Of a DNA stretch of 64,000 nt, positions 1-64,000 are shown in pieces. Location of the stretch: the NCBI GenBank assembly GCA_964016885.1, contig OZ024741.1, positions 218,860,001 through 218,924,000 on the forward strand. Direction: 5' to 3'. This DNA is from Eledone cirrhosa (lineage: Eukaryota). Both the position numbers and the translations under genes were made by a program. Numbering within the stretch: position 1 is the stretch's first letter; every line of letters starts with the position of its first letter. Under the pieces are notes generated by a model. That model was not told the DNA's origin, made no database searches, and saw only the letters and a list, made by a program, of their open reading frames with translations.

Positions 1-214
1 TGTATATGTGTGTATATATGTTTATATCTATCTCGATATGGCTAGATGCGTGTTTCCGTTTATTGGAGTAACAGGATGGAGGGACAGTGCCCATGGCCTT
101 CACAAACCGGATAGATGCTGTGTATGTGTGTGTACGTGTGTATGCATCAGTGTGTGTTTATATATGTGTAGTTGTTTATGTGTAAGTCTATATGTTTACA
201 TTACTCTGTGAGGG

Positions 215-3180
215 TGTGTGTGTGTGTGTTTGAGAGAGTGTATGTGTTTGAGAGTGTGTGTGTTTGAGAGTGTGTGTGTGTTTGAGAGAGTGTATGTGTT
301 TGAGAGTGTGTGTATGTGTTTGAGAGTGTGTATGTGTTTGAGAGTGTGTGTGTGTTTGAGAGAGTGTGTATGTGTTTGCAAGTGTGTGTGTGTTTGAGAG
401 TGTGTGAGTTAGAGAGTGTGTGTGTGTTTGAGAGTGTGTGTATGTGTTTGAGAGAGTGTGTATGTGTTTGAGAGTGTGTATGTGTTTGAGAGTGTGTGTG
501 TGTTTGAGAGTGTGTATGTGTTTGAGAGTGTGTGTGTGTTTGAGTGTGTGTGTGTGTGTTTGAGAGTGTGTATGTGTTTGAGAGTGTGTGTATGTGTTTG
601 AGAGTGTGTGTATGTGTTTGAGAGTGTGTGTGTGTTTGAGAGTGTGTATGTGTTTGAGAGTGTGTGTGTGTTTGAGAGTGTGTGTATGTGTTTGAGAGTG
701 TGTATGTGTTTGAGAGTGTGTGTGTGTTTGAGAGTGTGTGTATGTGTTTGAGAGTGTGTATGTGTTTGAGAGTGCGTATGCGTTTGAGAGTGTGTGTGTG
801 TTTGAGAGTGTGTGTATGTGTTTGAGAGTGTGTGTGTGTTTGAGAGTGTGTGTGTGTTTGAGAATGTGTATGTGTTTGAGATTGTGTATGTGTTTGAGAT
901 TGTGTATGTGTTTGAGTGTGTGTGTGTGTGTTTGAGAGTGTGTATGTGTTTGAGAGTGTGTATGTGTTTGAGAGCGTGTATGTGTTTGAGAGTGTGTGTA
1001 TGTGTTTGAGAGTGTGTGTGTGTTTGAGAGTGTGTATGTGTTTGAGAGTGTGTGTGTGTTTGAGAGTGTGTGTATGTGTTTGAGAGTGTGTATGTGTTTG
1101 AGAGTGCGTATGTGTTTGAGAGTGTGTATGTATTTGAGAGTGTGTATGTGTTTGAGAGTGTGTGTGTGTTTGAGAGTGTGTGTGTGTTTGAGAGTGTGTA
1201 TGTGTTTGAGATTGTGTATGTGTTTGAGATTGTGTATGTGTTTGAGAGTGTGTGTGTGTTTGAGAGTGTGTGTGTTTGAGAGTGTGTATGTGTTTGAGAG
1301 TGTGTGTGTTTGAGAGTGTGTATGTGTTTGAGAGTGTGTGTGTGCTTGAGAGAGTGTGTATGTGTTTGAGAGTGTGTGTGTGTGTTTGAGAGTGTGTATG
1401 TGTTTGAGAGTGTGTGTGTGTGTTTGAGAGTGTGTATGTGTTTGAGAGTGTGTATGTGTTTGAGAGTGTGTGTGTGTTTGAGAGTGTGTATGTGTTTGAG
1501 AGTGTGTGTGTTTGAGAGTGTGTATGTGTTTGAGAGTGTGTATGTGTTTGAGAGTGTGTGTGTTTGAGAGTGTGTATGTGTTTGAGAGTGTGTGTGTGCT
1601 TGAGAGAGTGTGTATGTGTTTGAGAGTGTGTGTGTGTGTTTGAGAGTGTGTATGTGTTTGAGAGTGTGTATGTGTTTGAGAGTGTGTGTGTGTTTGAGAG
1701 TGTGTGTGTGTTTGAGAGTGTGTATGTGTTTGAGAGTGTGTATGTGTTTGAGAGTGTGTATGTGTTTGAGATTGTGTATGTGTTTGAGAGTGTGTGTGTG
1801 TTTGAGAGTGTGTATGTGTTTGAGAGTGTGTATGTGTTTGAGAGTGTGTATGTGTTTGAGAGTGTGTATGTGTTTGAGAGTGTGTATGTGTTTGAGAGTG
1901 TGTGTGTTTGAGAGTGTGTATGTGTTTGAGAGTGTGTATGTGTTTGAGAGTGTGTGTGTGTGTTTGAGAGTGTGTATGTGTTTGAGATTGTGTATGTGTT
2001 TGAGATTGTGTATGTGTTTGAGAGTGTGTGTGTGTTTGAGAGTGTGTATGTGTTTGAGAGTGTGTATGTGTTTGAGAGTGTGTATGTGTTTGAGAGTGTG
2101 TATGTGTTTGAGAGTGTGTATGTGTTTGAGAGTGTGTATGTGTTTGAGAGTGTGTGTGTTTGAGAGTGTGTATGTGTTTGAGAGTGTGTGTGTGCTTGAG
2201 AGAGTGTGTATGTGTTTGAGAGTGTGTGTGTGTGTTTGAGAGTGTGTATGTGTTTGAGAGTGTGTATGTGTTTGAGAGTGTGTGTGTGTTTGAGAGTGTG
2301 TGTGTGTTTGAGAGTGTGTGTGTGTTTGAGAGTGTGTGTATGTGTTTGAGAGTGTGTATGTGTTTGAGAGTGTGTATGTGTTTGAGAGTGTGTATGTGTT
2401 TGAGAGTGTGTGTGTGTTTGAGAGTGTGTGTGTGTTTGAGAGTGTGTATGTGTTTGAGAGTGTGTGTGTGTTTGAGAGTGTGTGTGTTTGAGAGTGTGTA
2501 TGTGTTTGAGAGTGTGTATGTGTTTGAGAGAGTGTGTATGTGTTTGAGAGTGTGTATGTGTTTGAGAGAGTGTGTATGTGTTTGAGAGTGTGTATGTGTT
2601 TGAGAGTGTGTGTGTGTTTGAGAGAGTATGTGTTTGAAGAGTGTGTATGTGTTTGAGAGAGTGTGTGTATGTGTTTGAGAGTGTGTGTGTGTTTGAGAGT
2701 ATGTATGTGTTTGAGAGAGTGTGTATGTGTTTGAGAGAGTGTGTATGTGTTTGAGAGTGTGTATGTGTTTGAGAGTGTGTGTGTTTGAGAGAGTGTGTGT
2801 GTGTTTGAGAGTGTGTATGTGTTTGAGAGTGTGTGTGTTTGAGAGAGTGTGTGTGTGTTTGAGAGTGTGTGTGTTTGAGAGTGTGTGTGTTTGAGAGTGT
2901 GTGTGTGTTTGAGAGTGTGTATGTGTTTGAGAGTGTGTATGTGTTTGAGAGAGTGTGTATGTGTTTGAGAGTGTGTGTGTGTTTGAGAGTGTGTGTGTGT
3001 TTGAGAGTGTGTGTGTGTTTGAGAGTGTGTGTGTGTTTGAGAAAGTGTGTATGTGTTTGAGACAGTGTATGTGTTTGAGAGAGTGTATGTGTTTGAGAGT
3101 GTGTATGTGTTTGAGAGTGTGTGTGTGTTTGAGAGTGTGTGTGTGTTTGAGAGTGTGTGTGTGTTTGAGAGTGTGTGTGC
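215..3180. repeat. Microsatellite-derived satellite, unit ~18-20 bp (GTGTGTATGTGTTTGAGA)
   Basis: Continuous tandem array visible directly; it produces the spurious 1012/1035-aa HT-rich ORFs. Confidence 0.95.
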
Positions 3181-3224
3181 ATATAAGTATATGACTCAGT
3201 ATACATATATGAGTTTGCGTATAC

Positions 3225-3259
<35 letters not shown>

Positions 3260-3262
<3 letters not shown>

Positions 3263-3655
3263 TTATCATCATCATCACTGTTTTACGTCCATTCTTCCAT
3301 GCTAGCATGGATTAGACGGGTTGTCCTACTGTGGGCAGTGCCAGTAGGCTGACCTTGTCTTGCTCATACGGGAACTGATTCTGGCTTGATTCCTACAGCT
3401 GGATGCCCTTCCTAACACCAACCTCATTTACAGTGAGTGGTGGGTACTTTTTGCCATGGCACCTCCACGACCACTTTGTAGTGGAATGATAGGGACCCCA
3501 GTCCCTATCATATCATTTCTACAGCTGAGTAAACTGGAGCAATGTGAAATAAAGTGTCTTGCTCAAGGAAACAACACATCACCCGGTCTGAGAATTGAAC
3601 TCACAACCTTTCGATTGCAAGGTCAATGCTCTAACCACTAAGCCATGTGCCTCCA
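3260..3655 (-). mobile_element. tRNA-derived CORE-SINE with RTE-derived 3' tail
   Basis: On the minus strand: A-box TGGCTTAGTGG, B-box GAGTTCAATTC, and a MIR-like CORE (CCTTGAGCAAGACACTTTATTTCAC...CAGTTTACTCAGCTGTAGAAATG). The tail matches the RTE 3'UTR at 28100-28360 and ends in (GAT)n. Confidence 0.85.
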
Positions 3656-3729
3656 TATATATATATCTTGTTCTCCCCCTCTTTCTGTATGTGTGTGTGG
3701 GTATGTTTGTGTAGTTTCATGTATGTTTG

Positions 3730-5030
3730 TGTTTATGTGAATGTGTGTATATGTGTGAATGTGTATATGTGAATGTGTGTATATGTGAGAATGTGTATAT
3801 GTGAATGTGTGTATATGTGAGAATGTGTATATGTGAATGTGTATATGTGAATGTGTATATGTGAATGTGTGTATATGTGAGAATGTGTTTATGTGAATGT
3901 GTGTATATGTGAGAATGTGTATATGTGAGAATGTGTATATGTGAGAATGTGTATATGTGAATGTGTGTATATGTGAGAATGTGTATATGTGAATGTGTGT
4001 ATATGTGAATGTGTGTATATGTGAATGTGTGTATATGTGAGAATGTGTATATGTGAATGTGTGTATATGTGTGAATGTGTGTATATGTGAATGTGTGTAT
4101 ATGTGAGAATGTGTATATGTGAATATGTGTATATGTGTGAATGTGTATATGTGAATGTGTGTATATGTGTGAATGTGTATATGTGAATGTGTGTATATGT
4201 GAGAATGTGTATATGTGAATGTGTGTATATGTGTGAATGTGTATATGTGAATGTGTATATGTGAATGTGTGTATATGTGAGAATGTGTATATGTGAATGT
4301 GTGTATATGTGTGAATGTGTATATGTGAATGTGTGTATATGTGAGAATGTGTATATGTGAATGTGTGTATATGTGTGAATGTGTGTATATGTGAATGTGT
4401 GTATATGTGAGAATGTGTATATGTGAATGTGTGTATATGTGTGAATGTGTATATGTGAATGTGTGTATATGTGAGAATGTGTATATGTGAACGTGTATAT
4501 GTGAGAATGTGTATATGTGAATGTGTGTATATGTGTGAATGTGTATATGTGAATGTGTGTATATGTGAATGTGTGTATATGTGAATGTGTATATGTGAAT
4601 GTGTGTATATGTGAATGTGTATATGTGAATGTGTATATGTGAATGTGTATATGTGAATGTGTGTATATGTGAATGTGTGTATATGTGAGAATGTGTATAT
4701 GTGAATGTGTGTATATGTGTGAATGTGTATATGTGAATGTGTGTATATGTGAGAATGTGTATATGTGAATGTGTGTATATGTGTGAATGTGTATATGTGA
4801 ATGTGTGTATATGTGAGAATGTGTATATGTGAATGTGTATATGTGAATGTGTGTATATGTGAATGTGTGTATATGTGAGAATGTGTTTATGTGAATGTGT
4901 GTATATGTGAGAATGTGTATATGTGAATGTGTGTATATGTGTGAATGTGTATATGTGAATGTGTGTGCATGTGTGTATGTGAATGTGTGTGTATGTGTGA
5001 ATGTGTGTATATGTGAATGTGTGAATGCGT
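3730..5030. repeat. Satellite of (GTGAATGTGTATAT)-like 14-16 bp units
   Basis: Direct tandem array. Confidence 0.9.
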
Positions 5031-5063
5031 ATGCATATTTGAGTCAGTGGAGAGAGAGAGAGA

Positions 5064-5129
<66 letters not shown>

Positions 5130-5215
5130 GAGGTGGAGTGAAATAATTTAAGTGGTTGTTGATGTTTATGTCTGCGCGTGTCTTTGAGATAAACTGTTTG
5201 CGTGTGTTTATTTAG

Positions 5216-5678
5216 TGGTTGCCTAGTTAACTTTGAAGGTAGCACGTCTCTAAGGTCTGTGCCCTAGGTGGGTGCCTAGTTAACTTTGAAGGTAGCACGT
5301 CTCTAAGGTCTGTGCCCTAGGTGGGTGCCTAGTTCACTTTGAAGGTAGCACGTCTCTAAGGTCTGTGCCCTAGGTGGTTGCCTAGTTAACTTTGAAGGTA
5401 GCACGTCTCTAAGGTATGTGCCCTAGGTGGGTGCCTAGTTAACTTTGAAGGTAGCACGTCTCTAAGGTCTGTGCCCTAGGTGGGTGCCTAGTTAACTTTG
5501 AAGGTAGCACGTCTCTAAGGTCTGTGCCCTAGGTGGGTGCCTAGTTAACTTTGAAGGTAGCACAGCACGTCTCTAAGGTCTGTGCCCTAGGTGGGTGCCT
5601 AGTTAACTTTGAAGGTAGCACGTCTCTAAGGTCTGTGCCCTAGGTGGGTGCCTAGTTAACTTTGAAGGTAGCACGTCT
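5216..5678. repeat. 53-bp minisatellite, ~8.7 near-identical copies
   Basis: Unit GTGGGTGCCTAGTTAACTTTGAAGGTAGCACGTCTCTAAGGTCTGTGCCCTAG; no unique spacers. Confidence 0.95.
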
Positions 5679-5821
5679 GAGGCCTGCGCCTTAGTTGGCC
5701 TTAATGGTAGGACTGGCCTTTCACATATATTAATACTAATTCTAGACATATATTTAGATATTTCCACATTGCTGCTAAGCCCACCATCTGAGCCAGATAC
5801 TTATTATAACCCTAATACAAC

Positions 5822-6500
5822 CAGAGCTGGATTTAGACCAGGATGGGGGGGAGGGCACTTCCAGATTTTGGGGGGAGGGGCGTCCTCATACAAAAAAAAA
5901 AAGAATTAGAATACACAGCACACCCTCAATTTTACATAGCAAACTCAGTTTGCCACAAATAATAGTAATTGAATGGAGAAGGCGTTTCCCTTGAGGCCAA
6001 CAAGGGAGATGCACGCCTTCTCCATTCTGTCCACCGGTGCTGTGGGGAGGCCACCAATATGATTGACTGACTTGTCATTTTATCAGTCAACTGTTGCTGT
6101 CATTAGATAACTAGGTATCTATAGATGAATGCTGATACTCGTTTGGTTTTCTCGATCTTACAAACATCTTACACATCTCTTCACATATAAAGATTTATCT
6201 AACGATATGTAGCATTACTTATATATCAATATCTTCTGTAATTCAAATTAGACACAAATTGTCCACTGCTCATATTTGAGGCTTTCTTTTACCTTTCTAT
6301 GCAATTCTATTTGAATTTACTTGCATATAGTAATTGAAAAATTATACATACAGCTATTAAATTAAAAAAATATAACCATCCTAAAACTAAAAAGCCCAAC
6401 AGAGTGTATAAATAAATTGCTACATCCATCACTGGTGGGAACCCCCACTGCAGGTGGCCTGGGGCAATTGCTCCCTCTGCCCCCTATTAAATCCTGCCCT
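5822..6500. mobile_element. Possible degenerate PIF/Harbinger-type MITE
   Basis: Ends CAGAGCTGGATTTA and TTAAATCCTGCCCT resemble imperfect AGGGCCGGATTTA-type TIRs; no ORF inside. Confidence 0.4.
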
Positions 6501-7862
6501 ACATACTACCACTTACACTATCAACCATCACCCTTGACAAGCTGGGAATAAAATAGCTAAGGCAAACTCCTACATTTGTATCAAGCAACAGCTACAACCA
6601 ATTATATATATAATGGGTTTATTCCCTTAGCAAGGTCAGATTAAATCCTCCTAAGGTCCCTTAAGTACTTAAAAGATTATGGAGACCTCCCCACCACCAC
6701 CACCATCATATATAAAGTCTGCAATTTTCTTTTAACGAGACACAATTAAATTGAATGAAACAGTGCTCCCTTTCCCCAGATGCCTCAAGCAGATGATTGT
6801 TTTGTGCTTGATGGTAAATCCAGCCGTGACCCCCACTATATAAAACGTTTATTACACCCTGCTATTATATAGAGAAACGTTCTGTAGATTTTCAACCTTT
6901 TACTGATCCTCAAGTTAATAATTGTTATAATTATATATGTGTGTATGAGTGTATATGTGTGATTATATATATGTCTGTATGAGTGTATATGTGTGATTAT
7001 ATATATGTCTGTATGAGTGTATATGTGTGATTATATATATGTGTGTATGAGTGTATATGTGTGATTATATATATGTCTGTATGAGTGTATATGTGTGATT
7101 ATATATATGTGTGTATGAGTGTATATGTGTGATTATATATATGTCTGTATGAGTGTATATGTGTGATTATATATATGTGTGTATGAGTGTATATGTGTGA
7201 TTATATATATGTGTGTATGAGTGTATATGTGTGATTATATATATGTCTGTATGAGTGGTGTGTATGTGTGTTTATATATATGTATGTGTGTGTGTATGCT
7301 TATGTATGTGTGTGTGTGTAATTATAAGTATATATATGTGTGTGTATGTATGTGTGTGTAAGTATATGTATATGTATGTGTGTGTGTACGTATATGTATG
7401 TGTGTGTAAAAGTAGAAACAATTATAATTGTGTGTATGAGTGTGTATGTGCGTTTAGATATATGTCTGTATGTGTGTTTATATATATGTATGTGTGTGTA
7501 TGCTTATGTGTGTGTGTATGTGTGTGTGTGTGTGTAAGTATATGTATCTATATGTGTGTATGAGTGTTTATACATATGTCTGTATGAGTGTGTATGTGTA
7601 TAAGTATGTGTGAGTGTGTAATTATAAGTATATATATGTGTAAGTATATGTATATGTGTGTGTGTGTATGTATATGTATGTGTGTATATGTGTGTGTATG
7701 TATATATGTGTGTGTGTGTAAGCATATGTATAAGTATATAAGTGATGTTGGTGGTGATGGTGATGGTGGTTATGGTGTTGGTGATGGTGGTGGTAGTGGT
7801 GTTGGTGGTCTTGTTGGTGGTGATGGTGGTGGTGGTGATGATGATGATGGTGGTGGTGGTGG

Positions 7863-7893
<31 letters not shown>

Positions 7894-8380
7894 ACTGTTA
7901 TTACTGTTGTTTGTGATTATGATGGTGGTGGTGGTGGTGTTGTTGGTGGTGGTAGTGCTGTTATTACTGTTGTTGTTGTTGGGGTGGTGGTGGTGATGGT
8001 GGTGGTAGTGCTGTTATTACTGATGTCGGGTGGGGGTGTTTTATTGGTGGGGTGGGGGGGTTGTAGGTGATGGTTGTATTTGTATTGTTGGTGATGCTGA
8101 TGATGAGTACAAGGAAGATGGTGACAATGATAATGATGATGATTTGTTACATTAGCAGTAGAGAACAATAGCCGGGTGTGTGTGGGGGAGGGCACCTGAC
8201 TGATGGCAGAGTCAGTTGCCTTGATAGGCAGCTGTTCCCTCCCTCACCTCCCTCCTGCTTTACTGAATGAAACTAAATACTACAAGAAGATGACATAGTT
8301 TTAACTCTCTCCTCTCTACCTTAACTGACTCAGTGCAAATATAATGTATGACAACCTTATACATACAAAGATTTCTACTT

Positions 8381-8665
8381 TTCTGGGCGGTAGGGGAATG
8401 TCTATTACTACCTTTAGGTACAGTACCAGTAATTCTAGGGGGCTAGGGGAATGTCTATTACTACCTTTAGGTACAGTACCAGTAATTCTGGGCGGTAGGG
8501 GAATGTCTATTACTACCTTTAGGTACAGTACCAGTAATTCTGGGCGGTAGGGGAATGTCTATTACTACCTTTAGGTACAGTACCAGTAATTCTAGGGGGC
8601 TAGGGGAATGTCTATTACTATCTTTAGGTACAGTACCAGTAATGCTAGGGGGCTAGGGGAAAGAC
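8381..8665. repeat. ~52-bp minisatellite, ~5.5 copies
   Basis: Unit TCTGGGCGGTAGGGGAATGTCTATTACTACCTTTAGGTACAGTACCAGTAAT, with two interspersed variants. Confidence 0.9.
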
Positions 8666-9514
8666 TAGTATTACCTTTAGACACAAACACATGATTCTAG
8701 GAGGTTTGGGGAAAGTGTACCATATTGACCCCCAGTATTTAACTGGTACTTTGTTTTAATAAATACACCCTACAAAACCCCACCCACCCATATGCCAGAA
8801 GGACGAAAGGTAAAGCTGACCTTGGAGGGATTTGAACTCAGAACATATAGGGCCCGAACAAAATACATGAGGAGCATGAGGAGCCAGTTAGCACTGGTTT
8901 GAACAGAAAGAGGTGAGAGAATTCTGGCTGGATACGGCCGGTTTAAATGCTAAAGGGTTAAATCAACCACCTTTTAAATGGTATTTTATCACCACCACCA
9001 CCACCACCACCATCGCAACCACCACCACAGCCAACGCAACCACCACCACAGCCACCACCACCACCACAGCCACCACCACCACCACCACCACCACCACAGC
9101 CACCACCACCACCACCACCACCACCACAGCCACCACCACCACAGCCACCACCACCACCACCACCACCAACACAACCACCACCACAGCCACCACCACCACC
9201 ACCAACACAACCACCACCACAGCCACCACCACCACCACCACTACCACTAGCCACCTCCAAAAGGATGATATGCAAAGTTGACCTCGGCAGGATTTGAACT
9301 CACAACAGAAAGGACCGGAACAAATAACGTCTGTTTAATGTTCTAATTATTCTTTTTAAGAAAAGGGCTGAAATACTGCACAGGAAGACAGGGGAAGGAC
9401 TATCGTCCGAAACGTTAAGACCCTCTTCCTGCTATATCAAGCGTTAACCTAATATATCCCTTCCATATACTGTACCGATTGTGTTGTTATTTCTGTTTAT
9501 CTTTTACATACATA

Positions 9515-9700
9515 TGTTGTTGTTGTTGTTACAGCTCACACCTATGCAGGTTTAGCTGGCCTCCTCCAAGGTATATCTCGTTGGAGGTGTCTTGGGTGAT
9601 TTAATGATAGGGACCCCAGTCCTATCATCTCATTTCTACAGCTGAGTAAACTGGAGCAATGTGAAATAAAGTGTCTTGCTCAAGGAAACAACACATCACC
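9515..9700 (-). mobile_element. 5'-truncated CORE-SINE with the (CAA)n-ending tail
   Basis: Near-identical to the body and tail of the copy at 62108-62340. Confidence 0.85.
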
Positions 9701-10907
9701 CTATAATTAGCACTATATATTACATTATTTTCAATAATCTAACAAAATTTTTAACTGATATCCTTTTAAAACTCCTTTAAAAAAAAAAAAAAAAATGATT
9801 TATGTAGATTCTTATTCGAAAATATAATTCCCTACAGGGAAAACTTCATTCTAACCACTCTAACACAATACAATACTTATGCAAACTTTAATATTTTCTT
9901 ACCTATATAATATTTTATCTATATTATATCTAAATTTCACTTCCATTTGGTTTCATTTATATTCCTCAACTTATTATATTATATTATATTATATATTTTT
10001 AGAACAAATTATTCCTCACAACAAAGAAATAACTAACTTTATAAGATTGTTCTATTCCATTCTACTTGATGTAACACACTCATCTCAGTACCCCTTTTCC
10101 TCCAACCATAATTTCCTTTGACCATCAACACTGTTATATACAATATGTCTAAATTCATTTACACTAACAACTTTCATTTCTTTTCTTAAAAGACATTTGA
10201 TACCTTAGCCACTGACCGCCTATTTATTCATCTACTACCTACTTTAAGGATCTATACTGCCCCTTTCCATCCTTAACATTGGTCAATTTCAACCTGGTTA
10301 TAAAACCTTACTTATTCATATGTATGTTTTATTGTATTCTTCAATAAACGAAACTCATTCAAATCCCTCGAGGTTAACTTTGCCTTTCATCCTTACCGGT
10401 GGGAGGGGGGAAGGGGGGGTGGGGTCGATAAAATAAAGTACCAGTAATGCACTGGTTAACTGCTGGCCTTGTGTCAAAATTAGAAACAATTATTTCAATT
10501 ACTTCAGTGAAGACATGTATTTTTTTCTTACTATGATATTTTGTAATATATTTTACATAGATCAATAATTGAATGAACATGAGAACTACCCCCCAGAAAC
10601 GATCGTAAAATAATGAGTTTTACTATGAATTAACCGTTTTTTGTTTAATTTAATTGTTTTAATATTTCTATTTTTGACTCTGTATCCAATGAATTATATC
10701 GTTGAAAATTTTGAATTTTAAACTTTGCTTCATGACATTTACATACGGATTACATTGAGTTCTTCATACGGTTTAGACCCTACCATTGATTGGTAGATTT
10801 ATCTGTATATATATATACAGATAAATCTACCAATCAATATATCGGGGTCGATAAAATAAAGTACCAGTAATGAACTGGGTACTTGCTGGCCTTGTGCCTA
10901 AAGTAGA

Positions 10908-10945
<38 letters not shown>

Positions 10946-11008
10946 TATATAAATATAAAATATTAAACAAATAATGAATAAACAATTCCTTATATTAAAC
11001 AAAAAAAG

Positions 11009-11163
11009 TTCATTATTTAACGATCGTTTCTAGGGTATATATGTGTTATAATTGGTATGCATATTCAACAGATCTATGTACAAAATTATACAAAATTATA
11101 CAAATTATCAAGATTAAATATACATACCTAACACATATATACGCCGTCTTCAGAAATAATGAA
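11009..11163 (-). ncRNA. Type I hammerhead ribozyme motif (inverted copy of 15456-15610)
   Basis: Reverse complement of the HHR at 15456-15610. Confidence 0.7.
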
Positions 11164-11516
11164 GTATATTTATTGATAATAACAACAATTCAAAATATCA
11201 GTTCAAAATTGACCAATGAAAATACAAAGGGTTAAAAGCAGTTCGGTGTGTGTATATACATGTAAAATCCTTACACATATTTTACAAAAATGTGTGTATA
11301 ATTTGTATACGCATACTAAAAAGATGGATGCAAACACAAAATTTCAAGGTTAATATCTCTGTAAGCTTAAAATGCGCTGATAAGATGCGCATTGATACTT
11401 ATGGAGTCAAGCATATAAATATATTTTTTCATACTCACACATATCAGTATAATCACACATACATGCGCGTATATGCATAAATATACACATAACCACGAAC
11501 ATACAAACACACACAC

Positions 11517-11885
11517 ATAGTCTATAAATGTAATGTTAAAACTAAAGATTCTATTTGCTCATATATAGGAGCTACCTCTAACAATTTTAAGACAAGGTTT
11601 AATACCCACAAGCATAGTTTTAAAAATGCCGCACTGGCTAATACAACATCTCTAGCAGAAAAAATCAATAGTTATAAAAATAAGAATATAAAATATGATT
11701 TGACCTGGAGTGTGCTCAAAAGAGCCACCCCTTATCAAAATAATAGAAAGGAATGTAGATTATGTTCCCAAGAACTATTTGAAATAATGAAGTCTAAGGA
11801 TATCTTATTAAATAAACGACAGGAATTAATTATATCGTGTAATCATAAACTAAAAAAAACATTTAAATATTATAAACCTAATTAA
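11517..11885 (+). pseudogene. PLE C-terminal GIY-YIG endonuclease remnant
   Basis: Translates IVYKCNVKTKDSICSYIGATSNNFKTRFNTHKHSF...LTWSVLKRATPY...CRLCSQE...LLNKRQELIISCNHK; homologous to the C-terminus at 38338-38700. Confidence 0.9.
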
Positions 11886-13587
11886 TAACATTATTCTAGA
11901 AATTAATTTAATTTAAATGTTAGTTAACCTATAAATTTAATTTAATTAATATTTTATTACAGATGAGAAAATATTATGTAATCATAAATTGTGAAAAACC
12001 TTTAAATATTACTAATATATACTTAGTAATTTAATTTATAGATTAATTTTAATTTATTTAAACCTTTTATTATAATTCTTTTACAGATAAAATATAACAA
12101 AATAATATCATGTATCCAATGACAGAGAAATAATTTTTAGTATTATAGACCTAATTAATATACATTTTGGAAATATATTTATTATTTGGTTTTAGTTTTA
12201 ATCAACCTAAAAATTTTAATTTTAATTTGCTTAAAATTAGTATCCTTATACAGACGAATTGCAGAATGTCATGTAATCATAGAATGGGATGTGTTTTGGA
12301 TATATACCTAGTTAATATATTCTGTGCAATTTTTTGAAAAAGATATGTATATGTATATGTGTATGTATATGTGTGTGTTGTGTATGTGTATCTGTATGTA
12401 TGTATATATGTGTATATATGTATATATATATATATATATGTGTGTATATGTATGTATATGTGTATGTGTATGTATATGTATATGTATGCGTATTAATTTT
12501 GATTTCTATTTGCATATAATTATATTATGCTATTGATGAAATACAATATCTGCTTTATGTATTGTATACCTAATTAACATATACTAATTAACGTATACTA
12601 TTGAAATAAATATATAATTTTTAATTTAGTTAACATATAATTTATATGCTACTACCGATGTAATACTTTATTTTATTTTTATTTGGGTTTCTTTTCCCTA
12701 TTACTAAATTCATCTCCTAATATTGATACCATAACGTTATTAACTTTAATTTAGTTATACTGTAATTAATAATCTACTACTGTTTGACTTCAAAATTCTG
12801 CTTCAAATATTATAAACCTAACTAATTTACACCTTAGAAATCAATATGTTGACTATCTTTGGTTTAGTTAACATATGATTAATGGTATACTTATTTATTT
12901 TGAGATGCATAGATTTCGTATTTCCTAGCACTGAAAATATGTAAGAACATACATTGAATTAAGATACGGAAAATATTATATGTTTCTTGAAACATATATT
13001 TACTTTGATCCCCTTCTCCAAACCCCCCCTTTCCCCCATACTATTATCATCTGTATTTGTAAGCGTCTATGTATGAATATATATGTAGGTAGGTGTCTAT
13101 ATAGGTTTGGGTATTTATATCTAAATATAAAAATACATATATGAGCATGCAAATATGAATGTAAGATTGTGTGTGTATATATGATTGTACATACATATGT
13201 ATGTATATATATGTATATATATGCATTATATATGTATGTGTATGTGAATGTGTTGTATGTATATGTGTATGTATGTGTATATATGTGTATGTATGTGTAT
13301 GCTTGTATATATAGGAATATATATATGTGTATATATGTATGTATATGTATATGCGTGTATGTATGTATGTGTATGTGTGTTGTGTATATATATGTATGTC
13401 TCTCTATTTATATGTTTATCTTCGTATCTATGTGATATATGTGTGTGTGTGTGCACGTATGCATATGTATGTGTTTGTGTGTGTTTGTATGTGTGTGTGT
13501 ATATATGTGTATGTGCGCACACACACATACACATATATATATATATATGTGAGTGTGTATGTGTGTCTGTGTGTGTGTGTGTGTGTG

Positions 13588-13633
<46 letters not shown>

Positions 13634-13935
13634 GATATATATATATATATATATAGGTGTCTATGTGTGAATATATGTCTTTATTCGTATGTGTGTATTT
13701 ATGTATGTATATGTTTATGTGTATGTATGTATGTGTATGTATGTATGTATATATATATATATATATATATGTATATGTATATATATATATGTATATTATT
13801 CTTTATTATTATAATATAACTTATGTGTATATGTGTATAAGTGAGGTTGTGTATGTATATATAATATGTGTATATATAAGAGTAATAAAATATATATATA
13901 TATATATATGTGCATATCTGTTTTTTATGTGTGTG

Positions 13936-13971
<36 letters not shown>

Positions 13972-14095
13972 TATACGTGTGTGTATATAGATATATATAT
14001 ATATACATGTGGGTGTTTGTATGTGTATTTATGGTGGTATGAGTGTGTGGATATATATGTTTATATATATATATATATATATATGTATGAGTCTA

Positions 14096-14144
<49 letters not shown>

Positions 14145-14443
14145 ATATATATGTGTGTATATATATATATATGTGTGTGTATGTGTGTATATATATATAT
14201 CTCTATTAATGCGTGTGTGTATGTATATACATATGCCTTTTTATTATTATTTTTATTTGTATGTCTGAGTTTGGTGAGGTTGTATTGTTTTTTATGTATA
14301 TACACATATATGGAAGCGTATGTATTTATATATATGAGTATAAGTAGGTGCATATGTATGTATGATTATATATCTAATTCTATGTATGAAGGTACATCTA
14401 TATATATATATATACGTGTGTATGTATCTATATGTCTATGTGA

Positions 14444-14495
<52 letters not shown>

Positions 14496-14584
14496 CGATG
14501 TGCGTATATGTATGTACATGTATGTACATGTATGTGTGTATGTATGTGTATGTATATTTAGATGTATGTGTATGTATATGTATA

Positions 14585-14635
<51 letters not shown>

Positions 14636-15455
14636 ATATATATATATATGGATATATATCTTTATTATCTATTTTTTATATATATGTGTATGTGTGTATG
14701 TGTTGCGCGTGTGTGTGTGTATATATATATCTTTTTATATGTGTATGTGTATGTTCGTGTAAGTGTATGTGTGTGTATGACTGTATATGTATGTGTGTAT
14801 GTGTGTATGCGTAAATATCTCTATGTGCGCGTACATGTATGTATGTGTATATATATCTGTATGTGTATGTATATTATATTATATTTATTATATTTTATTG
14901 TTTTATTTTTTTATTTTTCTTAATTTATAGATACATTTATATTAGGCAGTCTGCTCAGACAATTGAATACTGACCCCTCCCCCCCCTCCCACCTAATTTC
15001 TGTATCTTGATCTTGAAATGTGTGTGCCAGTGTTTTATGTGAGTGATTTAATTTCTATGTGCTTATGATTTTATATCCACATATATAAATGTGAGTGGGG
15101 GTGTGTGTGTGTTTGTATGTTCGTGGTTATGTGTATATTTATGCATATACGCGCATGTATGTGTGATTATACTGATATGTGTGAGTATGAAAAAATATAT
15201 TTATATGCTTGACTCCATAAGTATCAATGCGCATCTTATCAGCGCATTTTAAGCTTACAGAGATATTAACCTTGAAATTTTGTGTTTGCATCCATCTTTT
15301 TAGTATGCGTATACAAATTATACACACATTTTTGTAAAATATGTGTAAGGATTTTACATGTATATACACACACCGAACTGCTTTTAACCCTTTGTATTTT
15401 CATTGGTCAATTTTGAACTGATATTTTGAATTGTTGTTATTATCAATAAATATAC

Positions 15456-15610
15456 TTCATTATTTCTGAAGACGGCGTATATATGTGTTAGGTATGTATA
15501 TTTAATCTTGATAATTTGTATAATTTTGTATAATTTTGTACATAGATCTGTTGAATATGCATACCAATTATAACACATATATACCCTAGAAACGATCGTT
15601 AAATAATGAA
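15456..15610 (+). ncRNA. Type I hammerhead ribozyme motif with ~116-nt extended stem II
   Basis: Stem I TTCATTATTT/AAATAATGAA, core CTGAAGA...GAAA, palindromic stem III ACGATCGT, GUU cleavage triplet. Confidence 0.75.
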
Positions 15611-15812
15611 CTTTTTTTGTTTAATATAAGGAATTGTTTATTCATTATTTGTTTAATATTTTATCTTGACTCTGTATACCGTTTATCTTTCACCGAAAGT
15701 GGATTTTCATTACATCTCTTCTTTCCATGATATCCGGAATACATTGAGTTCTTCATACGGATTGGACACTACCGTAAACTCTTGGTAGATTTATCTACAT
15801 ATATATAAATAT

Positions 15813-15867
<55 letters not shown>

Positions 15868-15915
15868 AATATATATAAATATATAAATATATATAAATAT
15901 ATATATATATATATA

Positions 15916-15949
<34 letters not shown>

Positions 15950-15950
15950 A

Positions 15951-15981
<31 letters not shown>

Positions 15982-15990
15982 AATATATAA

Positions 15991-16061
<71 letters not shown>

Positions 16062-16103
16062 AATATATAAATATATATATATATATATAAATATATATAT
16101 ATA

Positions 16104-16281
<178 letters not shown>

Positions 16282-16394
16282 AATATATATATATAAATAT
16301 ATATATATATAAATATATATATAAATATATATATATATAAATATATATATATAAATATATATATATAAATATATATATATAAATATATATAAAA

Positions 16395-16486
<92 letters not shown>

Positions 16487-16532
16487 AACTTTTATTTGTA
16501 CTGCTTCTCTGTTTTTGTTACCGTCCAAGTTT

Positions 16533-16575
<43 letters not shown>

Positions 16576-16579
<4 letters not shown>

Positions 16580-16709
16580 CTGAAGACAGCATATATATGT
16601 GTAGGTATGTATATTCCCTCTGATAGTTTGTAAAAATTTTACATAGATCTATAGGATATGCATACCAACACTAACATATATATCCTAGAAACGATCGTAA
16701 AATGATGAA
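16576..16709 (+). ncRNA. Hammerhead motif, diverged copy of the long-stem-II family
   Basis: TATTT-CTGAAGA...GAAACGATCGTA-AAATG, flanked by (TA)n. Confidence 0.65.
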
Positions 16710-16756
16710 TTTTTTAATATAAGGAACTGTTTCTTTGTTTATTCATTATTTTATTA

Positions 16757-16799
<43 letters not shown>

Positions 16800-17025
16800 T
16801 ATCAGTATTGTTACATGTATAACCCCCCCCCTCCCAGTAATTCACTATATTCCATTATTCCATTATTACTAAGTCTGTAAGTCACTAGATTTCCCCCTAT
16901 CGATCGGAGAATACCTCCCACACATATATAGATACTCCACCCTCCCTCACCTAACCAGTTCTTAGCAGTAAATAAACACCCAAATTGTATGTTGTGCTTG
17001 TATATCTGATAACTATGTTGAAACT

Positions 17026-17805
17026 GTTAGTCCAGTCATCAGCAATTTGAGGTTAACCCCAACAATACCAAACTACCCCCACTCCCTGCCCTGGTTAGTC
17101 CAGTCATCAGCAATTTGAGGTTAACCACAATACCAAACTACCCCACTCCCTGCCCTGGTTAGTCCAGTCATCAGCAATTTGAGGTTAACCACAATACCAA
17201 ACTACCCCACTCCTTGCCCTGGTTAGTCCAGTCATCAGCAATTTGAGGTTAACCACAATACCAAACTACCCCCACTCCCTGCCCTGGTTAGTCCAGTCAT
17301 CAGCAATTTGAGGTTAACCACAATACCAAACTGCCCTCACTCCCTGCCCTGGTTAGTCCAGTCATCAGCAATTTGAGGTTAACCACAATACCAAACTACC
17401 CCCACTCCCTGCCCTGGTTAGTCCAGTCATCAGGAATTTGAGGTTAACCACAATACCAAACTACCCCACTCCCTGCCCTGGTTAGTCCAGTCATCAGCAA
17501 TTTGAGGTTAACCACAATACCAAACTAACCCACTCCCTGCCCTGGTTAGTCCAGTCATCATCAGCAATTTGAGGTTAACCCCAACAATACCAAACTACCC
17601 CCACTCCCTGCCCTGGTTAGTCCAGTCATCAGCAATTTGAGGTTAACCACAATACCAAACTACCCCCATCTCCTGCCCTGGTTAGTCCAGTCATCAGCAA
17701 TTTGAGGTTAACCACAATGCCAAACTACCCCACTCCCTGCCCTGGTTAGTCCAGTCATCAGCAATTTGAGGTTAACCACAATGCCAAACTACCCCCACCC
17801 CGCCA
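17026..17805. repeat. ~65-bp minisatellite, ~12 copies
   Basis: Unit GTTAGTCCAGTCATCAGCAATTTGAGGTTAACCACAATACCAAACTACCCCCACTCCCTGCCCTG. Confidence 0.95.
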
Positions 17806-17892
17806 TGGTTCTACAAAGTGTTGGTTTCAAAGTGTTTATATATATATATTTAAAATCCTTCCATCATAGTACTATGTAAGAACCTTTGTTAA

Positions 17893-18099
17893 CCCTTTAG
17901 TATTTACATTACTCTATATACACTATTGCATTTTCGTGGTAAAGGCTTATCTCACATAAAATCTCACATAATATCGAATTTATGAAATTTTGATATTATT
18001 TATTTTAAGAACAATACCTTAACATCAGTATTGGCGGTCAGTTACAGCCAGTTTAAACAGAAAAAGGTGAGAGAATTCTGGCCAGATACGGCTAAAGGG
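17893..18099. mobile_element. piggyBac-type MITE (~207 bp)
   Basis: TTAA-CCCTTTAG...CTAAAGGG-TTAA. An empty paralogous site (AACCTTTGTTAAGTTATGTTCCAAAC) lies at ~18269-18294, and a related right end at ~8890-8961. Confidence 0.8.
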
Positions 18100-19164
18100 T
18101 TAAGTTATGTTCCAAACATCAGCTTAAAATAAGAAAGTCTTTTTACTACTAAATCCTGCTAAATTCTTGATTATTTTCAAAATTATATGAAAATCATAGC
18201 CATACAATAACACAAGGTTGAAAGTGTTTATATTTATCTAAACATATTCCATCATAATTTTATGTAAAAACCTTTGTTAAGTTATGTTCCAAACGAGAAC
18301 GTTACTTATATTAATTAGTAAATGTCTCAAAATTCTTAATTATTTCTAAAATTATTCTTAAAAAATGTGAGACAATCCATTTCATTCGAAATACGGCAAT
18401 GGAAGGGTTATTGTGAGTGTTCTGAGGAAATCAGTGATAGAGAAAAAGTGTGAGTGAGAGGGGTAATTTCGAGTGAGACTATCAGCAGGCTGAGTTTAAG
18501 TTATGACTAAAGCCTTGGAGAGAGAGAGTGTGAGTGAGAGAGAGTGAATGTGAAGGGTTAAGATTTAATAGAAAGAAGTGAGGAAAAAAGGGGAAAGTTA
18601 GAGAGATGGAAGGAGATGAAATGGTAGATGAGAGAGAGGGGGAGATAATGGGAGATGAGAGAGAGAGAGTGTGTGTATGAGTGTGTCTGAGTGTGTATAT
18701 ATGTGAGTGTGTTTGTGTGTGTGTGAATGGGTTGGTGTGTGTGTGTGTATGAGAGTGTGAATGTGTGTGAGTGTGTGTGTGAGCGTGTGTGTATGTGAAA
18801 GTTTGTGTATGTGAGTGTGCATGTGTGTGTGTATGTGTGTATGTATGTGTGAGTGTGTGTGTAGGTGATGAGTGAGAAATAAACTAAGAAAAGAAGAGAA
18901 GTGATATAAAAGAAAAAGAAGTGGAAGATATACACCACACACACACATATATATGTATTTATATATATATACACACACACACATATATATATATATATTT
19001 ACACAGACACATATATATATATATATACACAAACACACTTATATATATATATATATTTACACAGACACATATATATACACAAACACACATATATATACAC
19101 ACACACACATATATATACACACATATATATACACACACACACATATATATATATATACACACAC

Positions 19165-19195
<31 letters not shown>

Positions 19196-19399
19196 TATAT
19201 ATATATACACACACACATATATATACACACACACACATATATATATACACACACACACATATATATACACACACACATATATATATACACACATATATAT
19301 ATATACACACACACATATATATATATATACACGCACACACATATATATACACACACACATATATATATATACACACACACACACACATATATATTTATT

Positions 19400-19999
19400 T
19401 AGGTCTGTTGGTTCACCACTGGATAGAACTGGTCATTCCGTATGGTCAATCTTGGTGTAATATTGTGGAGAGTACTCAACATAATGCAACTCACCCGTCT
19501 TTGTTTGTATTGTTGGTGGTGCGAGTACGGAGTTAATTATTATAAAATAACAGGAGGTTGGACTGGTGTAATTCCTTGAAAAGTTTATTATACTATGATC
19601 ATTTCAGTGACCGGGTTCAGTATGAATCCGGTGACATCATCAGGTATTCGAAATATAACAAAGGAATATAATAGACAAATTCCATGGGGCTGAAAAGCAG
19701 AGACAGGTGGGCGGCCGAACATTTAGCAGCTTCTAGCCCGGTCAGCCGCCCGTGAGTGATGATTATTAAGTCTTCCTATGTCCTTCTGGTGAAGGGGCGA
19801 AGACGTATAGTGTTCTACTACCACCCCGTCACAGACAGAGGCCAGCGGTGAGATCAGGTTACATTCAAGCTGGTGAGGTGTGCTAGAAAGTGCCACCTGA
19901 TGATGTCACCGGATTCATACTGAACCCTGTCACTGAAATGATCATAGTATAATAAACCTTTTAAGGAATTACACCAGTCCAGCCTCCTGTTATTTTATA

Positions 20000-20002
<3 letters not shown>
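19400..20002. mobile_element. PLE-derived element with inverted HHR-containing terminal repeats
   Basis: 19540-19645 and 19895-20002 are inverted copies, each with CTGATGA...GAAATGATCATA. The left arm has an extra ~140-nt tail; flanks are TA-rich. Confidence 0.7.
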
Positions 20003-20031
<29 letters not shown>

Positions 20032-20071
20032 TTTAGTAAGTAAGTTAATTTTATAATTTTCTTATTTTACG

Positions 20072-20103
<32 letters not shown>

Positions 20104-20337
20104 TTATTAAAATAACAGACGGTTTTTATATATTTGATATATATTTATCCTTATCGAGCCCTCTTTGGATTTTAGTCTTCAAATTTATTATATATATATA
20201 TATAGATTCTCTCCCCCCCCCCCCCCCTCCACCACTACCAACCAACAGGAACACCTACAGAGTTACTTCACTGACTGAGAAGACATCAACTCTTGCATCC
20301 TAGACACAGACTACAGCACAGCACCTTCAGTACACCC

Positions 20338-20389
<52 letters not shown>

Positions 20390-20444
20390 TGATTTAACAC
20401 TTCACTGTTCGCAAGTGTTTTTTAAGCTTCATATCATGTCTCCC

Positions 20445-20515
20445 TATTTTATCTGATGAGAACACAAATCTCATCCCATGATGATATTTGTTTTTGAAAT
20501 GCACATAATAAAATA
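20445..20515 (+). ncRNA. Type I hammerhead ribozyme motif
   Basis: Stem I TATTTTAT/ATAAAATA, CTGATGA, stem II, GAAA, stem III ATGCACAT, AUA site. Confidence 0.7.
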
Positions 20516-21299
20516 TATGGGACTCTTTTAACCATATTTTGATCTTATATTATATATATATATATATACACATTATATATAGATATATACACATTATATA
20601 TACAGATTATATATACAGATATATATATATATATATACATTATATATACATATATAAATATATACATGTTATATATAGAGAGATGGGGGAGGGGCTGATG
20701 ATGATAAGAAAAATATGGAGAAATAAAAATTGAAGAAGAAGAAGAAGAAGGAGGAGGAGAAGAAGAAGGAGGAGGAGGTGAAGAAGAAGAAGAAGAAGAA
20801 GAAGAAGAAGAAGAAGAAGAAGAAGAAGAAGAAGAAGAAGAAGATCCAGTGAGTGGTGAAGTGAATGAGAATGGAAGAAAAGGTGAAAGAGTGAAGAAAC
20901 AATGAAAGAGGTGAAGGTGGAGGAGATTGTGTAAGATGACTGAGGGGAGGAGAGGGAGAGGCTAAGGGAAGAGTGGGAGGTGAGATGGGGTTGTAGAGAG
21001 GGTGAGAGTGAGAGAAAGAAAGGTAGAAAGATAGAGAGATGGTGAGAGTGAGAGAAAGAAAAGGTAGAGAGAGAGATAGAGAGGTGAGAATGAGAGAAAG
21101 AAAGGTAGAGACAGAGGTAGAGAGGGTGAGAGTGAGAGAGAGATAGAAGGGGTGAGAGAGAGACAGAGATAGAGATAGAGAGGGTGAGACAGAGACAGAG
21201 ATAGAGAGGGTGAGACAGAGATAGAGATAGAGAGGGTGAGAGTGAGAGAAAGAAAAGGTAGAGAGAGAGATAGAGAGGGTGAGAGAGAGAGAGGGTGAG

Positions 21300-22300
21300 A
21301 GAGAGTTAGAGAGAGGATGAGAGAGAGACAGATAGTTGAGATAGAGAGGGTGAGAGAGAGTTAGAGAGAGATATAGAGAGGATGAAAGAGAGACAGATAG
21401 TTGAGATAGAGAGGGTGAGAGAGACTTAGAGAGAGATATAGAGAGGATGAGAGAGAGACAGATAGTTGAGATAGAGAGGGTGAGAGAGACTTAGAGAGAG
21501 ATATAGAGAGGATGAGAGAGAGACAGATAGTTGAGATAGAGAGGGTGAGAGAGAGTTAGAGAGAGATATAGAGAGGATGAAAGAGAGACAGATAGTTGAG
21601 ATAGAGAGGGTGAGAGAGACTTAGAGAGAGATATAGAGAGGATGAGAGAGAGACAGATAGTTGAGATAGAGAGGGTGAGAGAGAGTTAGAGAGAGATATA
21701 GAGAGGATGAAAGAGAGACAGATAGTTGAGATAGAGAGGGTTAGAGAGACTTAGAGAGAGATATAGAGAGGATGAGAGAGAGACAGATAGTTGAGATAGA
21801 GAGGGTGAGAGAGACTTAGAGACAGATATAGAGAGGATGAGAGAGAGAGACAGATAGTTGAGATAGAGAGGGTGAGAGAGAGTTAGAGAGAGATATAGAG
21901 AGGATGAAAGAGAGACAGATAGTTGAGATAGAGAGGGTGAGAGAGACTTAGAGAGAGATATAGAGAGGATGAGAGAGAGACAGATAGTTGAGATAGAGAG
22001 GGTGAGAGAGACTTAGAGAGAGATATAGAGAGGATGAGAGAGAGACAGATAGTTGAGATAGAGAGGGTGAGAGAGAGTTAGAGAGAGATATAGAGAGGAT
22101 GAAAGAGAGACAGATAGTTGAGATAGAGAGGATGAGAGAGAGACAGATAGTTGAGATAGAGAGGGAGAGAGAGAGTTAGAGAGAGATATAGAGAGGATGA
22201 GAGAGAGACAGATAGTTGAGATAGAGAGGGTGAGAGAGAGTTAGAGAGAGATATAGAGAGGATGAGAGAGAGACAGATAGTTGAGATAGAGAGGGAGAGA
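21300..22300. repeat. Purine-rich ~60-bp satellite built from (GA)n
   Basis: Recurring GACAGATAGTTGAGATAGAGAGGGTGAGAGAGACTTAGAGAGAGATATAGAGAGGAT. Confidence 0.9.
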
Positions 22301-23384
22301 GTATAAGGTAAGAATGTTGTGATATTGAAACCAGAAATGAATAACTAATGTTGGTTAAAGAATGTGAGGAAGTCTTATAGTGAAGGTTGTGGTATAGAGT
22401 GGTGGTGGTGGTAGAGGTGGTAGTGGTGGTAGTGGTGGTGGTAGTAGTGGTGGTGTTGGTGGTGATAGTAGAGGTGGTAGTGGTGATGGTGGTAGAGGTG
22501 GTAGTGGTGGTGGTGGTGGTGGTGGTGGTAGTGGTGGTGGTAGTGGTGGTGGTAGTAGAGGTGGTAGTGGTGGTGGTAGTAGAGGTGGTGGTGGTGGTGG
22601 TGGTAGTAGAGGTGGTGGTGGTGGTGGTAGTAGAGGTGGTGGTGGTGGTAGTAGAGGTGGTGGTGGTGGTGGTAGTAGAGGTGGTGGTGGTGGTGGTAGT
22701 AGTGGCGGTGTTGGTGGTGGTAGTAGAGGTGGTGGTGGTGGTAGTAGAGGTGGTGGTGGTGGTAGTAGAGGTGGTAGTGGTGATGGTGGTAGTGGTGGTG
22801 GTAGTAGAGGTGGTGGTGGTGGTAGTGAGGAAGTCTTATAGTGAAGGTTGTAGTATAGAGTGGTAGTGGTAATAGAGGTGGTAGTGGTGGTGGTAGTGGT
22901 GGTGGTAGTAGAGGTGGTGGTGGTGGTGGTGGTAGTAGAGGTGGTAGTGGTGGTGGTAGTAGTGGCGGTGTTGGTGGTGGTAGTAGAGGTGGTAGTGGTG
23001 GTGGTGGTAGTGAGGAAGTCTTATAGTGAAGGTTGTGGTGTAGGGTGGTGGTGGTAGTGGTGGTAGTGGTGGTGGTAGTAGAGGTAGTAGTAGTGGTGGT
23101 GGTAGTGAGGAAGTCTTATAGTGAAGATTGTGGTATAGAGTGGAGGTGGTAGTAGAGGTGGTAGTGGTGGTGGAAGTAGGGGTAGAGGTGGTGGTGGTGG
23201 TAGTAGGGGTAGAGCCGGTGGTGGTGGTGGTGGTGGTAGAGGTGGTAGTTAGTAGTGGTGGTAGTGGCAGGGGTTAGTAATGTATAGTAATGCTAGAAAC
23301 AGGGTGTAGTGGTAATGATGATTGTGGTTGTAATGGTGGCAGTGGTGATGGTGGTATTGAAGTATACAAGTATATATATATATC

Positions 23385-23868
23385 TGCTGACGAAGAAGGG
23401 TTTCTCCCTGCATACGAAAGGCCGGTTATATGATGCCTGTGTGAGGAGACATATGCAGCAACTGCAGAGGATATGCAACGGCTGGAGAGAAATGAGGCAA
23501 GCATGCTCTGTTGGATGTGCAATCTCAATGTGTGTGAACGACCGAGCATGAATGTGTTGACAGAGAAACTGTTTCTGAGAGGGATAAATTGTAGTGTGCG
23601 GGAGAGGAGACTGCGATGGTATGGACATGTGATGCGCATGGAGGATGACCGATGGGTAAAGAAATGGCAAGAAATGCCAGTTGAAGGAAGACGTAGCAGA
23701 GGAAGACCACGAAAAACATGGACGGAGGTGGTGAGAGCAGACCTCAGATCGCTGAAGCTCATGGTAGAAATGACGAAGGACCGTGACAAGTGGAGAGATG
23801 CTGTGCTGAATAGGACCCGTCCCATTCTTGCAAGCAAGGAAAAGTGGACATATGATGATGATGATGAT
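23385..23868 (+). mobile_element. 5'-truncated RTE-clade LINE 3' fragment
   Basis: RLERNEASMLCWMC...RRLRWYGHVMRMEDDRWVKK...GRPRKTW, followed by a (GAT)n tail. Confidence 0.9.
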
Positions 23869-23881
23869 ATATATATATACA

Positions 23882-24049
23882 TAGGAAACGGCAGAGCTCA
23901 AGCCGTTTCGACGACTATTTCTAGCCGTCGAAACGGCTTGAGCTCTGCCATCGGGTTCCTGAACCTTTTCCTATTACCCACTCTACTACCCAAAGTATTG
24001 AGTAACTCTGGTGCATTATGGTCCATCTGGTTCCTTACCACTTCCTTTG

Positions 24050-24050
<1 letters not shown>
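23882..24050 (+). mobile_element. Fold-back PLE/HHR-derived mini-element (family A)
   Basis: Imperfect palindrome GGCAGAGCTCAAGCCGTTTCGACG...CGTCGAAACGGCTTGAGCTCTGCC plus a tail homologous to 31545-31620; lies in (TA)n. Confidence 0.75.
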
Positions 24051-24096
<46 letters not shown>

Positions 24097-24097
24097 A

Positions 24098-24430
24098 TGG
24101 AGGCACATGGTTTAGTAGTTAGGGCATTGGCCTTGCAATCGTCGAAAGGTTGTGAGTTCAATTCTCAGACCGGGTGATGTGTTGTTTCCTTGAGCAAGAC
24201 ACTTTATTTCACATTGCTCCAGTTTACTCAGCTGTAGAAATGAGATGATAGGACTGGATGAAAGCACCCAGCCCATACTGTAAAGTGAACGTGTAGGTGC
24301 CACGGAAAAAAAGCACCCAGCACTCACTGTAAATGAGGTTGGTGTTAGGAAGAGCATCCAGCTGTAGAAATCAAGCCAGAATCAGTTCCCGTCCCACCCT
24401 TGCAAGCAGGGAAAATGATGATGATGATAT
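24098..24430 (+). mobile_element. CORE-SINE with RTE-derived tail
   Basis: Same head and CORE as 3260-3655; tail GCACCCAGCACTCACTGTAAATGAGGTTGGTGTTAGGAAG...(GAT)n. Confidence 0.85.
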
Positions 24431-25164
24431 ATATACATGCCTTTATGTGTTTCCTGGGATGATTATGTGGTCATGGACTCCATAGCCTAGATGGAAGGTG
24501 GCCCATAATGGAAGGCAGTCACTCCGAATAAATATGACTGCCTGAAGGTAGAACGGGGCTATGTAAGCCACTGGGAAAGTGGCCCATGTAAGCCACGGGC
24601 AAATTGGACCATTGAGAAGGGCAACAACACTGAATAAATGTAACTGGATGAAGTAGATGTGGGCTCTGTAAACCGCAGGGAACGGAGCCCATCTTGGAGG
24701 GCACCCACTGTAAATGCATATAACTGCATGAGGTAGATTTAGGCTTCGTAGCCCAGATAAAAGGCAACCCATCTTGGAGAGCGATCACTCAGAATATGAT
24801 AGCATGAGGTAGACATGGCCTCTATAAGCCACAGGCAAAGCAGCCTATTTCAGAAGAGAATCACTCCAAATATATATGATTGCATAAGGTAGACATGGGC
24901 TTTGTAAGCCACTGGCAAAGTAGCTCATCTTGGAGAGCAGCCACCACTGCAAATAAATATGAGTGCATGAGGTAGAATGACTGCATTGGGTAGACATGGA
25001 TTCCATAAGCCACAGGCAGAGTAGGTTTAGATATGTGTTACAACATGATCTCACTTAGAACAAAATACTTAACATGCTTTCGTTTGGGGAATGATAGTTG
25101 ACTGTAAAACATGATTTAAAAGTAGAGGATTGGTAAATTCATATTATTAAATTAAAACATCTTC

Positions 25165-25620
25165 CTCTTCACCCATTTATTCCTGGGAGGGTCGTGGGAA
25201 CAGAGTCCTCAAACCCTTCCAGTGGGTCCTGTCAGAAGCAACCATCACTAATTGATCCAATTGGATCCCCAAGTGAAACCAGCCAAGCTCATGGATGTTA
25301 TCCAACAATCATGTTCAGAGTCGTTTACCTTTGGGTCTCCTGCCGGATTGGTTTTGCCTGTAAAATCTGTCCAGTGATTCTTTCTTGAGATATTCTAACC
25401 ACATGTCCATAGTATCAAAGCTGTGATCTCTCAATTTGGAGAAGTAGTGGCTCTATGAGCTCTGAGTTACACACTATTGAGTAATGTTACTCCAAAGATC
25501 TTTCAGAGGAACTCCATTTGGGTCGTTTGTATTTGCTATCGTATTCTTTCGGTCATTACCCAAGACTGATGACCATAGGTAAAGGTTGGCATGAAAACTA
25601 AATTCATGACATGATTTTAA
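25165..25620 (-). mobile_element. Degenerate RTE-type LINE 3' fragment (second family)
   Basis: Minus strand gives VFMPTFTYGHQSWVMTERIR*QIQ... and YGHVVRISQE with stops; related to 40300-40930. Confidence 0.7.
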
Positions 25621-26149
25621 AAATATAGGAAATTCCTGTGGAGGAATACTGCACTGGAAAAGATGATGTAAAAAGATGATGATGATGATGATGATGATGA
25701 TGACGATGATGATGATGATGATGATGCTGTTGGTGAATAGTGTTCTATAAATAAGGCAGTGTGTATAGATGTAAATGTGTATGATATATTGGTGTCTAGT
25801 GGTAGAGTGTAGTAATGTATAGTTGGGTTGATCGTGCATGTATATATATGTATATATATGTATATATATATATATATATATACGAGTACACTCAAATATG
25901 ACACATATAGGTTTAAGAAGAGGAGGGACAGAGGAGGAAGAGGAAAGGGAAGTCCCATTACTCTGGAATTTCTATTGAAGATGTATGTGGGGTTGGGGAT
26001 AGTGTAGCTGTTGCTGTGGTGGTGGTGGTGGGAGGGTAGACAGAGCAATGTGCTTGTATGTAATCCGATGTGTATAGCTGCAGTCAGGGTCTCTCTCCCT
26101 CCCTCTCTCTCTGTCTCTCTATCTCTCTCTCTCTCTATATATATATATA

Positions 26150-26340
26150 AGTTTATCGTGGGTTCAATCGGGGGTAACCACAGTAAGTAAGGTACTCAAT
26201 ACAAAGCAGAGTAGAAATATATAATATAGAAATGGCTTCTACAGGACTAGAACTGTTTCATTTGGGAGAAATCATCAGGAGGCCCTGATTTCTCCCGAAT
26301 GAAACAGTTCTAGTCCTGTAGAAGCCCCATTTATATTATA
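26150..26340 (-). mobile_element. Fold-back mini-element with a minimal hammerhead (26234-26284, minus strand)
   Basis: Palindrome at 26220-26340. Minus strand reads GGCCTC-CTGATGA-TTTCTCCCAAAT-GAAACAG-TTCTAGTC-CTGTA-GAAGCC (stem II is weak). One arm has a 70-nt tail; TA flanks. Confidence 0.7.
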
Positions 26341-26353
26341 TATATATATATAT

Positions 26354-27958
26354 ATGGCTGGGCCTTCGGAAATAGTTGCTGAGATGCTGAAGGCATCTGG
26401 CACGGTGGGACACACCATGGTCACCCGCATAGTTAACCAAGTCGTACAGAATGGGGTTGTTCCGAAGGACTGGCATAGCAGCATCATCGTTAACTGTTAT
26501 AAGGGTAAAGGAGACGCCCTAGATAGGAGTAACTATAGAGGCATTAAATTAATCGACCAGGTCATGAAGGTCACGGAAAGAGTAATAGCGCAACTAATCA
26601 GAGAGAGAATTGACCTAGATGAAATGCAGTTCGGGTTTGTGTCAGGCAAAAGTACCACAGACGCTCTTTTCATAGTACGACAACTACAGGAGAAGTACCT
26701 AGCTAAAGGTAAACCCCTCTACTTAGCTTTTGTCGACTTGGAGAAAGCCTTCGACAGAGTCCCCCGCTCCATTATCTGGTGGGCTCTTAGAAAACTAGGC
26801 GTTGACGAATGGCTTGTGAGGGCTATACAAGCCATGTATAAAGAAACAGTCAGCAAGGTTAGAATTAACAACGAATATAGTGAAGAGTTTAGCGTAAAAG
26901 TTGGCGTCCATCAGGGCTCTGTTCTCAGTCCACTACTATTTATTATTGCCCTTCAGGCTATAACAGAGGAGTTCAAGACAGGCTGCCCATGGGAACTCCT
27001 ATACGCAGACGACCTGACACTCATAGCGGAATCAATGGCCGAGCTAGAGAAGAAATTCCAAACATGGAAGCACGGCCTAGAGTCAAAAGGACTTAAAATT
27101 AACCTGGCTAAGACCAAAGTACTAGTTTGTAGGAAAGAAAACAAGGCGGCGGTCCCTTCTGGGAAATGGTCGTGCTCGGTGTGTAGGAAAGGCGTAGGTA
27201 GAAACTCCATTTTATGTCCTAAATGCAAAGTATGGGTGCATAAAAGATGTAGTGGGATCACAGGTAAGCTAACTAAGAACATAGATTTTACATGTGGCCG
27301 GTGCTCTGGTGCAATAAGTAGCAGCAAGTGCCCACAAACTACTAGCTCTTTCAATTGCGCAGAGGGTTCTATAGAAATAGTGGACAGCTTCCGTTACCTG
27401 GGCGATAAAATCAGCAGTGGGGGAGGGTGCTCTGAAAGTACTGTAGCTAGAGTCAGAACTGGTTGGAAAAAGTTCAGAGAGCTTATACCACTATTAGCTG
27501 CTAAAGGGTTCTCACTAAAAATGAAAGGCAGGTTGTACGATGCCAGCATACGAACAGCAATGCTGCATGGCAGTGAGACCTGGGCATTGTGTGCAGAGGA
27601 TATACGCAGACTAGAGAGGAACGAAGCTTGCATGCTCCGCTGGATGTGTAACAGTAATATACGTGAACGGCAAAGCATAAACGAACTAAGGAAAAAATTA
27701 GAGATAAGAGGGATCAGATGTTGTTTACTCGAGAGAAGGCTACGTTGGTATGGACACGTGATGCGCATGAAAGTCGATAGCTGTATAACAAAGTGCAGGG
27801 CAATAAAGATAGACGGTAGTCACGGAATAGGCAGACCTAGAAAAACCTGGGACGAGCTGATAAACTCCGACATCACACACTTACACCTCTCCAAGACAAT
27901 GTCACTGGACCGAGACCTTTGGCGGTACTCAGTAACAGAGAAGACCCGCCTTACCTAA
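26354..27958 (+). CDS. RTE-clade LINE reverse transcriptase, 5'-truncated open frame of 534 aa
   Basis: NYRGIKL, QFGF, AFVDLEKAFDRV, GVHQGSVLSPLLF, LLYADDL, a C4HC3 PHD-like insert, FRYLG, RLRWYGHV. The 3'UTR runs to a (GAT)n tail at ~28360, and the 5' end abuts (TA)n, so the ATG is not the native start. Confidence 0.95.
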   Translation: MAGPSEIVAEMLKASGTVGHTMVTRIVNQVVQNGVVPKDWHSSIIVNCYKGKGDALDRSNYRGIKLIDQVMKVTERVIAQLIRERIDLDEMQFGFVSGKSTTDALFIVRQLQEKYLAKGKPLYLAFVDLEKAFDRVPRSIIWWALRKLGVDEWLVRAIQAMYKETVSKVRINNEYSEEFSVKVGVHQGSVLSPLLFIIALQAITEEFKTGCPWELLYADDLTLIAESMAELEKKFQTWKHGLESKGLKINLAKTKVLVCRKENKAAVPSGKWSCSVCRKGVGRNSILCPKCKVWVHKRCSGITGKLTKNIDFTCGRCSGAISSSKCPQTTSSFNCAEGSIEIVDSFRYLGDKISSGGGCSESTVARVRTGWKKFRELIPLLAAKGFSLKMKGRLYDASIRTAMLHGSETWALCAEDIRRLERNEACMLRWMCNSNIRERQSINELRKKLEIRGIRCCLLERRLRWYGHVMRMKVDSCITKCRAIKIDGSHGIGRPRKTWDELINSDITHLHLSKTMSLDRDLWRYSVTEKTRLT

Positions 27959-28358
27959 ATATATAGTAAAACCTACTCCAGCCAGTAGGCATCTCTAACA
28001 AAATACACCCCGTCCCACCACCACCATCCCCACCCGATCCACACCACCCCGTTCTATGTAAAGTTATGTTGGTGCCGCGCCATCGAGGCCGAAACAAATG
28101 AGATCGTGTAGGTGTCACGACAAAAAAACACACAGTCCACGCTGTAATGTGGCCGTGTAGGCAACACGGTAAAAACCTCCCAGACCCACACTGTAAATGT
28201 GGTTGGTGTTAGGAAGGGCATCCAACTGTAGAAAACCTGCCAGACAGTCCTATGCGAGCAAGACAATCACTCTTGCCTCAAGTGGGACTACCCCCGTCCA
28301 AACCCATGCAAGCGTGGAACACGGACGTTAAACGTTGATGATGATGATGATGATGATG

Positions 28359-28393
<35 letters not shown>

Positions 28394-28729
28394 CACAAAC
28401 ACATACATGTGTGTGTGGTGTATATTTATGTGTGTTAGTATATTTAGGAAACAGTCTACCATTGCTCGAATAAATTCAAGTAAAGAGTCAAGATTTTCAC
28501 CCTAAACTTTCCAAATTTCTCAAAGTTATCTTCCCTTGCCCTAGAGAGTTGCTAATAATTAATGTTAGGTTTTGTTTTCTTTCTGCAACTAAGGAGCAAA
28601 TGTCAATCTATTTAGTACATCACCTCTCAACTTGTCATGGGTTATTTGAGTTATTTCCCTTGACCTATTTTATAGTTTTAACCATACATACATACATACA
28701 CCTGAGGGTATATACAAATGTGTGTTTGT

Positions 28730-30130
28730 AGGTATGAGTGTATGTATATGTATGAGTGTGTGCATGTGTATGTATGAGTGTGTGCATGTGTATGTATGTC
28801 TGAATATGTGTATAAGTGTATGTATATGTATGAGTGTGTGCATGTGTATGTATGTCTGTATATGTGAGTATATGTGTGTATAAGTGTATGTATATGTACA
28901 AGTGTGTGCATGTGTATGTATGTCTGTATATGTGTGTATAAGTGTATGTATATGTATGAGTGTGTGCATGTGTATGTATGTCTGTATATGTGTGTATAAG
29001 TGTATGTATATGTATGAGTGTGTGCATGTGTATGTATGTCTGAATATGTGTGTATAAGTGTATGTATATGTATGAGTGTGTGCATGTGTATGTATGTCTG
29101 TATATGTGTGTATAAGTGTATTATATGTATGAGTGTGTGCATGTGTATGTATGTCTGAATATGTGTGTATAAGTGCATGTATATGTATGAGTGTGTGCAT
29201 GTGTATGTATGTCTGTATATGTGTGTATAAGTGTATGTATATGTATGAGTGTGTGCATGTGTATGTATGTCTGTATATGTGTGTATAAGTGTATGTATGA
29301 GTGTGTGTATGTGTATGTATGTCTGAATGTGTGTGTATAAGTGTATGTATATGTACGAGTGTGTGCATGTGTATGTATGTCTGTATATGTGTGTATAAGT
29401 GTATGTATATGTATGAGTGTGTGCATGTGTATGTATGTCTGTATATGTGTGTATAAGTGTATGTATATGTATGAGTGTGTGTATGTGTATGTATGTTTGT
29501 ATATGTGTGTATAAGTGTATGTATATGTATGAGTGTGTGCATGTGTATGTATGTTTGTATATGTGTGTATAAGTGTATGTATATGTATGAGTGTGTGTAT
29601 GTATATGTATGTTTGTATATGCGTGTATAAGTGTATGTATATGTATGAGTGTGTGTATGTGTATGTATGTTTGTATATGTGTGTATAAGTGTATGTATAT
29701 GTATGAGTGTGTGTATGTGTATGTATGTTTGTATATGTGTGTATAAGTGTATGTATATGTATGAGTGTGTGTATGTGTATGTATGTTTGTATATGTGTGT
29801 ATAAGTGTATGTATATGTATGAGTGTGTGTATGTGTATGTATGTTTGTATATGTGTGTATAAGTGTATGTATATGTATGAGTGTGTGTATGTGTATGTAT
29901 GTCTGAATATGTGTGTATAAGTGTATGTATATGTATGAGTGTGTGTATGTGTATGTATGTCTGAATATGTGTGTATAAGTGTATGTATATGTATGAGTGT
30001 GTGTATGTGTATGTATGTCTGAATATGTGTGTATAAGTGTATGTATATGTATGAGTGTGTGTATGTGTATGTATGTCTGAATATGTGTGTATAAGTGTAT
30101 GTATGTGCATGTGTATGAGTATGTATGTAT
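28730..30130. repeat. 58-bp higher-order satellite of TG/TATG motifs
   Basis: Unit TGTATGTATATGTATGAGTGTGTGCATGTGTATGTATGTCTGTATATGTGTGTATAAG. Confidence 0.9.
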
Positions 30131-31073
30131 ATGTATGAGCGTGTATGTGTATGTATATATGTATGTGCATATGTCAGTATGTGTGTGTATATATATGTGT
30201 GCATGTATATGTATGCTTATATGCTTGTGTGTGTGAAGCAATGACACACATATACACACACATACATGCACATACAAACGCATACATATATACGCACACA
30301 TATACACACACATACATGTACATACAAACACATGCATATATACGCACACCTATGTACACAGACACATATATGCACATACAAATACATACATGTATGCTCA
30401 TACATACAAATACATACATATATACATGCACTTCTACACACATACACGCACCCATAATTACAATCCTAGTCCTTAGCAACACACAGCATACACATACAAC
30501 TACAGTCACACATACACACATACAACTACAGTCACAATCACACATACACACATAATTACAATGAGCTGACAACCACCACCGTCACCAACACCAACACCAC
30601 TAACTCCACCACCACCACCAGCAACAACAACACCACCAACACCACCACAACACAAACAACAGCACCACCAACAACAACAGCAGCAGTAGCACCACCACCA
30701 CCAACAACAACACTGCCACCAACAAACACACCAAAACAACTTCACGACCACCACCATCAACAACAATAACACTGCCACCACTATCACCACCAACACCACC
30801 AGCAACACTGCCACTACCAGCACCACCAACAACACCACCACCACCACCATCACCACCACCAACAACAACAACACTGCCACCAACAACACCACCAACAACA
30901 CCACCACCACCACCAACAGCAACACTGCCACTACCACCACCACCACCAACAACTACCACACCATTACCATCACCAACAACAACCACCACACCACCACAAC
31001 AACACCACCAACACCAACAACAACCAACAACAACCACCACAACAACCACCACCACCAACAACAAAAACTACCA

Positions 31074-31104
<31 letters not shown>

Positions 31105-31304
31105 GAATGGATCATATTTTAAGTCAAAGTAAAATTAACGTAAACATTTTGAGAATTTTAAAGAATGTTTGAAGAATTTGTCAGTCTAAAACTTAACATA
31201 TATTGGCATTTACACATTATCTTGTGGTTCTTGCTAGACTGACTATATTTATGACTTTCACACACGCACACACATACATATATATATAAATACATATACA
31301 CACA

Positions 31305-31399
31305 CACTGGGTGTCCCCCCCCCCCCCCAAAAAAAAATGTCTACATACTTCAACAGAAAGGTAATCAAATCAAAGTGTGGATACATTTTGGGAGACACC

Positions 31400-31404
<5 letters not shown>
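31305..31404. mobile_element. Tiny Tc1/mariner-like MITE
   Basis: Imperfect TIRs CTGGGTGTCCC..AAAATGTCTACATACTT and AAGTGTGGATACATTTTGGGAGACACCCTG in a TA/CA context. Confidence 0.5.
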
Positions 31405-31427
<23 letters not shown>

Positions 31428-31430
<3 letters not shown>

Positions 31431-31620
31431 GGAACGAGTAGGACCCCGACGGCTGAGCTCAAGCCGTTTCGACGGCTAATTCTGGACAGAATTAGCCGTC
31501 GAAACGGCTTGAGCTCAGCCGTCGGGGTCCTACTCGTTCCTATTACCCACTCTACTACCCTAAGTATTGAGTACTTTGGTGCGTTATGGTCCACCTGGTT
31601 CCTTACCACATTTCCTTCGT

Positions 31621-31622
<2 letters not shown>
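31428..31622 (+). mobile_element. Fold-back PLE/HHR-derived mini-element (family A), perfect ~55-bp stem
   Basis: TAGGAACGAGTAGGACCCCGACGGCTGAGCTCAAGCCGTTTCGACGGCTAATTCT-GGAC-reverse complement, then a ~77-nt tail; (TA)n on both sides. Confidence 0.85.
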
Positions 31623-31652
<30 letters not shown>

Positions 31653-31761
31653 TATATATATATTTTCTATACTTTTCATTTATATATATATATATATATA
31701 TATGAAAGTTCTTTGGAAAGTATAAACATGCACACACATGCTTGAATATATATACATACAT

Positions 31762-31830
<69 letters not shown>

Positions 31831-33316
31831 CATGTATATATGTATGCATACATATATACATGCAAATCCACATACACCTCCACACACACACACATAAGAG
31901 ATAGATAGATAGAGTAAGAGAGAGAGAGGGTGTGTTGCTAGGCTTATGAAGTAGGAACTGTATATATATTGTAGTAGTAATTTGACATAGACTTGTGTTG
32001 AGGAGACATTGGGGGGGGGGTATGGTATGTGTGGGAGAGAGACATAGGGCCAACAGAGAGAGAGTGAGAGACACAGGGCAGAAGGATAGAGTGAGAGAGA
32101 GAGACAGGGCAGAGAGATAGAGATAGAGTGTGTGAGAGAGAGAGAGAGGGCAGAGAGAGTGAGAGAGAGAGAGAGAGATTGGAAGAAATGTAGAGAGAGA
32201 GAGAGATGGGACATAAACAACGACAGAAAGAGAGGGAGCAGGAAAGAAAGAGAAGGAACAGGAGAGAAGAGAGAGGGAGCAGGAGAGAAGAGAGAGGAGA
32301 AAAGAGAGACGGGGCAAAGAGACGAAGAGAAGAGAGAGAAGTGACACAAAGAGAGACAGGGCAAAGAGAAAATCAGAGACAAAGAGAGTCAAAGAGTAAC
32401 AGGGCAAAGAGAGAGACAGGGCAAAGAGAGTGACAGGATAAAGAGAGTGACAGGGCAAAGAGAGTGACAGGGCAAAGAGAGTTACAGGGCAAAGAGAGAG
32501 AGAGAGAGAGTCAAAGAGGGACAGGCAAATAGAGACAGGGAGAGAGAGAGTCTAAAGAGACAGGGCAAAGGAAGAGAAAGAGTCAAAGAGAGACAGGGCA
32601 AAGAGAGAGGGAGAGAGAGAGAGTACAAGAGGGACAGGGCAAAGAGAGAGGGAGAGAGAGAGTCCAAGAGAGACAGGGCAAAGAGAAAGGGAGAGAGAGA
32701 GTCCAAGAGGGACAAGGCAAAGAGAGAGAGAGTGAGAGTCCAAGCAGAACAGGGCAAAGAGAGAGAGAGAGAGTCCAAGAGGGACAAGGAAAAGAGGGAG
32801 GGAGAGAGAGAGTCCAAGAGAGACAGGGCAAAGGGAGAGAGAGAGAGAGAGAGAGTCAAAGAGAGACAGAGCGGAGAGAGAGAGAGGAATTGTGTTGAAA
32901 TGAAAACCATGAGAACTATTTTCAAATAGGAATAAAATCCCCAAAAGATGAAACAGACAGACAGACAGAGAGAACGACAGGCAGACAGGCAGACAGACAG
33001 AGAGACAGAGAGAACGACAGGCAGACAGGCAGACAGACAGAGAGACAGAGAGAACGACAGACAGACAGGCAGACAGGGAGAACGACAGGCAGACAGAGAG
33101 ACAGAGAGAACGACAGACAGACAGGCAGACAGAACGACAGACAGACAGGTAGACAGACAGAGAGAACGACAGGTTCTTTTTTTTAACAAATTCTTTGAAG
33201 CGAAGACACGGTATATATTTTTTAGCAACGTCTTGGAAACAGAGAGGGAGAGGGGAGATAGGGGAGAAGAAAAGAGAAAGAGGGAAGAGAGTGGAGAGAA
33301 AGAGAGGGGGGAGAAA

Positions 33317-33358
<42 letters not shown>

Positions 33359-33948
33359 GAGCGAGCGAAAAGAGAGAGAGAGAGCGAAGAGAGCGAAAAG
33401 AGAGAGAGAGAGCGAAGAGAGTGGAGAGAAAGAGAGGGGGGAGGGAGACGATTTTTTTTTAAAAACAATATTTTGGAAACATAAAGACAAGATAATTTTT
33501 TTTTTTTTCAGCAAATTCTTGGAAATAGAATTTATATATATTAGCAAATCTGAAGAATTAATAGAATTCCTGCCAAGAATTGGAAAAGAAAAACAGTTTC
33601 TATGATGCTTGTGTAGAAATATGAAATCAAAATGAAGTATCTAAGAGTTGAAGTAGGTGTGTAGTTTGTGGTGACAGAATCTCTTGGAAGTATAGAAGTA
33701 TATATTGGGATATAGTGGTGCGTATATAATGGTGCGTATATAGTGGAATAGTTAGTACATGTTATATATAGCTACATATAGAAGAATGGTCAATATATTT
33801 GGGATTATATGTGTACATATATACATAAATATATGCATATGTGCGCATATGCATATATATATATATATATATATATACATGCATACATGCATGTGCACAT
33901 ATATGCATAGATACATATTTTTCAATTTTCAACGGAAACTTCAATACT

Positions 33949-33985
<37 letters not shown>

Positions 33986-34043
33986 AAATATGTGTATATA
34001 TGTGTAAATATATTGTTTTTATATATATATATATGTATATATG

Positions 34044-34074
<31 letters not shown>

Positions 34075-34144
34075 ATGTATATTTGTACATATGCATATGT
34101 GTAAATGTATATAAATATAGTACTGTATATATGTGAATGTTTAC

Positions 34145-34162
34145 CTCTAGTATAGTAGCCAT
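34145..34162 (-). CDS. Candidate first coding mini-exon (MATILE) of an unidentified host gene
   Basis: Minus strand ...GGATCAAGC ATG GCT ACT ATA CTA GAG|GTAAAC: good Kozak context, phase-0 GT donor, and a non-repetitive CpG-containing leader (34163-34270). No downstream exon was found. Confidence 0.3.
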
Positions 34163-36455
34163 GCTTGATCCGATGAAGACTTCTATGTAAAGTCAGGAAA
34201 GGCAAGAATTAAACTGAAGAGACGAGGCTCTTGGTTAACAAAATCCAGGCAGCGCGCGCGGACCTCAATCACACTCTCACTCTGTCTTACACTCTCTCTA
34301 TATCTGCCACTATGTCTCACTAGTTCTCTTTCTCTTTCTCACGCACGCACTCTCTCTCTATGTCGCGATAGGATTGCGTGTTTCTATGCTTGTGTATGTG
34401 TGTGACTCTGTGTGTGTGTGTGTACGTGTGTGACTGTCTGTACGTGACACATTGTGTCTGTATATATGTGTGTGTGTACGTGTGTGACTGTGTGTACGTG
34501 ACACATTGTGTCTGTATATGTGTGTGGGTGGGTGTGTGTGTGTGAGTGCGTGTGTTTATGGGTAGCAGTGGGAGGTTTTGTGTGACTTTATTAAAGGAGG
34601 GAAAGTAGAAGGGCGTGTGTGTATGTATGTGTATGTGTGTGCATTTCGTGTGTGTCTGTATGTGTTTGTGTGTGTATGTATGTATGCGTGTATCTATTTA
34701 TATATATGTATATATAACGGTAAGAGGATGATCGTGTTTTTAATTTGTATATACATGTAAGTGCGTGCAATTATATATATATATATATTTGTGTGTGTGT
34801 GCGTGTGTGTGTGTGTGTGTGCGCGTGTGTATGTGTATATGTGTGTGCGTGTATGTGTGTATGTGTGTGTGTGCACGTCTTTGTGGCAGGAAGAGAATGT
34901 TGTGGGGGCCGTTTTGTATGTGTGGGGGAGGGGAAGGTCTTGTGAAAGGAAATGTGCGTGTTCGCTTTTCGTGTGTGTGTATGTTATGTGTATATATGTG
35001 AGTGCGTGCGCGTTTTCGGTGTATGTGTGCGCGCATGTATTTCATGCTGATGTATGTGTGTGCTTGCGTGTTTCGTGTGTATGTATGTATATGTGTATGT
35101 GCGCGCGCGTTTCCTGTGTATGTATGTGTGCGCGCGTTTCGTGTTTAAGTGTTTATACTTGTGTGTGTGTGCATTTTATGTGTGTATAATTGAACCTTTC
35201 GTGTCTATATGTGTATGTGTTTCTTATTGGTATATGTGTGTGTGTGTTTCTTATTGGTATGAGAGTGCATCAATTTGTAAAAAGAGAGAGGGATTCGTTG
35301 GATTTTGTGTGTTTGTGTATATATGTATGGAAGAGAGAGATTATGCAAAAACATGTGTGTATATGTATATGATTGTGAGCGCGTGAGTGTATGTGTGTTT
35401 TTGAGAGCGCATGTGAATGTGTATGTTTTTGTAAGCGTGTATGTTTTGGTGTGTATGTGTGTTTTTGAGAGCGTGTATATATTTTGGTGCGTATATGTAT
35501 GTTTATATTAGCTTGTGCATATTTTGGTGTGAATATATGTTTTTGTGAGCGTGTATATATCTTAGTGTGTATATGTATGTTTATTTTAGCATGTGTATGT
35601 TTTGGTGTGTAGGTGTGTTGCAGTGAGAGTGTGTGTATGTTTTCGTGTGTATATTTATGTTTTGAGAGTGTGTGTATGTTTTGGTGCGTTTTCCAGTGTA
35701 TATGTATGTTTTGGTGTGTTGTAGTGAGCGGGTGTGTATGTTTTGAGAGTGTGTCTATGTTTTGGTGTGTAGGTGTGTTTTAGTGAACGCGTGTATATGT
35801 TTAGGTGTGTTTTCGAGTGTATGGTGTATGTTTTGGTGTGTTGTAGTGAGCGTGTGTGTATGTTTTGAGAGTGTGTCTATGTTTAGGTGTGTAGGTGTGT
35901 TTTAGTGAACGCGTGTATATGTTTAGGTGTGTTTTCGAGTGTATGTGTATGTTTTGGTGTGTTGTAGTGAGCGGGTGTGTATGTTTTGAGAGTGTGTCTA
36001 TGTTTAGGTGTGTTTTCGAGTGTATGTGTATGTTTTTGTGTGTACGTGTAGTGTAAGCTGATTAATGTGTTAGTGGTGGTGGCGGTGGGGATGGATTGGG
36101 GGGGGGGTAAGAAGCTATGGTACAATAATAACGATATTAATAATTGTTTCTATTTTTGGCACAAGGCCAGCAATTACCCAATACATTACTGTTAATAATA
36201 ATAATGTGAAATTTTCTTTTTAACTCAACCTACGTGAAGACCTGAGGTTGCGTGCGCGCCGACGTGTGTGTAGATGTAAAGGCAGAGTTAGCCTTTATGT
36301 ATATATATGTATATATATCAGTATGTGTGAACGAATATGTACGTGTGGATGTATGTATGTGTGTGTGTATGCATGGGGGTGGGAGTAATTAAATATGTAT
36401 GTCAGTTCAACGGAGGTGTGTGTGTGAACTACACAACAGAACTATGTATATGTGA

Positions 36456-36502
<47 letters not shown>

Positions 36503-37546
36503 ACAGAGAGAGAGAGTGTGTGTGTATGCGTGTGCGTGTGTGTACGTCTTTGTGTGATTATAGAATCTATATATCTATGTACTACGTATGTGTGTTTGCG
36601 TGCTTGTGTGTGTGTTTGTATGCGTTAATGCGTGAGTATGTGAGTCTATATGTATGAATGTGTGTGTGATTGTGTGTATGATTGTGTGATTGTGTGAGTG
36701 TGTGTGTGTTTGTATGTGTTAGTGTGTGTGTTTAGACAGGAAACAATGAGAAATATTACAATGACGAGCAAGAAAGGTTAATGTGAATGTATGTATGTAT
36801 GTATGTATGTATGTATGTGTGTGAGTGTGTATGTATGCATGCATGTATGTGTGTGTGTGTATGTATGTATGTATGTATGTATGTATGTATGTATGTATGT
36901 ATGTATGTATGTGTGTATGTATGCATGTATGTGTGTATGTATGTATGTATGTGTGTATGTATGTATGTATTATGTGTGTGTATGTATGTATGTATGTATG
37001 TATGTGTATGTATGCATGTATGTATGTGTGTTATGTATCTATGTATGTATGTATTATGTGTGTGTATGTATGTATGTATGTGTGTGTGTGTATGTATGCA
37101 TGTATGTATGTATGTATGTATGTATGTGTGTGTATGTATGTATGTATGTATGTATTATGTGTGTGTATGTGTGTGTGTATGTATGTGTGTGTGTATGTAT
37201 GTGTGTATGTGTATATATATATATGTATGTGTATATGTCTATGTGTGTGTATAGTGCATCATTATCACCAATAGCATCATCATCATCACGTCGTCACCAC
37301 CTCCCCCACCATCACAACCCCCCCCCCCCATCACTCCCCCCCCACACACACATACCATCACCATCACCACCATCATCGCGACCACCACCACCACCATCAA
37401 CATCATGTCGTATCTTTATTTCGGATAAAGAAATATTGATGACGTTGTGCGTATGTGTGTGTACACTCACACACTCATATATATATATATATACACACAA
37501 TATATTATATATTAATAAATGGAAACTATATATATAAAACCATATT

Positions 37547-37612
37547 TATTTTATTATATATATTTCAAGGGCAACCAAGGCAAATTATGGTGCGCTTTCA
37601 TCAGATAAAATA
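37547..37612 (-). ncRNA. Type I hammerhead motif (same family as 53900-53960)
   Basis: TATTTTAT-CTGATGA...CCCTT-GAAATATATATA-ATAAAATA. Confidence 0.65.
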
Positions 37613-37912
37613 CAGATTTGTTTTATAAATAAATATTGACATACCCGGAAAAAAAGACAACCTTAACGGTTGGAGCTTCCTGGATAGTTTTCATTTATTA
37701 ATATATAATTGTTTCTACTTTAGGCACAAGGCCAGCAAATTACCCAGTACATTACTGGTACTTTATTTTATCGACCCCGTAAGGATGAAAGGCAAAGTTA
37801 ACTATATTTATTAATATATAATATATTGTATATTTACTCCACAATACTGTTGAGTGCTTTATATCAGTTATAAAAAATTTTAAATTAAATATAACCTCTG
37901 CATATATATATA

Positions 37913-37944
<32 letters not shown>

Positions 37945-38277
37945 TGCGTGTGCGTGTGTGCGTGTGTGAGTTTATAATTCTAACGGAGGTATACAATATA
38001 TATATATATATACATATATATACATATATATACACACATATATATACACACATATATATATATATATATGTGGGATAGGGGGTGAGCGCACATTTTAGAG
38101 AATGCTCTTTGACTGCTAGACTACGTGTGACTACCTATGTGTGTATGTGTGTGTGTGTGGGTGAGTGAGTGTGTAAGTTTGTTTTTGTGTAGGTATATCT
38201 TTTGTGACTATAAAATTACATACTCCACATGATTGTATGACTGTGTGTGTATCTGTGTGTGTATGTGGTCCTATACT

Positions 38278-38337
<60 letters not shown>

Positions 38338-38340
<3 letters not shown>

Positions 38341-39598
38341 CTTGTGCATGCAGTTCGGGCAGTGTTCAGAGAGTTTGTTCAGTAGCGGGCCCTTGGCGAA
38401 TAAAATTTCGTAGCTCTCTGAAATACAAAGGTCGCAGCCCTTGTGTCCTCCGTCGTAAGAGCGCGCTTTCTGGAGTATTTTCCAATTAAGCGTGAAGGGG
38501 GTGGAGTTCCTTTTGAGGTCCCAAACGTAGGAGGCGAGTGTTGTTTGGTTTGATTTATCCGGTCTTCTGAAGGAGTGGGTATGGGCATACCAGCGGGTCT
38601 TAAAGGTGTTGGAGGTCATGCCGATGTAAGTTTTTTTGCAATCCTCGGTGCCCGAGATGACATCGCATTTGTATACGATGTCGTTTGTGAGGCATTTGTT
38701 TTCTAGTGGGCATGTTTCCTTATTTAGGCAATTACATATAGCCCCAGTCCGGGGATTGGTTTCGGAGGTGGTTGGCTTATTTAGTTTAGAGTTGTGGTTG
38801 GCTATATTCCTAGCTAGGTTAGGTGTGGTGGAGTAAGACAGTCTTATAGTGTTCTTATTAAAGATGGTGTAGTACCTATGTTGTATGGGGAAGTGTAATT
38901 TCAGTAAAGTGAAGAAAATCCTAGCTATCGGAGTAGATACCTCTCTATTGAAGGGAGGGTTGTACCAGCTAATCTGCCTATGTCTATTCCTCCTCTGCAA
39001 TTTTGCGGTGGTTTCTAGGTAAGTTATCTTATCTTTAAATCCGCTACGGGCTAGGGCGTCATTGTAGTAGGAGGCAGATGCATTAAAAATATCTTTGTTG
39101 GCGGAGAGGCCAGATATTCTAATAGAGACGCTTTTTACTAGGTTATCAGTAATGTTTTGGGGGTGGTTTGAATTAACATTAATATATTTAAGGGACTCGT
39201 TAGGTTTGTGGTACGGGTAATAGAGGGAAGTATCTAGGTCGAGAGTGACGTCTAAGAAGTTGGCCCTAGTCAAATTAGAATCTATAGTTATACTAAATCC
39301 TAGATTAGAGAAGAAAGAGCTTAAGTTTTTCCGAAACCCATCGGTGGTTCTGGGGCTAACCTTATGCAGGGCGAAGAGGCCGTCGTCTCGGTATAAACCT
39401 CCAGTAAGGCCGGTAAAGAGGTTCTTCAGGTTATGTAGGATGTACAGGCCCACAAGGTCGCTAATTTCAGCCGAGTCACTCGCCCCCATGCTAACGTCAA
39501 ATGGGGTCTGAGATTTCTTGTTGATCCAGTAAGATCCATCGTGGTATAGAAAGGTCTTACGAGCGTGGAGGATAATAACTTGCTCGGCATCGGTAATG

Positions 39599-39600
<2 letters not shown>
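38338..39600 (-). CDS. Penelope-like RT plus GIY-YIG endonuclease, open frame of ~420 aa truncated at both ends by (TA)n
   Basis: FDVSMGASDSAEISDLVG, GGLYRDDGL, NFLDVTLDL, SNHP, WYNPPF, CNCLNKETCPL, IVYKC...TYIGMTSNTFKTRW, CDLCISE, LLNK. Confidence 0.93.
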
Positions 39601-39669
<69 letters not shown>

Positions 39670-39672
<3 letters not shown>

Positions 39673-39832
39673 CGGAGGGAATGTGGTAAGGAACCAGGTG
39701 GACCATAACGCACCAAAGTACTCAATACTTAGGGTAGTAGAGTGGGTAATAGGAACGAGTAGGACCCCGACGGCTGAGCTCAAGCCGTCGAAACGGCTTG
39801 AGCTCAGCCGTCGGGGTCCTACTCGTTCCTAT
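39670..39832 (-). mobile_element. Fold-back mini-element (family A), opposite orientation
   Basis: Tail near-identical to 31545-31620 in reverse; the palindrome pivots at CAAGCCGTCGAAACGGCTTG. Confidence 0.85.
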
Positions 39833-40299
39833 ATATATATATATATATATGTGGGGGTGGGGGGTCTGTGTATGTGTGTGTATGTGCGTGTTTTATATGC
39901 ATGTGTGTGTCTGTATACATATGTATATATGTATGTAAGTATGTAAGTACGTATGTAATTATGTGTATGTGTGTTGTGTGTTGTGTAGAGGGAGAAGGAG
40001 GGTTAACTGTGTGGGTGGTTGATTGTGTGTAACAAGCAGTTAGGTGGAGTGATGAGGTGGTGGTGGTAGAAGAAGGAGAGCAGAGACAAGGTTTGAACCC
40101 TCGTTCTTATCTTTCAATTCAGACTCATTCAGAAATAGCAGCCAAAATTCCTCACATCACAACGATTATATAGGCCGCACGTGTCTATGTTTATGTCCTA
40201 CCAGTTCGACAAAACAAAAAAAAAATAAAAAAAATAAAAAACAAGAGATCGGTAAAATAAGTAAGAGACTTGGAAATATAAATACTGGGGTTGATACCT

Positions 40300-40930
40300 A
40301 CTTCTTCACGCATTTATTCCTGAGAGGGTCGTGGAGGGGGTGGGGGCAGATTCCTCAAACACTCCTTCCAGCGGGCCCTGTCTGAAGGAACCGTCTCCCA
40401 ACCGAGACCAACTGAGCTCATGGATGTTATCCAACCATCTTGCTCGGGGTCTACCCTCGGGTCTCTGGCCGACTGGTTTTTGTCCGTAAAGTCTGTTCAA
40501 CAATTCTTTCCTGAGACATTCTGACCACATGTCCGTAGTATCGGAGCTGTTGTCCGTAGTATCGGAGCTGTGGTCACTCAATTCGGCGAAGTTGTGGTTC
40601 TACCTTCAGTGGAACTCCATTCAGAAGTAGAGTGCACTGCGCAGACTTCCTAGAAAGGCCGAGTGTCTCAGTTTTCGCAGCACTGATTTTCATTCCAGCC
40701 ATGCAACACTATCAAGAGCTTGTCGAAGATCACTTTCTCACAATTTAAGTAGTACCATGTCATCTGCAAATTCCAGTCGACTAATTCTATACCTGCCAGT
40801 CTTGATACCACTTCCCACAGGGCTGCGCATGTCAATCCTGTTTATGTAAATAACGAACAGGTGAGGTGACAGCACGCACCATTGGCAGAATCCGACTCAC
40901 AGAATGAATGGATTCGATTTAACACCATTT
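40300..40930 (-). mobile_element. Degenerate RTE-type LINE fragment
   Basis: Minus strand CVLSPHLFVIY...LEFADDMVL and GQRPEGRPRARWLDNI, with stops and deletions. Confidence 0.75.
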
Positions 40931-41215
40931 ATCCGAACACAAATACTCGGGCATTTGTATAAACTCTATACGAATGCCCGAGTATTTGGGTTTCCTAATC
41001 TTTTTCAAACGCGAAACCCTTTTTGATTCAAAAACCTTGAGGGGGAGGGGACCCCCAAAGTCTACTACTGATATATGGTCGTAATATAAATATACACCTC
41101 TACCTTTTTTCACGTAACCCCAGACACGCCTTTGTGGAACCCACTTTGGGAACCACTGGTAGAGAGACATCAGGGCAACAAGAAGCCGACCATCGACCCC
41201 CCCCCCACACACACA

Positions 41216-41271
<56 letters not shown>

Positions 41272-41803
41272 TCTCTGTTACTACCTCTCCTCCTCCTCCT
41301 TCTTCCCGTTTGACCTGTGCGTAATTCTTTTCTTTCGCACCCTTGGTCTGGCAAGTCGCTTTTTTTCTCTCTCTCTCGTCTACGATTTCACAGAACTTTC
41401 GTTCACCGAATTCACAGACTAGATCCCTTCTTCCTCCCGTTAGACCTGTACGGAATTCCTTCCTTGCTCACATTCCAACCAGGTTTGATAGTCTTTATTC
41501 TCTCTCGTTCACGATTTCACCGAATTTATATTCATGGAAATTTGGGACTTGACTCCTTCTTCCTCATTTTTCGTTGCTTCACCATCTTTGTTTGTTTACA
41601 CTCTCGTGTCCCTTTTATTTACGTGTCCCAGCGACTTTTTTTAGCCGTTGCTCGCACCAACCGGAGGTATATGGTCTTTAAAGCGATGAAATACCAATGA
41701 TGGTTGGAAGATCACTGATGAAGGACTAACTTTATTCATATATATATATATGGTTTTATAAATATAGTTTTATAAATATAGTTTCCATTTATTTAATATC
41801 ATA

Positions 41804-41835
<32 letters not shown>

Positions 41836-41929
41836 TATGATATTAAATAAATGGAAACTATATTTATAAAACCATATTTATTCTATTATATATATTTCAA
41901 GGGAACCAAATATATATATATATATATAT

Positions 41930-42052
41930 AGGAAAATAGTCAGGACTCCGAGGCTGAGCTCCGGCCGTTTCAACAGCTAGATTCGAACAGTTCGGATCTA
42001 GTTGTCGAAACAGCCAGAGCTCAGCCGTCGGGGTCCTGACTATTTTCCTATA
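41930..42052. mobile_element. Fold-back HHR-half palindrome (family A')
   Basis: AGGAAAATAGTCAGGACTCCGAGGCTGAGCTC...GAGCTCAGCCGTCGGGGTCCTGACTATTTTCCT in (TA)n. Confidence 0.75.
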
Positions 42053-42320
42053 TGTATATATATATATAGAAAGAGAGAGATAGAGGAGGTAGGGGAGAGG
42101 GAGAAAGTGGAGCAGATGTAGAGATAGATAGACATATAGGTATAGGTAGGTAGTTCAAATCCCGCCGAGGTTAACTTTGCCTTTCATCCTTACGGGGTCG
42201 ATAAAATAAAGTACCAGTAATGCACTAGGATAATTGCTGGCCTTGGGCCAATAGTAGAAACAGGTAGGTAGATAAGTAGACAGACAGGTACATAGATAGA
42301 TGACCAGCTAGCAGAATAAA

Positions 42321-43036
42321 CAGGAAGGGATCTGCCAGTGCTCGGACACCTGAACACAGTGACAACTTCCGTTAGACTCCTTGTCTTGTACTATTTTAGT
42401 TAGGGTTGAATTACCGAACATGGAACCGTACGGTGGGTCAGTTTGGAGGAAATCAGGTTTTACCAGGAAGGGTTCTACCAGTGCTCGGACACCTGAACAC
42501 AGTGACAACTTCCGTTAGACTCCTTGTCTTGTACTATTTTAGTTAGGGTTGAATTACCGAACATGGAACCGTACGGTGGGTCAGTTTGGAGGAAATCAGG
42601 TTTTACCAGGAAGGGTTCTACCAGTGCTCGGACACCTGAACACAGTGACAACTTCCGTTAGACTCCTTGTCTTGTACTATTTTAGTTAGGGTTGAATTAC
42701 CGAACATGGAACCGTACGGTGAGTCAGTTTGGAGGAAATCAGGTTTTACCAGGAAGGGTTCTACCAGTGCTCGGACACCTGAACACAGTGACAACTTCCG
42801 TTAGACTCCTTGTCTTGTACTATTTTAGTTAGGGTTGAATTACCGAACATGGAACCGTACGGTGAGTCAGTTTGGAGGAAATCAGGTTTTACCAGGAAGG
42901 GTTCTACCAGTGCTCGGACACCTGAACACAGTGACAACTTCCGTTAGACTCCTTGTCTTGTACTATTTTAGTTAGGGTTGAATTACCGAACATGGAACCG
43001 TACGGTGGGTCAGTTTGGGGAAAATCAGGTTTTACT
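42321..43036. repeat. 143-bp tandem repeat, ~5 near-identical copies
   Basis: CCAGTGCTCGGACACC recurs at 42335, 42478, 42621, 42764 and 42907. Confidence 0.95.
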
Positions 43037-43169
43037 CGAACTTTGCACTGAAATACGATTTAGTTGTGACAAACACCTTGTAGCTTCCTGAAAAGAGTGT
43101 TTTTTTACAGCTGGTGCGGAGGGCCCCATCCACGGGTGAATGGATGGTATCTATCAGACAAAGTAAGAA

Positions 43170-44580
43170 TAGTGGCTTGGCAGGATTGGTAGAGCATTGT
43201 GGTATTTGTTGTGGTGCTTTCCATTCTGAGTTGAAATCTCGTCTAGGATAACTTTGTACCCTTCTGGGGGCGATAAAATAAAGGACCAGTCAAGTACTGA
43301 GATAGGTTTAAACAACTTTGCCCCTCCCCCACAAATTGCTGGCTTTGTGCCTAAATCAGAAACCATTGGCAGTATCGGTAGAAGGTCGGACGCCATGATT
43401 TGCACCATAGAGTTAGGCCCCTTTATAGTCTGTGTTCAAATCCCGCCGAGGTTCACTTTGTCTTTCATCCTTACGGGGTCGATAAAATAAAGTACCAGTA
43501 ATACACTGAGGTAATTGCTGGCCTTGTACCAAAAGTAGAAACAATTATTATTATTCTTTAGATTGGCAGTCTCGGTAATATGTTGGACAACATGCTTTGA
43601 GGTACATAGTTACAGACTTTTATGTTTTAAGTTCAAATCCCGTCGGGGTTAGCTTTGCCTTTCATCCTTGCGGGGTCGATAAACAAAGCACCAGTAATGC
43701 ACTGGGGTCGATTTAATCAACTTTCTCTCCCCTAAAATCATTCGTCTTGTGACTGTGGGGGATTGGCAGTATAGGTAGAGAGTCGGACGCCATGCTTTCC
43801 AGCATAGTTACGTCCCTTTACGGTCTGAGTTCAAATCCCGCCGAGGTTAACTTTGCTTTTCATCCTTACGGGGTCGATAAAATAAAGTACCAGTAATGTA
43901 CTGGGTAATTGCTGGCCTTGTGCCTAAAGTAGAAACAACTATTTGGATTAAGGGTGGTGAATTGGCAGAGTCGTTAGAGCATAGGACAAATACTGAACAG
44001 TATTTGTTCTGGGTCTTTACATTCTGGGTTCAAATCTCACCGAGGTTAACTTTGCCTTTCATCCTTCCGGGATCGATAAATAAAGTACCAATCACTACTG
44101 GGATTGATTTAATCAACTTGCTCCTCCCAATATTCAACTGGACTTGTGCCTATACTAGAAATCATCATTAATATTTGGATTGGCAGAGTCGGTCGAGCGC
44201 CAGACAACGTATTTTGCAGCATATAGTTAAGGCCCTTTACGTACTAAGTTAAAATGCCTTTCATCCTTACAGGGTCAATAAAATAAAGTACCAGTAACGG
44301 ACTGGGGCCGATTTAATCGACTTTCCCCTCCCCAAATGATTGGCCTTGAGCCTAAGTCAGAAACAATTATTGGTGGTTTGGCAGTATTGGTAGAGTATCG
44401 GACAATATGCTTTGTGACATATAGTTACGTCCCTTTGCGTTTTAATTTTAAATCCCACCGAGGTTAGCTTTGCCTGTCATCTTTTCGAGGGTCGATAATG
44501 TAAAGTACCAGTAACGCACTGGGTCAATGTAATCGATTTACCCCTTTCCCTTCCCTTCAAATTTGTGGCCTTCTGCTAAA
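43170..44580 (+). mobile_element. Head-to-tail cluster of ~7 diverged copies of the abundant SINE family (Meta/MESC-like central domain)
   Basis: Each unit reads TTGGCAGtaTCGGTAGA...GTTCAAATCCCGCCGAGGTTAACTTTGCCTTTCATCCTTACGGGGTCGATAAAATAAAGTACCAG...AGAAAC. The superfamily label is recalled, not searched. Confidence 0.85.
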
Positions 44581-45053
44581 ACTAGGTGGGTACAACATTG
44601 TGTGTTCCTACTTTTGTGGCGGAGGGGTGAAGTAACGACTCCTGTTAATATACTGCCCCGGGCCTTGCTTTAAGGTGAGGTTTAGCTTGTTTGTGAAGGC
44701 GCGTGGCTGAGTGGCAAGAGAATTGGATTCACAATCTTGAGGTTGGGAGTTCGATTCCTGGACCGGGTGATGCGTAATGTCCTTGAGCAAGACACTTTAT
44801 TTCACGTTGCTCCTTCTACCTGGAGTTGCGGCCAATAGACAGTATTAGCAATGGCAAAGACCAACAGAAACATTGTTTCCTCGGTCCGATTTGACGAAAG
44901 TCGCTCGACTGTCTCTTAGCTTGTTTGTTTATTTTTTATTATAAAGATAACAAAATATATATTGACAATGTAAAATCAATAAATAAATATACTTAAAAGA
45001 CGAATAATTGTTCTACAATGACATGAAAGGCCATTGACATTATATGAAATAAT

Positions 45054-45243
45054 AAGGGCGGTGGATTGGCAGTATCGGTAGAGGGTCGGACGCCATGCTT
45101 TGAAGCAAAGAGTTCCGGCCCTTTATGATCTGAGTTCAAATCCCGCCGAGGTTAACTTTGCCTTTCATCCTTACGGGGTCGATGAAATAAAGTACCAGTA
45201 ATACACGGGGATAATTGCTGGCCTTGTGCCAAAAGTAGAAACA
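45054..45243 (+). mobile_element. Full-length SINE with 15-bp TSD
   Basis: ATTATATGAAATAAT is duplicated at 45039-45053 and 45244-45258. Other copies lie near 8720, 9280, 10360, 37710, 42150, 51150, 52680, 54320 and 59450. Confidence 0.9.
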
Positions 45244-45359
45244 ATTATATGAAATAATTGAGCAGTATCTGATAAAAACAATATACGCTATTTAAGGGGT
45301 CAGAAAAAGAAGAAGAAAAGGAGAAAAAGAAAGAAGGGTCAAGCGGTAAAAGAAAGGGA

Positions 45360-45840
45360 GAAGGTGGAGGGACAGTCACTACATCCCAGTCTTAGTGGTG
45401 CCTCAGCCGCGCCCGCGGACAAAACGACAAAAGCGTTACCGCGGAGAATGGGCAAGGTCATCCGCTGCAATAGCCTCACGCGACCCCCTCTTCTACCCAC
45501 TGCAATAGCCACCCCACCTCACGCGACCCCCTCTTCTACCCATTGCAAGAGACACCCCACCTCATCCCCGCGGACAAAACGGGCAAAAGTGTTACCGTGG
45601 ACAATGGACAGAGACATTCGCTGCAACACCCACTCCCATCTCATAGGGCTCCCCCACCATCAAGCGGGTCACCATCTTTCTGACTTTACGGAGGAAACCA
45701 GCAGTGCGAGGACCAGGGCTCATAGAAATCTGGAGGGAGCCCGGTACAAAGAGGAAGCAGTCTGTCGGGCCCCAGTATTTGACTATCCTCCTCTCCTCCG
45801 CCCTAGTGGAAGCGGAACCCAGGTTGGTGGCCATCATTTT
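45360..45840 (-). pseudogene. Degenerate CRE-like RLE C-terminal fragment
   Basis: ATNLGSASTRAEERRIVKY...GPRTAGFL...EWVLQRMSLSIVHGNTF and a duplicated LQRMTLPILRGNAFVVLSAGA align to the C-terminus of 58249-59109. Confidence 0.75.
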
Positions 45841-46891
45841 TGTGTTGTTTTAATGTTTGACATGTTATGTAAGGTATGTGTAATGTGAGTTGTGTTATTG
45901 GGTGTAAATCTTTTAAAATACATGTTGTGTGAGTTGTGTTGCCTTGTTGTACAGGGCGTCAGATGTATGTGATGATTGTTCTGTTTCAGTTGGGTCACTG
46001 GATCAATAATAAAAATGGATAACTTATTAAAACTCTTAGTATATAATACTCGTATAGAAATTGATCTTTAATAAATTGAATATTGGGGCCTGTGCTGTGG
46101 TATTATAATAGGATATGGGCTGTTCCAAGTAGAGCTTTTCTTTCCTTTTTTTTTTCATAGTGTATAGTGTTGTGAGTCCTGGTATGGATGTTATTGTTAT
46201 TATTATTTTTGGTCGATAAAATAAAGTACCAGCCATGTACGGGGTGGAGGACTGATATAATTTGATGGACTACGTGCTGGGACAACATGGTAAACATCAG
46301 CTGGACATATGCCAAGATTGAGGCTAAATGCTCCACTAACCACGTTCTGATACGCACCACATGCAGTTTGATTGCGAGGAGAATAAAGTGCAAAAATATT
46401 TGACAGAAATGCACACAAAAAAACAACAACAACAAACAAACATATAAAAACAAACAATGGATGTCAGGAAATTGAAAATAGAAAATAAAAACAGAAATGC
46501 AGCGTACACTTGCAGCGAATACGACCAACAATTGATAAACATGTTCGGCAACAATATACCAGCTAACATAGGAGGAAAAAAATCGATGTTGGACGGGACC
46601 AGCTGCACAAAACAGCCAACAAAACAGCTGCTTTCATCAGTCGTTTCACCGTCCCTCCACCGCATCCAATAAAAACAGCAACAACAGTAACAATAAGAAT
46701 AAAAACAACATACGGAGAGGATTTATTTGCATTTCTTTTACTGAAAAATAAAAAAAAGGATACAAGAGCTGTTATTTGAAGCATGAAGTACCACATGTCT
46801 GTCTGTCTGTCTGTCTCCTCTCTCCATACATATATATACTTTTATATATTAAAATATAAGTATTAATAAAATAGATGTTCTTTTGATCAAT

Positions 46892-46950
46892 TACATTTTA
46901 TTATACATATTTCGGATGTAAAACAGTACGTCCTCATCAGACAAAATATA
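46892..46950 (-). ncRNA. Type I hammerhead ribozyme motif
   Basis: TATATTTTGT-CTGATGA-GGACGTACTGTTTTACATCC-GAAATATGTATA-ATAAAATGTA. Confidence 0.75.
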
Positions 46951-47049
46951 ATGATACATGACATACCCTGAGATGTTAAATGGTTAAGATTTATTCAAGA
47001 TTTATTCTTAGGCATAATCATTGAATATTGTTTAACACTTTAATATATA

Positions 47050-47160
<111 letters not shown>

Positions 47161-47399
47161 ATATATACGTGTATATTTGTGTGTGTGTATATAAATATAT
47201 ATATGTATGTATATATACACACACACACATATATACACATACACATGTATTTATACAGATACAACTTTATATTTATATATATGATAAAGGTTTATATGAA
47301 TACATATACGATATGTTCAAGTATAATAACCATAGGAGGGTCACATTATGAATGTTTAAAAGGTATTGATCATGTCACAGCTATCTCAGTAGCGGTGAG

Positions 47400-47446
47400 A
47401 ATGCCAGACAGCTGTTTCTGGATTTGTTTCCGTCATCAGTGACATT
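47400..47446 (-). ncRNA. Minimal type I hammerhead ribozyme
   Basis: AATGTCA-CTGATGA-CGGAAACAAATCCA-GAAACAGCTGTC-TGGCATT: 7-bp stem I, palindromic stem III, GUC site. Confidence 0.85.
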
Positions 47447-47464
47447 TATTCACTTTATACTACG

Positions 47465-47495
<31 letters not shown>

Positions 47496-47673
47496 CTTCT
47501 TCTTCTTCTTGTATTTGATTCTGAGGAGTTATTCTAACAGGAATGGAATATACTAGTTAGTCTAATGAAACGGTGATTTCGAAGCAAATCCTCTTTCATA
47601 GAGTGCTCAACTGGTATACCGCCTATGGACGCATCCAAGCAACCTTACTACAAATATATATATATATATATAT

Positions 47674-47761
<88 letters not shown>

Positions 47762-48122
47762 AATTTGTAGTTGACTTGAATCATTGTATATAGTATGTAG
47801 AATACGAAGTTGGAAGCCACGTCAATGCAGGTTTGGACCACGCAAAGAGCACAAAAAGTGGGGTTTGTTCTTTTTTTACCTTAATTATAAATATTAAAAC
47901 CACTTTCGATCAGCACGGTATAGCGAGACCACATCGGACACTGGAATAGTTCCTTTATTTTCGTCGGAAGAAGAGATATTAATCTCGAAATATCAGGTCA
48001 TATAAATATAGGGAAAAAAACAACAAGCCCTTACTTTTTGTGCTTTTTGCATTTTTCTTTTTCTCTGTCCAAACCTGCAATATCGTGGCTTTCCAGCTTC
48101 GAATTCTCGTATATACATATAT

Positions 48123-48228
<106 letters not shown>

Positions 48229-48302
48229 TCAACTGCTGATTAATACTGGAATTCTATAAGAATCCAGATTCTATAATTTTTGGCGGCAGCAGGGGTGTAC
48301 GT

Positions 48303-48344
48303 GGCTCTGATGAACGCCAACCAGCGTGAAACAGACTGTCAGCT
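48303..48344 (+). ncRNA. Minimal type I hammerhead ribozyme
   Basis: GGCT-CTGATGA-ACGC-CAACCA-GCGT-GAAACAGACTGTC-AGCT; predicted cleavage after C48340. Confidence 0.85.
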
Positions 48345-48503
48345 TATCTCCTTTCTTTCGCCGAAAAGAAGTAAGTGACAGTCACTACTTTAAAACTGAT
48401 AGCGTATGGTCTTTTAAATGTTTTTAATTAAACATACGGTATATTGCCAAATATACTATACATACATTCATGTATACATCGTTATTTCAGAACACCAATC
48501 CTG

Positions 48504-48577
<74 letters not shown>

Positions 48578-48581
<4 letters not shown>

Positions 48582-48983
48582 AAAAAGAGATGAAATCGAA
48601 AATGCAACTGGAGTGTTATTTTTTTTTTAAATATATATATTTATTTGGTTCCTTTACCCGTTTCGCAGTTCTTCTGCTTTTCAAAAGGTGAGTTGAGATG
48701 GAGGGTCTGTGGTTTTTCTCACATCTGTGAGAAAAACCACAGACCCTCCATCTCAACTCACCTTTTGAAAAGCAGATGTGAGAAAAACCACAGACCCTCC
48801 ATCTCAACTCACCTTTTGAAAAGCAGAAGAACTGCGAAACCGGTAAAGGAACCAAATAAATATATATATATTTTTTAAAAATAAGACTCCAGTTGCATTT
48901 TCGATTTCATCTCTTTTTCTTTATACTTTCACTCGTGTAGGACACCTCGGTTATTTTTCATTTTGTAAAAAAAACCTCACTTT

Positions 48984-48986
<3 letters not shown>
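48578..48986 (+). mobile_element. Fold-back element with variant-core HHRs (48812-48849 plus; inverted copy ~48651-48688)
   Basis: ~145-bp inverted arms with an internal 50-bp duplication. CCTT-TTGAAAA-GCAG-AAGAA-CTGC-GAAACCGGTA-AAGG; ~60-nt tail; (TA)n flanks. Confidence 0.75.
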
Positions 48987-49028
<42 letters not shown>

Positions 49029-49054
49029 GCGTATAATATCAATATACACACTAC

Positions 49055-49138
<84 letters not shown>

Positions 49139-50091
49139 GTAGTGTGTATATTGATATTATACGCAGGTATATATACATGTAGATATGATACATCAAATAA
49201 AATCGTAATTGACAATATATAATACATAGAAATTGAACGAAGACACCGTTACACTGTCTTATTTAATCAGTAACGTAATCCATTAAAAAATACGATATTA
49301 TATATAAATTGCATTAGGAGAAAATTAGTGACAGAAAATTAGTATGTTTATTTAAGTGATGGCCAACCGGAAGTGTTGACATTTCAGAAATTTTAAAGAA
49401 GTCCCGCGCTCCTTACTTTATTATAGTTTAGATGAGTTTTAAAAAAAAGAGTTAATAAATAAATAAAACGTTATACTTGTCTTACCTTCCCATTTCCAAT
49501 TAAACCGAACGCTATCATGACTGTATGTGTGTGTTTGTGTAAATGTATATGTGTGAATGTATGTTTCTGTGAAAGTATATGTGTGAATGTATGTATATTT
49601 GTGTGAAAGTATTATGTTTGTGTGAAAGTATGTGTGAATGTATGTATATTTGTGTGAAAGAATGTGTATTTGTGTGAATTATATCCGTGAGAGTGTGTTT
49701 GCGCGATTAGAGTTATATACTCATAATAGTTATATACTGATACATACAGATGTATGTATGTGCACAATCATACGTGTCAGGTGTAGAAAATCATAATCTC
49801 TTTATCTCTCTCATCACAAACTCTCTCTTTCTATATATATGGTAGTTGAAGTGGTGGTGGTGGCAACGATATACCGGAAGTGCAACTTTGAAAAGAAGTC
49901 AATTTGAAATTATTTAATTTTACGAAATTATATTTGTTTACGAAATTGAGTACATAAATTATGTAATATTCATTCATTATTTATTCAAAGTAACCCAGCT
50001 TATTTTACAATCGGGGGAAAAATAAACCGTACGCAATCCCGCAGACCTTCCTTTATTATAGTTTAGATAATCAATTAGATTATATGAAGAA

Positions 50092-51712
50092 CTAGCAGTA
50101 AAGCCCTGCGTTGCTCGGGGCTGCTCATTAGTTGTGTTAAAGTTACAATGTTAAGTTCCTTTCTTGGCTTAAAAACTGTAGAGTCTACAGTGTAGACTTT
50201 CATGTGGTACTTTTGATTAATATTCCCTCAACCAACAGTATGCCTTATGAAGTTAAGATAACATAATCATAACTCGAATGTTAAAACAAAAAAGGATGCT
50301 GGGGATAAAAACTGCACTGGTAATCTATTAACAAAAATTGAAAATGTAAACACTGCAACACTTGTCTCAGATAAAACATCAGCATAACCAAACTATCAGT
50401 TATTTTGAAACAAAGAAATTGGATGGACATGAAAAGCAAAAAGAAAATGCAATTTCATCGCCTATCACCTCTCTGCGCGACTGTCTGTCTGCACAACTTT
50501 ATCACCTATATCACTTCTCTGCACGACTGTCTGTCTGCATGCCTCCATCGTCTATCAGCCCGACTGTCTGTCTGAACAACTTTATCGCCTATATCACCTT
50601 TCTGCACGACTGTCTGTCTGCACAACTTTATCGCCTATATCACCTCTCTGCACGACTGTCTGTCTGCACAACTTTATCGCCTATAGCAGTAAAGCCCGGC
50701 GTTGCTCGGGGCTGCTCAGTAGCTGTGTTAAAGTTACAATGTTAAGTTCCTTTCACATTCATCTGTAGAACAAACGTAGCCCATGTGTCAAGTTTGTGAA
50801 AATCAGTTGCGAACTTCAGAAGTTATGACTTTTTGTTGCATTGCACTGCAGTTCTTCAGTCGACTCCAAGGAAGTGGTTAAAAGGGGGTTATCTGCCGGG
50901 AGGCCCTATAATCAATATCTGGAAAAATGAAAATGCCCATGACTATCCGGAGTACATAAGTAACCTATGTCTTAAGTTTGGTGAAAATACTGTAGAAATG
51001 CTTAAGGTTTACACACACACACACACACGCGCGTGTGTGTGTGTATTTGTGTGTGCGTATGTATATGTATGTGTATGTCCGTCGGCGCATACGTATGTAC
51101 TGGCCTAAATCTTCACTATTTACTTTTACTATTTTAAGGCAAAGTTAAAATCCCGTCGAGGTTAACTTTCCCTTTCATCCTTACTAGGTTGATAAAATAA
51201 AGTACCAGTAATGTACTGGTTAATTGCTGGCCTTGTGCCAAAAGTAGAAACAACTATTTTAATAACTTCTGTCATTTTCGTTTACAATTTTATTTACATC
51301 ATTCTTAAATTCCGAAGCTGGAAATCATTCGGTTATTTTAAATAGAATATTAGTCTAACGACTCCATTTATACCATTAACTTGGTCTCCTCTTTGCATGA
51401 AATTGTTCTTCTCGGTCCACTTTTTTTCCCGTTCATTGCCACGGAACTTCTTCACGAACCAAAATATCGTCTTCCTGTTTTTCTTCGGTTGCAATGTCTC
51501 TCGAAATATTTAATTTTGCGTTCACAGATTGAATTTATTAGTTTAAGAAGATCCCGTTAATGTTGAAAGCAGCGATTCTTTGCTTAAACTTTCTTTCTTT
51601 CTCAACCCCTCCCCTTTTTCTCATACCCCCTCTCTCTCTCTCATACCCCCTCTTTCTCACTCTTCCTCGACAGAAAGGAGAACAATAAAGAACGCGCAGA
51701 TCTCTCCTTCTT

Positions 51713-51763
<51 letters not shown>

Positions 51764-51866
51764 ATATATATATGTGTTTGTGTGTGTGTGTGTGTGAACC
51801 AGCATTCGTCGCCATTCTCTCTCTCTATCTGATTATCTTGTACCTCTCTCTGTATAACAACCTATC

Positions 51867-51928
<62 letters not shown>

Positions 51929-52266
51929 TCTCTCTACATCTCCCTTTTTCTCTTTAGATGTATATGTATGTGTGTGTGATATATATATAGAGAGAGAGTT
52001 GCAACATGTATGTAGTTTCATAGATTTTTTAGGGTAGTAGTGAGAGGAATTAAGCGTGTAAGAGAGAGGGTTACAGCATGTATTTAGTTTTATCGATTTT
52101 TTTTCATAGAAGCCGGAAATTTTTGGCAAAGTTTATTACGCGTTGACCAGCCTTGATAAATTTGGAGCACATTGGAAAAAAATCATCAAAATCGGGAGAG
52201 AAATGTGGAAATGCATAAAAATCATACACACAGACAGACATCTTCCGTTTTATAGAGATATAGAGA
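50092..52266 (-). mobile_element. Non-autonomous Helitron-type element(s), possibly composite
   Basis: Minus-strand 5' A|TCTCTATATCTCTATAAAA at 52266 and a 3' GC hairpin followed by CTAG|T at 50092. The 3' segment is duplicated at ~50685, with an internal ~46-bp minisatellite (50455-50685) and a nested SINE. Confidence 0.55.
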
Positions 52267-52349
52267 TTATGGTTGTAAGTACATTTTATCTTATTATATT
52301 GCAACATGTTGCAGGTATATAAATATCTATATAGACTAATAACTGTATA

Positions 52350-53133
52350 AATATAAAACACAAGTATTAATTTGTTTACATTTTTTATATGAGTTACGAA
52401 GGATGTTGATTTTACATTTTACATATATATTTAAGAAAAAGACGTAGTTCAAATTATAAGAGAAGAAAAATTTGTACATTCAAATATTTTCCTCTTTAAT
52501 CTTCAAACTTTTCACACATCTTTCGACGTGGATAATATATAATTGAAATTCTCATCCTTGAAAACATGTAATATAAAATACCTTAAAATCTCACACAAAA
52601 TAATATATAATTTTCTCTACATACTTTCCGCATTTTCTAAGATTCATCAAATCTAATTTTAATAGTTTAACAAATAATTGTTTCTACTTTTGGCACAAGG
52701 CCAGCAATTACCCAGTGTATTACTGGTACTTTATTTTATCGACCCCATAAGGATGAAAGGCAAAGTTAACCTCGGCGTGATTTGAACTCAGAATGGGAAA
52801 GGCCGTAACTCCATGTGTCAAAGCATGGCGTCCGACCCTCTACCGATACTGCCAATCTTCCGCCCTAGTTTAACAAATAATATTGGAGTTATCTTTTCCT
52901 TTAAAATTGAGCAAACATAGACATAATAACTTGTATGATAAATTATGTAATTTCGCTAAATTAATAATGTTCTGTAAATATTTTCAATGTTGGATGAAAA
53001 TATTTGAATCTACAAATTGTTCTTCTCTTATAATTTGAACTACGTCTTTTTCTTAAATATATATGTAAAATGTAAAATCAATATCCTTCGTAACTCATAA
53101 GAAATGTAAACAAATTAATACGTGTGTTTTATA
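52350..53133. mobile_element. AT-rich fold-back/MITE with ~140-bp TIRs and a nested SINE
   Basis: 52350-52492 is the inverse of 52996-53133. The SINE at 52679-52865 (minus) is flanked by a 16-bp TSD TAGTTTAACAAATAAT. Confidence 0.75.
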
Positions 53134-53139
53134 TCTATA

Positions 53140-53590
53140 CTAGCAGTGGTACCCGGCGTTGCACGGGATAAGGTATTTTGGAACGCGGGCCGCCAACAGA
53201 CCTAATCGTGGAAAAACTGCATGCCTCGACAATATGTAAAGAAAATAAACCGAATACTCGGTTGGCTGGATAATCTTTAAGATTTTCCTCGAAGAAGCAG
53301 GAAAAAATGCAGGGCATCAAGAAAATGAAATTTTTTTATGTGCATAATATGCCTTGAAATTTCGGGAAAATCGGCTAGACGTAACGCCTAAAAAAAGCCC
53401 TAAAAAGCTGGAAAAGGAAGTTTTTCACCTAATGCGGGCCCTAGGCCATAAAAAAAAGTTGGATTTACTTTGCTCACGGTATGAAGAAGAGACTGACTAA
53501 TACGTAGTTACAATTTCAAGGAAATCGGTCTGACGTAACGCCTCAAAATACCACTAAAAAGCTGAAAAAACGCAGTTTTTCACCTAATGC
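53140..53590 (-). mobile_element. Helitron-type 3' end fragment
   Basis: Minus strand CCCGTGCAACGCCGGG hairpin followed by TACCACTGCTAG|T; internal duplicated segment. Confidence 0.5.
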
Positions 53591-53592
53591 AG

Positions 53593-53730
53593 TAGAGTGG
53601 GTAATAGGAAAGTGTCAGGACCCTGACGGCTGAGCTCTGGCCGTTTCGACAGCTAAATCCTCCGACAGTTCGGATCTAGCTGTCGAAATGGCCGGAGCTC
53701 AGCCGTGGGGGTCATGACTCTTTTCCTATA
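53593..53730 (-). mobile_element. Fold-back HHR-half palindrome (family A')
   Basis: Homologous to 41930-42052; retains the GACAG-TTCGGATCTAG-CTGTC-GAAA stem II at the pivot. Confidence 0.75.
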
Positions 53731-53899
53731 TATACGAGTATATATATATATATATATATATATAAGCAAAAGGGATATTCAATTTGTTGGTAATTCAACA
53801 AATATAAATGTTTATAACTGATTCAAAGCACTCGACAGAAAACTTGAACCGATAAGTTCTTCTTTCCTGGTTATGTCAATATTTATAAAACAAACTTTG

Positions 53900-53960
53900 T
53901 ATTTTATCTGATGAGGGCGTACCAAAGTTTTAGTACCCTTGAAATATATATAATAGAATA
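53900..53960 (+). ncRNA. Type I hammerhead ribozyme motif
   Basis: TATTTTAT-CTGATGA-GGGCGTAC...GTACCCTT-GAAATATATATA-ATAGAATA. Confidence 0.75.
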
Positions 53961-53997
53961 AATATGGTTTTATATATATAGTTTCCATTTATTTAAT

Positions 53998-54071
<74 letters not shown>

Positions 54072-54676
54072 TGATAATAAGGGCTCTGCGGAGTTGCAAA
54101 TGGGTTACATATGAAAAAAGTTTGTCCTTCATCAGCGATCTTCCAACTATCATAGGCATTTCTAACGCAGAAAATATCTAAAGATAGAGAAGTTTTATCA
54201 TCTTTCTAAACATTCTAGCAAGATAGCAGTATACAGATTAATATCCATATGTAAGTAACCATGTTAAAAAAACGAATAGTTAAATAAAAAATGATAATAA
54301 TATGAATGAATTTATATATATTGTTTCTACTTTGGGCACAAAGCCAGCAATTAACCAGTACATTACTGGTACTTTATTTTATCGACCCCGTAAGGATGAA
54401 AGGCAAAGTTAACCTTAGCGGAATTTGAACTCAGAATGGCAAGGACCGTAACTCTATGCGTCAAAGCATGGCGTCCGACCCTCTACCGATACTGCCAATC
54501 CACCGTTATATATTTATATATATGTATTTATATATATTAATGTATTTATATATATTAAGCTTCAATACGTTTGGATCGTCAGAAACATGAAAATATATAA
54601 AACTATTTCCAATTTAGGGAGAGGAACGTTTATAAATGTGGTGAGATTTGTTGATACTACGATGTCATATTAATAT

Positions 54677-54774
<98 letters not shown>

Positions 54775-54870
54775 TCATTGCACACAAGGAATTGTGTACA
54801 TGTGTACATGCACACATGCATACATACATGCATACATACATACATACATACATACAAACATACATACGTA

Positions 54871-55409
54871 AGACACATTGTTGCCAGCTGCGAAAGAATG
54901 TCATCTCGCTACTACCTCCCCATGAGACACGATGGGATAGCTAGAACCATCTGGAACGCACTTCGGAAAACAAAATTAACAACAAACGAGGAAGAATATA
55001 TTGAGACAGAGGCACTAAGGAATACTGGTGGAACCTGAAAATAAAAACTGCCACTAAATTAAAGCACAACCGGCCTGATATTGTAGTTTGGGACCACACA
55101 TTGAAAACGTGTTCTGTTGTGGAGATCAGCTGCCCACTTGATGTAAACGTTGTCAGAAAAATACAGGAGAAGGAGGACATCTACGGACCATTGATGAGGA
55201 GTTTACAAATCCAGTATCCAAGATACACCTTTAGCTTCATACCCATCATTATTGGTGCTACGGGTTATATACCAACCCGCTTGGACCAAAGTATGACTGA
55301 ACTTGGATTTGCGGACAAAAAGCGCAGCTCCCTAATTCATAGTCTACAAATGGCTGCGATAGCTGGCACCTTCAAAATTTGCAAAACATTCTTGCGATTC
55401 AAGGGATGA
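54871..55409 (+). pseudogene. R4/Dong-like non-LTR element, CCHC knuckle end plus RLE domain fragment
   Basis: HIVASC...YYLPMRHDGIAR, then (frameshifted) HNRPDIVVWD...VVEISCPLD...EKEDIYGPL...PIIIGATG. The putative 3'UTR runs to ~55785; flanked by (CATA)n and (TA)n. Confidence 0.8.
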
Positions 55410-55782
55410 CAATTTCTTTTCTTTTACAACCTTGCCATCAGGAAGGTGGCCGGTCAAAAAAATATACATGGTGGTGGCTGCCAACTCATTTTTGAGTACG
55501 GCCACTACTTTATATCCATGTGGGAGAACCCCTACCGATGCGCTGAACAAGTGTGACATTTTAGTCCAGCCAGCGACTTGAAAACTCTGGTACAAACACT
55601 ACACTTGTGACAATTATTGACACATAGTGCTGGGCCCATGGTACCATGTGACGACAAGTGCAGAGAGATCTCCAGATACAAAGCAATGCCTGCGCCGTGA
55701 AGCTTTTATAGTGAGCAAAGGCACTGCACAAAGCCAGTCCCACTCTCTTAACCAAGATGGTATTTACCAAAGAGAAGAACAA

Positions 55783-55845
<63 letters not shown>

Positions 55846-57304
55846 AGTCTAGGAGAAGGAAAACTCTGATATAACACCTGCAACCCTGATGGTATCCAAC
55901 GACATACATGCATACATACATACATACATACATACATACATACATACATACATACATACATACACACATACATACATACATACATGCATGCATGCATACA
56001 TACATACATACATACATACATACATACATACATACATACATACAAACATGGTGGTTGCAAAGTCTGCTACGAGTATTGCAATCGCTTGTCAGATTACAGA
56101 AAACGGTGCACCTTAGGCTACGGCCAGCCACACGAACCTGTAACAGATCCTGAACAAGCAATACCTGTGCTTTGAAGGTTTTTTAAGTGGGAAAAGGCCT
56201 TGCACTCGACCAATCCTACTCTCTGAGTATCGAAAACACTACCCGAAAAGGAGAACGGGTCAACATCGGATGCTTCCGAAGCCGCAGGTTTATTTTTTCA
56301 AAGTTTCCCTCTCTTAGAAAGGCGTTTAAACAACAACTGGGGGCCTTTCACTCCCAGGTAAAAAAAAAAAAAGAAAGTACTATTTGGATGGCCGTTGACT
56401 CTGCTGAGTTCCTCCGCCCTTTGCCAGTTTTTGTATTTCGTCCCGCAGGGTGTCCAAATATCACCCTCTTGTCCCGACCATGAGACAGATTGTACTGGGT
56501 TACATGTTACCAGTAGCACTCGAGAGCGACCTGGCGTACATACATACATACACACACTTTCATGCATACATACATACATGCATACACACACTTTCATTCA
56601 TACATACATACATACATACATACATACATACATACATACATACATACATACATACATACATACATACATACATACACACACGTTCATTCATACATACATG
56701 CATATAAATACGCTCACACATGCATAAATACATACATACACATACATACATACATATATGCATGCATACATTCATACACATACATACATATATACATATA
56801 TACATACATAAATACATACATACTTGCTCATACACACACAAAGACGGATGTGGACTTGCTTACACACATATATATAAGTATGTACAGGTGCGAACAATGG
56901 AAAGCGTGACCACGCGCCTGCACGAAGCTGGAACACACACATACTCACATACTCACACCCCTGAGTTTACCTCCCCTTGGGAAGTGACTGTTTCTGCACA
57001 TGCGTATTCGTACAGTTGTTTTTTTCATTTCCTCATTTAAACCGATGATGTTGACCTGTTCTCCTTTTCGGGTAGTGTTTTCGATACTCAGAGAGTGGGA
57101 TTGGTCGAGTGCAAGGCCTTTTCCCACTTAAAAAAACTTTCAAAGCACAGGCATTGCTTGTTCAGGAGCTGAGGATCCGAATAAGGTGAAACAATTGTTC
57201 TCGGTAATGGTGGTGAACTAACTGTTGTGGAACTATTTCTACTAAACTCGTTCCTTGGATGGGGTGCTCTACTATTAGGAATATAACCCACCAGTGTTCT
57301 GTTA

Positions 57305-59258
<1,954 letters not shown>

Positions 59259-59706
59259 CAAAGTTTCACATAATGGGTACCGAAACTAGAACATTATTTC
59301 CATCATCACATCACCAAACCACCATCATCATCATCATCATCACTATCATCAATATTATCATCATCATCATCACCAGCACCCCCATCTCTATCACCACCAC
59401 CACCACTATCACTATCACCACCACCACCATCACCACTACAACCACCACCATCCGGTAGAGGGTCGGACGCCATGCTTTCCAGCATAGTTACGTCCCTTTG
59501 CGATCTGAGTTCGAATCCGGCCGAGGTTGACTTTGCCTTTCATCCTTACGAGGTCGATAAAATAAAGTACCAGTAATGCACTGGGTAATTGCTGGCCTTG
59601 TGCCTAAAAGTAGAAACAATTATTTCCATACCAAACACCTTAATCACACAGCCACACTTAATGTGTGTGTCTGTCTGTCTGTGTGCGTGCGTGCGTGTGT
59701 TTGCGA

Positions 59707-59769
<63 letters not shown>

Positions 59770-62107
59770 GTTGTTGGCCATGTGTTTGTCATTCTTCTTA
59801 AGAAATGTCAGGATGTCTGTTGCTGTGTTTCGACTCCTGTTTTATCGATATCGAATGTGGTATCGATATTTTATCAGATACTGTATCGATGAGACATTCC
59901 TGGGACAATAAGACATTTGAGTGGAGGAGGGTTGGAGTGGGATATGAGGGTGTGGATTGTTGGGGTGGGATATGAGTGGTGGGGGTGGAGTGGGGGTGGG
60001 GTGGGAGTGTGAATTGGGGTAGGGTATGAGGGGTGGAGTGGGGTGTGTGACGGGATGGGGTTCGATGTGAGGGGTGTGGTGTGTGGAGGGGGTATGAGAG
60101 GTGGTGTGGGTTGGGATGTGAGGGGTGGGGTGTGGGTGTGGGGTGGAGTGCGGGAATAATGAAACATTGTTGTGATGTTCCACAAGACTAACCTCGATTG
60201 TTTGTGTATGTGTGTATGTATGAGTATGTGTGTGTGAGAGTGTGTATGTATGAGTATGTGTGTGTGAGAGTGTGTATGTATGAGTATGTGTGTGTGAGAG
60301 GGTGTATGTATGAGTATGTGTGTGTGAGAGTGTGTATGTATGAGTATGTGTGTGTGAGAGGGTGTATGTATGAGTATGTGTGTGTGAGAGTGTGTATGTA
60401 TGAGTATGTGTGTGTGAGAGGGTGTATGTATGAGTATGTGTGTGTGAGAGTGTGTATGTGTGTATGTATGAGTGTGTGAGAGTGTGTATGTGTGTATGTA
60501 TGAGTGTGTGTGTGTGTATGCATGAATGTGTGTATGTGCGTGTATAAGTGTGTGTGTGTATATCTGAATGTGTGTAAGTGTAAATGTGTGTGTGCGTGTA
60601 TATGTGTATGTGCATGCATACCTGTGTGCGTGTGTGGGTGTATATATGTATTTAAGTATATTTGTACCAGTGCGTTTGTGTGTATGTATCTGTATGCATG
60701 TTTGCATGTTTGCATGTCTGTGTGTGTGTGTGTGTGGCTATGTATGTGTGTGTGTGTATGTGCACATGTGTGTGTGTTTATGTGTGGGCCTATGTATCTG
60801 TGTCTGTGCTTATGTGTGTGTGTGTGTGTGTGAGTGTGTGTGTGTGAGTGTGTGTGTGTGAGTGTGTGTGCGTGTACGTGTGTGTGTGTGTGTGTGTGTA
60901 TGTACTTTATAAGGTACAGATTATGCTGAAGACATGTACAAGTGCTGTGAACTTAACAAAGGTGAAAAAAATAGAAAGAGATTTCACAGTTGGAGACAAA
61001 CCACTCGTTTATCATTTGTTATCTCAGATGACACTTCCCTTGGAGATGTCCTTTATAGTCATACTATACCGTAAAGGGGGTGTAATATGCTAGAACGTTT
61101 TGAGATGTCAGACAGCGCTGTTTCAAGATTTGTTATGGAGGTGTATATAAAAACATGTTACACGTTTATATACAATAAACATATGGGCAGCCTCACTATC
61201 GAAGAAAAATAACTTTTCTTAACGAAATAAATGTATATTTCTCTATTTTCTTCGGTGAATATATCACAGAGTTGCCAGTACATTTTGAGAATGTCAGGAA
61301 GTGCTGTTTCAAGATTTGTTCTGGAGTTGTAAATGAAAACATATATAAACATATATAATAAGTTTATACACAATAAACATACGAGTAGCCATGTTCGTAA
61401 CGAAACAAAAAAAAAATGTTGTTCTCTATTTTACATACTAGTAACTCAGAGTTACCAGTATGTTCTGAGAATGTCAGGTAGCGTTGTTTCATGATTTGTT
61501 AATCTTTCAACAGTGACACTCACTCAAAACATATTGGCTTGAAAATACACTATACATGTATACATGTATATACACTATACATGTGTAGAATTTTTGCGTG
61601 ATGATCTTTGCTGGCGATACTCATTTGCATATAGCAAAGCAGAAAACACCAGCTGGAAAATGCTCATTTGCATAGACTACCAATTAAATATATACTGCAT
61701 ATACTCAAATATAAGTCCTATGCCTGAGAAATAGGCAAAAATCCAAACCTCGTTTATAAGCCGAGGCAGGTAATCACAAATCCAAACCTCATTTATAAGC
61801 TGAGGCAGGTAATCAACAAATATTTAGATAGTGTAGTTTGTAATAAGACTGGCCCAATGAATTACAGGTACAGTCTATCTTTTATTACGCTGTAAGTGGC
61901 TGAGCATTCTACAGGCACGTTGTAGCCTTAATGTAATTCTCAGGGAGATTCAGTGTGAAAAGGTGTATAACAAGGCTGACTCTTTGATGAACAGGTACAT
62001 TCTATTGTTTCTGATGGTGTAAGTGGCTTGACGTAATTCTCAGGGAGATTCAGCGTGACACAGTGTGTAACATGGCTAGTCTTTGAATTACAGATACAGT
62101 ACACTTT

Positions 62108-62340
62108 TAGTGGTTAGAGCATTGGCCTTGCAATCGAAAGGTTGTGAGTTCAATTCTCGGACCGGGTGATGTGTTGTTTCCTTGAGCAAGACACTTTATT
62201 TCACGTTGCTCCAGTTTACTCAGCTGTAGAAATGAGATGATAGGACTGGGGTCCCTATCATTAAATTACCCAAGACACCTCCAGCGAGATATACCTTGGA
62301 GGTGGCCAGCTAAACCTGCATAGGTGTGAGCTGTCACACA
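62108..62340 (+). mobile_element. CORE-SINE with non-RTE tail, nested in another tandemly repeated SINE-like unit (61845-62460)
   Basis: Partial A-box, B-box, CORE, and tail GACACCTCCAGCGAGATATACCTTGGAGG...GAGCTGTCAC. Confidence 0.85.
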
Positions 62341-62857
62341 CGCACATGTAGACCTTTTAGGATGGTATAAGTGGCTAAACATTTCACTGACACGAGTACT
62401 CTTAACATAATTCTGAGGGAGATCCAGCATGGCACAGTATGTAACAAAGCTGGCTCCTTAAGGTCTTCTCGAAGCTATGGTAAATAACACATGCCCAAGA
62501 TGTGATGCAATAGGATCGAACTATTGATTGGGAACTGAACTTCTTAAACATTCGGTCACCTTGTGTACACAGAAGGAGATGAGGAGGACACAGAGCACGT
62601 GGTTAACGACGGCCGCCCCACCCTGCTACACATTTACAAATGTCACCAAGATATCATTCAGACCTGTGTATGACATGACATTGTTGCTAACGAACGACGA
62701 AATGTCATCAGTAGGAGGGAAAGCCCTGGGACAAATGTCATCGTTATCGTCACAATCATCATCACTATCACCTCCACCACCACTATGATCATCCTCATCA
62801 TCATCATCATCATCATCATCACCACCACTAACAACGATCATGATTTCATTTCATCTT

Positions 62858-63620
62858 GGCACCAGCACTACCACTTTACAGAGTATACTGGTTGTATTTT
62901 ATCATGACACTAACACTACCCCTTTACAGAGTGTACTGGGTGTATTTTATCATGGTACCAGTGCTACCACTTTACATAGCATGCTGGGTGCGCTTTATCG
63001 TGGCCCCAACACTGGCACTTTACAGAAGGGACTAGTTGATTTTTTTTATCGTGGCACCAGCACTACCACTTTACAGAGTGTACTTGGTGCACTTTATCGT
63101 GACTCCAACACTAGCACTTTACAGAAGGAACTAGCTACTTTCTGTCGTGGTGTCAACATTACCACTTTACCGAGTGCATTGAGTGCTTTTTATCGTGACT
63201 CCAGCGCAACCGCTTTACAGAATGTATTAGGTACATTTTATCATGGTACCATTTCTACTACTTAAAGTGTACTGGGTGCATTTTATCATGAAACCTGCAT
63301 TGCCACTTTACAGAGAGTACTGGGTGTATTTTATCATAGCACCAACACTTCCATTTTACAGAGTGTACCGGGTGTATTTTATCATGGGACCAACACTATC
63401 ACTTTACAGTGTACTGGGTTTATTTTACTATAACTCCAACACTACCACTTTACAGAGTGTCCTGGGTGTATTTTATCATGACACCAACACTATCACTTTA
63501 CAGTGTACTGGGTGTTTTTTTACCATAATACCAACACTACCACTTTACAAAGTGTACTGGGTGTATTTTACCATAACACCAACACTACCACTTTACAAAG
63601 TGTAGTGGGTGTATTTTACC
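62858..63620 (-). repeat. Degenerate 48-bp tandem array (~15 units) related to the RTE/SINE 3'UTR motif
   Basis: Minus unit GGTGCCACGATAAAATACACCCAGTACACTCTGTAAAGTGGTAGTG resembles GGTGCCACGGAAAAAAAGCACCCAGCACTCACTGTAAATG at 24296-24335. Confidence 0.75.
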
Positions 63621-64000
63621 ATATATATATATATGCATACCACTGTACGTCTGTATACATATATGTATGTACGTATACATACTTATATATATATATATAT
63701 ATATATACATACATGCACACATATATATATGTACGTATGGATTCACCGAACATTTATTATAATGCTCGGTGTGTTTGTAAACAAACATCCCGAATTAAGC
63801 CGTACAGTATCTAGCAACCATCGTTGCTCATCTGTTCAACACTGACAAAGGAACGCTGTACTAGTTTCAAGCTTATTAGCTATCGTCAGCAACGTATACC
63901 TTCCTGCCAGATGGTTGAACGTCTGAAAGTATATACTTTCCTTATGCATATTAACGGCTGAGCAGCCTAATTTGCATATCGAGTGAGTTAATCGGCCGGG

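Follow-up and report, generated by a model that had tools for sequence, protein, structure and literature searches.

A palindrome at positions 31428 to 31622 of a 64,000-nucleotide stretch of the Eledone cirrhosa genome (the window) carries the same part of a hammerhead ribozyme in both of its arms, and it turns back on itself inside that ribozyme. The locus raises the question of what kind of event makes such an element, and of what sets the point at which the two arms meet. The original prediction was that reverse transcription stalls or switches template at the ribozyme fold. We consider a different origin probable, in which the palindromes are stubs of a Penelope-like element (PLE) of the Hydra clade, made when twin priming at two internal reverse transcriptase (RT) start sites yields cDNAs that run off the transcript at its capped 5' end and are then joined head to head.

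Fold-back copies in the window

Five related palindromes had been reported at or next to (TA)n; all of them were recovered at their sites and are real, and they fall into three subfamilies (Table 1). The focal copy contains a perfect 57-bp stem with a 2-nt gap between 31428 and 31543, followed by the 79-nt tail, and as an RNA its hairpin has a predicted folding energy of -130 kcal/mol. In tandem long copies of the parent element, the tail runs on into the 5' leader ahead of the ATG. Each of the five copies has the stem II 3' strand, GAAA, stem III, the GUC site, and the stem I 3' strand, in keeping with the expectation that the arms hold the 3' half of a type I hammerhead. The companion claim, that none of the copies has the CUGANGA half, stood only in part. 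The 5' core is indeed absent from all five, but the parent's own half mostly reads UUGANAA, so that a CUGANGA query misses it. A CUGANGA regular expression accordingly found no match in the window and the first 30 loci, because the core is of the U3-A8 type. The output of an inverted-repeat finder on the window was dominated by microsatellites.

Table 1. Coordinates of the fold-back copies and their parts (window positions)
Feature	Positions	Strand	Description
Fold-back copy, focal	31428..31622	+	Subfamily A1; inverted short arm, forward arm, and tail
Short arm of the 31428 copy	31428..31487	-	Parent +2..+61; ends at the upstream putative RT start site, CCTAT; blastn against long copy L093
Forward arm of the 31428 copy	31487..31543	+	Parent +5..+61; one base common to the short arm; contains stem II 3' strand, GAAA (31501-31504), stem III (31504-31522), C17, the cleavage base (31523), and stem I 3' strand (31524-31528)
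Tail of the 31428 copy	31544..31622	+	79 nt; spans the interval between the two insertion ends (putative RT start sites)
(TA)n target, left flank	31405..31430	.	Right flank begins at 31621
Fold-back copy	23882..24052	+	Subfamily B/D type; ~85% identity to the parent; internal deletion in the short arm
Fold-back copy	39670..39832	-	Subfamily A1; left-hand tail; pivot at a short repeat further into the arms
Fold-back copy	41929..42050	.	Older subfamily C; two short ends (rare type), without tail
Fold-back copy	53593..53729	-	Subfamily C; tail truncated
Fold-back of a second, distant Penelope-like family	26150..26345	-	Arms contain a whole CUGAUGA hammerhead-like motif; pivot just upstream

Other repeats lie among these copies. 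An element of ~95 bp with short inverted ends (31308-31404), which resembles a MITE of the Tc1/mariner type, abuts the focal copy on its left, and a similar flank was seen at locus L016. The minus strand between 38338 and 39600 holds an RT-endonuclease (RT-EN) fragment of a related Hydra-like family, 50% identical to amino acids 282 to 701 of the parent; it is cut by (TA)n at both ends and adjoins the 39670 fold-back. A diverged C-terminal GIY-YIG fragment, with 45% identity to the parent, lies on the plus strand at 11517-11879 in very AT-rich surroundings. A short palindrome at 40940-40988, with arms of 18 to 22 bp, is unrelated. The TA-flanked palindromic repeat at 48560-48900 has a perfect core of 104 bp (48673-48776), one half of which is duplicated, and copies of it occur in many of the fetched loci; this is possibly a third fold-back family, with no hammerhead evident.

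The parent element

A pattern just upstream of the pivot had 29,546 matches in the genome, and some of the 30 loci run on upstream without inversion. Thirteen regions were fetched, and several contain a long element. One of these regions, L093, contains between two TA arrays an inverted piece that terminates with the tail, a pLTR-bearing partial tandem, an open reading frame (ORF) of 719 amino acids, and a last pLTR ending in CCTAT. The outer ends of this long copy are like those of the mini fold-backs, one being a tail end and the other a CCTAT end. pLTRs from partial tandems, together with an inverted 5' piece and a one-sided tail, are present in L093, L091, L092, and L374. The inverted arms of long copies measure 0.5 to 1.9 kb, and the unit length, taken from the L093 coordinates, is ~3.5 kb. 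In the numbering used here, +1 is the A of TTAGTC (L093:3049), which places the two fixed insertion ends at +61 (CCTAT) and +140 (CGTTA). Loose ends running into TA were found at both of these positions in short-read contigs of run X1.

The single ORF (L093:3280-5439) encodes an RT followed by a C-terminal GIY-YIG domain, with the motifs YRDDG and VIYQ..YIG. The original prediction of a Penelope-like parent with a hammerhead in its pLTR was thereby borne out, as long copies carry both this ORF and the ribozyme. The L093 protein has 2,219 homologues, with identities of 38 to 54% among the 120 listed. A Pfam search gave no match for the 719-amino-acid ORF, and the piece from L091 gave only a weak GIY-YIG match (E 0.069). 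Another PLE-like RT-GIY-YIG ORF, in an inverted arrangement, lies within the fetched region L098.

In the accessible text of Craig et al. (2021; PMC8557442), the Hydra clade is defined by the motifs DKT and RW(K/R), a CxCX5C linker, CxxC/CxH, the absence of CCHH, and (TA)n targeting. The L093 protein has DKTG at residue 117, RWR, CNCx5C at 572 in the place of the CxCX5C linker, CNLC at 670, and CKH; only one cysteine lies between VIY and YIG, so that the CCHH cysteine pair is absent. Insertion into (TA)n was seen at all 30 loci viewed and, among the matches listed, in most of a sample of 100 exact tail matches; target-site duplications are unreadable inside such arrays. At one copy (L122/L068), the host flanks beyond the TA array are inverted repeats of each other. 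Judged by its motifs and by a match made by eye to the published supplement, the named members being compared by motif only, the parent is an endonuclease-bearing (EN+) PLE of the Hydra clade. A Neptune-like parent, first suggested by the cysteine linker, was dropped: Neptune and Nematis need a CX2-5CxxC linker together with CCHH, and the parent has CxCX5C and lacks the CCHH pair.

The hammerhead of the parent

The features of a type I hammerhead (a 3-8 pair, GAAA, an NUH site, and stems I to III) can all be predicted in the parent from its sequence. The core of the long copies reads UUGANAA (U3-A8) in 24 of 32, with position 7 free, and UUGAAGA in 1. The other 7 read CUGAGAA and have a C3-A8 mismatch; they belong to one subfamily (L094, L119, L066, and others), and their sequence suggests that it spread with a ribozyme that was likely inactive. 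The U3-A8 variant has already been described in PLEs, according to the text available of Cervera and De la Pena (2014; PMC4209133). In an alignment of six copies, 91% of the pair cells are standard pairs. Three stem II pairs show two-sided change, all from one subfamily C copy, and 11 to 50 of 500 shuffles scored as high, which makes the statistical support weak. Rfam reported no hammerhead in the window among the matches listed (150 of 236), nor in the parent pLTR. Both the 5' core and the 5' strand of stem II are located upstream of +1; the stubs, being without the 5' core, are by themselves unable to form a hammerhead.

Copy number and independence of the insertions

Exact matches to the tail number 43,360 genome-wide, and those to the 3' half of the ribozyme 53,708. 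Reversed controls gave none, which places the family far beyond chance. The sample used here consisted of the first 100 of the 43,360 tail matches, which lie on one contig and were not chosen by their pivot. A script classed 75 of them as mini fold-backs with one short and one tail end, 11 as lacking an inverted arm, 9 as long, 3 as tail plus tail, and 2 as spaced. The two spaced rows are minis (L143 and L144), and the three tail-plus-tail rows represent one element seen from both sides and one borderline copy; all five were kept outside the 75. Overall, stubs outnumber long copies about tenfold.

All 40 of the scored genome candidates match 31431-31621 at 98 to 100% identity, and a single-master family was the first reading of this result. 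That reading was overturned by the junctions, of which the 75 mini fold-backs show 69 different ones. The junction of the 31428 copy, viewed in 30 loci, is shared by at least five subfamily haplotypes; the tail sits on one arm in 10 loci and on the other in 19, and its side is unclear in 1 (read by eye). Its motif has 1,198 occurrences in the genome, or ~3% of the tail matches, as is expected of a recurrent hot-spot junction. The palindromes had been proposed to be independent events and not copies of one master, and the junction counts and the two polarities bear this out; the single shared breakpoint that would mark an ordinary MITE was not what we found among the 75 copies. The ends are also asymmetric and the parent encodes an RT, features that set the stubs apart from MITEs. 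Nor do they have the form of non-LTR retrozymes, since their arms stand head-to-head and hold only the 3' half of the hammerhead.

The position at which the arms stop

Mapping of the 150 arm ends of the 75 minis, accurate to a few bases, placed 97 within the 13 nt between -4 and +9, and 11 upstream of -4, just 1 of them beyond -20. The base of stems II and III (+15 to +25) accounts for only 11 ends, and the vicinity of the cleavage site (+39 to +49) for 4. The pivots had been expected to cluster just upstream of GAAA instead of being spread uniformly, and so they do. The arms extend across stems I and III and GAAA, continue through the 3' strand of stem II, and end ~7 nt past it, at the same homologous A in subfamilies A and C despite their differing loop sequences. 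Matches to the 5' half of the ribozyme number 5,065 across the genome, against the 53,708 of the 3' half. In short-read contigs of run X1, which may be the source sample, summed depth (which is not copy number) rises ~20-fold from L093:3010-3030 to 3052-3072. Run X5, from another study, contains a 60-nt fold-back contig of the pivot region; a search of the short-read contigs for strand-change joints found only one fold-back contig.

PLE transcription start sites lie in the pLTR, as reported in the accessible parts of PMC2377424 and PMC3846280. A TATA-like box is present at about -30 relative to +1 in subfamilies A and B and absent in C and D. The pivot A is initiator-like and is likely to be the transcription start of the pLTR. 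The pivot would then fall inside the hammerhead only because the start site of this family sits inside the stem II loop. Runs of up to ~20 T occur directly upstream of +1 at L075, L096, and L100 and are absent from long copies; these may be untemplated A added to the cDNA end on run-off.

The base immediately before +1 differs between long copies, where it is T or C in 27 of 27, and the genome-wide matches, where G (3,517) exceeds A (735); loci L001-L060, which had been picked by similarity, were left out of the comparison of long copies with minis. Among the first 100 of the G matches, 35 read TGG, so that the G there possibly comes from the partner arm, and the G was unexplained at ~19 of 30 loci viewed. 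Unpaired copies show the same base. Copies joined directly to (TA)n at +1 number 473, and another 225 have one extra base, which in the first 100 is G in 80, A in 13, and C in 7. At control position +4 there were 3 such matches, 1 of them with G. At control position +6, the unpaired copies (n = 62) had G in 30, T in 24, and A in 8, and the broad +6 control gave G in 544 and A in 617; the excess of G at +6 may represent a minor start site at the CA step or a general G bias, and the G excess is not perfectly specific to +1. In subfamily C the base before +1 was G in 25 and A in 7 of the first 100 matches, with only 2 of the 6 G loci viewed free of an explanation by partner arm or flank. An untemplated 5' G in L1 and SVA insertions has been read as a copy of the m7G cap (PMC4859970, in the text available), and by analogy we infer that the untemplated G at +1 is a copied m7G mRNA cap.

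A second fold-back family as a natural control

The window also contains a fold-back of a second, distant Penelope-like family (Table 1), which has 2,428 genome matches. Three long regions were fetched for it, and one of them shows RT-EN homology of 32 to 44% to the parent. In long copies, the arm of this family starts 30 nt after the TATA box TATAAATA, upstream of the whole hammerhead, which argues that the pivot follows the promoter and not the ribozyme. The base before the pivot is G in 220 and A in 45, and unpaired copies with G directly after (TA)n were found at 7 of 20 loci.

Pairing of the ends and a proposed mechanism

The two arms of a stub differ in how far they reach toward the 5' end of the element. 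In the 75 minis, the short arm reaches further in 32, the tail arm in 33, and the two are about even in 10. In 11 of the 75, the tail arm extends no further than the short-arm site, as in a classic twin-primed inversion. A stub nearly always combines one end of each kind. Fold-backs in 120 loci picked without requiring a tail (n = 46) had one tail and one short end in 45 cases (34 by script and 11 by eye), two short ends in 1, and two tails in none. Overall, 154 tail ends, 183 short ends, and 24 others were counted; with the two kinds about equally common, free choice would give many like pairs. The haplotype of a diagnostic segment is the same in both arms in 29 of 42 copies and differs in 13, mostly by single bases and in one or two by subfamily, so that the arms are nearly always of the same subfamily. 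A single template is therefore not universal, and same-subfamily arms could also reflect timing or gene conversion. At L182 and G000:C1:258516240, the two arms apparently come from different subfamilies, hinting at occasional events with two RNAs. The junctions of the 75 minis comprise 28 overlaps of 1 to 4 nt, 11 blunt joints, and 17 inserts of 1 to 4 nt. Both insertion ends share TAT with the target.

We propose that, in a single event, both cut strands of a (TA)n target would serve as primers for reverse transcription, which would begin at the two fixed internal sites of the element, and that both cDNAs would run off the capped 5' end of the transcript. The two cDNAs would come from one RNA, through twin priming by a dimer, and the centre would be closed by end-joining of the two cDNA ends, head to head, with short microhomology. 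A single RNA that offers each site once would explain both the pairing of tail and short ends and the shared haplotype of the arms. That the arms extend across the GUC site shows the template RNAs to have been uncleaved. The roughly tenfold excess of stubs would follow from the position of the start sites, because every RNA started in a pLTR would have them near its 5' end and only read-through RNA from tandem copies would have them behind an ORF. A more detailed version of this scheme is tentative and, in our estimate, rather doubtful as a whole. In it, an RT dimer engages both start sites of one capped transcript, one for each cut strand, and the main product of the element is a dead fold-back of its own leader, present in tens of thousands of copies that record the transcription start with single-base precision. 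Starting inside the hammerhead would give the mRNA only half a ribozyme at its 5' end and so protect it from self-cleavage, whereas the ribozyme of the 3' pLTR would be complete, and read-through of the hairpins would feed siRNAs against the parent.

Other explanations of the fold-backs

Several other processes could yield palindromes of this kind. The stall or template switch at the folded hammerhead, as originally predicted, now appears improbable. It would suit the location of the family 1 pivot within the stem II loop and the ability of long copies to fold a three-way junction, but a fold-stalled enzyme should stop before the helices, and arms that end past the last helix, with few ends at the 3' base (the 11 and 4 of 150 given above), speak against it. 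Moreover, the loop differs between subfamilies A and C and the stop is at the same A, the untemplated G is left unexplained, and the family 2 pivot lies upstream of an intact ribozyme. There is only a slim chance that one cDNA snapped back and primed its own second strand to give the mirror arm. Arms that are usually of the same haplotype would be expected of such an event, and some centres are tight loops of 1 to 3 nt; a copy cannot outreach its template, however, yet the short arm extends further 5' in 32 of the 75 minis. The tail arm never reaches the short-arm region in the 11 noted above, and unpaired copies ending in CCTAT exist.

Collapse of long inverted-repeat insertions through later palindrome instability, with the outer ends left in place, is also quite unlikely as a general origin. 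Long copies do have inverted arms of the required kind, microhomology of 1 to 4 nt is found at 28 of 75 junctions, and deeper pivots at short repeats, such as that of 39670, may well be such deletions. Collapse gives no reason, though, for a sharp, one-base upstream limit, for the extra G, or for the unpaired copies that start at +1, whether directly or after one extra base. Very little likelihood attaches to a nonautonomous, MITE- or SINE-like family copied from a few palindromic masters, although a minority of secondary masters may exist. The 40 near-identical full-length copies of 31428 and a frequent shared centre in subfamily C, the latter seen in loci picked by similarity, are what such a family would show; against it stand the number of junctions, the occurrence of the 31428 junction in several subfamilies with the tail on either arm, a copy number that a hot spot also predicts, and ends that are asymmetric, unlike terminal inverted repeats. 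Perfect palindromes are a known type of chimera, and run X1 may be the source sample, but an assembly or amplification artefact is scarcely credible for copies that are spread through the genome, end at fixed points within TA, and have diverged to degrees that reflect their age. The same end points also appear in short-read contigs, and a fold-back contig was found in the run of another study.

Comparison with known systems

Read as twin-primed, run-off stubs of a PLE, the fold-backs amount to a naturally occurring collection of events, tens of thousands in number, which suggest that the two start sites are used in a coupled way and that the cDNAs run off at the cap. With them, DNA sequence is enough to map PLE start sites. 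Annotators should also take note, as these hairpins are by-products of insertion that look like MITEs or precursors of miRNAs.

Published accounts already describe inverted ends, one-sided tails, U3-A8 cores, and opposite-strand hammerhead pairs, and the accessible text of PMC8557442 and PMC11167929 states the origin of the inverted ends and the one-sided tail of PLEs to be open. As far as the available text of Craig et al. (PMC8557442) goes, the parent resembles the Hydra clade in its single ORF with RT and then GIY-YIG, its DKT, RW(K/R), CxCX5C, and CxxC/CxH motifs, the lack of a CCHH pair, its (TA)n targets, and its pLTR hammerhead. It differs in unit length, ~3.5 kb against "generally <3 kb" for the clade, and in having a U3-A8 hammerhead with a long stem II insert in place of a canonical one. 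The hammerhead listed there for Hydra-1_Obim has a different sequence from that of the parent, three 11-nt motifs of the family are absent from the supplement text, in which long runs are cut, and mini fold-backs as a dominant product are not described for the clade in the portions available. PLE insertions in general (Arkhipova et al. 2013, PMC3846280; Craig et al. 2021, both from the accessible text) share the inverted 5' piece, the one-sided tail, TATA- and Inr-like pLTR motifs, and short palindromes at the pLTR 5' end. Set against the account in the same part of PMC3846280, the stub tail is longer (79 nt versus 30 to 40), inverted structures without an ORF predominate (~10:1), and they are centred on a single position marked by a cap-like G.

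According to the accessible text of Frangieh et al. (2024; PMC11167929), the Anolis Poseidon enzyme PAc cuts both target strands and extends each of them, takes uncleaved RNA as its template, and begins RT at two internal sites that delimit the tail; a dimeric form is predicted for it. The two start sites bounding the tail, the extension of both strands, the AT-rich target, and the uncleaved template are all shared with the family described here. No coupling of the sites is reported in that text, whereas one of each is used per insertion here (45 of 46), and the Anolis enzyme needs no target homology, whereas both ends here share TAT with the target. With the PLE hammerheads in the available part of PMC4209133, that of the parent shares the U3-A8 pair, an unpaired base at the 5' end of stem II, G10.1-C11.1, a long helix II, and a loop III palindrome. 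Pairs of hammerhead motifs on opposite strands, 100 to 700 bp apart, were noted in PLEs in the same source. Compared with these, helix III here is 5 to 6 bp (monomer-like), the putative start splits the ribozyme, and the stubs keep the 3' half only.

L1 starts at poly(A), whereas both starts here are fixed, internal, and near the 5' end, and the overlapping arms therefore make up a palindrome. In L1, an inversion does not as a rule contain one segment twice. The likeness to L1 twin priming lies in two primings from one target break that lead to an inversion, and in an untemplated G that marks full run-off to the cap (PMC4859970, in the text available). Non-LTR retrozymes, as described in the accessible part of bioRxiv 10.64898/2026.07.22.740005, are likewise short, noncoding, PLE derived, and hammerhead related; they are head-to-tail tandems with complete ribozymes, whereas the stubs are head-to-head, are without the 5' core, and give no sign of a master. 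Start-site run-off or a cap G in PLE fold-backs was not found in our literature search, which covered the accessible parts of mainly open papers; such families may be catalogued in repeat databases. In the literature so covered, three features were not found: the stub as a product tenfold more common than the long copy, its pinning to a likely transcription start by a cap-like G, and the coupled use of the two ends.
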